Part shown: positions 1-32,000 of the stretch, one piece after another
Layout of the letters: each line of letters starts with the position of its first letter
How positions within the stretch are numbered: position 1 is the first letter of the stretch
Source: Nostoc sp. PCC 7120 = FACHB-418
Lineage (GTDB): Bacteria; Cyanobacteriota; Cyanobacteriia; Cyanobacteriales; Nostocaceae
DNA length: 32,000 nucleotides
Assembly (NCBI RefSeq): GCF_000009705.1
Contig: NC_003272.1
Coordinates: 4,410,001-4,442,000, forward strand
Direction of reading: 5' to 3'
Notes under the pieces: model-generated
Database searches by the model: none
What the model saw: only the letters and a program-made list of their open reading frames with translations
Told to the model about the DNA's origin: nothing
Program-made: the position numbers and the translations under genes

Positions 1-2
1 GT

Positions 3-1130
3 CAGTGGCAACATATAGATTATGAATATCAGTTAATTGCTAAACGCCACCAAGTTATCCAAGCCTTACAACGGATTGGTGGTTTTGCTCAACCACCAGT
101 AGATCCCGTATTGGTGACAGCCTCATCTTTAGGCTATCGCAATAAAGCTACCTATCCCCTCGATGTTTCTGCTACAGGTCAAGTACAAGCTGGTTACTAT
201 CAAAAAGGTAGCCATCATGTAGTTAACTTAAATCAATGCCCAGTCCAAGATCCCCGCTTAAATCCTTTACTGGCACAAGTTAAGCAAGATATCCAACAGC
301 GCGACTGGCCTATCTACGATGAAAAACGCCACCAAGGGCAAATTCGCCATCTTGGTTTACGTATCGGTAGGCGCACAGGTGAAATTTTATTAACTTTAGT
401 TGTCAAAGATGGCAACTTACCAGGAATTGAACAGCAAGCCCAGGAATGGTTGCAGCGCTATCCCCAGTTGGTGGGTGTGTCCTTAAATCGTAATCCCGAA
501 CGCACCAATGCGATTTTTGGTCGAGAAACCAGATGTATTGCTGGGGTTCCCTATTTGCGAGAAATATTTGCTGGACTAGAGTTTCAAGTCCGCCCCGATA
601 CATTTTTTCAGGTTTTTACAGAAACAGCCGAAGCATTATTACAAGTAATTGAGTCACAACTAAATCTGCAAGGGCATGAGACGTTAATTGATGCTTACTG
701 TGGCATTGGCACCTTAACCTTGCCTTTAAGTAAACAAGTACGCCAAGCTATAGGATTGGAATTGCAACCAGAAGCTGTACAACAGGCAATTGTCAATGCC
801 CAACACAATGGTATTAATAATGTGGAATTTCAAGTGGGGGCCGTTGAGAAATTGCTGCCCAAGATGGGAATAATACCAGATGTGGTATTACTAGACCCAC
901 CGCGTAAAGGGTGCGATCGCATTGTCATCGAATCTCTATTAGCATCGAAACCTGCCCGCATTGTTTACGTCAGCTGTAAAGTAGCCACTCTTGCTCGTGA
1001 CCTCAAGTTACTGTGTACAGATGGAACATATACTATCCAACGTATCCAAAGCGCCGATTTTTTCCCTCAAACATCTCATGTGGAAGTTGCCGCTTTTCTT
1101 GTGCTATCACAGTCTGGTAAGGATAATTAA
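3..1130 (+). CDS. 23S rRNA (uracil-5-)-methyltransferase, RumA/RlmD (TrmA) family; N-terminus lies upstream of the window
   Basis: The frame of the listed ORF (111..1130) stays open back to nt 3 (QWQHIDYEYQLIAKRHQVIQALQRIGGF...), so the TTG at 111 is not the real start. It has the SAM-binding motif DAYCGIGTLTLPL, the LDPPRKG motif, and VYVSC carrying the nucleophile Cys typical of the family. Confidence 0.8.
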   Translation, partial: QWQHIDYEYQLIAKRHQVIQALQRIGGFAQPPVDPVLVTASSLGYRNKATYPLDVSATGQVQAGYYQKGSHHVVNLNQCPVQDPRLNPLLAQVKQDIQQRDWPIYDEKRHQGQIRHLGLRIGRRTGEILLTLVVKDGNLPGIEQQAQEWLQRYPQLVGVSLNRNPERTNAIFGRETRCIAGVPYLREIFAGLEFQVRPDTFFQVFTETAEALLQVIESQLNLQGHETLIDAYCGIGTLTLPLSKQVRQAIGLELQPEAVQQAIVNAQHNGINNVEFQVGAVEKLLPKMGIIPDVVLLDPPRKGCDRIVIESLLASKPARIVYVSCKVATLARDLKLLCTDGTYTIQRIQSADFFPQTSHVEVAAFLVLSQSGKDN

Positions 1131-1537
1131 TCCTTGAGAAAAACTCAAATCTCAAATTTGTAGTCTATTGCATAGTAAAAATGCTAAGATCGAATTAACT
1201 TAAACATAGCAATGATTTTGTTAAAAAAATTAAAGTTGCATGGCTCCAATAACCCATGAATAAGATTGTTTAAAGTACAAATCGGCAACATTAAGAAAAC
1301 TACAAATCTGTTGTAATTTTCCACATTCCTAACCTGCTAAAACCCTTAGCAAATCACTCACAGCCGCTTTATGTATCAACAATCAAACCTCATAAACAGA
1401 GTCAATGCTCCCCAGCATTTTCAAAACTTAGTAATAAAGACGCAAGTTTGAAGGCAGTATGACCACCTCCATTTTTATCAGAGTGCCTGGAAAAGCAAAC
1501 TGATGTCTAGCTAACTGAAAGCTATGGGGTTTCTCTC

Positions 1538-1987
1538 GTGATAACCATTTCGCTCCGTCCGGTTGGACGTTATTGGGGTACTATTAGTTTCGCCTCAACT
1601 CTCTATCTTTGTCCTATATTAGATTTATTGTTGGCGGAAATCCCCGCCAAATTACAAGCAGAACTGCGATTAGGGCTACAAGAAGCTTTAGTTAATGCAG
1701 CTAAACACGGCAACAACCTTGACCCAAGCAAAACAGTTGTAGTCCGTTTTTCCCTCATAGATAATCAGTATTGGTGGGTGATATCAGACCAAGGACAAGG
1801 CTTTAGCCCTATAACCAGTCATGAAGAAGATCCCACAGATTATTTACCACCCGATGAATCAGAAAACGGTCGAGGGATGTGTCTTCTGCACCAGATTTTT
1901 GACCAAGTAGAGTGGAATCGCAAAGGCACAGAATTGAGATTATGTAAACAAATGGAAAGCCGCCCCCGTCTATCTCTGCGGCGATAA
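1538..1987 (+). CDS. RsbW-like anti-sigma regulatory factor / Ser-Thr kinase (HATPase_c fold only)
   Basis: GTG start. It has the N-box-like EALVNAAKHGN, G1-like DQGQGF and G2-like GRGMCLL. There is no HisKA or sensor domain, and no anti-anti-sigma (STAS) partner is adjacent. Confidence 0.6.
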   Translation: MITISLRPVGRYWGTISFASTLYLCPILDLLLAEIPAKLQAELRLGLQEALVNAAKHGNNLDPSKTVVVRFSLIDNQYWWVISDQGQGFSPITSHEEDPTDYLPPDESENGRGMCLLHQIFDQVEWNRKGTELRLCKQMESRPRLSLRR

Positions 1988-2037
1988 TTAAGGGAATGGG
2001 TATTGGAGACCGGGTACTGGGTAAATTATCCCAGTCC

Positions 2038-2343
2038 CTACTCTCCAGTCCCTAGTCCCTTATTTCCATGAGAAGGACAGGGAGGGGCAGATATTGAACG
2101 ATTTAACCAACCAACAGCTTGTTCTAGTCTAGCAAGAGCTTCCTGGGGTTGGTTTTTGAGTAAAAATACCATAGCGGCGGCTAATTGTTCACTGGCGCGA
2201 GAATTGCGGTTAGACTTGAGGCGATGCCAATCGTCGGGTGAAATACTCAGCCGTTCCATAAGGGCTTGGGCTAGTTCCAAATCGCTAAATTCATTGATTT
2301 GACTGGTTTTAGAAAGCTGGCTGGGTTGAGACATAATTGACAA
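2038..2343 (-). CDS. hypothetical protein (101 aa), probably a conserved cyanobacterial protein of unknown function
   Basis: Clean ORF, divergent from the next gene. I recognise no motif. Confidence 0.45.
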   Translation of the reverse strand: MSIMSQPSQLSKTSQINEFSDLELAQALMERLSISPDDWHRLKSNRNSRASEQLAAAMVFLLKNQPQEALARLEQAVGWLNRSISAPPCPSHGNKGLGTGE

Positions 2344-2430
2344 GTGCTGAGTAATGAGTGCTGGGTGCTGAGTCTAATGACTCCCTAAATATTGGCAGAC
2401 TCGCTGTTAATCCTAGTTTACTACTTGTCC

Positions 2431-2793
2431 ATGAAGCCGCCAAAAGAACAACAGTCATCAGGGGAAAATCAAGAACCGCACTTTGAACAGGAGCTAGAGG
2501 AAGTAGAGCGATCGCTCTTGAGCTTAAAACAAAGGTATGATCAAGTAAAGGGCGATCGTGAACAACAGGCACAATGGCAACAACGCCGTCAAGAATTACA
2601 GCACAATAAATACCAAACCCAAGAAATTAAAACAGAGTTACGACAAATCAAACAGCAACTGGAAATGCTAGAACTAAACTTAGAAAGCCAGTTGTTTTCT
2701 TGGCGTAGCCTGAAAAAACCTTTCTGGCAAGCCGTCCGCTTTGGTGGAATGGGCGTTATTATAGGCTGGATATTAAAGTCCTGTGCTGGGTAA
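2431..2793 (+). CDS. coiled-coil protein with a C-terminal transmembrane helix, unknown function
   Basis: The ORF track starts at TTG 2392, but the in-frame ATG at 2431 (MKPPKEQQ...) is more plausible. The central part is rich in Q/E/K/L heptad-like sequence, and the C-terminus [14 protein letters not shown] is hydrophobic. Its stop is 2 nt before the asnS ATG, which suggests translational coupling. Confidence 0.55.
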
Positions 2794-2795
2794 AT

Positions 2796-4187
2796 ATGGT
2801 AAATCGACGAATTGCAGAAATATTGCGGAGTGGTCAACCTGATGAGTCTCTGGTAGTTCAAGGCTGGGTAAGAACAAAGCGTGAACTTAAGGGATTTGCT
2901 TTTATTGAAGTTAATGACGGCTCATCATTAGGTAATTTGCAAGTTGTCATCAATCAGGATTTGCCAGACTACGCAGTAATTGTCAAACAACTAAACACAG
3001 GTGCATCAGTTGAGGTAAACGGCGTATTGGTGGCTTCCCAAGGAAAAGGACAGCGTATTGAATTAAAAGCCGAAGCAGTGAAAGTTTATGGTGAAGCTGA
3101 CCCCGAAACTTATCCACTGCAAAAGAAACGCCACTCTTTTGAATTTTTACGCACAATTGGACATTTGCGATCGCGTACTAATTCCTTCGGTGCAGTGTTC
3201 CGTGTCCGTAATGCTTGTTCCGCAGCCATTCACCAATTCTTCCAGGAAAGGGGCTTTTTGTGGGTACACACCCCCATCATCACCGCTAGCGACTGCGAAG
3301 GCGCAGGGGAACTATTTAGCGTCACCAGCTTGGATTTAAAGCAGATTCCCCGCACAGAAAATCAAGGAATTGATTACAGCCAAGACTTTTTTGCTAAACC
3401 CACCTACTTAACAGTCAGTGGACAACTAGAAGCCGAAGTCATGGCGATGGCTTTTAGTAACGTCTACACCTTCGGCCCCACCTTCCGTGCAGAAAACTCC
3501 AACACCTCCCGCCACTTGGCAGAATTTTGGATGGTTGAGCCAGAAATGGCATTTTGCGACTTAGAAGGCGATATGGATTTAGCAGAGGCTTTTCTCAAAC
3601 ACATTTTTAATCATGTGTTGGAAAAATGCCCAGAAGACATGGAATTTTTCAATCAACGCATTGATAATACTGTCTTAGCAACAGCCGAAAATATTATTAA
3701 TAATCAATTTGAACGTCTGACTTACACCGATGCCATCAAACTTTTAGAAAAAGCTGATGTTAAATTTGAATATCCCGTAAGTTGGGGCTTAGATTTACAA
3801 TCAGAACACGAACGTTACCTAGCAGAACAACTCTTCAAAAAGCCAGTCATCGTTACAGATTACCCCGCACAGATTAAAGCCTTTTATATGCGGTTGAGCG
3901 ACGATGAAAAAACAGTCCGCGCGATGGATGTCCTTGCACCAAAAATTGGGGAAATCATTGGTGGTTCCCAAAGAGAAGAACGTTTAGATGTGTTGGAACG
4001 CCGAGTATTAGCACAAGGAATGCAGCCTGAAGATTTGTGGTGGTATCTCGATTTACGTCGTTATGGTACTGTTCCTCACGCTGGTTTCGGCTTGGGTTTT
4101 GAACGACTCGTGCAATTTATCACAGGAATGGGCAATATTCGGGATGTAATTCCCTTCCCCCGGACACCACAAAACGCTGAGTTTTAG
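2796..4187 (+). CDS. asnS: asparagine--tRNA ligase
   Basis: 463 aa. N-terminal OB-fold region, class II motif 2 [21 protein letters not shown] and motif 3 GFGLGFERL; the length is typical of AsnRS. Confidence 0.93.
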
Positions 4188-4622
4188 TAGAAGCAGTCGT
4201 CAAATAACGCGATGTGCGACTATCTTGATTCTTAATTTTGAATTTTTAATTGGTAGAATCTTGCTCCCATCCTTTACTAGAGAAGGGGTTGGGGATTAGG
4301 GTTAAGAGAAAGTTGCACATCGCATAATATAAGTTTTATGAATGATATGTAAATATGTTTATACAACTATAGACTCATAAATAAATATACGGTATTAAGT
4401 TAATCAGGTGTTCTGTGTATTCGTTTTGCTAAATTCTGAGCGAATCAGCTTAGTCTGAATCACTTTTTTATAACAGTTTCCCATTACATAAGGTATATCC
4501 TAACCTCTTACCCCTAGTGCGCGTTCTCAAAATTGAAAAGGGGTTTGGTTCAGCGCATTACCACCTAACAAAACAATGTAAATATTGGGTTACCTTTCAT
4601 CAGACGGTCAACCCCTTTGGGG

Positions 4623-4647
4623 AATTCAAAATTCAAAATTCAAAATT
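4623..4647. repeat. heptamer tandem repeat (AATTCAA) x3.5, STRR-like
   Basis: Read directly: aattcaa aattcaa aattcaa aatt. It immediately follows a 9-bp inverted repeat pair, aaaggggtt (4537-4545) and aaccccttt (4610-4618). Confidence 0.85.
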
Positions 4648-5144
4648 ACAATCCCCATAAATAAATAATGATGCTTTAAACAAGAATTTTTTGTGCCTTG
4701 TACTGAAGCATCGCGACACATTTGTTTTTATATTCGGTAATGAATTAAGAACCTAAGATGACTGAATATCCTTGATTCATTCATGCTCCAGTATACACCT
4801 GGCAGGATATACAAAAGAATTCAGCAATTAGCAGTCAAAACACCATAATACCAAGCTAAACCTAACAGAATTAAAACACTTTGACTCTCTAGCTGAGAGT
4901 TATAAATTCCATACTTACTCTAGTTGCAATCTGCTATAAACATTTGTCCAAACCACTAGATAAGTATCGCCATTAAGCCCATCAATAGGGTGAATCTCAT
5001 ACATAACTTATTGTATCTAAAGATGACACAAAGCGTGCTGATCGTGCCAATTTTTGACCAATTATGAGTGCATCAAAACAGCACTAAATGACAATTTAAA
5101 ACTTCCAAATAGCATAAAAATTTGATTTACAGGGAGCAAAATTC

Positions 5145-6914
5145 ATGACAATTATTCATGGAACAAATAGCAATGACTATCTCTATGGTGGTGATGAGAG
5201 CGATACCATCAAAGGATTTGCGGGATATGACTATCTATATGGCGGCTTAGGTGATGACTATCTATATGGCGGCTTAGATAATGACAAACTCTACGGCGGC
5301 TTAGGTAATGACAAACTCTATGGTGGTGAAGGTAATGATAATTTAAACGGAGAACAAGGTAATAATAGCCTATACGGTGAAGCAGGCGATGATACTTTAG
5401 ATGCAGGTAACTCCACTGGGAACAACCTTTTAGATGGTGGAGAGGGAAATGATGAAATTTACGTTTATAGTTCCAGTGGAAATAACACCCTCAAGGGTGG
5501 AGTGGGAAATGATATTTTAGATGTTCGCTTTTCCTATGGAAAGAATATCTTAGATGGTGGTTCTGGAAATGATCAGCTTTATGCTCGCTATTCCCAAGGA
5601 AACAATACTCTCCGGGGTGGAAGTGGAGATGATTATCTCGGAGTTGATTTGTCTGCGGGGAATAACGTCCTTAATGGAGATGATGGAAATGACATCCTTG
5701 ATGTTAGTTATCAATGGAAAGGCAAGAATATAGTTTCCGGTGGAAATGGAAATGATATTTTTTATGCCTATGGAGTTCAGGGTGCTAACACTCTCAATGG
5801 TGGTAGTGGTGACGACTCTTTCTACATCAGTAGCCCAAGTGCAGACACCGTTGTGCATCCCTTGGTAACTCAAACAGTTGATGGAGGAATAGGTAATGAT
5901 TACTTGTACATTGACTATAGTACTGCGATCGCTGGCATCACCTCAAGTTTCAACACCACTACTAAGCAAGGTTTAATTACCGCCGACACCAATCAAGTCC
6001 GCTACAAAAATATCGAACGATTGAATATCATCGGCACATCCCATGATGACATTATTGTAGGGGGCAACAGCGACGATATCATTGATGGCGGTAGTGGGGG
6101 TAATGATACCCTCAACGGCGGTGCAGGTAATGACATCTTAATTATTAGAGACAATTCACGTAGTCACAATACTGTTTATGGTGGTGCAGGAAACGACTCT
6201 TTATATGCAAACGGTACTGCTGGAACGAACCTACTAGATGGTGGCGATGGCAATGATTATCTGTCTGCTAAGAATAATTATTCCTACTTCTTCAACGCCA
6301 GTCAGACTCTAATTGGTGGGGCAGGTGATGATACCTTGGATGTTAGCGGTTCCTATGGTAACAACTTCCTTTATGGAGGTGCAGGTAATGATTTCCTTTA
6401 CGCAGACTATTCAGTTGGCCTCCATAGACTAGATGGTGGTGATGGAGACGATTATCTATCTGCGAAAAGCTCCAGCAGCCGCTTTATCATCAACACTCAT
6501 ATTCTGGATGGCGGTGCAGGTAATGATATCTTGGATGTTGGCTCTGCGCGTGCCAAGAATAAGCTAATGGGCGGTACAGGTGATGATATCCTGATTGGTG
6601 GTTTAAATGAGGATACCTTTGTTTTCAAAAATTATCATGAAGGGGTTGATCGTATCTACAACTTCGATCATCTAGACCGCATTCAAATATGTGCTGTAGG
6701 TTTCGGTGGTGACTTATCACCAGATTCACTTTCAGTTGGTCAGTTCACCCTCGGCACAGTTGCTACAACAAATGACCAACGATTTATTTACGACACAAGT
6801 ACTGGAGCGCTTTACTTTGACCAAGATGGTAACGGTAGCGGATTTAATCAGGTAAAATTTGCCCAACTAGACGGTATACCTTCACTCAGTGTCAGCAATT
6901 TTGTGGTGGTTTAA
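5145..6914 (+). CDS. RTX-type (hemolysin-type) calcium-binding repeat protein, 589 aa
   Basis: Dozens of GGxGNDxL nonapeptides, mostly alternating with a degenerate xxxxGxNxL unit (~18-19 aa period). There is no N-terminal signal peptide. The non-repeat C-terminal ~110 aa includes ALYFDQDGNGSGFNQVKFAQL. AGGGAG lies 8 nt upstream of the ATG. Confidence 0.85.
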   Translation: MTIIHGTNSNDYLYGGDESDTIKGFAGYDYLYGGLGDDYLYGGLDNDKLYGGLGNDKLYGGEGNDNLNGEQGNNSLYGEAGDDTLDAGNSTGNNLLDGGEGNDEIYVYSSSGNNTLKGGVGNDILDVRFSYGKNILDGGSGNDQLYARYSQGNNTLRGGSGDDYLGVDLSAGNNVLNGDDGNDILDVSYQWKGKNIVSGGNGNDIFYAYGVQGANTLNGGSGDDSFYISSPSADTVVHPLVTQTVDGGIGNDYLYIDYSTAIAGITSSFNTTTKQGLITADTNQVRYKNIERLNIIGTSHDDIIVGGNSDDIIDGGSGGNDTLNGGAGNDILIIRDNSRSHNTVYGGAGNDSLYANGTAGTNLLDGGDGNDYLSAKNNYSYFFNASQTLIGGAGDDTLDVSGSYGNNFLYGGAGNDFLYADYSVGLHRLDGGDGDDYLSAKSSSSRFIINTHILDGGAGNDILDVGSARAKNKLMGGTGDDILIGGLNEDTFVFKNYHEGVDRIYNFDHLDRIQICAVGFGGDLSPDSLSVGQFTLGTVATTNDQRFIYDTSTGALYFDQDGNGSGFNQVKFAQLDGIPSLSVSNFVVV

Positions 6915-7082
6915 TCATCGTTGACCTGGGGAATCAGGGATTCCTATCAAATCCATGTGAATACTGATAAAATCAGCGAGAGTTGGAATTGGCTTCCGCC
7001 GTTAACCTCAGCCCAGCATTAATCAGTAATGGTCAACAACAATTACCTGTGAGCTATTACCCATTACCAACCAAATAATTTA

Positions 7083-7142
7083 AGCTATCAGCTGTCAGCT
7101 GTCAGTTAATTTTTTAAAGCTGACGGCTGAGTGCTGATAGCT
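7083..7142. terminator. long hairpin between the convergent RTX and response-regulator genes (probable bidirectional terminator)
   Basis: agctatcagc (7083-7092) pairs with gctgatagct (7133-7142). After a 2-nt mismatch, 7095-7107 pairs with 7118-7130 (two G.U). The loop is aatttttta-rich, and the left arm contains two CAGCTGT repeats. Confidence 0.6.
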
Positions 7143-7144
7143 AT

Positions 7145-7825
7145 TTAAGCCATTTGATTTTCAATCGCCCACCGTGCTAGTTCGGTGCGGTTGTGAAGAT
7201 TGGTTTTGCCCAACATATTGGACACATGGCTTTCAACTGTGCGCTGACTAACATTTAATTCTTCAGCAATTTCCCGGTTAGCTAGACCCCTAGCTACAAA
7301 CTGCACTACCTTCAGTTCGGTTGGGGTTAACTGCACATCGAAGGGAACTTGGATGCGAGAACCGTTTTCCCCACCTTTGGCTTGGTGTTCCTTCCAACGG
7401 ATAGTTTGTTTCAGTGAAGATTCTACTTGTGCTACGAGTTCTTCTGGTTCAAAAGGCTTGACCATATAAACATCTGCACCTTTGTTTAGACCTTTAACTC
7501 GGTCTGCACTTTGTCCTTTTGCTGACAGGAACAAAACAGGAATCCAACTGGTGCGTTCGTTTTGCCGGACTTGTTCGACAAAGGTATATCCGTCCATTTC
7601 TGGCATCATCACGTCACAGATGATCATATCTGGAACATCATGTTCGAGAATTTCCAGAGCTTCTCGTCCGTTTTCCGCCGTGATGACTTCATATCCTCTG
7701 AATTCCAAGTAGTCCTTCACCAGCAAGATGAGGTTAGGGTCATCATCAATCAATAGAAGTCGTTTGTGATCTTTCATGCTGGGCTCTTTCATAGCAGTGG
7801 CACTTGTCGCGCTTCGATCCATCAA
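7145..7825 (-). CDS. two-component response regulator, NarL/LuxR family (REC + LuxR-type HTH); Ycf29/Rre1-like
   Basis: REC domain with LLLIDDD, phosphoacceptor context MIICDVMMPEMDG and K in VYMVKPF. The C-terminus LTPTELKVVQFVARGLANREIAEELNVSQRTVESHVSNML is a LuxR HTH. The true start may be an internal Met (MKEPSM or MKDHKR). Confidence 0.85.
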   Translation of the reverse strand: MMDRSATSATAMKEPSMKDHKRLLLIDDDPNLILLVKDYLEFRGYEVITAENGREALEILEHDVPDMIICDVMMPEMDGYTFVEQVRQNERTSWIPVLFLSAKGQSADRVKGLNKGADVYMVKPFEPEELVAQVESSLKQTIRWKEHQAKGGENGSRIQVPFDVQLTPTELKVVQFVARGLANREIAEELNVSQRTVESHVSNMLGKTNLHNRTELARWAIENQMA

Positions 7826-8661
7826 GGTCTTGAATGGTTATCCTTTATGGTGGATTGTTGAGATGTTGTCATTTTTCCCACTTAAGTTGCCCTTTCTTCC
7901 TTGGAGTCTTAAAAGTGGTTTTCACTTTCGATGACACACCAGTGCATTGGCAATATTCTAGTAAGGATACGCAGAGCAATAGTATTATAATGCGCTATTA
8001 TATATCCCTTTGAAAGTGGCGGGTGAAAATACACTGATTAAATAATAATCTTTCTAGTTCACAAGTAAGTATTGGCTTAAGATGACCCTAGCTGCAACAC
8101 AACCCGCGTTTTCATCGGCTTACTGCTCTACCATACCCTTCTGATGTTCAGCCTTTGTTTAGATGTTCACAAGCAAGTAAGGGAGTTGTTGGCAAAGGAT
8201 GGGTTAAAAATGCTGATTCTTGCGCCACCATTATGCCTATCAAGTGTTTTTGGACTATCCGCTCAATAACCTCCGGGTTTGCTTGGCGATACCAGACACT
8301 TCCGGTTAGACAACTATTATCGATCTAGAACAACAAACTAGCAAGCTATAAGCTTGAGTTTTGTTGCACTACATCACTGTATTGTTACTCATTGAGCGTC
8401 TCCCTGATTACTGTTCTATAACAATTTCCCCAGTTTGCAAATAAAGTTGTCCATATAAAAATATTCATTACTTACAGAAAAGAACCTGAAAAATACGAAT
8501 AATTGAGTATTAGTACTTACGGGCTTATCGAGAAACGTATAGATGATGACTTCTCAGTTGTAATTCGTAATACTCACCAAAAGCAAGAAGTAAGCTACTT
8601 AATTTGTAATTTTTAATGGAAAGCTTGCTAAACCATTACTCCCTACTCCCCAATCATTCTA

Positions 8662-8677
8662 GTTCGGAAACCCGTAC
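8662..8677 (+). promoter_or_regulatory. K-box-like element upstream of groESL (GTTCGG-NNAN-CCNNAC)
   Basis: gttcgg aaac ccgtac matches the consensus exactly as I remember it from cyanobacterial groESL promoters. It lies 12 nt upstream of the putative -35. Confidence 0.5.
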
Positions 8678-8688
8678 ACAGGTAAATA

Positions 8689-8718
8689 TTGCCATTGGGG
8701 GCTATTCTTCGGTAGATT
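8689..8718 (+). promoter_or_regulatory. putative sigma70-type groESL promoter (-35 TTGCCA, -10 TAGATT, 18-nt spacer)
   Basis: TTGCCA at 8689-8694 and TAGATT at 8713-8718. The -10 overlaps the first 2 nt of CIRCE. Confidence 0.5.
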
Positions 8719-8743
8719 AGCACTCAGGAGTTGAGAGTGCTAA
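8717..8743 (+). promoter_or_regulatory. CIRCE operator (HrcA binding site), perfect consensus
   Basis: TTAGCACTC-aggagttga-GAGTGCTAA is an exact match to the TTAGCACTC-N9-GAGTGCTAA consensus. It ends 18 nt before the groES ATG. Confidence 0.95.
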
Positions 8744-8761
8744 CTCTGGAGAAATTAAAGT

Positions 8762-9073
8762 ATGGCAGCAGTATCTCTAAGCGTATCCACCGTTAAACCT
8801 TTAGGCGATCGCGTTTTCGTAAAAGTGAGCGCCTCTGAAGAAAAGACCGCAGGTGGTTTGTATTTGCCCGACACCGCTAAGGAAAAACCCCAAGTAGGTG
8901 AAGTAGTTGCTCTTGGAGCAGGCAAACGGAATGACGACGGTAGCCGTCAAGAATTGGAAGTAAAAGTTGGCGATAAAGTGCTGTACTCCAAGTACGCTGG
9001 CACCGATGTCAAGCTGGGAACCGAAGAATACGTCCTACTGTCTGAAAAAGACATTCTAGCAGTCGTTGGCTAA
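8762..9073 (+). CDS. groES: co-chaperonin GroES
   Basis: 103 aa. [11 protein letters not shown] start and mobile loop [21 protein letters not shown]. Confidence 0.97.
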
Positions 9074-9162
9074 TGGGTAATAAGTAATAGGTAATCGCAA
9101 TACCTATTTACTGATGATCAAATTTCACGACACAAAACTTGATTTAACTTCCTGAGATTTAG

Positions 9163-10803
<1,641 letters not shown>

Positions 10804-10829
10804 TATTCTGTAGTCACATAAGTTTAAAA

Positions 10830-10866
10830 AATAGCTGCTTCCACAAAGGAAGTAGCTATTTTTTTC
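10830..10866 (+). terminator. intrinsic terminator of groESL
   Basis: aatagctgcttcc (10830-10842), loop acaaa, ggaagtagctatt (10848-10860) with one G.U pair, followed by a T-run. An A-run upstream would allow bidirectional use. Confidence 0.8.
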
Positions 10867-10907
10867 AATCAAATATAAAGGTACAAGGGACAATGTAGGA
10901 ATAAAAT

Positions 10908-11957
10908 ATGAAAGAGAAAGACGTAAAAATACTTTGGGGTCGTTCTGGAAATCGATGTGCTATTTGCAAAATTGAATTAACACCTGTTGGTTCAAAAAGC
11001 GTACTAGGCGAAATGGCTCATATTATTGCTGATTCACCTCAAGGCCCTCGCGGAGATAGTCACCTTACTTCTGAACAAAGAAATGAATACGATAATCTAA
11101 TTCTTTTATGTCCAACACATCATACCTTAATCGATAAAAATGAAGAAGAATGGACAGTAGAAAAATTAAGAATTATCAAGTCAGAACATGAAAATTGGGT
11201 TTCTAAGCAACTGAGTAACAACAATATTTATATTAATTCAATTGATAATTCAAAGTTTATTGAATCTAGAGAAAAATCATGGATTAGTTTCTCTGATAAT
11301 AAACTCTGGTTTATAACAAGTCTTACACCTCTTCATATTTATGAAGACAGTATTGATCCTTTAACACCAGAGTTATATAGCCTAATCAAGAGCTTGAGTT
11401 TACCTAAGTTTAATGGCTATTTTATGTTTTCAGATACTTTGAATCAATATAATACAGTACCTAATGAATACGGAATTATTAATCAAGAATCCCCAAACGA
11501 AGTCCAAAACAAACTTGGTCATAAAATTCAAGTTTTTAGAAACGGTCACTGTGAATTCTTAATGTGTTTAGAATATCTGAGAACTGGTAGAGATAATTCA
11601 TCTAATGATGTTTTAAAATATGACGATATGAGAAACAGTTTTATTTCCCAGATAGAAGGAATACTAAATATCTGGAGTAAAACTTTACCATTTAATGATA
11701 TGTTATTAACAGTAATGATGACTAATACTACTTATATCAGCTTATATTCGGGTCAACAAACATATAATGGTTATTTACTAGGAACTCCAGTAACTTCACC
11801 AACACTGAAATACAGTAGAGTTATTAATAAAACAGAAAAGCTACAATTTTTGCAGGATTTAGTAATCAAAAGGTTTGTGAACTACTTTGGGTTAAATATT
11901 AACAGTGTGTTTGCTGAAAATGGAAATATTAATTTGCCTAAGATACTTTATTACTAG
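10908..11957 (+). CDS. HNH endonuclease domain (aa ~15-85) fused to an unrecognised ~240-aa C-terminal domain
   Basis: CAIC(17-20)...AHII(H38)...NLILLCPTHHTLID (N63, C68, H71/H72) is a CxxC/CxxH zinc-finger HNH signature. The rest is rich in N/S/I/K/Y with no motif I recognise. The gene is strongly AT-rich. Confidence 0.75.
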   Translation: MKEKDVKILWGRSGNRCAICKIELTPVGSKSVLGEMAHIIADSPQGPRGDSHLTSEQRNEYDNLILLCPTHHTLIDKNEEEWTVEKLRIIKSEHENWVSKQLSNNNIYINSIDNSKFIESREKSWISFSDNKLWFITSLTPLHIYEDSIDPLTPELYSLIKSLSLPKFNGYFMFSDTLNQYNTVPNEYGIINQESPNEVQNKLGHKIQVFRNGHCEFLMCLEYLRTGRDNSSNDVLKYDDMRNSFISQIEGILNIWSKTLPFNDMLLTVMMTNTTYISLYSGQQTYNGYLLGTPVTSPTLKYSRVINKTEKLQFLQDLVIKRFVNYFGLNINSVFAENGNINLPKILYY

Positions 11958-12208
11958 CAATCAATCTTTGTGCTATGAGACCTCCAAGTAAATAACTATT
12001 CCCTCGCTATGGCAACCTGGAGGATTGGTGAGGCTAGGCGAGAAAGAGTCTCTTCATCGTCTTCATACTCCCATAGAATAATTGAATTTTGGGAAGTCCC
12101 TATGGCTAATTTCTGCTATCTCAAATTCTCAATTAAGGACATAGTCTAATTCGCCAATTTTTATGGGGTCATATTATGTGCAATTCTTTAATTCATCAAG
12201 ACATAAGT

Positions 12209-12736
12209 TCAACTTGCAGCCAAAAGTTCATCAAGTTTATTTTTTAAGTCTGGGGATACCATTAATGGATTGTAAACTTCTCCCTCATAAGGTTGCCAAA
12301 CATAACCAGAACTAAAAAGTCTAAAAACTTGTAATGTTTCAACTTCCTGCTCAATTTTTTTGGCTAACACTAATCCTGGGATAGATAAATTAGGTAAGTC
12401 TTCAATCAGTTCACTATAGGTTCTAAATTCATCCACTTCTACACCTACTAAAGCATAACGAAATGGTGGGGCAATACGTAGATGTTTATAGAGTCAAATA
12501 CCTAATTCTGTCATTAAATAAGCACTTTCAGGACTATCTATTCCCATTTCACTAATATTATTGGGATAAACGCGACACCACCAATTGTTTTCGATATCTT
12601 GAAAAGTATCTGCACGACATAGGCATGGGCTACCATTTGAGAGTATCAATATTTGACCCATAAAATGTTGAGCAAATTTTATGGCACTGATTTCTTCAGA
12701 TCCACATTCTGCTGATAAGCTAAATATCCATGCCAT
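12209..12736 (-). pseudogene. ~175-codon reading frame of unknown function interrupted by a single in-frame TGA (12494-12496)
   Basis: ORFs 12494..12736 and 12209..12436 are in the same frame (both start positions are congruent to 1 mod 3). Translation continues sensibly across the stop: ...LMTELGI*LYKHLRIAPPFRYALVGVEVDEFRTY... The second ORF's listed start is only a GTG. Confidence 0.6.
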
Positions 12737-12799
12737 TTCTGTAGCCTCCTATTGTTATATTTCTAAATATTATTGATTACTAATTTTGCAGAAACTTAA

Positions 12800-13639
12800 A
12801 TGAGCGAAACTGACACTATAGTAAAAGGCTGGCATGGCAAACTTAATTTAGTCTACGCCGATCGCTCAAATTCCACCCAGTTAATTTACAACCACCAGCA
12901 AGCACCGCTAAAGGTACAGCGTCCGTTTTATCCAGAAGGGGAAAAAGTCTGTCATAGTGTGATCTTACATACGGCCGGGGGTGTGGTGGGAGGCGATCGC
13001 CTATCTTATAATCTCCATCTCCAACCGAACGCACAAGCTTTAATTACCACAGCCGCCGCCGGGAAGGTATATCGCAGCGACGGCTTACAAGCTAGACAAA
13101 CCATCGAGATAAAAATTGATGCAGGTGCTTGTTTAGAATGGCTACCGCAGGAAACAATTTTATTTAATGGGGCAATTTATCGCCAAGATTTACGGGTAGA
13201 ATTAGCCACTGGAGCCAATTTCTTAGGCTGGGAAATTACCCGATTTGGTCGTAGTGCTAGAGGAGAGAAATTCTACCAAGGAGAATGGCGATCGCATACA
13301 GAAATTTGGCAACAAGGTGTTCCTTTGTGGATTGATCGTCAATGGCTACCGGGAAATGACGCCGTTTTCCACAGTCCTCATGGTTTGGCTGGACAACCAA
13401 TAGTAGGTAGTCTAGTTTGGTTGGGTAGTCCCATTTCCACAGAAATCATCGAAAAAGCGCGCAATTTAGGGAATACTCAAGGTGAAGCAGGCGTTACTTC
13501 CTTAGAAAATGGATTTTTATGTAGATATCGTGGTGCTTCCACGTCTGAAGTGAGAAACTGGTTTACGTCTGTTTGGCAATTGTTGCGAGGTGAGTTTTTC
13601 AGTCGTGGTAAATGTATACCCAGAGTGTGGCAAACTTAA
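12800..13639 (+). CDS. ureD: urease accessory protein UreD
   Basis: 279 aa, immediately upstream of ureA. Contains HTAGGVVGGD and WLPQETILF, typical UreD/UreH blocks. Confidence 0.88.
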   Translation: MSETDTIVKGWHGKLNLVYADRSNSTQLIYNHQQAPLKVQRPFYPEGEKVCHSVILHTAGGVVGGDRLSYNLHLQPNAQALITTAAAGKVYRSDGLQARQTIEIKIDAGACLEWLPQETILFNGAIYRQDLRVELATGANFLGWEITRFGRSARGEKFYQGEWRSHTEIWQQGVPLWIDRQWLPGNDAVFHSPHGLAGQPIVGSLVWLGSPISTEIIEKARNLGNTQGEAGVTSLENGFLCRYRGASTSEVRNWFTSVWQLLRGEFFSRGKCIPRVWQT

Positions 13640-13666
13640 TTCGTAATTTGTAATTCCTAATTAATT

Positions 13667-13969
13667 ATGCAGCTTACGCCACAAGAGAAAGATAAATTAT
13701 TGATTTTTACAGCCGCTTTAGTAGCAGAGAGGCGCAAAAATAGGGGGTTGAAACTTAACTATCCAGAAGCCGTGGCGTATATTTCTGCTGCTATTTTAGA
13801 AGGTGCGAGGGATGGCAATACAGTATCAGAGTTGATGAGTTATGGCACAACTCTTTTAACACGAGATGATGTTATGGAAGGGATAGCAGAAATGGTACAT
13901 GAAGTGCAGGTAGAAGCAACTTTTCCTGATGGGACAAAGTTAGTAACTGTGCATAATCCTATTCGTTAA
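13667..13969 (+). CDS. ureA: urease subunit gamma
   Basis: 100 aa. [23 protein letters not shown]...VTVHNPI is canonical. Confidence 0.96.
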
Positions 13970-13989
13970 TTTAATAAATTTAATTAATT

Positions 13990-14316
13990 ATGATTCCAGG
14001 GGAAATAATTACACCAAGCGGGGAAATTGAATTAAATGCTGGTCGTGATACTGTAAAATTGCTGGTTGCTAATACAGGAGATAGACCAATTCAAGTTGGT
14101 TCCCATTTTCATTTTTATGAAGTTAATTATGCGTTAATTTTTGATAGGGAATTGGCGTTAGGAATGCGTCTGGATATTCCTGCGGGGACGGCGGTTAGGT
14201 TTGAACCTGGGGATGAGAAGGAAGTGAGTTTAGTTCCTTTGGTTGGGAGTCGTCGGGTTTATGGGTTTAATGGGAGGGTGAATGGGGAAATTAACGCAGA
14301 GGGGCGCGGAGGTTAG
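13990..14316 (+). CDS. ureB: urease subunit beta
   Basis: 108 aa. MIPGEI...[14 protein letters not shown]...GDEKEV.LV. The last residues (AEGRGG) and the stop codon are encoded inside the left inverted repeat of the downstream cassette. Confidence 0.94.
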
Positions 14317-14320
14317 CGCG
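14295..14320. repeat. left 26-bp inverted repeat flanking the GxxExxY gene
   Basis: cgcagaggggcgcggaggttagcgcg matches the reverse complement of 14741-14766 at 25 of 26 positions. Confidence 0.85.
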
Positions 14321-14333
14321 GAGGGGTGCGGAG

Positions 14334-14726
14334 TTAGAGGTTGTTGGCTACGCGTTTGATGCCTTCTTTGAGGTGGAGGACTTTAAAGTTGAGGAGGAGT
14401 GCGAGTTTAGAATTAGTGAGTTTTAAATTAGTGAGTTTTAAATAAGTTAGAAGTTGTACTGCGTGAATGGGTTTAAGAGATTCCACAGATTTGATTTCAA
14501 TAATTACTTTATTTTCTACTATTAAATCCAATCGATAAACACAATCTAATTCCACTTCTTTATACACCAAAGGTACGGGAATTTGTCTACCCACTCTAAG
14601 TCCCTCCCGCCTCAACTCATAAAACAAACACTCCTCATAAGCCGACTCCGACAACCCTGGCCCCAACACCGTATGCACCCTCATCCCACACCCAATTATC
14701 ATCCCACTCAAATCATTCTCCTCCAT
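14334..14726 (-). CDS. GxxExxY family protein (PD-(D/E)xK nuclease fold), antisense inside the urease cluster
   Basis: GLSESAYE is the GxxExxY signature. D in YRLDLIV plus EIK in VIIEIKSV gives a D...ExK nuclease motif. Length (130 aa) is typical of the family. Confidence 0.8.
14411..14440. repeat. perfect 15-bp tandem duplication (aattagtgagtttta x2) inside the GxxExxY CDS
   Basis: Read directly. It is in-frame and yields [10 protein letters not shown] in the protein. The flanks 14403-14410 and 14441-14445 are degenerate partial copies. Confidence 0.9.
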
Positions 14727-14740
14727 TCTCCTCTATCCTT

Positions 14741-14766
14741 CGCGCTAACCTCCGCGCCCCTCCGCG
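14741..14766. repeat. right 26-bp inverted repeat flanking the GxxExxY gene
   Basis: cgcgctaacctccgcgcccctccgcg. It ends 28 nt before the ureC ATG. Confidence 0.85.
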
Positions 14767-14794
14767 TTTCAATCTTAACCTCAAGGAATACACC

Positions 14795-16501
14795 ATGCCC
14801 TACAGAATGTCCCGCCAAGCCTACGCTGAAACCTACGGCCCCACAGTAGGCGATCGCATCCGACTTGCTGATACAGAATTATTTATACAAGTAGAGCAAG
14901 ACTTCACAACCTACGGCGATGAGGTGAAATTCGGCGGTGGTAAAGTCATTAGAGATGGGATGGGACAATCTCCCATTGCTAACGCCGATGGTGCAGTAGA
15001 TTTAGTCATTACGAATGCTTTAATCCTCGATTGGTGGGGGATTGTCAAAGCAGATATCGGCATTAAAGATGGCAAAATATTTAAAATTGGGAAAGCCGGG
15101 AATCCCTATATTCAAGATCATGTAGATATTATTATCGGCCCTGGAACCGAAGCCTTAGCGGGGGAAGGAATGATTCTCACGGCTGGCGGTATTGATACCC
15201 ATATTCATTTTATTTGTCCCCAACAAATTGAAGTAGCGATCGCCTCCGGTATCACTACTATGATTGGCGGCGGTACAGGCCCAGCCACAGGAACCAACGC
15301 CACCACCTGCACCCCCGGCCCTTGGAATATGTACCGGATGCTGCAAGCGGCTGATGCGTTTCCTATGAACTTAGGATTTTTAGGTAAAGGTAACGCCAGT
15401 CAACCTCAAGGCTTAGTAGAACAAATTTTTGCGGGTGCAATTGGTTTAAAGCTGCACGAAGATTGGGGAACCACACCCGCCACCATTGATACTTGCTTGA
15501 CTGTAGCCGACGAATACGACGTACAAGTGGCCATTCACACCGACACCCTCAACGAAGCCGGATTTGTCGAAGATACCATCGCCGCTTTTAAAAATCGCGC
15601 CATCCATACTTACCACACCGAAGGCGCAGGCGGTGGACACGCACCAGATATTATCAAAGTCTGTGGACAAGCCAACGTTCTTCCATCTTCCACCAACCCT
15701 ACCCGCCCTTACACCGTCAACACCTTAGACGAACACCTCGATATGTTGATGGTATGTCATCACCTTGATCCAGCGATCGCTGAAGATGTGGCTTTTGCTG
15801 AATCCCGCATCCGCCGCGAAACCATCGCCGCCGAAGATATTCTCCATGATTTAGGCGCGTTTAGTATGATTGCTTCCGATTCCCAAGCTATGGGCAGAGT
15901 AGGGGAAGTAATAATTCGCACTTGGCAGACATCCCACAAAATGAAGGTGCAACGGGGAAGCCTTACCGGAGATGCTGAAGCAGACAATTTAAGAGCTAAA
16001 AGATATGTTGCTAAATACACAATCAATCCGGCAATTACGCATGGAATCGCTCAGTATGTAGGTTCTGTAGAAGCAGGTAAACTTGCAGATTTATGTTTGT
16101 GGCGACCAGCGTTTTTTGGTGTCAAACCAGAGATAGTCATTAAAGGCGGGATGATTGCTTGGTCACAAATGGGTGATGCTAACGCCAGCATTCCCACACC
16201 GCAACCTGTGCATATGCGTCCCATGTTTGGTAGTTTTGCAGGTGCGAGAAATGCCACATCTTTAACCTTTGTTTCCCAAGCCGCTTTAGAAAGAGAAATT
16301 CCTCAGCAATTGGGTTTACGAAAATCAGCAGTCGCAGTTTCTGGAACTCGCCAATTAACTAAACAGGATATGAAACTGAATGATGCCTTACCTCATATAG
16401 AAGTAGATTCAGAATCCTATGAAGTTAGAGCCGATGGGGAATTGTTGACTTGTGAACCTGCAACAGTGTTACCAATGGCGCAGAGGTATTTTTTATTTTA
16501 A
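14795..16501 (+). CDS. ureC: urease subunit alpha
   Basis: 568 aa. [16 protein letters not shown] (carbamylated Lys), HTDTLNE, MVCHHLD. Confidence 0.97.
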
Positions 16502-16594
16502 CATTCGGATTAATTCCATCAAATTTTCAATTGCCAGATTGTTTATAGGGAGCTATCCTACTCTACGGAAGAGTCAAGCCTGATATTTAGCTCA

Positions 16595-17818
16595 GTGCTT
16601 GCTAATAACAACATCCCTATTACCCTTCGGCATGACATGAGTTCACAATCTTCTCAATCTGGCAAAATTCTAGTTGTTGATGATTCTCCAGATAACGTGT
16701 TTTTGATTAAAACCATTTTGGAGGAAGAAGGCTATACAGTTAGTACCGCCGAAAATGGCATCTCAGCATTAGCAGAATTGCAAGCATCCCCTTGTGATTT
16801 GGTGTTATTGGATCTAATGATGCCAGGGATGGATGGTTATGAAGTCACTAGGCGAGTGCGGGGGGAAATGAAGTTACCGCAATACATCCCCATTTTATTG
16901 ATTACCGCCCATGATGCCCCGAATGTAGCGCATGGATTAGATTTGGGTGCTGATGATTTTATTCGTAAACCTGTCACGGTGGACGAATTACTGGCAAGAG
17001 TGCGATCGCTTCTCCGTTTGAAGCATAGTATGGATGAACGTGACGAAATAGCTCGCCAACGCGAAGATTTTGTCTCTCGTCTCACCCACGATTTACGTAC
17101 TCCCTTGGTAGCGGCTGATCGGATGCTGGCACTATTTCAACAAGGTGCTTTGGGAAATTTATCACCCCAAATGCAGGAAGTAATCGCTATTATGGCGCGG
17201 AGTAATATTAACCTGTTGTCAATGGTGAATACTTTATTAGAGGTTTATCGCTTTGAAGCTGGTCGCAAAACCTTGGCATTTCAACCAGTCGATCTTAGCC
17301 AATTATTAAATGAGGTGATTGCAGAACTGACACCCTTGGCTCAAGAAAAAAACTTGGCAATTAATAGCTATTTGGGCGACGCATCAACACCAAATATACT
17401 AGGCGTTGGCGTTCCGCCCACCGTAGGTGATCGCTTAGAATTGCATCGCTTATTTACCAACCTTATCGGTAACGCCATCAAATTTACCGCCTCTGGCTCA
17501 GTGACTATCCGCCTCAAAGCCCTTATATTAAATGCTAAACAAGATTTTTCTGACCTTTCCTTACCTTCTAGCAACATCGACTATATACAAGTTGAAATCG
17601 CAGATACAGGCGCAGGTATTCCATTAGAAGAACACGCCACATTATTTGAAAGATTTCGTCAAGGTAGTCATAAAATCTCTGGTAGTGGTCTAGGCTTGTA
17701 TCTTTCTCGGCGCATTGTTGAGGCTCATCACGGTAAAATAGTAGTTAATTCAGAGTTAGGAAAAGGCAGTGTTTTTGTCGTTAGTTTACCTATTCAAATA
17801 GTAGGGAAAGCAGACTAG
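16595..17818 (+). CDS. hybrid response-regulator/histidine kinase (REC-HisKA-HATPase)
   Basis: REC with ILVVDD and LVLLDLMMPGMDG. H-box FVSRLTHDLRTPL, N-box LIGNAIKFT, G1 DTGAGI, G2 GSGLGL. The GTG at 16595 is the longest start; the ATG at 16637 (MSSQSS) is an alternative. Confidence 0.88.
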   Translation: MLANNNIPITLRHDMSSQSSQSGKILVVDDSPDNVFLIKTILEEEGYTVSTAENGISALAELQASPCDLVLLDLMMPGMDGYEVTRRVRGEMKLPQYIPILLITAHDAPNVAHGLDLGADDFIRKPVTVDELLARVRSLLRLKHSMDERDEIARQREDFVSRLTHDLRTPLVAADRMLALFQQGALGNLSPQMQEVIAIMARSNINLLSMVNTLLEVYRFEAGRKTLAFQPVDLSQLLNEVIAELTPLAQEKNLAINSYLGDASTPNILGVGVPPTVGDRLELHRLFTNLIGNAIKFTASGSVTIRLKALILNAKQDFSDLSLPSSNIDYIQVEIADTGAGIPLEEHATLFERFRQGSHKISGSGLGLYLSRRIVEAHHGKIVVNSELGKGSVFVVSLPIQIVGKAD

Positions 17819-17869
17819 ATGAAAATATTTTGAGAGTTTGAGAAAGTAGAAAATTAAGGGCTAGAAAAG

Positions 17870-19252
17870 ATGCTTACTATTGAAACCTCAAAAATCAAGG
17901 AAATAATTCAACAACAACGTAATTTTTTTCAGGCTGGACAAACTAAAGATATCAACTTTCGCCTGGAACAACTCAAGAAACTGAGAAAATTAGTTACTGA
18001 TAATGAAACAGCAATAACCAAGGCATTAAAAGCGGATTTAAACAAATCAGAATATGAAGCTTACTTTGCAGAGGTTGGTGTAATTAAAGAAATTGATTAT
18101 GCGATCAAAAATCTGAAAAATTGGTCTAAGCCCAAAAAAGCAGATGTTCCCCTAGACTTCTTTTCTTATTCAGCCCGAATTTATCCAGAACCGCTAGGAG
18201 TCGTTTTAATTATCTGTCCTTGGAATTACCCATTCGCATTAACAATTTCACCGCTAGTAGGGGCGATCGCCGCCGGAAATTGTGCCATTATCAAACCTTC
18301 AGAACTTGCACCTCATACCTCTAATTTAGCAGCACAACTGATTAGTAAATGTTTTCCCAGTGAGTATGTGGCAGTAGTAGAAGGTGGTGCAGAAACTAGC
18401 CAAGAGTTACTAGCCGAGAAGTTCGATCATATATTTTTTACTGGTGGTACAGCCATAGGCAAAATTGTTATGGAAGCCGCCGCCAAACATCTCACACCAG
18501 TTACATTAGAGTTGGGTGGCAAAAGTCCTTGTATTGTTGATAGTAATATTCATCTAGAATATACAGCTAAACGCATTGCTTGGGGTAAGTTCATTAACGC
18601 CGGACAAACTTGCATCGCGCCTGACTATCTTTTAGTTAATCAGAAAATTAAAAAAGATTTAATTGCTGCTATACAAAAAAATCTCCAAGAATTTTATGGC
18701 GATAACCCAATAGATAGCCCTGATTACGGGAGGATTATTAGCCATAGACATTTTGAGCGTTTAGCTAAATTTCTCAAAAATGGTCAAGTTATTGTTGGTG
18801 GGGAAACGAACTACGAAGATAAATATATTGCTCCCACATTACTAGATAACGTTTCTTTGGCAGATCCTGTGATGCAGGAAGAAATTTTTGGGCCGATTTT
18901 ACCTATGATTGAATACACAGATATAAAAGATGCGATCGCCCTCATTAATTCTCAACCAAAACCCCTAGCTTTATACATATTTTCCCAAAATAAAGCCCTA
19001 CAGCAACAAGTTCTGCAAGAAACTTCATCTGGTGGAGTGTGTATTAACGACACAATCATGCACGTTGGTGTTTCATCCCTACCCTTTGGTGGTGTAGGCG
19101 ATAGTGGTATTGGTAGCTATCACGGTAAAGCCAGCTTTGACACCTTTTCCCATTACAAAAGTGTTTTGAAAAACGCCTTCTGGCTAGACCTAGATTGGCG
19201 TTACGCACCCTACAAAAATAAATTATCTTTACTCAAACGAATGATGAAGTAG
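17870..19252 (+). CDS. NAD(P)-dependent aldehyde dehydrogenase, class-3-like
   Basis: 460 aa. ELGGKSP (catalytic Glu), GQTCIAPDY (catalytic Cys), EEIFGPILP. Confidence 0.9.
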   Translation: MLTIETSKIKEIIQQQRNFFQAGQTKDINFRLEQLKKLRKLVTDNETAITKALKADLNKSEYEAYFAEVGVIKEIDYAIKNLKNWSKPKKADVPLDFFSYSARIYPEPLGVVLIICPWNYPFALTISPLVGAIAAGNCAIIKPSELAPHTSNLAAQLISKCFPSEYVAVVEGGAETSQELLAEKFDHIFFTGGTAIGKIVMEAAAKHLTPVTLELGGKSPCIVDSNIHLEYTAKRIAWGKFINAGQTCIAPDYLLVNQKIKKDLIAAIQKNLQEFYGDNPIDSPDYGRIISHRHFERLAKFLKNGQVIVGGETNYEDKYIAPTLLDNVSLADPVMQEEIFGPILPMIEYTDIKDAIALINSQPKPLALYIFSQNKALQQQVLQETSSGGVCINDTIMHVGVSSLPFGGVGDSGIGSYHGKASFDTFSHYKSVLKNAFWLDLDWRYAPYKNKLSLLKRMMK

Positions 19253-19299
19253 GGGATTAGGGATTAGGGATTGGGGATTGGGGATTGGGGATTGGGGAT
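19252..19299. repeat. STRR-type heptamer array ([G/A]GGGATT) x ~6.9
   Basis: ggggatt agggatt agggatt ggggatt ggggatt ggggatt ggggat. It starts on the last base of the aldehyde dehydrogenase stop codon. Confidence 0.95.
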
Positions 19300-19325
19300 G
19301 AGTAAATCAGGAAATAGGAATTAAA

Positions 19326-19353
19326 ATTCCTCATCCCTTTGTGGATGAGGAAT
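19326..19353. terminator. 11-bp perfect hairpin between convergent genes
   Basis: attcctcatcc (19326-19336), loop ctttgt, ggatgaggaat (19343-19353). On the minus strand it is followed by TTTAATTCC. Confidence 0.5.
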
Positions 19354-19373
19354 CTGGTAGTGGGTAATTGGAC

Positions 19374-19401
19374 TATTACCCATTACCCATTACCTATTAC
19401 C
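19374..19401. repeat. heptamer array ATTACC[C/T/A] x4
   Basis: attaccc attaccc attacct attacca. An inverted copy, gggtaat (19361-19367), precedes it. The array lies just 3' of the minus-strand molybdoenzyme gene. Confidence 0.9.
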
Positions 19402-19410
19402 AATCCTCCA

Positions 19411-20019
19411 TCAACTATATCTTTCCTCTTCCCACGGTTCACCACGACGATGGTAGCCGTTGCGTTCCCAAAAACCCAATTCTTCCTGATCAAGAAACTC
19501 CAATCCATTAATCCACTTGGCACTTTTCCAGGCGTAGAGATGGGGGACAACTAGACGCATCGGCCCTCCATGTTCCGAGGGTAGGTCTTCACCAAATAAC
19601 TTAAAAGCGAAAAAATTCTCTTCCCTGACAAAATCTGCCATGGCGATATTCGTGGTGTAACCGCCATAGCAGTGTTCCATGACATGAGCAGCCTTGGAGT
19701 CTACCTCAATCAGATTAATAAAATCTGTTACCTTAATCCCCGTCCACTTGACATCCAGCTTAGACCAACGGGTTACACAGTGAAAGTCAGCTGTAAATTC
19801 ATTATGAGGTAAGTTCATGAAATCAGACCAAGTAAAAACGGCTGGTTTTGCCAAACCCCAAACCCGAAACTCCCAACCATCCAAACTAACTTTAGGGGCT
19901 GCACCATAAGTTAATACAGGAAAACCCTTAGCTAAATGCTGTCCAGGGGGAACGCGATCGCTATTTTCCTGATCTGGTTTCTGAAAAAATTTTCCTAGCA
20001 TACTCTTAGTAAAAATCAA
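19411..20019 (-). CDS. sulfite-oxidase-like oxidoreductase, molybdopterin-binding domain protein
   Basis: 202 aa. HCVTRWSK (Mo-ligand Cys context), GGPMRLVVPHLYAWKSAKW and GFWERNGYH are typical of the Oxidored_molyb family. The start may be the internal MLGKFF. Confidence 0.8.
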   Translation of the reverse strand: MIFTKSMLGKFFQKPDQENSDRVPPGQHLAKGFPVLTYGAAPKVSLDGWEFRVWGLAKPAVFTWSDFMNLPHNEFTADFHCVTRWSKLDVKWTGIKVTDFINLIEVDSKAAHVMEHCYGGYTTNIAMADFVREENFFAFKLFGEDLPSEHGGPMRLVVPHLYAWKSAKWINGLEFLDQEELGFWERNGYHRRGEPWEEERYS

Positions 20020-20413
20020 AAATAGAGAAATTGCTTAGTACTATATTTTCTTAATCCTTAGCCAATTAAATTGGTTAAGGCTCTGCGCCCCTCAGACTTT
20101 TCGCTGCGCTTAAAAATATTACAAACTTATTGGGCTCTTCAGTTCATTTTATGGAACAGAATAATAAATAAAACCCAAGGATAGCCTGTATTCATTGCTG
20201 TGACTGGGTTTTAAGTTTTTGAGCCTTTCTATAAAACTGTGATTTTAATGCTCCACCATAAAACCAACGCAAGAGCCACTTATTGAAAGCAATACTAAAT
20301 TAATATTTACCCTACAAATACCTACAATTATTAATTTTGTTAAACACTAAAAAATTAGGAGCTAGAGATAACTTACGCTTTAGATCATTATTTGATCATC
20401 AGTCATGGGTGAA

Positions 20414-20452
20414 AGGTAATGGGTAATAGGTTCTGCCAATTACTCATTACCT
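20414..20452. terminator. hairpin built from inverted ATTACC-type heptamers directly 3' of rpmF; the T-run is on the plus-strand side
   Basis: aggtaatgggtaat (20414-20427) pairs with attactcattacct (20439-20452), one G.U on the plus strand. The plus strand continues attttttt. Confidence 0.4.
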
Positions 20453-20458
20453 ATTTTT

Positions 20459-20632
20459 TTATTCTTCTTCGTCTTCTTCTTCCGGAGTAGGATAGACAAA
20501 TGTAGAACGTCCAGTCAAAATTGATTTACCCAAAGAGAGAGCTTTTTGCGCTTCCACAGCAGCCTTGTGTCTCCAGGTAGCTCGACGTTTATCTCGTTTT
20601 GATTTAGATGTTTTCTTCTTAGGAACAGCCAT
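20459..20632 (-). CDS. rpmF: 50S ribosomal protein L32
   Basis: [17 protein letters not shown] is the canonical L32 N-terminus. I place the start at the ATG 20632-20630 rather than the longer ORF start at 20659. Confidence 0.9.
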
Positions 20633-20831
20633 GATAGCCGATATCGCAATTCTTGACAACCTTCCTATTCTAAGCGATCGCTTGGCTAAGTCAAATGGAA
20701 AAGTTTCAGAGATTCATCAATAGCCAGTGGTCAGTAGTGATCTTTTCCCCTGCTCCCGAAGTTCGCCTGGAGGGAAACCCTCCTTGCGACTTCTCTTCCT
20801 GCTCCCTTGCCTTTGACTCCACCCCTAATAT

Positions 20832-21404
20832 TCACTTTGGTGGCTGATTCGCGGGTTCTACTGTTGGTTGCGGGGATGCGGCTGGAGATTCTGTAGGGAC
20901 TGGATTGGGATCTGGTGAGGGAATAGTGACGGCGGCGGCTGGGTTGGGAGCGCTTTGTGGCTGTTCAAAAAATAAGAGCGATCGCGCGCTTTTAAAGTAA
21001 GTTGCCCAACGTTGCGGATCAGGGCGGGTGCGCCATTGTTGACGGCTGACATCTAAGGCTAACACTGGTGCGATCGCTCCATTACTTTGTACGGAAATGA
21101 TCACGGAAATATCTGTTACCAAGATATCTTGATCAAAGCTCCTTTGTGCGGCAGCCCTAGCACTCATTTCTGCCCTGCGTAATATCGTTTCGTAGGCTTC
21201 ATCAGGTAATCTGTCGATAGTCAAGTCTACTCTGGCTGTGTAAGCCCGGACGATTTGCGGGAAAACCAATTCTGTTACAAGCCATACAGGAACAGGAAAT
21301 AAAAGCAAAAAGATTAACGGAAATGTCCGGATTTTTTTGTCAATTTGGCTAATAACTTTAAAGGGAATGATTGATGATAGTGGGTGAGTACTACTCCTGG
21401 TCAT
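20832..21404 (-). CDS. hypothetical membrane-anchored protein with a Pro-rich C-terminus
   Basis: 190 aa. One hydrophobic helix FPLIFLLLFPVPVWLV, a central globular part, and the tail PSPDPNPVPTESPAASPQPTVEPANQPP. Confidence 0.5.
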   Translation of the reverse strand: MTRSSTHPLSSIIPFKVISQIDKKIRTFPLIFLLLFPVPVWLVTELVFPQIVRAYTARVDLTIDRLPDEAYETILRRAEMSARAAAQRSFDQDILVTDISVIISVQSNGAIAPVLALDVSRQQWRTRPDPQRWATYFKSARSLLFFEQPQSAPNPAAAVTIPSPDPNPVPTESPAASPQPTVEPANQPPK

Positions 21405-21601
21405 AACCTGATAGCTCCTTAATTGAGGTTCTGTAATTTGAATAACTCAAGAAAATTTCCCGAAAGTGGAAGTAATAAAAAATACGTATCTTTAATGACT
21501 CAATGAGAATCTCCTAGACTATTAGACATAGGTTAGCTTTGTTTTTTCAGCAAAGCCAACCGCAATTTTAGGCAAGCACACAACAACCTACAAAGAGCGG
21601 G

Positions 21602-23551
21602 ATGGCAAACTACTGGGCGATCGCCATAGGCGTTAATCAATATCAATTATTTCAACCTTTACTTTGCGCCCAAGCCGATGCCGAGGCGCTAAAGGACTTT
21701 TTGGTTCACCAAGCAGGTTTTGTCAACCAACGCTGCTTGCTCATGACGGATACATCGCCACCAATTGACGATAGATCCACCTATCCAACTAAAGAAAATA
21801 TATTGCTGTTGCTGGAAGATTTAGCCGCAGCTTGTTGGCAGCCAGAAGACCATTTATGGTTCTTCTTTAGCGGTTATGGAGTCAACTACAACGGCAGAGA
21901 CTATTTAATGCCCACAGAAGGCGACCCCAAGCTGGTAGAAGAAACTGGCATAGAAATGCGATCGCTGATGCAAAGTTTGCAGCTAGCTAACCTCAATGTT
22001 TTGCTGCTGTTTGATATCAACCGTGCTTCTGCAAGCTTTGGGGATATTCCCGTGGGCAAAGAAATCATCGAACTAGCTGAAGAACTACAACTGTCCACCA
22101 TTCTTTCCTGTCAACCAGACCAGTTTTCTCAGGAAAGTAGAGAGCTAGGCCACGGCATATTTACAGGCGCATTATTATCAGCCTTGCGTTCTGGTTACGG
22201 CAGTAATTTAGGAGAATTAGAAAAATACTTAGGTGTTTTGACTCCCGAACTATCTCAGCATTACTGGCGACCTACACAAAATCCTGTAGCCTTTATCCCC
22301 TTTGAAGAACAGGCAATTTTACCCCCAGTAGAAACAACAAGCAATCCTGAAGTAGAACTGAGCGCCGCCGTACCTAGTACCTTAGAACCTTCGGAAGCCG
22401 AACCTATTATTTTTTCAGAAGAAAGTTTTGCTGTAGCCTTAACAGCACCATCCTTGGGGGAATCCCCTAGAACAACCTCCAAGCCCCCAAAATTTGGGAA
22501 ATGGGAAGACTCTCCCAGGTTTGAAACTAACGGTAATGGCAAATCACCCACTGTCACCCTAGATAGACAGCTATTTCCCATAAATACTGACTTCCCCCAA
22601 CTATACCAACCACCTATACCCGACGAGGAAGAAACAGGCGGGAGGTTCATCCCCAATGCTCCCCAACCCTACATCTCTCGCCTACCAAGCAATAAGCCAG
22701 AGCCTCCATTATGGAGACAGTTTTTGCTGTGGGGAGGTGGAACTATGGTCGTTGTAGCGTTAATTTCTATTATTCTCCTGCGTAATCAAGCCAGAGTTTT
22801 AAGAGCCAGACAGCAACTACCTACTGTTACTAGTGATTCACAAATCATTCAGACTCCCTCAACTCCTCGTCCAGTAGCCAAGGTAGCCCCACTCAATCGA
22901 CCAAAGAATCAGTCAACTGCCCAAATCGCCCCTATTTCTGAATCTAAAAAACGTAATCAAGCCGTATTAGACCTAGCAAAAATGTCTTTGAGACAGACTC
23001 AAGCTAGCGATCTCAGCTTGGCGATCGCCACTGCTAAGAAAATTAAACCCGGCGAACCACTCTACGAACAAGCCCAGGAAAATATTAAGATTTGGACTCG
23101 GATGATTCTCGATTTAGCAGAAGGTCGCGCCAAACAAAGACAATATGCCAATGCGATCGCAGCTGCTAAATTAATTCCCAAAGACGAAGCACTCTATCCC
23201 CAAGCTCAAACAACAATTTCCCAGTGGCGCTCAGAAGCTAAACAGTTTCTAGCTAATCAAACCCTGATAGATGCCGCTAACGCCTTAATTAAACAAGGGC
23301 AAGCTTCCACTTATAACCGTGCCATCGAAGTAGCCAAAAGAGTACCCCAAGGGCAACCAGGCTTTGATTTGGCACAAATATCTATTAATCAATGGAGTGA
23401 AAAAATTCTTGACCTCGCTAAAAATCGCGCCGATCAAGAAAATTTTAGTGCTGCAATTGCAACTGCTACCTTAGTCCCAGAAGGAACAGCTGTCTACGAA
23501 GATGCTCAAGAAGCCATCCAGAAATGGGAAGCGAGAAAAAAGAGTCAATAG
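21602..23551 (+). CDS. orthocaspase (peptidase C14) homologue with a substituted catalytic dyad, one TM helix and a C-terminal 4x repeat domain
   Basis: N-terminal caspase-like fold: YWAIAIGVNQY...FFFSGYG...LLLFDINRAS...GHGIFTGALLSAL. Tyr92 stands where the His is expected and Asn140 where the Cys is expected. TM helix LLWGGGTMVVVALISIILL. Four repeats fit the pattern A-x-A-x-A-x2-(I/V)-P-x5-Y-x2-AQ-x2-I-x2-W. Confidence 0.75.
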   Translation: MANYWAIAIGVNQYQLFQPLLCAQADAEALKDFLVHQAGFVNQRCLLMTDTSPPIDDRSTYPTKENILLLLEDLAAACWQPEDHLWFFFSGYGVNYNGRDYLMPTEGDPKLVEETGIEMRSLMQSLQLANLNVLLLFDINRASASFGDIPVGKEIIELAEELQLSTILSCQPDQFSQESRELGHGIFTGALLSALRSGYGSNLGELEKYLGVLTPELSQHYWRPTQNPVAFIPFEEQAILPPVETTSNPEVELSAAVPSTLEPSEAEPIIFSEESFAVALTAPSLGESPRTTSKPPKFGKWEDSPRFETNGNGKSPTVTLDRQLFPINTDFPQLYQPPIPDEEETGGRFIPNAPQPYISRLPSNKPEPPLWRQFLLWGGGTMVVVALISIILLRNQARVLRARQQLPTVTSDSQIIQTPSTPRPVAKVAPLNRPKNQSTAQIAPISESKKRNQAVLDLAKMSLRQTQASDLSLAIATAKKIKPGEPLYEQAQENIKIWTRMILDLAEGRAKQRQYANAIAAAKLIPKDEALYPQAQTTISQWRSEAKQFLANQTLIDAANALIKQGQASTYNRAIEVAKRVPQGQPGFDLAQISINQWSEKILDLAKNRADQENFSAAIATATLVPEGTAVYEDAQEAIQKWEARKKSQ

Positions 23552-23586
23552 TTATTAGTTCAAAACCCCACATTTTCCGCTAATGA

Positions 23587-23964
23587 CTAACAATACTGTG
23601 ATACATCCTCGCCGCATTCATCAGCTAAATAGCACAGCGCCCGGAAACGCAAACTAACGACTTCTTCATATAGAGGGTTGAGTTTACACAATGGCGGAAT
23701 GTGCAGCAGAGTTTTGCCAAATAAATTGATGTCGCGTTCAAAAGGACATTGAGCAGGAATTAGTTGACATAGGCGGTGAGCCAATAAGCGATCGCTCACT
23801 TCAATGCTGTCTAAGTAGCGTCTTAAGGGTCTGAGAATGTCCCAACCTGACTGAGACGGAGAAGTCTGCAACTGGGCTAAACGAGTATTGTTAACTTCTG
23901 TGTGACTTATCCAAACCCAGCTTGCAACCAAAAGCTTTTTTGTGGTATTATCAAATACCTTCAT
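23587..23964 (-). CDS. small Cys-containing conserved cyanobacterial protein; resembles the Mo-dependent-nitrogenase C-terminal domain family (assignment from memory)
   Basis: 125 aa. LCQLIPAQCPFERDINLFGK and LCKLNPLYEE blocks. Confidence 0.4.
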   Translation of the reverse strand: MKVFDNTTKKLLVASWVWISHTEVNNTRLAQLQTSPSQSGWDILRPLRRYLDSIEVSDRLLAHRLCQLIPAQCPFERDINLFGKTLLHIPPLCKLNPLYEEVVSLRFRALCYLADECGEDVSQYC

Positions 23965-24518
23965 GGTTATGCCTCTTCTTTTATGAGGGTATTCACCTTT
24001 CCGATGAACTTATACAGTGTGATAACTAGCTTGTCGGGAAAAAACGCTCATTAAAAGCGATATAACGTTAATTTGGGAAAAGTACTGAAGCCAGAACACA
24101 ACTTATTACTACGTCAAGTTAATCGCAATTTTCTCGGAAGTGGTAGTGTGATCACCCGATCTTATTCATAACTTGACACAGTTTAAATTTTAGTGAAGAC
24201 ATCTATCTTCGGGTAGAATTTGTAGTAATCTTCACAAAGATTAACACAAGTATTTTTGCTACTAAAAGAATATTTATACGGAAATAGTTTTATTGTTGGC
24301 TAGCTAGTGTAGAAACTATCTTTAAGTGCTAGCACTGACAAGAACCCATAAAAAACAGCGATTCTCATCCAATTTGCAATTTATGGCCTAATAGGGCTGA
24401 CGTATTTGGGTTTAGCCTTAGGCTGGCTGCATTCCGGGCTTACGGATGAACTGCACCACCATTGCCTTAGTTGGCTCTGCCTTTTTAATTGTCTTGGGTC
24501 ATAATATCGCACACCAAA

Positions 24519-24555
24519 GCGCAAAGACGCACAGGTTTTCTGAGCATCTTTGCGC
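24519..24555 (-). terminator. probable intrinsic terminator of rnj
   Basis: gcgcaaagacgc (24519-24530) pairs with gcatctttgcgc (24544-24555) with one mismatch and a 13-nt loop. On the minus strand it begins 31 nt after the rnj stop and is followed by TTTGGTGTG. Confidence 0.55.
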
Positions 24556-24585
24556 CTCTATGTGAGTTTTACCCCTGAATACTCT

Positions 24586-26355
24586 CTAAGAAGCTACTTG
24601 AGCAGCCGTCCGAGTCCGCCTCCTTCTACCATCAGCCACCTTCACAGGTGGCTCATCAGGAATTTGCATCAGCAAGGTCACTGATGGCTGACATTGCAAC
24701 TCACGACGAATAGAACGTTGCAACTCGCGCTCTAAAGTTCCTTGCAAACCACCCCAATCAATCTCAGGTTGTTCACCTTCAGAAGTCGTAAACTCTGACC
24801 AGCGCACGCCCAAAATTTCTTCAATACGCTGTTGTACCCATTTTTGTAGCAGCGATCGCTCTACACTAGTAACAACACCACGCAGGTGAATCTCTGGTTT
24901 AGCCAACAATTTACCTTGCCAATCAATAGCAGCTGCAATAGTTACAAGGCCTTCCTCTGCCATGCGTTGACGTTCTTGCAGTACTTTGGCGCTGACCATT
25001 CCAGAGCTTGTAGTATCCACCAACTCGATACCAGATTGAACTTTCCCCGCGACACGAATTGAGTCTTCAGTGAGTTCAATGATATCCCCATTCTGAATAA
25101 TTACCATATTCTCGGCGGGAATGCCTGTCTTCTGGGCGGTTTGGGAATGTTTCACCAACATCCGATGCTCGCCGTGGACTGGTACAAAGAACTTAGGTCG
25201 AGTTAAGGAAATCATCAGCTTTTGGTCTTCCTGACAGCCGTGACCCGAAACGTGAATTCCTTGGTCTCTTCCATAAACTACTTTTGCCCCTTGCTGCATC
25301 AATTTGTCGATGGTGTTGACTACAGCAATTGTGTTCCCTGGAATTGGGTTAGCAGAGAAGACAACAGTATCACCTTGGCGAATTTTAATATGGGGGTGTT
25401 CTTTGTTGGCAATCCTGGTCATGGCTGCCATTGTTTCACCTTGAGAACCCGTGGTGAGAACCAAAACATTATCATCTGGTAGATTGCGTACCATATGCAA
25501 GGGCTGCAACAGATTATCTTCACACTTGATGTAACCCAAATTACGAGCGTGGGCAATCAAGTTCAGCATGGAACGGCCAACGACTGTGACGACGCGGTTA
25601 TGCTTTTTCGCCAGTTGCAGAATCATGTTGATGCGATGGACGCTGGAAGCAAAGGTGGTGACGAATAGCCGTCCTTCCGCTTGACTAAAAACTCTATCTA
25701 GGTTGGGAAAAACTGATGCTTCTGAAGGGGTGAATCCTGGAACTTCGGAGTTAGTGGAATCGCTCAACAGACAAAGTACGCCTTTTTCACCGTGTTCTGC
25801 AAGGCGCTGCAAGTCAAATTTTTCACCATCAACTGGGGTGTGGTCAAATTTGAAGTCACCGGTGTGAATGACCACACCTAAAGGAGTGTGAATGGCAAGG
25901 GTGAAGCTATCAGCAATGGAGTGGGTGTTGCGGATGTACTCGACGAAGAAGGATTTGCCAATGCGTACAACATCACGAGGTAAAACTTTTCTTAATTCTG
26001 TGCGATCGCGTACTCCAGCTTCTTCTAATTTACCCTCTAGCATTGCCATTGCTAGTCTAGGCCCATAAATTACTGGAATGTCAAATTGTTTGAGGTGAAA
26101 AGCAATCCCACCAATATGATCTTCATGGCCGTGGGTAACAACCATACCTTTGATTTTGTGGCGATTTTCCCGTAGATAAGTCATATCTGGCAGGACGATA
26201 TTTACTCCGTGCATCGCCTCTGTGGGGAAAGCCAATCCTGCATCTAAGAGGATGATTTCATCATCGTATTCAAAAACGCAGGTGTTTTTACCAATTTCAT
26301 GTAAACCGCCTAAGGGAATAATTTTTAGGCCAGCATTAGTTTCGTTTTTAACCAT
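24586..26355 (-). CDS. rnj: ribonuclease J
   Basis: 589 aa. Metallo-beta-lactamase motif VTHGHEDHIGG, beta-CASP region, a C-terminal domain, and a basic tail. GGAGAA RBS. Confidence 0.93.
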   Translation of the reverse strand: MVKNETNAGLKIIPLGGLHEIGKNTCVFEYDDEIILLDAGLAFPTEAMHGVNIVLPDMTYLRENRHKIKGMVVTHGHEDHIGGIAFHLKQFDIPVIYGPRLAMAMLEGKLEEAGVRDRTELRKVLPRDVVRIGKSFFVEYIRNTHSIADSFTLAIHTPLGVVIHTGDFKFDHTPVDGEKFDLQRLAEHGEKGVLCLLSDSTNSEVPGFTPSEASVFPNLDRVFSQAEGRLFVTTFASSVHRINMILQLAKKHNRVVTVVGRSMLNLIAHARNLGYIKCEDNLLQPLHMVRNLPDDNVLVLTTGSQGETMAAMTRIANKEHPHIKIRQGDTVVFSANPIPGNTIAVVNTIDKLMQQGAKVVYGRDQGIHVSGHGCQEDQKLMISLTRPKFFVPVHGEHRMLVKHSQTAQKTGIPAENMVIIQNGDIIELTEDSIRVAGKVQSGIELVDTTSSGMVSAKVLQERQRMAEEGLVTIAAAIDWQGKLLAKPEIHLRGVVTSVERSLLQKWVQQRIEEILGVRWSEFTTSEGEQPEIDWGGLQGTLERELQRSIRRELQCQPSVTLLMQIPDEPPVKVADGRRRRTRTAAQVAS

Positions 26356-26670
26356 TTTCTCCTGAGATTGTTGTTTGTTGTTTTAGACTTAGTAAATTTG
26401 AAAATTCAGCTTCTTTTAGGAATGACAACATGAGCCTGCTTTTTACAAGCAGCTAAATTTTGATTAAATGTGCAAATTTCTGGTTCAATAAAGAGGAATT
26501 TTAAGTTGAAAAATTCATTGTATATTTATTAGGTTTTAGCACAAATTTTCAGACTATTAGAAGCTAGGCGGGAATAAAACTTTAATCATCAGATTTTTCT
26601 AATAAACCCCATTAGTTATTGATATACAGTTTTGGGAAATAGAATTTAACTAGTCCTTAGATAATGGTGA

Positions 26671-27573
26671 TTAAATTAAATCGAGATGTTTCATTACTGC
26701 TTCTAGTTTTTGACTGACTTCTGCATCAGCATCACTTAGCGGTGGACGGGTTGAGCCAACTTCCCAACCTTGAAGTTTTAGTGCTTGTTTAATGGGAATC
26801 GGATTTGTAGTGATAAATAAAGTCTTAAACAACGGCAAAAGTCGAAGATGAATATCACTGGCAACTGTCACTTGCCCAGAATTAAAAGCTTGAATCATCT
26901 GTTGTAGTTGGTTCCCTACCAGATGGGAAGCCACACTGACTACGCCTTTTGCCCCTATAGCTAACAAGGGTAAAGTTAACGAATCATCTCCAGCGTAAAT
27001 CTGGAATTCTTTTGGTGTCAAGCGACGGATTTCACCCGCTTGGTCAAGATTGCCACTAGCTTCTTTAACACCAACAATATTGTCGATTTCAGCTAACCGC
27101 ACAACTGTCTCTGGACTGAGATTTTGACCAGTACGACCAGGAACGTTATATAACAATAGCGGTAGCTCTGGACAGGCTTGCGCTATCGCCTGAAAGTGCT
27201 GGTATAGTCCGGCTTGTGGCGGTTTGTTGTAGTAAGGTACAACTTGTAAAGTACCATGTACTCCTATTTTAGCTGCTTTTTGCGTAGCTGCGATCGCTTC
27301 TTTGGTGGAATTGGAACCACATCCAGCTATTACCTTGGCTTTGCCTGCTACTGTCTGCAAAACTTCTACAAATAAATTGTATTCTTCATCCCAACTCAAG
27401 GTGGGTGACTCTCCAGTTGTACCACACACAACCAATGTATCTGTACCATTGTCAACTAAATTCGCTGCTAGTTCTGCCGCTACAGCATAGTTAACGCTCC
27501 CGTCCGCTTTGAACGGTGTAATCATAGCGGTTAAAACTGTGCCAAAATCTCCCACCCTCTTGTTACTCCTCAA
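26671..27573 (-). CDS. dapA: 4-hydroxy-tetrahydrodipicolinate synthase
   Basis: [14 protein letters not shown] and the Schiff-base Lys in VGVKEASG. The longest ORF starts at TTG 27573; the GTG at 27555 ([15 protein letters not shown], preceded by AGGAG) is the likelier start. Confidence 0.93.
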
Positions 27574-27775
27574 TTTCCTTTTAATTATGTTGATCAGTTA
27601 TTTAGGTGTCAGATGACAGTTAACTGTTCACTGTCATTAGTCGAAAGTAGTCGGTCGCTTCTTGCTAGCTACTGACTTGGAAAAGTGCTGAGTTCCTAGT
27701 TCTTAACGCTCTTCTATTACTCTCGTTAAATAAAAATTCATAATCCTTGATTGTGAAGGCTTTGATAAATTTACG

Positions 27776-27877
27776 AGTAGGTTGGTTTGAGGAACGTAGG
27801 CGCAGCCTTCTCGTAGAGTAACCCAACACGAAAAGTCCTTGGTTTTGTTGGGTTTCACTCAAGTTCAACCCAACCTA
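27776..27877. repeat. ~100-bp nested palindromic MITE-like element in the asd-dapA spacer
   Basis: Ends gtaggttggtttga... and ...tcaacccaacctac are inverted. An inner pair, aacccaaca and tgttgggtt, is also inverted. The GTAGGTTGGGTT / AACCCAACCTAC theme resembles small dispersed Nostoc repeats. Confidence 0.5.
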
Positions 27878-27972
27878 CATTTTTTTCTTTCATCAGAGTC
27901 ATAAAAGAGCGCTAATCCCCCATACCTGATGCAGTTCATGATGGCTAATGACCACCGACCAATGACAACTGA

Positions 27973-29016
27973 CTACCTAGCAACATAAGCTTTTGTAGGT
28001 TGGAGTAAATTCTTTTCTACCAACAACTCGGCTATTTGTACCGCATTCAACGCTGCGCCTTTACGAATTTGGTCGCCACAAAGCCAGAGTTCTAAACCAC
28101 AGGGGTGAGAAATATCTTGGCGGATTCTCCCGACTAAAACTTCATCACGACCACTAGCTTCAATAGGCATGGGGAAGTAATTTTTTCCCCAATCTTCTAG
28201 CAATTTTACTCCAGGTGCTTGACTTAAAATTTCTCTAGCTTCATCTGGAGAAAATGGTTCTGCGAACTCTAGATTAATTGCTTCTGAGTGGGCGCGTAGT
28301 ACGGGAACCCGTACACAAGTAGCTGTAATTCTAATTTCTTGTGTACCAAAGATTTTGCGGGTCTCGTTGACCATTTTCAACTCTTCCTCACAATACCCTG
28401 AATCGGTCAAGGGAGAGTTATGGGGAAATAAATTAAATGCTAAGGGGTAAGGTAATACTTCGGCGACTGGTTCCTCACCTCTCAAGATGGCACTGCTTTG
28501 GGTTTTCACTTCTGCCATTGCTTTAGCACCTGCACCACTAGCAGACTGGTAAGTTGCTGCTACAATGCGTTGCACTGGTCTAACTTGATGTAATGGCCAT
28601 ACTGCCAAGGTCATCAAAATAGTGGTGCAGTTGGGGTTGGCAATGATGCCTTTGTGGTCGGCGGCGGCTTGGGGGTTTACCTCTGGCACAATCAGAGGAA
28701 CATCTGGGTTCATACGGAAGGCGCTGGAGTTATCAATAACTACTGCACCCTTTTCAACCGCTACAGATGCCCAAGCTTTGGATGTGGAACCACCAGCGCT
28801 GGCTAAAACTATATCAACATTTTCAAAGGCGCGATCGCTCACTGCCTCTACTATTATATTTTCACCTTGAAAGGGGAGCGATCGGCCTACGCTCCTTTCT
28901 GATGCCAATAATTTTAGTTCCGCCACCGGAAAATTCCGGCTTTCCAACAATTCCAGCAACTCTGTGCCGACAGCACCAGTTGCTCCCAAAATAGCTACAC
29001 GATACGTTTTAGACAA
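27973..29016 (-). CDS. asd: aspartate-semialdehyde dehydrogenase
   Basis: 347 aa. N-terminal GATGAVG Rossmann motif and active-site Cys in IANPNCTTI. Confidence 0.95.
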   Translation of the reverse strand: MSKTYRVAILGATGAVGTELLELLESRNFPVAELKLLASERSVGRSLPFQGENIIVEAVSDRAFENVDIVLASAGGSTSKAWASVAVEKGAVVIDNSSAFRMNPDVPLIVPEVNPQAAADHKGIIANPNCTTILMTLAVWPLHQVRPVQRIVAATYQSASGAGAKAMAEVKTQSSAILRGEEPVAEVLPYPLAFNLFPHNSPLTDSGYCEEELKMVNETRKIFGTQEIRITATCVRVPVLRAHSEAINLEFAEPFSPDEAREILSQAPGVKLLEDWGKNYFPMPIEASGRDEVLVGRIRQDISHPCGLELWLCGDQIRKGAALNAVQIAELLVEKNLLQPTKAYVAR

Positions 29017-30004
29017 ACTAAAATCCTCCTTCCTCAGAGGTTATGGTTAAGTTTTTGGTGGTCTCTTACAGATTTATAATTTATCCAGTCTTTGACAATA
29101 AGAATAATCAAATATTCAGTGCAAACTTTCCTGATTTTTAGCGATATTTCTTAAATAGGTAATCTAATTTTAAAGTTTACATAACTTTAATAAATGCAGG
29201 CTCTTACAGGAATTTCTGCTTAATTTCACCGCTTAATTAAAAAATTAACCCCATTATACAGTAAATCCCTATTGCAGAGAAAAATCTAGAGAAGAGTATG
29301 TTTTCAAGGTGATCTATAAAATTCACTCTGGGAAACAATCACACCTGTCTGTGATGTGGGTTAGATTGATCGGTAATGTACTATGATTCAATGTCAACCA
29401 AGTCAATACAATCAAACAATTTTGAATTGTACACTGACTTTTTGGTACATACCCTGTCTTTTGTAGGCAAAACAAATCTAAAATTAAAAATTTAAAGTTT
29501 CCCAGCCCTTTATCCTCGTGGCTAGAGTTAATCTAAGATAGTCTATTCAAAATCCAATACTGGTTTACTGTAAAGGCGTTAACGCTAGGACAATAAACAA
29601 ACTTGGCATTTTATTATAGGATACAGGCTATTGGTTTGTTGTTTGTGAAAACCAGGATATCACGATCATAGTCCCATAGAACCGATGCGGCCGGTTAACT
29701 ATGACTCTTTCGGTAAAGTTATAGCACTAAAATGTCAAGTTTTTTGCCATTAGCAGTAAACTGGATATCTACTGTAGGCCTAGAAATCTGCCTTGTAGAC
29801 ACTTCCCATTATCACCAAGAAACATTAACTCACAGAAGCGATGCAAAGCTACGAGTGCCAAGTTCTCATAGAAAAGTTCCCAGTAACGATGACTGAGTAA
29901 GCAATCTTGCTCAGAATTGAGAACTCAAAATCCGGCACTCATTTTGGTTAATCGCATCTTGTATGTACTTGGAGTCACAAACCCCCAAAATTTAGAGACG
30001 AAGC

Positions 30005-31420
30005 ATGAAAGTTACCCAGGAAAAACTTCCCGCCAGCCAAATTGGTCTGGAAATAGAGATTACACCAGAAATTACGCAAAAAACTTACGAACAGGTAATT
30101 AAAAATTTATCCAGAACCGTTAACATTCCTGGGTTTCGTAAAGGCAAAGTACCAAGACAAGTATTATTACAGCGTCTAGGTAAAACTCACATCAAAGCCG
30201 CAGCCCTGGAAGAATTGCTGCAAGATGGGATAGAGCAAGCAATCAAGCAAGAATCCATTGCCGCAATTGGTCAACCACGCCTGCGCTCATCCTTCGATGA
30301 TTTAATTAATAGTTACGAACCAGGACAGCCCTTGACTTTTACTGCGGCTGTGGATGTAGAACCAGAAATCAACCTAGTGCAGTACACAGGTTTAGAAGCC
30401 AAAGCCGAAGAAATCAAGTACGATCCAGCGCGGGTTGATGAAGTTTTAGAAAAAGAACGTCAAGAATTGGCGACATTAATTCCCGTAGAAGGAAGATCCG
30501 CCCAAATTGGTGACGTGGCTGTAGTGGACTTTAAAGGTGTAATCGCCAAAGCTGAAGGTGATGACGAAAATGCCGAACCCGAACCCATTCCTGGCGGTGA
30601 CGCTAGCGATTTTCAGGTAGAATTACAGGAAGATAGATTTATTCCTGGTTTTGTGACTGGCATCGTGGGCATGAATCCAGGGGACACCAAAGAAGTGTCA
30701 GCTCAATTCCCAGACCCTTACGTTAACCAAGAATTGGCAGGGAAACCGGCAATTTTTACGGTGACTCTCAAAGAAATTAAAGAAAAAGAACTACCGGAAT
30801 TAAATGACGACTTTGCCCAAGAAGTCAGCGATTTCGATACTCTAGAAGCGTTGCGCGCTTCTTTGGCAGAGCGTTATCAAAAAGAAGCGGAAGACAAAAC
30901 CAAGAATAATCAGCAAGAGGCTTTGTTAGGCGAACTAGTTAAGCACATAGAAGTAGATTTGCCAGAAACCCTGATTGAGAAAGAAGTAGACGCGATGCTG
31001 ACACAAACAGCTATGCGCCTATCCCAACAGGGACTGGATGTGAAAAAATTATTCACCCAGGATATTATCCCGCAGTTACGGGAGCGATCGCGCCCTGAGG
31101 CTGTAGAACGCCTTAAACGGTCTTTGGGTTTGCAAGAAGTCGCTAAACGCGAGTCAATTACCGTCACCCCAGAAGAAATTCAAGCCAGAGTGACAGAATT
31201 GGTGCAACAATACCCAGACGAAGACATTGATGCAGAAAGATTGCAAACCATCGTAGAAAACGAGCTATTATCCGAAAAAATCATTGATTGGCTATTAGCA
31301 AATTCTACCGTTGAACTGGTACCAGAAGGCTCATTAGCTAGCCAAGAGCCAGAGATAACTGCACCTGAGACTGAGGCAGAAACCATAGAGGTTGCAGCAG
31401 AATCGACTACAGGGGAATAA
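30005..31420 (+). CDS. tig: trigger factor
   Basis: 471 aa. N-terminal ribosome-binding GFRKGKVP motif, a central FKBP-type PPIase region (GDVAVVDFKG), and an acidic C-terminal extension. Confidence 0.95.
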   Translation: MKVTQEKLPASQIGLEIEITPEITQKTYEQVIKNLSRTVNIPGFRKGKVPRQVLLQRLGKTHIKAAALEELLQDGIEQAIKQESIAAIGQPRLRSSFDDLINSYEPGQPLTFTAAVDVEPEINLVQYTGLEAKAEEIKYDPARVDEVLEKERQELATLIPVEGRSAQIGDVAVVDFKGVIAKAEGDDENAEPEPIPGGDASDFQVELQEDRFIPGFVTGIVGMNPGDTKEVSAQFPDPYVNQELAGKPAIFTVTLKEIKEKELPELNDDFAQEVSDFDTLEALRASLAERYQKEAEDKTKNNQQEALLGELVKHIEVDLPETLIEKEVDAMLTQTAMRLSQQGLDVKKLFTQDIIPQLRERSRPEAVERLKRSLGLQEVAKRESITVTPEEIQARVTELVQQYPDEDIDAERLQTIVENELLSEKIIDWLLANSTVELVPEGSLASQEPEITAPETEAETIEVAAESTTGE

Positions 31421-31492
31421 AAAGGCAATTTTGTAGCGACTGTCTTGAAAGTCAAGCGATCGTTAACAAAAACCGGGACTCTGAACATTGAC

Positions 31493-31619
31493 GCAACTGG
31501 GGAACGCTGCGCTAGATTCTGCGGTGGCTGGTACGGGCAAAAAGACTTGTGGCTCTTGGCTAAGATGGTAGCAGCCCGCACCAGCCACTCCGCTTCGCCG
31601 CAGAATCTTCCCCAGTTGC
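31493..31619 (-). ncRNA. candidate structured RNA / long interrupted palindrome 3' of the IS110-family transposase gene
   Basis: Three stems: 31493-31504 with 31608-31619 (12 bp), 31515-31524 with 31598-31607 (10 bp), and 31525-31538 with 31574-31587 (14 bp). The one non-Watson-Crick position is A.C on the plus strand and U.G on the minus strand. Two 10-nt bulges (31505-31514 and 31588-31597) sit on opposite arms, and the apical loop is 35 nt. Confidence 0.35.
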
Positions 31620-31722
31620 TGGATTTCCCGTGAAGATAAAAAAGAGCATCAAAAATTGACCCAAATGCGGCAATAGGATCATCAGGGAGAGTATTTCCAA
31701 GTATAAAAACGGTCAATTGTGA

Positions 31723-32000
31723 TTAAGCGTTGGGAATGGGTTGTAAGTTGTCAGTAACACGCCAAGGTAAATTATCCCGAACCATTGCATTTAAAATGAC
31801 TAACATTTTATGAACGCAAGCAGTGAGAGCTAATTTTTTCGATTTACCACGTTCGACAAGACGCTCATAAAAGGCCTTGATAACCGGATTATGACGCATA
31901 GCAACAACAGCACCCATATAAAGAGTGGCACGAACATGAGCGCGACCGCCATTAATCATGCGCTTACCTTTGTGTTGACCACTATCATGATTGATAGGTG
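31723..32000 (-). CDS. IS110-family transposase (DEDD recombinase), C-terminal Transposase_20 part only; the N-terminus lies beyond the window
   Basis: The frame is open to the window edge (..PINHDSGQHKGKRMINGGRAHVRATLYMGAVVAMRHNPVIKAFYERLVERGKSKKLALTACVHKMLVILNAMVRD). The GGRxxVRxxLYM...NPxxKAFYxRLxxxGK...AL.AC..K.L.ILNAM pattern is typical of this family. Confidence 0.8.
   Translation of the reverse strand, partial: PINHDSGQHKGKRMINGGRAHVRATLYMGAVVAMRHNPVIKAFYERLVERGKSKKLALTACVHKMLVILNAMVRDNLPWRVTDNLQPIPNA
31723..32000 (-). mobile_element. IS110-family insertion sequence, partial; the inner boundary is undetermined and lies somewhere in 31421-31722
   Basis: It sits downstream of tig, where a housekeeping neighbour would be expected. 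See the transposase CDS above. Confidence 0.6.

Follow-up and report, generated by a model that had tools for sequence, protein, structure and literature searches.

The groEL-ureD interval (10867-12799) of the 32-kb window, i.e. the whole stretch of DNA that was analyzed, raised the question whether its two genes are one acquired accessory cassette, as had been proposed in an earlier note on this DNA, or whether they have separate histories. The flanks proved to be as described in that note, the interval being preceded by groES/groEL and followed by ureD-ureA-ureB. Its convergent pair of ORFs, the spacer of 251 bp that separates them and the in-frame TGA in the second ORF were likewise confirmed. 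The first ORF, the HNH gene (10908-11957, forward strand), encodes a protein of 349 aa and appears to be alr3663 of Nostoc sp. PCC 7120; a literature search by locus tag found no paper on the function of alr3663. The second ORF is denoted orfB. The features of the locus are compiled in Table 1.

Table 1. Features of the groEL-ureD interval and its left border (numbering of the window)
Feature	Positions	Strand	Remarks
groEL terminator hairpin	10826..10864	+	17-nt arms, A-run and T-run; inverted repeat I2, 94% complementary
42-nt leader of the HNH cargo	10866..10907	+	matches only L001 and L002 (spacer positions 63-104); confined to loci with the close HNH gene
HNH nuclease domain	10908..11222	+	residues 1-105 of the 349-aa protein; Cap5/SPARHA effector type
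C-terminal alpha/beta domain, ~240 aa	11229..11954	+	predicted sensor/regulatory module, no described family
251-bp non-coding spacer	11958..12208	.	travels with the HNH cargo
orfB, 175 codons	12209..12736	-	conserved cyanobacterial family; orphaned, interrupted predicted immunity gene
in-frame TGA, codon 81 of the 175 of orfB	12494..12496	-	homologues have Leu, mostly TTA (protein alignment)
junction with the urease operon	12737..12799	.	12737-12766 is the retained orfA-orfB intergenic stretch

The composition of the interval is indeed atypical, as expected of an islet. Its G+C content is 0.322 (32.2%), compared with 0.427 in the rest of the window, and it represents the minimum among all 1933-bp windows of the 32 kb, the next independent minimum being 0.374. 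The AT-rich dip against both flanks, which had been described from sampled lines, was thus borne out, and the sampled counts themselves, 18/60 in the interval and 29/60 in groEL, were exact on recount. The tetranucleotide distance from the window average was also greatest for this interval. The HNH ORF has a GC of 0.303 and a GC3 of 0.221, both the lowest in the window, versus means of 0.443 +/- 0.025 and 0.380 +/- 0.041 for the remaining 21 ORFs with 100 aa or more (z = -5.7 and z = -3.9, respectively). The absence of HIP1 sites (GCGATCGC), to which the earlier note had also pointed, is real, with 28 sites in the window and none in the interval; as evidence it did not hold, because only 1.7 sites were expected (Poisson P0 = 0.18) and 10.5% of the equally long windows that can be drawn from these 32 kb are also free of HIP1. 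A largest gap of such a size occurred in 94% of random placements. When seven Nostocales copies of the HNH-family gene were pooled, 0 sites were found in 7.1 kb versus 5.4 expected (P ~0.005, the copies not being independent). HIP1 depletion is therefore not significant in the window and is suggestive only in the pooled set; for genome scanning, HIP1 absence across 2 kb is uninformative.

Comparison with relatives was used to locate the borders of the variable segment. The groEL terminator hairpin is common to all relatives and forms the left anchor of a variable slot: homology to loci that lack the HNH gene (L003, L030, L004, L005) stops at 10865, in agreement with the proposed left border at 10867. 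The proposed right border at 12799 was misplaced, as the variable segment ends at ~12208-12220. The slot borders are accordingly 10865 and ~12221, and presence/absence polymorphism with sharp borders was found for 10866-12208 only. The slot is empty in four relatives (L030, L031, L065, L067), it contains the HNH gene in the window and in L002 (Aliinostoc sp. HNIBRCY26), and it contains other cargo in L003-L005. The alternative cargo comprised PIN toxin-antitoxin pairs, an Rpn/DUF4351 gene, a WD40 gene, a CoiA-like gene, and ParDE. For L003, groEL dS is 0.38 and equals that of L002, which carries the HNH gene, but L003 lacks it. The gene is accessory, being found in some close relatives and not in others, and this part of the cassette proposal stood.

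The 42-nt leader of the HNH gene contained no convincing promoter of its own. The 251-bp spacer can be aligned with L002 from end to end at 93% identity, and with L001 in its first 94 nt only; it matched nothing else. Rfam and pattern scans of this spacer revealed no RNA family, terminator or repeat; the sole Rfam match in the spacers, rliE, was insignificant (E = 0.53, 23 bits versus a gathering score of 90), and promoter-like sites in the spacers were fewer than in shuffled sequence. A 31-aa tblastn match to an Rpn/DUF4351 gene in the spacer (E = 4e-4 in a 2.2-kb database, forward strand, ~12140-12232) was given no weight as a possible remnant of such a gene.

With its conserved anchors, the groEL terminator and the orfB 3' end, around cargo that varies between close relatives, the slot resembles cargo exchange at defence islands and hotspots. 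It differs from these in that the slot showed neither an integrase nor att-like repeats nor a tRNA, and in that one cargo family persists there across deep divergence. Terminal repeats, introns and inteins were also not found, and a search for flanking repeats yielded only short two-copy matches. The HNH gene is intergenic and syntenic across strains and is associated with no intron RNA family, so that the selfish-endonuclease module considered in the earlier note found no support. A 13-nt direct repeat, GATTACTAAT(A/T)TT, brackets the interval at 10795 and 12775, probably by chance.

The low GC content had been taken as a sign of horizontal import. In all nine cyanobacterial loci of the HNH family, however, the gene follows groEL in the same orientation at a distance of 100-150 bp, and the encoded proteins are between 41% and 95% identical. 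Even copies that are only 41-63% identical occupy the same place and have a GC of 0.28-0.33. Because all cyanobacterial copies that were found lie behind groEL and are equally AT-rich, the low GC is no evidence of recent import; for genome scanning, this is a case in which low GC by itself did not signal a recent arrival. By the standard set in the earlier note, an old locus with the same composition counts in part against the import proposal, although the gene is present in a patchy manner and not in most genomes.

The other half of the original proposal, that the HNH gene and orfB form one recently imported cassette, i.e. a nuclease toxin with its immunity or a selfish module, can also be judged from synteny. 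The two genes are adjacent, convergent and both AT-rich, and the same pair with the same spacer is present in Aliinostoc sp. HNIBRCY26; a JGI contig, with the same stated length of 3764 bp, yields a 96% homologue of the HNH gene and a 93% homologue of orfB. In addition, dS versus L002 is lower for the HNH gene (0.12) than for groEL (0.36). However, orfB is the convergent neighbour of groEL across Nostocales and occurs there without any HNH gene in at least seven genomes, and its GC is ~0.35 in all Nostocales; by its conserved position, it is an old, ancestral neighbour of groEL. Its usual partner is a different gene, as in 74 of 80 loci a gene for a Tse2-like ADP-ribosyltransferase toxin (PF18648, E = 1e-15, nearly full length) lies ~30 bp upstream of orfB. 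Conversely, orfB never accompanies the HNH family elsewhere, being absent from the vicinity of the family members in L001, L082, L083, L085-L087 and L097-L130. Together with the same-site copies of only 41-63% identity and the lack of mobility features described above, these synteny data already contradict the one-cassette model, to which we assign hardly any probability.

The reading that we favour, and regard as somewhat better than an even bet, is that the interval unites two independent pieces of conflict systems, namely a stand-alone candidate defence nuclease and an orphan, broken immunity gene. The first piece (10866-12208) would be a single-gene cargo encoding a two-part protein. Its N-terminal HNH domain has all four zinc ligands of the CCCH type (C17, C20, C68, H72) as well as the catalytic residues H38, N63 and H71 and the bridge residue E35, these roles being assigned after PMC12738770. 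Within the family, the columns C17, C20, H38, N63, C68, H71, H72 and the G34-E35 pair are kept. Pfam identified HNH_2 (E = 1e-6), and the PADLOC search proposed in the earlier note returned effector-type HNH matches, i.e. PDC-M68A (5e-33), SAVED_HNH (1e-28), CBASS endonuclease effectors, and SduA. The best match among PDB profiles was 9om4_A, the SPARHA HNH-APAZ protein (1e-30, residues 7-105). The PADLOC and PDB profile matches were confined to the N-terminus, with residues 2-105 covered and no match extending past residue ~119. The AF2 model of the HNH part was poor (pLDDT 30-60).

An ORF with the lowest GC and GC3 of the window, next to the pseudogene orfB, might be a decaying, non-functional remnant that became AT-rich by relaxed selection, and truncated relatives exist, namely a 195-aa form (P0043, Nostoc sp. 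MS1) and a 253-aa form consisting of the C-terminal domain only. Against this, the ORF is full length with intact catalytic residues and zinc ligands, and a size of ~350 aa is kept across phyla. The dN/dS of the HNH gene is 0.17 versus L002 and 0.26 versus L001, and therefore purifying selection is acting. Decay of the HNH gene is thus very improbable.

The C-terminal domain (C-domain) has no match in Pfam, NCBIfam, PADLOC or PHROG, and in the PDB sequence profile search only the HNH part of the protein was matched. Its AF2 model (residues 110-349) has a pLDDT of ~90. The best Foldseek matches had E values of 0.07 (PDB) and 2e-3 (BFVD) with TM scores below 0.25; none was informative, and the matches, all insignificant, were TBP-like or AdoMetDC-like. 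The possibility that the C-domain is a far-diverged version of SAVED, APAZ or another domain already known was rejected, as none of these searches of Pfam, NCBIfam, PADLOC, PHROGs, PDB and Foldseek gave a significant match to it. Conserved positions are R121, P141, G189, G213, E216 and G328. A profile of the C-domain alone retrieved just 96 clusters (about 100, clustered at 50% identity) among 1.84 billion representatives, the majority being HNH fusions of ~355 aa. In other members, the HNH domain is replaced by a TIR_2/bSEFIR-like domain (P0292, P0304, P0311), by PIN_4 (P0246), or by Schlafen AlbA_2 (P0320, P0325, P0332), and the alignment of these TIR, PIN_4 and Schlafen fusions spans the entire C-domain. 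At the level of sequence, the C-domain is therefore a swappable module that is combined with four different effector domains (HNH, TIR, PIN, Schlafen). Because the fold has no informative structural neighbour, it is this domain architecture that points to a sensor role. The 253-aa C-domain-only form is found at the same place behind groEL (L104-L106), and a pure nuclease-defence reading leaves it unexplained. The C-domain had no match in 50,697 phage genomes, and matches in IMG/VR cover only the HNH domain.

The closest characterized counterparts are Cap5, the HNH-SAVED effector of CBASS, and SPARHA. Cap5 (7RWK, 7RWM, 8FM1/8FMF) has the same N-terminal HNH subclass, with matches at E values of 1e-18 to 1e-14 over residues 7-119 (7rwk 1e-18; 7rwk, 7rwm and 8fm1 spanning this range). 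It is also similar in size (~385 aa versus 349 aa) and in its layout, with ~250 aa of regulatory domain behind the nuclease, and the bridge Glu and the catalytic His are conserved in the HNH protein. In contrast to Cap5, the C-domain is not SAVED, with no match in Pfam or in the Foldseek PDB set, which contains Cap5. Also in contrast to CBASS, no CD-NTase gene lies beside the HNH gene in the window, in L001 or in L082-L087 (no nucleotidyltransferase domain). SPARHA (9OM4; PMC12738770) provides the best-matching solved HNH domain and belongs to the same class of DNases that are activated by oligomerisation and act collaterally. Its E50 is the inter-dimer bridge and its H53 is catalytic, corresponding to the Glu and His of the HNH protein, and it is activated by tetramerisation, as is Cap5 (PMC12738770). 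Unlike SPARHA, the HNH protein lacks APAZ, its C-domain is unrelated, and no pAgo gene is found among its neighbours. The third class of counterparts are the single-protein sensor-effector genes bSEFIR, PDC-S66 and PDC-M68A, which share the combination of an N-terminal effector with a C-terminal, non-catalytic domain. bSEFIR and PDC-S66 are matched by the N-termini of the TIR-fused relatives and PDC-M68A by the HNH part, but no such PADLOC model reaches the C-domain. The protein is not a member of PDC-M68, as component A was aligned over profile positions 7-115 of 253 only, and a conserved partner was not found at 31 loci.

A Type IV modification-dependent or otherwise DNA-targeted restriction endonuclease, in which the C-domain would read DNA or a modified base and so direct a dimeric HNH to foreign DNA, and abortive infection would not be involved, would be in line with several observations. 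HNH_2-type domains are present in McrA/TagI-like enzymes (PMC12738770), the protein stands alone without a methyltransferase at most loci, as do Type IV enzymes, and the C-domain weakly resembles DNA-binding, TBP-like saddle folds. At one locus (L083), an N6_N4 DNA methyltransferase gene follows the HNH-family gene, which hints at restriction-modification. NCBIfam yielded a weak match to the phosphorothioate-dependent enzyme PT-DNA_restrict (14.6 bits, cutoff 180; E = 0.013). However, the HNH domain resembles the oligomerisation-activated Cap5/SPARHA class (1e-30 to 1e-14) far more closely than it does restriction enzymes (0.013), and the saddle-fold matches are not significant (TM <0.25). Pfam and NCBIfam detected none of the Type IV reader domains SRA, EVE, SBD and McrA-N, although the C-domain might be a reader of an unrecognised kind. 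Moreover, the C-domain is also found on TIR, PIN and Schlafen effectors, which need no DNA targeting. A Type IV enzyme thus seems unlikely.

The genomic context outside cyanobacteria also points to defence. There, the HNH family has no link to groEL and lies among defence and mobile genes. A Nitrosococcus plasmid has CAP12-PCTIR TIR together with HEPN_AbiU2 in this context, and further examples are ImmA/IrrE, transposases, and an integrase. When 197 neighbour ORFs taken from 31 loci were clustered, no conserved partner emerged, except for groES/groEL and a response regulator in cyanobacteria; ten neighbours were scanned with Pfam, and almost all were unannotated. The domain matches and these contexts agree with the defence class that the earlier note had suggested for the nuclease.

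The constant position next to groEL could instead reflect a function in the cell that is connected with the chaperonin operon. The HNH gene would then be a long-resident, groESL-tied gene, co-transcribed for example by heat- or light-stress read-through, with a cellular or developmental function, perhaps in programmed cell death or in the processing of DNA under stress. The uniform location and orientation at the nine cyanobacterial loci across 41%-95% identity fit this scenario, as do the correlation between C-domain identity and GroEL identity (Pearson 0.71) and the lack of a convincing promoter in the leader. Yet, the gene is absent with groESL intact in L003-L005, L030, L031, L065 and L067, the slot contains unrelated cargo elsewhere, a strong terminator hairpin separates groEL from the gene, and outside cyanobacteria the groEL link is missing altogether. 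We therefore consider a groESL-tied role quite improbable.

Under the favoured reading of a defence nuclease, the HNH domain would belong to the class that serves as killing effector in CBASS (Cap5) and short-Argonaute SPARHA systems. The C-domain would hold the nuclease off until an infection-linked cue is detected and would then drive HNH oligomerisation, with a dimer of dimers as the active site. DNA would as a result be cut non-specifically, in the manner of abortive infection. The family has resided for a long time behind the groEL terminator in Nostocales, evolving rapidly, being lost or replaced in many lineages, and staying AT-rich throughout. A bolder version, which we put forward only tentatively as it has the odds against it, holds that the C-domain is an undescribed immune sensor fold that defines an abortive-infection family of ~100 clusters with HNH/TIR/PIN/Schlafen swaps, long locked behind groESL in heterocyst-formers. 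As a consequence of this long residence, its expression or even its trigger might be coupled to the chaperonin on which many phages depend. As the gene is apparently alr3663 and Nostoc sp. PCC 7120 is a genetic model, the sensor-fold version would be directly testable. If the favoured reading is right, the HNH gene is a compact, stand-alone candidate immune gene with a sensing half that matches nothing described, and the cue of the C-domain would reveal a new module of trigger recognition for bacterial immunity, in what seems to be a genetically tractable cyanobacterium in which anti-phage defence has been poorly studied. The constant place behind groESL remains an unexplained regularity.

The second piece (12209-12736, reverse strand) would be the downstream gene of a widespread cyanobacterial module consisting of the Tse2-like toxin and a predicted immunity protein of 175 aa. 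The 612 homologues of orfB are 65-93% identical and all have ~175 aa. A toxin homologue was not found in the window (best tblastn E = 4.3), and therefore only an orphan remnant of the Tse2-type module is present there. Collinearity of the window with L002 extends as far as 12766, and homology to the toxin-bearing L002 (toxin gene at 9528-9971 of that locus) breaks at ~12767, 33 bp before the ureD start; positions 3-30 of the junction spacer are 96% identical to L002. On this reading, the toxin gene was lost in a rearrangement that also made ureD the neighbour of orfB, and orfB, no longer needed, carries a single nonsense change from TTA to TGA. At correctly registered loci, the codon at this site is TTA in seven cases and CTA, TTG and TCA in one case each. 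Selenocysteine insertion or recoding at the TGA was ruled out, as the homologues have Leu and not Cys; the TGA could be a sequencing error. The dN/dS of orfB versus Aliinostoc is 0.14, and therefore the decay is recent.

The conserved gene order suggests an immunity role for orfB. The upstream partner in relatives belongs to the Tse2 family PF18648, and a small gene within ~30 bp after the toxin gene is also the arrangement of toxin-immunity pairs such as Tse2-Tsi2 of the type VI system of Pseudomonas aeruginosa. Tsi2 is a much smaller, helical protein, whereas orfB encodes 175 aa and was modelled as an alpha/beta protein (mean pLDDT 74). Tsi2 was not among the 50 Foldseek PDB matches listed for the model, none of which was significant; only weak ferredoxin-like matches were obtained (E >= 0.085), and orfB had no match in Pfam, NCBIfam or PDB. 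In further contrast to Tse2-Tsi2, a type VI secretion context was not seen with orfB, and the window has no toxin gene and an orfB that is broken by the TGA. A literature search on Tse2, ADP-ribosyltransferase, cyanobacteria and immunity found nothing on a cyanobacterial Tse2-like pair. If this reading is true, orfB shows in a clean, natural case how an immunity gene decays after loss of its toxin, and it draws attention to a cyanobacterial ADP-ribosyltransferase toxin module that is highly conserved and uncharacterised.

The interval between groEL and ureD (10867-12799) has a G+C content of 0.322, compared with 0.427 in the rest of the window, and is the minimum among all windows of 1933 bp; the next independent minimum is 0.374. 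The compositional anomaly described in the earlier note was therefore real, and its counts for two sampled lines, 18/60 and 29/60, were reproduced on recounting. Its anatomy, with two convergent frames, a spacer and an in-frame TGA, was also exact (Table). The dip is centred on the HNH ORF, with a GC of 0.303 and a GC3 of 0.221 (z = -5.7 and -3.9, respectively, versus 21 other ORFs). The earlier note had also relied on the absence of HIP1 octamers. The interval indeed contains none of the 28 in the window, but this means little, because only 1.7 were expected (P0 = 0.18), the window has three HIP1-free gaps of 2.8-3.0 kb, and the octamer is likewise missing from 10.5% of the equal-sized windows. 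In published tables for Anabaena/Nostoc sp. PCC 7120, alr3666 is urease accessory protein D and alr3663 is a 1050-bp gene, the exact length of the HNH ORF, which is apparently this gene and lies three gene calls upstream of ureD when each half of orfB is taken as a call of its own. The whole interval is bracketed by a 13-nt direct repeat, GATTACTAAT(A/T)TT, with 12/13 identical positions, which probably reflects chance in AT-rich DNA.

Coordinates of features in the window and at related loci (L handles, fetched genomic loci of relatives)
Feature	Locus	Position	Strand	Remark
groES	window	8762-9073		left flank
groEL	window	9169-10803		left flank
13-nt repeat, first copy	window	10795-10807		overlaps groEL stop codon
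groEL terminator hairpin	window	10826-10864		
Variable piece	window	10866-12208		
HNH ORF	window	10908-11957	+	349 codons, 1050 bp
Spacer	window			251 bp, between HNH ORF and orfB
orfB	window	12736 to 12209	-	175 codons, TGA at codon 81
13-nt repeat, second copy	window	12775-12787		13 bp before ureD start
ureD	window	from 12800		right flank
ureD-ureA-ureB	window	12800-14316		
Strongest GC skew	window	14001-14500		+0.505
GxxExxY protein gene	window	14334-14726	-	130 aa, between ureB and ureC
95-aa gene	L003	12322-12609		
95-aa gene	L004	14170-14457		
95-aa gene	L005	12777-13064		
PIN toxin gene	L004	13765-14169		
PIN toxin gene	L005	12372-12776		
Toxin gene upstream of orfB homologue (example)	L004	9528-9971		
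ureD-ureA-ureB	L065	15951-18815		Dolichospermum FACHB-1091
N6_N4 DNA methyltransferase gene	L083	7153-8253		70 bp after HNH-family gene
Spacer with repeats	L097	4527-4673		
Spacer with CACGAAG-type repeats	L104	4887-4994		precede C-domain-only gene
C-domain-only gene	L104	4995-5756		253 aa
C-domain-only gene	L105	2631-3392		253 aa
C-domain-only gene	L106	4995-5756		253 aa

The borders were defined with Trichormus sp. M33, which, with a groEL dS of 0.38, is as close as the HNH-bearing relatives. Homology runs to 10865, where the groEL terminator hairpin ends, and is resumed at 12221, at the 3' end of orfB. The left border proposed earlier was right, whereas the reading as a single cassette was wrong; the variable piece extends from 10866 to 12208. 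The slot is empty (about 100-205 bp) at four loci (L030, L031, L065, L067), and it contains the HNH gene in the window and in Aliinostoc sp. HNIBRCY26 (L002). In Trichormus (L003) it holds a 95-aa gene and a CoiA-like gene of 455 aa, at L004 the 95-aa gene together with genes for a PIN toxin, a WD40 protein and an Rpn/DUF4351 protein, and at L005 the 95-aa gene, a PIN toxin gene and others. A 42-nt leader and the spacer are common to HNH-bearing loci only. Searches of the slot for an integrase, a tRNA, an RNA family or meaningful flanking repeats were negative. In these three Nostocales the 95-aa gene directly follows groEL on the opposite strand; the VapC-like PIN gene follows it in two, and both together look like a toxin-antitoxin pair in the same slot. 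In the four empty slots and at L097 and L104, the groEL terminator is directly followed by short heptamer-like tandem repeats, of the CGCAGAGG type in the empty slots and of the CACGAAG type before the C-domain-only gene. These repeats are similar to cyanobacterial STRR repeats and are missing from the corresponding position of the window.

The second gene has a different history. With the stop codon masked, orfB has 612 homologues in several cyanobacterial orders, nearly all of 175 aa and 65-93% identical. The position of the stop is Leu in all aligned homologues and the codon is mostly TTA, so that TGA represents a single T-to-G change; selenocysteine is thereby ruled out, while a sequencing error is possible. 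Eighty genomic loci encoding homologues were fetched. In Nostocales, e.g. Aliinostoc, Trichormus, Nostoc spongiaeforme, Nostoc FACHB-280, Anabaena CRKS33, Dolichospermum and Aphanizomenon, orfB is convergent with groEL and has a GC of about 0.35 throughout, and therefore it did not come in with the HNH gene. Neighbour clustering revealed a co-directional gene of about 148 aa roughly 30 bp upstream, which tblastn recovered at 74 of the 80 loci and which matches nearly the whole model of the Tse2 ADP-ribosyltransferase toxin (Pfam PF18648, E = 1e-15). Because the order of toxin and then small gene is kept, the orfB product is predicted to be the immunity partner of the Tse2-like toxin. The protein itself had no match in Pfam, NCBIfam or PADLOC, and its structure model had no significant structural neighbour. 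The import of both genes as one cassette, as initially proposed, was not borne out and is hardly credible: orfB is an old Nostocales neighbour of groEL with a toxin partner.

No homologue of the toxin is present in the whole 32-kb window, and homology to the toxin-bearing Aliinostoc locus covers the 30-bp intergenic stretch and ends at 12766, 33 bp before ureD. Therefore, a rearrangement took out the toxin gene and orphaned orfB, a predicted immunity gene that now bears one nonsense change. Its dN/dS versus Aliinostoc is 0.14, and thus the inactivation is recent. The ureD-ureA-ureB genes are found beyond groES in Dolichospermum FACHB-1091 (L065), with their relative orientation inverted, but downstream of groEL, the arrangement of the window, in Nostoc CALU 546 (L082). 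Repeated rearrangement of the groESL-urease neighbourhood follows from this, and the toxin gene of the window was probably lost in one of these events. The module of toxin (148 aa) and partner is conserved at 65-93% across several orders (L002-L081), with two copies in Spirulina CCNP1310, Tychonema LEGE 07203 and Coleofasciculus D1-CHI-01; a literature search (Tse2, ADP-ribosyltransferase, cyanobacteria, immunity) yielded no paper on it.

At all nine cyanobacterial loci recovered, the HNH-family gene starts 100-150 bp after groEL on the same strand. C-domain identity correlates with GroEL identity, if imperfectly (Pearson 0.71). We consider a groESL-linked cellular function improbable. Identity to the window protein is 95% in Aliinostoc, 90% in Anabaena UHCC 0399 (L001), 63% in Nostoc CALU 546 and 61% in an uncultured cyanobacterium (L083), and in metagenomes C-domain identity is 52% (L097) or about 41% (L104-L106). 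The gene has a GC of 0.28-0.33 in every cyanobacterial copy, versus 0.36-0.43 in the flanks, and the pooled copies contain no HIP1 in 7.1 kb, versus 5.4 expected. Compared with Aliinostoc and Anabaena UHCC 0399, its dS of 0.12-0.18 falls below the 0.36-0.40 of groEL, and nucleotide identity reaches its maximum in this gene (96% versus 92% for groEL). Recombinational exchange through conserved flanks could account for the low dS, as could a bias of dS estimates under extreme AT bias. The most economical reading is that the gene is a fast-evolving long resident of the slot, often lost or replaced, and that its AT-richness is a standing property and not a sign of recent arrival. The form at L104-L106 (GC 0.28) has no HNH; it starts 109 bp after groEL, a distance too short to accommodate a nuclease domain, and may represent a domesticated version, a decoy or the result of a deletion.

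Residues 2-105 form an HNH domain (Pfam HNH_2, 1e-6; PADLOC PDC-M68A, 5e-33; SAVED_HNH, 1e-28) that also matches CBASS endonuclease effectors and SduA in PADLOC. Against the PDB, the family profile matched 9om4_A (1e-30) and Cap5 structures (1e-18 to 1e-14), covering only the first 105-119 residues or so. 9OM4 stems from a study of SPARHA, whose HNH domain superimposes on that of Cap5; both are switched on by tetramerisation, and a bridging Glu and the catalytic His three residues further on are essential (PMC12738770). The family shares this G-E-x-A-H motif (E35, H38) and has conserved N63, H71/H72 and the zinc site C17/C20/C68/H72. A decaying remnant is very unlikely, as the HNH is an intact member of the Cap5/SPARHA class.

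The remaining 240 residues or so, the C-domain, had no match in Pfam, NCBIfam, PADLOC or PHROGs. AlphaFold2, with 44 homologues, modelled it confidently as a two-lobed alpha/beta fold (pLDDT about 90) and the HNH part poorly. Foldseek found no significant neighbour in PDB or BFVD; the best PDB match, TBP-like or AdoMetDC-like, had an E of 0.07 and a TM below 0.25. Among 1.84 billion representative proteins, a C-domain-only profile found only 96 clusters, the majority about 355 aa long and fused to HNH. In three others TIR_2 takes the place of HNH, with N-termini matching bSEFIR, PDC-S66 or ThsB; PIN_4 does so in one and Schlafen AlbA_2 in three. All align over the whole domain, with R121, P141, G189, G213, E216 and G328 invariant. 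Single-protein sensor-effector immune genes are usually built in this way, with a constant C-terminal domain swapped among effectors, here HNH, TIR, PIN and Schlafen. This swapping is our main argument for a sensor-like or regulatory role of the C-domain.

The family has no conserved neighbour across 31 loci and no partner gene; of ten neighbours sampled, nearly all lacked annotation. Outside cyanobacteria, the gene lies beside CAP12-PCTIR TIR and HEPN_AbiU2 genes on a Nitrosococcus plasmid, while other neighbourhoods contain ImmA/IrrE and transposases, or an integrase. None of 50,697 phage genomes has the C-domain, and IMG/VR matches cover the HNH domain only. A Type IV or otherwise DNA-targeted restriction enzyme is the least unlikely of the alternatives, if still doubtful; only L083, where ParDE and a DUF4351 fragment precede the gene and a DNA methyltransferase gene follows it, hints at a restriction-modification pairing. 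We favour a candidate immune protein of the sensor-effector kind, which joins a known effector to an undescribed sensor-like domain. The C-domain would detect an infection cue and promote assembly of HNH tetramers, which would cut DNA indiscriminately and cause abortive infection. The interval is thus a slot-borne candidate defence nuclease next to an orphaned and freshly broken gene, the predicted immunity half of a Tse2-like toxin module.

Further downstream, the urease operon is split by a gene on the opposite strand that encodes a GxxExxY protein (TIGR04256, E = 6e-40) with a short internal LKLTN repeat; the strongest GC skew of the window is in the region 14001-14500.

Follow-up and report, generated by a model that had tools for sequence, protein, structure and literature searches.

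The window analysed in this work, a 32,000 nucleotide stretch of DNA from Nostoc sp. PCC 7120, hosts the groESL operon, urease genes and other housekeeping genes, and is not a defence island. It also contains a gene for a 349 amino acid protein (Table 1), found in exactly the position and frame given by the initial annotation, which had been made from the sequence alone. The protein combines an N-terminal HNH nuclease domain with a C-terminal domain that we refer to as domain X. Next to the gene are groEL and ureD, together with two small orphan ORFs. Both small ORFs lie downstream of the gene on the minus strand (12209-12436 and 12494-12736). They were considered as an immunity or antitoxin pair and rejected, because they are confined to the closest relatives and have no family match.

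The fusion is not a product of chance. Full-length homologues share 40-96% identity, and the two-domain protein is found full-length in at least 120 clusters. In an alignment of 57 sequences of the family the 35 invariant columns are spread over both domains, and purifying selection acts on each domain, with a dN/dS between close orthologues of 0.17-0.27 for the gene and 0.13-0.27 for domain X. The base composition is unusual. The GC content of the gene is 28-30%, against approximately 45-49% for groEL and its flanks (30.3% versus 47.9% for groEL itself), and values of around 30% are found inside genomes of 42% GC.

Table 1. Coordinates of the HNH-domain X gene, its predicted functional residues and its upstream elements, numbered within the window.
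Feature	Position	Strand	Remarks
groEL intrinsic terminator	10826..10866	+	17-bp hairpin 10826-10864, T-run to 10866; directly upstream of the gene
Putative Shine-Dalgarno AGGAA	10897..10901	+	6 nt before the ATG; predicted from sequence
HNH-domain X fusion gene	10908..11957	+	ATG start, 349 codons plus stop; ORF list, sequence
Cap5/SPARHA-type HNH domain	10908..11222	+	Residues 1-105; Pfam, PADLOC, PDB, Foldseek
C17, C20, C68 and H71 codons, predicted zinc ligands	10956-10958, 10965-10967, 11109-11111, 11118-11120	+	
H38 codon, predicted general base	11019..11021	+	Aligns with H46 of 9om4_A (AcaSPARHA); nearly invariant
N63 codon, N of the H-N-H	11094..11096	+	Aligns with N71 of 9om4_A; invariant in 57 sequences
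H72 codon, predicted metal-binding last His of the H-N-H	11121..11123	+	Aligns with H80 of 9om4_A; invariant
Domain X, C-terminal alpha+beta domain	11223..11954	+	Residues 106-349 (244 residues); predicted sensor/regulatory module

The start codon lies 42 nt downstream of the groEL terminator. As the initial annotation had remarked, this terminator is strong; its predicted RNA fold has an energy of -22.5 kcal/mol (z = -7.9 relative to shuffled sequences). Four other Nostocales loci with the gene have kept the hairpin through compensatory changes, and it is potentially bidirectional, since there is an A-tract on its 5′ side. The further suggestion that the gene is transcribed independently of groESL is not established by these data: a promoter scan found no sigma-70-like promoter in the 42-nt gap between the terminator and the ATG, and a candidate -10 element (TATAAA, 10874-10879) shows no conservation among orthologous loci. 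A weak promoter of its own and read-through from groESL, a CIRCE-controlled heat-shock operon, are both possible.

The initial annotation had recognised a complete HNH/zinc-finger signature at the N-terminus, and this identification is correct. The three motifs are in place in the translation, as CAIC (C17-C20), AHII (A37-I40, with H38) and NLILLCPTHHTLID (N63-D76). Pfam HNH_2 matches residues 17-77 with an E-value of 1e-6 and a score of 28.9 bits (cut-off 21). The beta-beta-alpha-metal residues that characterize HNH_2, a His, an Asn and a His/Asn metal ligand, are present and conserved as H38, N63 and H72. Besides its CCCH zinc site and H-N-H active site, the domain has an N-terminal helix (residues 3-9) and a long helix (residues 84-103) that serves as a linker.

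Further comparisons place this domain among known defence effectors. In PADLOC it matches PDC-M68A (5e-33), SAVED_HNH (1e-28), CBASS endonuclease effectors and SduA (5e-16), and all of these matches are confined to residues 2-114. Among PDB sequences the best match is 9om4_A, the HNH-APAZ protein of SPARHA, at 2e-18, or 1.2e-30 when the family profile is used; Cap5 chains (7rwk, 7rwm and 8fm1) match at 2e-11 to 1e-18. Foldseek aligns the Cap5 HNH with a probability of 1.0 and an rmsd of approximately 2 Å over 53 residues. The N-terminal domain belongs to the Cap5 (CBASS) and HNH-APAZ (SPARHA) clade of defence effectors. A larger sister family carries the same HNH, at approximately 60% identity, with unrelated C-terminal domains; an hhalign probability of 0.5% led us to reject a common origin of domain X and the sister family's C-terminal domain.

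The residues required by characterized members of the clade are retained. In AcaSPARHA, N71A/H80A abolished nuclease activity, and H53A abolished the activity of MllaSPARHA (PMC12738770). By homology, H38 appears to be the histidine changed in the latter mutant. In the 57-sequence alignment C17, C20 and C68 are invariant and H71 is nearly so, and by analogy with Cap5 and SPARHA these four presumably coordinate the zinc. Judged by its conserved catalytic residues, the HNH domain is predicted to be catalytically intact. In Cap5 and SPARHA the HNH is switched on by tetramerisation via the N-terminal helix, whereas HNH-APAZ in its free form is active constitutively (PMC12738770).

The remaining residues, approximately 240, were described by the initial annotation as unassignable, and they remain so. 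Searches of Pfam, NCBIfam, PHROGs, PADLOC and the PDB sequences gave no match to domain X, the last of these being searched with both the single sequence and the family profile. Searching 25 family members against Pfam produced no domain X match either, even at E<=5. The defence library was PADLOC 2023, and a name may have been given to the family after that release; in the literature we found no description of the family, of PDC-M68, of Nhal_4020 or of this combination of domains. The domain is rich in Leu, Asn, Ser, Ile and Tyr.

The fold of domain X, a check that the initial annotation had proposed, does not lead to any well-characterized family. Modelled alone by AF2 the domain reaches a pLDDT of 93.6 and a pTM of 0.91, and on the strength of this model it is an autonomous, conserved and confidently folded module. 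No Foldseek match to the model reaches E<=1e-3 in the PDB or BFVD. The recurrent top matches are TBPs, which are not significant (E 0.03-0.7, probability <0.2, TM approximately 0.2); AdoMetDC also recurs, and like TBP it is too weak a match for classification. The predicted secondary structure consists mainly of antiparallel beta-meanders with long helices. In the second half the order of elements is beta-alpha-beta4-alpha, as in a TBP-domain repeat, with a weak structural match. Aligning the two halves of domain X with hhalign gave a probability of 0.3%, and on sequence grounds we rejected an internal duplication. Many positions are conserved, with almost no universally conserved polar residues (E216, and R211 in most sequences), and consequently no binding site can be named. 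The full-length AF2 model is of low confidence for the HNH part, so autoinhibition between the domains cannot be judged from it, and a Foldseek search with this model returned the Cap5 HNH match and noise only.

Domain X is not restricted to HNH nucleases. A profile search of 1.84 billion representative proteins found it in just 97 clusters, and a second, word-index search with the profile of a divergent subfamily added only two further members. Within this small set, domain X is found behind PIN_4 instead of HNH (P0126, E 1e-74), behind TIR_2 or bSEFIR-like domains (P0177, P0186, P0192 and P0214) and behind the Schlafen domain AlbA_2 (P0201, P0204, P0209, P0210 and P0215). There are only about 10 clusters of such alternative fusions, most of them known from single metagenomic contigs. 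Such swapping of effectors is typical of immune sensors. As neither TIR nor PIN cleaves DNA, the logic common to the domain X fusions is that of a sensor plus a toxic effector.

These observations bear on the idea that the protein is a type IV (modification-dependent) restriction enzyme, in which domain X would read modified or hypermodified phage DNA and recruit the HNH, resulting in direct restriction rather than abortive infection. Enzymes of this kind are modular, HNH is one of the nuclease domains that they use, and further reader domains for them are still turning up (PMC12191111, PMC12738770). The architecture fits as well, with an N-terminal nuclease and an unrecognised C-terminal domain encoded by a single gene and no cognate methyltransferase in the window or at most loci, and the faint resemblances of fold point to the DNA-binding saddle of TBP. 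However, those resemblances are below significance, and in Pfam and Foldseek searches domain X has no similarity to the SRA, EVE, YTH, ASCH, McrB-N, winged-helix or EndoIII readers. Unlike typical DNA readers it ranges from acidic to neutral, with a median pI of 6.0 and a net charge that is mostly negative, and fusing a reader of DNA to a TIR (NADase-type) or a PIN (RNase-type) effector would make no sense. The HNH itself comes from the tetramer-activated Cap5/SPARHA clade, which has been set against the dimeric HNHs of modification-dependent enzymes (PMC12738770). We consider it unlikely that the protein is a restriction enzyme of this type.

The neighbourhoods of homologues are informative in two respects. 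First, all-against-all clustering of ORFs from 29 loci revealed no conserved partner gene. The recurrent neighbours are groESL with its own neighbours, in cyanobacteria only, and IS200-type transposases. Second, several homologues lie among defence or mobile-element genes, which is the kind of setting that the initial annotation had asked about, although the window itself is a housekeeping region. One homologue is near Gabija-like gajA/gajB, PLD and methyltransferase genes, and another, on a plasmid, has HEPN_AbiU2 and a CAP12-PCTIR TIR nearby. Other neighbourhoods contain ParDE, HicAB, a methyltransferase and CHAT-AAA; Peptidase_M78, RelBE and transposases; or BrnT. Known defence genes occur within 8 kb in about five of nine annotated contexts away from groEL, and these neighbourhoods are anecdotal.

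A Cas10-palm/GGDEF gene, 7 kb from one homologue, raises the possibility that the protein is an effector of an unlinked pathway. Domain X would then bind a nucleotide second messenger of the CBASS, Pycsar or type III CRISPR cyclic oligoadenylate type, as SAVED does in Cap5. The closest characterized proteins, Cap5 and related CBASS effectors, do act in this way, and the set of effectors observed here (HNH, TIR and PIN) resembles that of the CARF/SAVED ancillary effectors. Against this, the 29 loci have no conserved cyclase or CRISPR gene nearby. Domain X shows no SAVED or CARF similarity by sequence or by Foldseek, though Cap5 structures were among those searched and were found via the HNH, and the order of its secondary structure elements is not Rossmann-like. 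A dependence on such a messenger is, in our view, very unlikely.

The taxonomic distribution of the family is sparse. It occurs in about 24 of 185,579 species genomes, scattered over at least seven lineages: Cyanobacteria, Desulfobacterota, Cloacimonadota, Brocadia, Pseudomonadales, Bacteroidota and Anaerolineae. This rare and patchy spread, together with the low GC content, is the signature of an accessory gene. In cyanobacteria nine of the 10 occurrences, from several genera, are directly 3′ of groESL, mostly 100-370 nt past the stop codon. It could be argued from this fixed position, the GC content and the scattered distribution that the gene is selfish, a free-standing homing-type endonuclease or addiction gene that would target, or travel with, the conserved groEL locus and spread through cyanobacteria with no benefit to the host. 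Homing was also the alternative offered by the initial annotation. Yet the association with groEL is absent outside cyanobacteria (29 loci), and the 3′ flank of groEL is hypervariable in general, with 50 different first-ORF clusters in 67 loci, only one of which has the HNH-domain X gene. The position is therefore better explained by a hot spot than by specific homing, a spot at which the cyanobacterial gene would be one cargo among many alternatives. No full-length members were found in IMG/VR or INPHARED (2.9 million viral contigs and 50,697 phage genomes), no intron or intein context was found for the family, and the gene in the window is not inside another gene. A single plasmid carries a family member. 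The divergence of the gene roughly tracks that of GroEL, purifying selection acts on both domains, and domain X is common to TIR, PIN and Schlafen effectors. We regard a selfish origin as extremely improbable.

The same position could suggest a nuclease with no role against phage, either a fused toxin-antitoxin-like protein or a weapon of conflict between bacteria, that would degrade DNA under stress through read-through from groESL, or exclude plasmids. The conserved arrangement behind the terminator of a CIRCE-regulated heat-shock operon, the lack of a detectable promoter in the 42-nt gap and the abundance of toxin-antitoxin pairs around homologues are all in keeping with this. That said, the terminator that transcription would have to pass is strong, and the linkage to groESL does not extend beyond cyanobacteria. 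There is no secretion signal and no adjacent immunity gene, and anti-phage systems are where a repertoire of Cap5-type HNH, TIR, PIN and Schlafen domains is characteristically found. We therefore give this explanation little credence.

On balance, we favour with moderate confidence the view that the HNH-domain X protein is a stand-alone, one-protein immune nuclease of the abortive-infection type, with effector and sensor in a single chain. A Cap5/SPARHA-type HNH joined to an unrecognised, conserved domain that is reused with other immune effectors probably represents an undescribed one-protein phage-defence system. Of the two readings in the initial annotation, a nuclease effector with a sensor or specificity module is supported by the HNH clade, the reuse of the module, the lack of a partner and the defence genes near homologues, and homing is not.

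In CBASS Cap5 and the short-Argonaute system SPARHA, the HNH is silent until an attached sensor drives dimers into tetramers or filaments. We propose that HNH-domain X may work along similar lines. The N-terminal 105 residues would be the effector, an HNH of the DNA-degrading suicide-effector clade, and domain X would stand in place of SAVED or APAZ as the sensor, keeping the nuclease inactive. A cue derived from infection would bind domain X and cause oligomerisation; the HNH domains, joined through their N-terminal helices, would then cleave dsDNA non-specifically. Since no partner gene is conserved, direct sensing of the cue is most likely, e.g. of a phage protein or another product of infection. 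What we infer for this protein is thus its role against phage, its activation by oligomerisation, the kind of trigger and DNA as the substrate.

A bolder version of this proposal concerns domain X itself, and we offer it tentatively, as a possibility that we rather doubt. Domain X, at approximately 240 residues, may be an undescribed fold and a family of direct infection sensors that detect a phage-derived cue alone and activate any fused effector, be it HNH, TIR, PIN or Schlafen, by induced oligomerisation. This would make a new single-protein immune family, kept in filamentous cyanobacteria at a groESL-anchored hot spot for accessory genes.

The defence role is a prediction from comparative genomics, of which many exist, and the family is rare. 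If true, the modules known to control the Cap5/SPARHA-type HNH suicide nuclease would gain a new sensor domain. It would also mean that this nuclease can serve as a self-contained one-protein system, between multi-gene signalling (CBASS and short Argonautes) and single-protein sensors. With 349 amino acids and a confident model of domain X, the protein is a tractable case for studying how a sensor gates an oligomerisation-activated nuclease, and it is a possible source of trigger-dependent collateral DNase activity. The phage-defence repertoires of cyanobacteria are poorly explored, and the 3′ flank of groESL is a hot spot worth mining.

In its logic the protein resembles single-protein combinations of sensor and effector, such as the CapRel-type fused toxin-antitoxins, bSEFIR and the TIR-, Schlafen- or HNH-headed Avs/NLR-like proteins, which likewise have swappable N-terminal effectors, a single gene and a patchy distribution. 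This likeness is not one of homology. The HNH-domain X protein differs in lacking an NTPase/STAND module and a known sensor fold, and domain X is small (approximately 240 aa) and not represented in PADLOC or Pfam.

PDC-M68A and Shedu SduA owe their high PADLOC scores to the HNH. The matches stop at about residue 115 and leave the rest of the profiles (253 and 326 positions) unmatched, including the DUF4263 of SduA; the SduA profile is matched at positions 29-131 only, its HNH part, and Pfam DUF4263 has no match. Type IV HNH enzymes and END nucleases (PMC12191111) also join a nuclease to a C-terminal specificity domain in a single gene with no methyltransferase. They differ in having an HNH of another clade and known readers, whereas domain X is acidic and also found with effectors that are not DNases. 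The locus is unlike type II restriction-modification as well, with no cognate methyltransferase in the window; an adjacent N6_N4 methyltransferase is seen in one lineage alone (L003/L004), and no methyltransferase cluster spans the 29 loci.

The closest parallels are Cap5 and SPARHA. Cap5 (the CBASS HNH-SAVED protein; 7rwk, 7rwm, 8fm1/8fmf and 9dif) has an HNH that is homologous in sequence and fold, with the N-terminal helix, CCCH zinc site, H-N-H and trailing helix. It also has the same plan, an N-terminal HNH followed by a regulatory domain of approximately 250 aa in a protein of 350-390 aa. However, domain X is not SAVED: the SAVED_HNH profiles match residues 2-105 only, and no Cap5 is among the PDB matches of domain X in Foldseek. 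There is no CD-NTase or other CBASS gene nearby in the window and none conserved in the 29 loci, and the protein is not a member of CBASS. The HNH-APAZ protein of SPARHA (9om4; PMC12738770) provides the best sequence match for the HNH, and its experimentally validated residues are those that align with N63 and H72. It too differs in its second domain, as the family profile matches 9om4_A over the HNH only and no APAZ structure is among the Foldseek matches; no short pAgo adjoins the gene at any locus, and no PIWI/MID gene was found in the annotated neighbourhoods. By analogy, the oligomerisation of HNH dimers is likely to be an activation logic common to both proteins, with the difference that HNH-domain X carries its predicted sensor within one polypeptide.

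The HNH-X gene is best explained as encoding a one-protein defence nuclease of the abortive-infection type, in which an HNH domain from the clade of Cap5 (the HNH-SAVED effector of CBASS) and SPARHA (a short Argonaute with an HNH-APAZ effector) is joined to a new sensor domain, domain X (residues 106-349). The open reading frame, the HNH motifs, the terminator and the 42 nt between the end of its T-run and the ATG were all confirmed as initially annotated, using the sequence, Pfam and RNA folding (see table). Residues 17-77 score higher than the gathering cut-off of Pfam HNH_2, and AGGAA lies 6 nt 5′ of the ATG. The initial annotation also had the gene transcribed independently of groESL; a promoter scan between terminator and ATG detected none and did not bear this out, so heat-shock read-through from groESL is possible. 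A perfect CIRCE operator, TTAGCACTC-N9-GAGTGCTAA, lies 19 nt 5′ of groES, which places the groESL operon under HrcA/heat-shock control. A rival reading is that HNH-X is a stress or toxin-antitoxin-like nuclease.

Coordinates of features in the window and at homologous loci (L-numbers)
Feature	Position	Strand	Evidence or remark
HNH-X gene, ATG start, 349 codons	10908-11957	+	ORF list, sequence
Motif CAIC	C17-A-I-C20		read from translation
Motif AHII	A37-H38-I-I		read from translation
Motif N63-LILLCPTHHTLI-D76	residues N63 to D76		read from translation
CIRCE operator	8717-8743
groEL stop codon	10801-10803
17-bp hairpin 3′ of groEL stop, then T-run	10826-10864		RNA fold -22.5 kcal/mol, z = -7.9
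groESL 3′ flank	10804-12799
Low-GC stretch, reaching ureD	~10900-12800
Convergent small ORFs, 75 and 80 aa	12209-12436, 12494-12736	-	within low-GC stretch
PDDEXK_3 gene	14334-14726	-	between ureB and ureC
GC-skew swings	14050-14850		+0.6, then -0.63
RTX-repeat protein, 589 aa	5145-6914	+
Caspase-domain protein, 649 aa	21602-23551	+
Gabija-like locus	L108:4212-9062
Nitrosococcus halophilus plasmid locus	L087:6437-9065
Methyltransferase loci, uncultured cyanobacterium	L003:9153-10253, L004:1560-2660
Sister family, ~305-320 aa	L031-L098		e.g. L031:9995-10912, L067:10001-10915
Kinase-like variant	L069:9989-10996

Sequence comparison assigns residues 1-105 to the Cap5/SPARHA clade rather than to generic HNH domains. 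PADLOC profiles for CBASS SAVED-HNH, 'endonuclease effector', the candidate PDC-M68A and the Shedu SduA HNH head match with E-values from 5e-33 to 1e-11, always across residues 2-114 only. The top PDB sequence match is 9om4_A, the HNH-APAZ effector of a SPARHA system (2e-18 with the single sequence, 1.2e-30 when the family profile was used); Cap5 structures come next. In a Foldseek comparison the HNH core of the model aligns with Cap5 at probability 1.0. Counted along the printed alignment, N71, H80 and H46 of 9om4_A pair with N63, H72 and H38; nuclease activity is lost in the AcaSPARHA N71A/H80A mutant and in the H53A mutant of the Mlla homologue (PMC12738770). H38, N63 and H72, as well as the predicted zinc ligands C17, C20, C68 and H71, are invariant or nearly so among 57 aligned family members. 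The active site is intact and HNH-X is a predicted nuclease. In this clade, HNH dimers held by an N-terminal helix pair into tetramers to activate the nuclease, and HNH-APAZ in isolation is constitutively active on dsDNA (PMC12738770). Domain X would be a sensor that keeps the nuclease silent until it senses infection, upon which HNH dimers would assemble into an active higher-order form. We infer the defence function, the oligomerisation switch, direct sensing and the substrate.

Domain X is, from its conservation and its model, a genuine domain. Conservation extends over its entire length, and a dN/dS of 0.13-0.27 indicates purifying selection. AlphaFold2 models it alone, from 105 homologues, with a pLDDT of 93.6 and a pTM of 0.91, as an alpha+beta fold made of a long helix, a five-stranded antiparallel section and then a beta-alpha-beta4-alpha unit; comparison of its two halves revealed no sequence repeat. 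No match was found in Pfam (2025; including all 25 members of the domain-only alignment at E<=5), NCBIfam (2026), PHROGs or PADLOC (2023), in a profile search of PDB sequences, or by Foldseek against 350,542 PDB chains and BFVD at E<=1e-3. The recurrent best Foldseek matches are TATA-box-binding proteins and S-adenosylmethionine decarboxylase (probability <0.2, TM-score near 0.2), so a TBP-like topology serves only as a lead. The PDB library includes Cap5 (SAVED) and APAZ-containing structures, and domain X matched neither. A rival explanation, that HNH-X is the effector of an unlinked nucleotide-signalling system, is countered by the lack of a SAVED or CARF fold in domain X and of any linkage.

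Searching 1.84 billion representative proteins with a domain-X-only profile gave 97 clusters, the majority being HNH fusions or fragments thereof. Others carry a different N-terminus: PIN_4 (P0126, E 1e-74), TIR (P0186, P0192, P0214 and P0177, the last with a head that fits the bSEFIR defence profile) or Schlafen AlbA_2 (P0201, P0204, P0209, P0210 and P0215). Domain X is thus paired with DNase, NADase-type, RNase-type and Schlafen-type domains, and a joint alignment of the alternative fusions retains a common core of a 'TP' strand, R-x-G-x-x-E, an 'FG' motif and a terminal Gly. A constant C-terminal module with exchangeable toxic N-termini is an immune sensor-effector architecture, and such exchange is hard to reconcile with domain X as a DNA-targeting specificity domain. 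A type IV restriction enzyme is disfavoured by the TIR and PIN fusions, by the slightly acidic domain X (median pI 6.0) and by the HNH clade.

Modularity runs both ways, as the same HNH also occurs with other C-termini. Relatives from a word-index search number 711; the top 120 are all full-length, ~350 aa and 40-96% identical. Full-length HNH-X is present in ~24 of 185,579 species (one genome per species), including Cyanobacteria, Desulfobacterota, Cloacimonadota, Brocadia, Pseudomonadales, Bacteroidota, Anaerolineae and a PVC bacterium. Hundreds of further genomes have the same HNH (~50-63% identity, residues 1-105) with another C-terminus. At 50 of 62 loci of this kind it is an apparently helical domain of ~200 aa that characterises a much larger sister family; hhalign finds this domain unrelated to domain X (probability 0.5%), and these C-termini likewise go unrecognised by PADLOC and Pfam. 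Some sister-family copies lie on IMG/VR viral contigs, and one variant continues from the HNH head into a P-loop kinase-like domain (Guanylate_kin/AAA_33 matches).

Several homologues lie in defence-island contexts. For example, one directly follows Gabija-like gajA/gajB (ABC-ATPase/OLD-TOPRIM and UvrD helicase genes), with PLD, another HNH and methyltransferases nearby, and one on the Nitrosococcus halophilus plasmid lies directly 3′ of CAP12-PCTIR TIR and HEPN_AbiU2 genes. Other neighbourhoods hold ParDE, HicAB, DNA methyltransferase, Uma2 and CHAT-AAA genes; Peptidase_M78, RelBE and transposases; BrnT; or a group II intron reverse transcriptase, patatin and a Cas10-palm gene. The remaining annotated neighbourhoods are unremarkable. 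Clustering of all ORFs from 29 loci found no accompanying gene outside cyanobacteria except IS200-type transposases; HNH-X is without partner genes and accessory in behaviour. In one lineage only, an N6_N4 DNA methyltransferase gene follows by 70 nt; this may be the remnant of a restriction-modification system, present by coincidence, or a pairing peculiar to the lineage.

The gene lies directly 3′ of groESL in the window, Aliinostoc, Anabaena UHCC 0399, Nostoc CALU 546, Calothrix, Coleofasciculus and an uncultured cyanobacterium, Symploca having the sole cyanobacterial copy elsewhere. The terminator hairpin is kept, with compensatory changes, in four other Nostocales loci with HNH-X, and HNH-X identity declines along with that of GroEL (89-95% at about 97% GroEL identity, 60-63% at 94-95%, 53-62% at about 90%). 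Its GC content is 28-30% against 45-49% in the surrounding region (30.3% against 47.9% for groEL), and 30-34% in every compared locus. The two small ORFs beyond it have no family match and recur in the closest relatives only (L007, L106); elsewhere they are not kept with HNH-X. A scan of metagenome contigs gave 67 cyanobacterial-type groEL 3′ ends with at least 1.3 kb downstream (L113-L232). Because their first ORFs fall into 50 different clusters, including Rpn-like nuclease and ABC-ATPase-like genes, and HNH-X occurs in just one (L231), this flank is a hypervariable accessory-gene spot in filamentous cyanobacteria with HNH-X as one cargo. The initial annotation had also considered a homing nuclease; a homing or selfish element at groEL is disfavoured by this general hot spot, by purifying selection and by the lack of phage or intron context: 2.9 million viral contigs matched HNH-only relatives alone, and 50,697 phage genomes contained no HNH-X family member. 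The family is carried by one plasmid.

The remaining window genes are housekeeping (urease, tRNA synthetase, RNase J, dapA, asd, trigger factor). Three others deserve mention. The PD-(D/E)XK gene, flanked by very strong GC-skew swings and encoding a short tandem repeat, appears to have been inserted among the urease genes. The 649-aa protein begins with a caspase (Peptidase_C14) domain and continues into a long, unassigned C-terminal part; it may be of the cyanobacterial orthocaspase type, acting in conflict or cell death. The 589-aa protein, with RTX/haemolysin-type calcium-binding repeats, is encoded between tRNA synthetase and response regulator genes.

Source databases name the protein just 'HNH endonuclease', and a literature search found no description of it. 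The HNH part is already known; the reading with most support is single-protein sensor-effector immunity with a putative new sensor.

Follow-up and report, generated by a model that had tools for sequence, protein, structure and literature searches.

The urease gene cluster of Nostoc sp. PCC 7120 carries, between ureB and ureC, a small cassette that may be a fixed copy of a widespread two-part, REP/RAYT-like system composed of a minimal nuclease gene and its cognate dispersed repeat, a reading to which, on the comparative analysis described below, we give slightly less than an even chance. The gene belongs to the GxxExxY (PDDEXK_3) family and is enclosed by two inverted repeat arms. The recurrence of the gene together with its arms, and the presence of further arms scattered elsewhere, suggests a repeat-and-nuclease system. 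Full-text literature searches returned no paper on the locus tag all3669, which we take to be that of the cassette gene. Neither the arms nor a function for GxxExxY/PDDEXK_3 proteins was found described in the literature; the arms may overlap with a named family of small dispersed Nostoc repeats.

Organization of the cassette

The features of the ure region are listed below by their positions in the window, i.e. the whole stretch of 32,000 nucleotides that was analysed.

12800-13639, forward strand: ureD (ORF list)
13667-13969, forward strand: ureA (ORF list)
13990-14316, forward strand: ureB, urease beta subunit (ORF list, profile searches)
14291-14333, forward strand: left arm, downstream of the GxxExxY stop codon (nhmmer against the 45-nt arm profile, E 2e-5)
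14295-14301, 14305-14311, 14317-14323 and 14327-14333: left-arm heptamers CGCAGAG, CGCGGAG, CGCGGAG and TGCGGAG, respectively
14334-14726, reverse strand: GxxExxY/PDDEXK_3 gene, 130 aa, antisense to the ure genes (PF13366, TIGR04256)
14403-14447, reverse strand: 15-nt unit present in 3 copies inside the GxxExxY ORF (repeat search, protein alignment)
14728-14772, reverse strand: right arm, upstream of the GxxExxY start codon (CAT, 14724-14726; nhmmer E 1.4e-5, orthologous junction alignment)
14728-14734: inner unit of the right arm, decayed (CTCCTCT)
14738-14744, 14750-14756 and 14760-14766: intact right-arm heptamers (CTNNGCG on the forward strand)
14764-14769: outer end of the right arm, GCGTTT
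14773-14794, forward strand: spacer between the right arm and the ureC start, holding the AAGGA ribosome-binding region of ureC
14795-16501, forward strand: ureC, urease alpha subunit (ORF list, profile searches)

The first-pass annotation of this DNA, made from the sequence alone, had described a 130-aa GxxExxY ORF lying antisense between ureB and ureC inside inverted repeats with a core of 25 matches in 26 positions, and had given the other ure spacers as 27 and 20 nt; both statements hold, the latter from the ORF coordinates. In full, the inverted repeat (14293-14333 and 14728-14768) extends over 41 nt with 85% complementarity. Its core 25-mer is found only at 14296-14320 (forward strand) and 14741-14765 (reverse strand, 1 mismatch). 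A chance or artefactual origin of the repeat was rejected, the 25-mer occurring twice against an expectation of 0 and the z-scores for flanking inverted repeats reaching 33 across loci. No further arm was detected in the 32-kb window, even at an nhmmer threshold of E<=10, and a promoter and terminator scan of positions 14100-15100 found nothing, including no sigma-70-like promoter between the arm and the GxxExxY ATG.

The left repeat had also been said to supply the end of ureB, and it does so: the last seven codons (NAEGRGG) and the TAG stop (14314-14316) lie within the left arm. The UreB proteins of relatives are 101-103 aa long and their TAA stop falls in the outer TTTAAA of the arm. That TAA is lost in this genome and in one other (locus L001); here the ureB reading frame runs on to the TAG. 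On the other side of the cassette, the CAAT..TAAC and AGGA elements of the spacer are partly conserved among orthologues, and the promoter side of the GxxExxY gene faces ureC, as a conserved neighbour, at every Nostocales locus examined.

The GxxExxY protein

The ORF product matches PF13366 (E 6e-40, 136.7 bits; cutoff 22) and, over residues 6-126, TIGR04256 GxxExxY (E 6e-40, 136.2 bits; curated cutoff 35). The D...ExK motif, noted as intact in the first-pass annotation, is indeed so, and the complete set comprises G24-L-S-E27-S-A-Y30, D67, E77-I-K79 and Q91xxxY95. E27, D67 and K79 are invariant in an alignment of 71 diverse relatives, in which G24, Y30, E77, Q91 and Y95 are conserved in at least 90% of the sequences. 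The copy in the window has unusual substitutions (L26S, C to S, G to A and N to K), and its triple 15-nt unit results in an in-frame duplication of five residues (LKLTN) that is absent from seven aligned orthologues of 125 aa. Comparison with orthologues gave dN/dS values of 0.14-0.25 at dS of 0.14-0.71, indicating purifying selection.

Structure prediction with AlphaFold2 was poor when based on a shallow alignment (pLDDT 55), and a second run yielded a model with pLDDT of 89.7. The best, albeit weak, neighbours of this model in the PDB are Cas4 SSO0001 (4ic1, Foldseek E 0.013), AddAB and lambda-exonuclease-like proteins, with I-Bth0305I also among the weak ones. The profile matches and the predicted fold thus point to a minimal Cas4/RecB-type PD-(D/E)xK nuclease core. 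Solved structures contained no match to the protein at the sequence level, and searches for defence systems and phage proteins (PADLOC, PHROGs) gave weak matches to Cas4 and nothing more. The family is large, with 16,864 clusters (50% identity) at E<=1e-3, and a survey of the PD-(D/E)xK superfamily from 2012 (PMC3424549) gave its function as 'Unknown'.

Arm architecture and association with GxxExxY genes

What had been reported as a plain 26-mer is a true sequence match, but the arm itself is longer and is an array of heptamers. It comprises 45 nt, with an outer TTTAA(A/C) end, which in the left arm of the window reads (T)TTAAC, followed by up to four CGCNNAG heptamers spaced by 10, 12 and 10 nt, as is the case for all four heptamers of that left arm; they thereby form two doublets approximately two helical turns apart. 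Conservation is of the kind expected for a motif: the CGC and AG letters are invariant and their phase is fixed, while the intervening letters are free to vary, which they do even from one orthologous ure locus to the next. All four units of the left arm, with their invariant CGC and AG, are kept in each of eight aligned orthologous ure loci; the right, upstream arm has lost one or two whole units in four of these loci, namely L002, L007, L008 and that of this genome. The consensus arm has a predicted folding energy of -3.8 kcal/mol compared to -5.7 +/- 2.3 kcal/mol for shuffled sequences, i.e. no palindrome is present within a solo arm. Occurrence of CAC-type as opposed to CGC-type heptamers did not cleanly track protein similarity or clade, and no Rfam family corresponding to the arms was found, either for the region (E<=10) or for 20 loci at gathering thresholds.

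The position of the arms relative to the gene is precise. Where the arms of cyanobacterial loci are full-length, the gene starts 1-2 nt past the inner unit of one arm and its stop codon is 0-6 nt short of the other. The inner unit of the right arm (CGCGGAG) ends ~1-10 nt before the GxxExxY ATG in orthologues, so that its GGAG could serve as the Shine-Dalgarno sequence of the gene.

Arms accompany GxxExxY genes well beyond Nostoc. Among 82 GxxExxY loci from several phyla for which both flanks were present, 55 had two arms, 21 had one and six had none, i.e. at least one arm was present in 76 of the 82. Arm-flanked genes occur in Nostocales, Flavobacterium and other Bacteroidota, Gemmatimonadota and Alphaproteobacteria, as well as in metagenome-assembled genomes labelled Ignavibacteria, Acidobacteria (Pyrinomonadaceae) and Chlorobiota. 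The unit of gene and arms was found in unrelated operons (ure, ars, fabD|fabG and radA). Arm density is 4.99 per kb within 200 nt of a GxxExxY gene and 0.075 per kb elsewhere. Therefore, even though the repeat is dispersed and lies mostly away from the gene, this ~66-fold enrichment argues against a repeat unrelated to GxxExxY genes, an outcome that the first-pass annotation had named as a refutation of its proposal and on which the result is mixed.

Distribution of dispersed arms

An unbiased scan of metagenomes with the cyanobacterial arm pattern retrieved 103 arms in 80 loci. Sixty-four of these were solo, 15 adjoined a GxxExxY gene, 12 formed pairs without a gene and the remaining 12 were located at contig ends. 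Solo arms are intergenic (only one of 41 lay inside a long ORF), are not biased in orientation or position relative to the genes beside them and in many cases are carried within a separate MITE-like element. Gene-less arrangements include palindromes of two opposed arms and tandem units; the centres of clean gene-less palindromes measure 5-30 nt. A few arm pairs surround other small cargo, either a pentapeptide-repeat ORF or a toxin-antitoxin-like pair. The GxxExxY gene is carried far more often, in eight loci compared to approximately two with other cargo among the 80 arm-seeded loci. Comparison of orthologous metagenome loci revealed no presence/absence polymorphism, the arms being retained. 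Since most arms are not beside a GxxExxY gene, another factor could own them.

Arms are also present on Nostoc plasmids. Only six of 72,556 plasmid records matched the GxxExxY protein at E<=1e-8, all of them large replicons and none from Nostoc; the presence of arms on Nostoc plasmids without a matching gene therefore fits action in trans. No close relative that could provide the empty site of a plasmid-borne solo arm was present in PLSDB. The family was not found in any of 50,697 phage records, and none of seven viral contigs matching the arm pattern carried a GxxExxY gene.

Age and inheritance of the insertion

The cassette occupies the same position next to ureC in loci L001-L011, and in all Nostocales orthologues examined the GxxExxY gene lies next to ureC, is accompanied by arms and keeps its antisense orientation, the cassette being single and syntenic. 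Since these orthologues share the ureC-proximal site, the arms and purifying selection, the insertion at the ure locus is, judging from these comparisons, old, fixed and vertically inherited. The GxxExxY loci of Flavobacterium are likewise syntenic among themselves. The initial suggestion of a mobile or once-mobile unit is thus supported in its second form, by the occurrence of gene and arms across phyla and in unrelated operons and by the gene-less pairs; at the ure locus itself the unit is an old, settled resident. At the ureB-ureC junction of relatives the same gene comes with the repeats, which leaves that suggestion standing. An empty ureB-ureC site was not found in the two UreB relatives looked up: L087 has a NucS-like ORF in place of the cassette, and L089 has the cassette plus extra genes. 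Additional genes have built up beside the cassette in L010 as well. The TTTAA(A/C) sequences at the two outer ends are not distinguishable from the repeat itself as a target-site duplication, and no separable duplication was found at the loci compared.

A proposed repeat-and-nuclease system and alternative explanations

In the repeat-and-nuclease reading, the heptamers would be putative binding sites of the GxxExxY nuclease itself. A gene seated exactly between two inward-facing arms would represent the 'master' copy, and the other, intergenic arms, whether solo or in gene-less inverted pairs, would be derivatives spread or maintained in trans by the nuclease. A parallel is offered by single-copy RAYT genes, which are flanked by the REP/REPIN repeats that they replicate. 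In Nostocales the unit would have inserted at the ureB stop codon in the distant past, to be retained from then on.

An RNA-level role for the arms was also considered. Pairing within the polycistronic ure transcript, or within the antisense transcript of the GxxExxY gene, would form a stem of 30-40 bp that RNase III could cut, uncoupling or tuning ureDAB and ureC expression, with the pairing under selection. Such a stem, proposed in the first-pass annotation as uncoupling ureDAB from ureC, is physically possible: the predicted arm-arm duplex amounts to -76.3 kcal/mol on the ure strand and -74.5 kcal/mol on the other, compared to approximately -37 +/- 4.5 kcal/mol for shuffled sequences, and the antisense orientation is kept in all Nostocales ure loci examined. 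Across loci, pairing reached 86.2% as against 82.8% in shuffles and double-sided changes numbered 27 as against 16.8 cells, values attained in none of 500 shuffles, although unstructured sequences, if related, are known to surpass this control as well. One column pair (25/64) covaries without mismatch; however, 20 of the 42 arm-arm pairs never vary, the variable columns are unpaired in 30-60% of loci, and 12 pairs show double-sided changes compared to 10.2 expected, a number reached in 86 of 500 shuffles. Arms are scarcely more alike within a locus (identity 0.835 and 0.809) than between loci (0.796 and 0.78), and their mismatches are most frequently transversions, with no strand bias towards G-U pairs. 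The loss of whole units from the upstream arm in half of the aligned ure loci, the sense orientation of the cassette within other operons, the solo state of 64 of 103 arms, in which a stem is impossible, and the lack of a matching Rfam family likewise speak against it. Since the arms resemble each other mainly through their shared motif and the pairing barely exceeds that of shuffled sequences, there is little support for an RNase III stem under selection, and we regard it as improbable; arm-arm pairing in either mRNA would then be a by-product of the inverted layout rather than a selected function.

It is less improbable, though still unlikely, that the arms constitute a dispersed repeat family in their own right, which is selfish or benefits the host by way of another protein, with GxxExxY as no more than a favoured cargo that, for example, homes into the centre of palindromic pairs already in place, or with arms acting as recombination hot-spots that capture small genes. 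The prevalence of solo and gene-less arms, many of the former within the MITE-like element, is in keeping with this possibility, as are the occasional other cargo, the genes added beside the cassette in L010 and L089, and the short centres of the clean gene-less palindromes, into which the ORF would fit exactly. It is countered by an arm-gene association that spans phyla, the arms travelling with the gene, and by the predominance of GxxExxY among the cargo. Moreover, the two readings overlap, because homing would still require the nuclease to recognise the arms. Alternatively, the heptamer arrays might be operators, bound on both sides of the gene by the GxxExxY protein or by a host regulator that loops the DNA and represses a potentially toxic nuclease gene, the dispersed arms being regulatory or decoy sites. 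The phasing of the sites by about one and two helical turns, their symmetry around the gene, the overlap of the inner unit with the ribosome-binding region and start codon and the failure to find a sigma-70-like promoter from the arm to the ATG would all suit operators; yet the centres of gene-less pairs are too short for looping, solo arms show no bias towards their neighbours, and the joint travel of arms and gene into unrelated operons is left unexplained, so that we hold this to be quite improbable. An integron-type gene cassette was brought to mind by the outer ends TTTAAC...GTTAAA, since arm ends of the form GTTTAAC/GTTAAAC resemble the attC core-site consensus RYYYAAC/GTTRRRY. The anatomy rules it out for practical purposes, leaving it a marginal likelihood at most: the ORF lies within a palindrome instead of separating one attC site from the next, the arms take the form of phased heptamer arrays and not of attC-like bulged hairpins, the cassettes are single and inside housekeeping operons, and neither an integrase or transposase domain (Pfam, window ORFs of at least 110 aa) nor intI was detected.

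Relation to known systems

The two-part reading, in which nuclease and repeat belong together, finds its closest counterpart in REP/REPIN-RAYT systems. RAYT genes occur in single copy, are passed on vertically and stay associated with their REPINs over long periods (PMC5581495; bioRxiv 10.1101/2022.05.22.493013), and common to both is a vertically inherited nuclease-type gene that stands between two inverted short repeats, in long-lasting association (PMC5581495; PMC3116915; bioRxiv 10.1101/2022.05.22.493013). In REP/REPIN-RAYT systems the flanking repeat is also dispersed intergenically, solo or as inverted doublets, which the arms may parallel, 64 of the 103 sampled here from metagenomes being solo and 12 in gene-less pairs. 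Whereas RAYT is an HUH/Y1 (IS200/IS605-like) transposase, the cassette protein is, by profile and predicted fold, of the PD-(D/E)xK (Cas4/RecB-like) type, for which reason the cassette is to be regarded as an analogue and not a member of these systems. A REP is a hairpin with a GTAG/CGTC tag, while the arm consists of four phased heptamers without internal palindrome. REP/RAYT-type systems are mainly associated with Proteobacteria, while the proposed arm system occurs in Cyanobacteria, Bacteroidota and other phyla.

Terminal inverted repeat transposons and MITEs (e.g. the ends of Tn7 and Mu and the subterminal motifs of Ac/Ds and En/Spm) likewise have inverted ends made of several short phased motifs, insert between genes and give rise to gene-less derivatives with the same ends. 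The cassette, however, holds a PD-(D/E)xK ORF alone, with no DDE, HUH, serine or tyrosine transposase; no copy-number bursts, in addition to no separable target-site duplication, were seen for the arm unit, the positions of which are stable across whole orders, and GxxExxY units are nearly absent from plasmids and absent from phages. PD-(D/E)xK homing endonucleases such as I-Ssp6803I and I-Bth0305I are similarly encoded by small nuclease genes lodged between or inside conserved host genes, but no repeat arrays are known to surround those genes, which usually degenerate after fixation, in contrast to the GxxExxY gene, which is under purifying selection across Nostocales. RNase III-processed inverted repeat elements, namely the intervening sequences of 23S rRNA and the Correia elements of Neisseria, share with the cassette inverted ends that could form a long stem in the host transcript. 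The cassette differs in not residing in rRNA and in its weak covariation and motif-type conservation; the ORFs of rRNA intervening sequences belong to a different family, encoding four-helix-bundle/Avd-like proteins. Finally, Cas4 and RecB nucleases possess the same catalytic core (E...D...ExK...QxxxY), to which the likeness is confined: GxxExxY proteins comprise only ~125 aa, and the sequence in the window is without the C-terminal cysteine cluster. No CRISPR or RecBCD-type genes were seen in the window or in the loci for which gene content was examined.

Implications

The linkage of GxxExxY to a defined, conserved array of DNA motifs provides a testable idea of both the target of the protein and the purpose of the repeats. 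More speculatively, and with less likelihood than the two-part reading of the cassette, GxxExxY genes with CGCNNAG arms may form an unrecognised class of intragenomic replicators present in multiple phyla, the PD-(D/E)xK counterpart of REPIN-RAYT, in which a nuclease of ~125 aa would recognise the phased heptamers as binding sites and duplicate or relocate the arms, and sometimes itself, between intergenic sites, with master copies lasting for hundreds of millions of years in housekeeping operons such as that containing ureB and ureC. If the link between gene and arms is real, it would be a second and mechanistically unrelated case of a domesticated nuclease with its own dispersed repeat, and such systems would then reach into Cyanobacteria, Bacteroidota and further phyla. 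The link would also account for a class of intergenic repeats in Nostocales and for the antisense gene that is tolerated within the urease operon of heterocyst-forming cyanobacteria.

The cassette in the urease cluster

The urease cluster of Nostoc sp. PCC 7120 is tightly spaced on its ureD side (27 nt between ureD and ureA, 20 nt between ureA and ureB) and carries between ureB and ureC a gene of the GxxExxY family framed by two inverted repeats, here called arms.

Features of the ure cluster and its cassette (ure genes from ORF calls)
12800-13639, ureD
13667-13969, ureA
13990-14316, ureB
14295, 14305, 14317 and 14327, heptamers of the left arm
14334-14726, GxxExxY ORF of 130 aa, opposite strand to the ure genes, between ureB and ureC
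14766, 14756 and 14744, heptamers of the right arm, other strand, with a decayed unit at 14734-14728
14795-16501, ureC

In profile searches the 130-aa ORF, which we take to be all3669, matched PF13366 (PDDEXK_3) and TIGR04256 (GxxExxY) over its full length (E ~6e-40). It is framed by an inverted repeat of 41 nt (14293-14333 against 14728-14768; 85% complementary), the 25-mer core of which occurs at two sites only within the window, with none expected by chance. The left repeat contains the last seven codons of ureB and its TAG. The cassette described in the first-pass annotation was thereby confirmed in every detail. The adjoining ureC is alr3670 (PMC7290344); no mention of the tag all3669 was found in the literature. 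Upstream of the cluster, a 349-aa ORF with an HNH_2 endonuclease domain (10908-11957, forward strand) begins ~100 nt past a cpn60/GroEL-like gene (9169-10803).

The GxxExxY protein

The arrangement E...D...ExK...QxxxY is the signature of RecB/Cas4-type nucleases. Among 71 diverse family members E27, D67 and K79 never vary and E77, Q91 and Y95 hardly do; judged from the alignment, these conserved residues are that signature. Cas4 profiles gave weak matches to the protein, and no solved structure was matched by sequence. The AlphaFold2 model is confident (pLDDT 89.7), and its PDB neighbours are all weak, the best being Cas4 SSO0001, AddAB, lambda-exonuclease-like enzymes and CinB. The family comprises 16,864 clusters at 50% identity and is essentially chromosomal, with six plasmid records and no phage records. 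In several members of 263-295 aa (P0241-P0247, P0253 and P0255) the GxxExxY domain is present twice in tandem, an arrangement suggesting that proteins of this family work as dimers or higher oligomers.

In the PCC 7120 copy a 15-nt unit present three times at 14403-14447 produces a strain-specific in-frame LKLTN duplication, and L26S, C->S, G->A and N->K changes occur at near-invariant family positions. The closest orthologue (locus L001) has neither the duplication nor any of these substitutions. Constraint on the PCC 7120 protein may be relaxing, though its catalytic residues are intact.

Arm anatomy and association with GxxExxY genes

Arms were sought with a purpose-built 45-nt profile in 80 genomic loci encoding relatives of the protein and in four orthologous genomes. 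In an arm, up to four CGCNNAG heptamers lie inward of an outer TTTAA(A/C) end. They are spaced start to start by 10/12/10 nt in cyanobacteria and 9/12/9 nt in Flavobacterium, so that the arm is built of two doublets about two helical turns apart. Where both flanks were present, inward-facing arms stood on both sides of the gene in 55 of 82 loci, on one side in 21 and on neither in six. Within 200 nt of the gene, arm density was 4.99/kb vs 0.075/kb in the remainder of the loci, a ~66-fold enrichment.

Arm-bearing hosts include Nostocales, Flavobacterium, other Bacteroidota and metagenome-assembled genomes (MAGs) labelled Ignavibacteria, Pyrinomonadaceae (Acidobacteria) and Chlorobiota. Distant members from Gemmatirosa, Sphingomonas and Bernardetia (37-54% identity) are accompanied by variant arrays of CGCAGAGG, CGCGAAGG or CACAGAG; no array was found beside the gene of a distant Prevotella member. 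The neighbours differ by lineage: ure genes in Nostocales, an arsC-like gene and an arsenite-transporter-like ORF in one Ignavibacteria MAG (labels read from translations), fabD|fabG in Sphingomonas and radA|FAD-dependent protein in Bacteroides. Flavobacterium loci are syntenic among themselves. Since the neighbouring genes are unrelated between lineages, the unit that entered these sites was the gene together with its arms.

In some genomes, and not in their orthologues, arms are interrupted between heptamers by short (30-55 nt), GC-rich, hairpin-like inserts (L001 upstream arm, 31 nt; L012 compared with L122; L147 ~7225-7262; L178 ~3261-3297); it seems that very small insertion elements target the arms.

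History of the insertion at the ure locus

The homologues nearest to the PCC 7120 protein (75-91% identity; Anabaena CCY 9910, Nostoc HK-01, AP018174.1, Nostoc UHCC 0870, and several Nostocales, Trichormus and Rivularia MAGs) all adjoin ureC, antisense to it, and have arms; ureB lies on the other side except in the MAGs L010 (labelled Rivularia) and L011. The protein is under purifying selection (dN/dS 0.14-0.25 at dS 0.14-0.71). In eight orthologues the ureB-side arm still has its full set of four units, in which CGC and AG are invariant and the intervening letters free. From the arm upstream of the GxxExxY gene, one or two whole units have been lost in PCC 7120, L002, L007 and L008. In relatives the ureB TAA stop lies within the outer TTTAAA of the arm; it has been lost in PCC 7120 and L001, where reading continues to the TAG inside the arm. 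Because site and arms are shared and the protein is under purifying selection, the insertion is old, fixed and vertically inherited. Of the earlier proposal of a mobile or once-mobile unit, the second form is supported by the presence of gene and arms in unrelated operons; the ure copy has long been static, and no recent insertion of cassette or arm was found among the loci compared.

The suggested comparison of ureB-ureC junctions showed relatives carrying the gene with arms, but no empty junction among those examined. In L087 (UreB 91% identical) the place of the cassette is filled by a 340-aa NucS_C-like ORF without arms, and ureA is separated from ureB by an AAA_15 ATPase and a DUF4276 gene (inserts at 1161-2983 and 3326-4348). 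At its junctions this operon seems prone to gaining nuclease or defence-like inserts. In L089, and similarly in L090, several extra genes separate ureB from the cassette (L089 3365-6306: cupin, methyltransferase-HIT fusion, HicB-like and a 230-aa ORF); L089 has additional arms at 3860-3905 (-) and 4855-4895 (+).

Dispersed arms

An unbiased scan of metagenome contigs with the cyanobacterial arm pattern retrieved at least 80 loci.

Context of the 103 arms in the 80 loci listed
Adjoining a GxxExxY gene: 15 (8 loci)
Inverted pairs without a gene: 12
Contig ends: 12
Solo, with unrelated genes as neighbours: 64

Solo arms are intergenic (one of 41 falls within a long ORF), with no orientation bias seen towards neighbouring genes. 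Related MAGs keep orthologous solo arms in which CGC and AG are fixed and the N positions vary. Many solo arms are centred in a separate, conserved MITE-like element of ~130 nt, which in metagenome Nostocales contigs has imperfect terminal inverted repeats CTTAGTACAGCTTTGCGTAAAATCGTGGCGAATT ... AATTCGCTACGAATTAATGAAATGTTGTACTTAG (for example L104 ~940-1090, L105 ~8085-8235, L158, L160, L168 and L170). Arms are also carried by Nostoc plasmids, and none of the six plasmid records that match the protein is of a Nostoc plasmid. The arms are therefore a dispersed repeat, which is one half of what the first-pass annotation named as refuting its reading, but they are not unrelated to GxxExxY genes, given their ~66-fold enrichment beside them.

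Arms have also been amplified: five 109-nt arm-pair units without a gene lie in tandem directly upstream of the GxxExxY gene in L019 (1892-2434), and in L027 (2880-3140) the final ~40 nt of the gene and the downstream arm are repeated three times. A few pairs of arms, inverted or repeated, enclose other small cargo: by sequence reading, a 75-aa and 102-aa antitoxin/RelE-type toxin-like pair (L156 190-921) and a pentapeptide-repeat ORF (L115 3712-4708), and a 223-aa ORF with no Pfam match (L010 2879-3744).

Possible roles of the arms

The arms had been suggested to form an RNase III-type stem. The predicted arm-arm duplex is indeed strong (-76 and -74.5 kcal/mol on the two strands vs about -37 for shuffles), but arms within a locus (identity 0.835 in Nostocales, 0.809 in other phyla) are hardly more alike than arms between loci (0.796 and 0.78). 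Their commonest mismatch is a transversion, and neither strand is enriched in G-U-compatible mismatches. In ten loci with full-length arms 20 of 42 column pairs are invariant, pairing is absent at several variable columns in 50-60% of loci, paired cells reach 86.2% vs 82.8% in column shuffles, and the 12 pairs with double-sided changes were equalled in 86 of 500 shuffles. Shared variable letters show a real but small excess (column pair 25/64, for example, is without mismatch), which occasional arm-to-arm homogenisation would account for as well as structural selection. The likeness of the arms stems mainly from their common motif, and since pairing barely exceeds that of shuffles, a stem may form but is probably not what maintains the arms; as their function it is an unlikely reading. 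No Rfam family matched the arms. RF02514 (Helicobacter 5' ureB antisense sRNA) scored 94-101 bits at L003 3487-3773 (+) and L010 1912-2201 (+), antisense to the 5' part of ureC, on the GxxExxY strand and upstream of that gene; these matches probably reflect urease coding conservation rather than a real sRNA.

The one- and two-turn phasing of the heptamers and the symmetric layout of the arms fit protein binding. Such sites could be operator arrays for autoregulation of the GxxExxY gene, a less likely rival. Alternatively, the arms may be an independent repeat that carries the gene as cargo or offers it a homing site, a reading that suits the solo arms and other cargo and partly overlaps the one preferred here. 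An integron-like cassette was rejected on anatomy, and no Pfam integrase was present among the larger ORFs of the window. In the literature covered, no description of the arms or of the family's function was found; one paper on Nostoc small repeats lay outside that coverage.

The best fit for cassette and dispersed arms is an analogue of REP/RAYT, in which a single-copy, vertically inherited nuclease-type gene is framed by inverted short repeats that also populate intergenic DNA (PMC5581495; PMC3116915; bioRxiv 10.1101/2022.05.22.493013). The GxxExxY gene is likewise framed by inverted arms, and in the metagenome contigs scanned most arms were solo copies in intergenic DNA. Membership of the REP/RAYT family itself is ruled out, because the enzyme, unlike RAYT, is not an HUH transposase and the arm is not a hairpin. 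By analogy, the heptamers would be putative binding sites of the nuclease, which would spread or maintain the arms; if so, GxxExxY genes and their arms would work like REP/RAYT.
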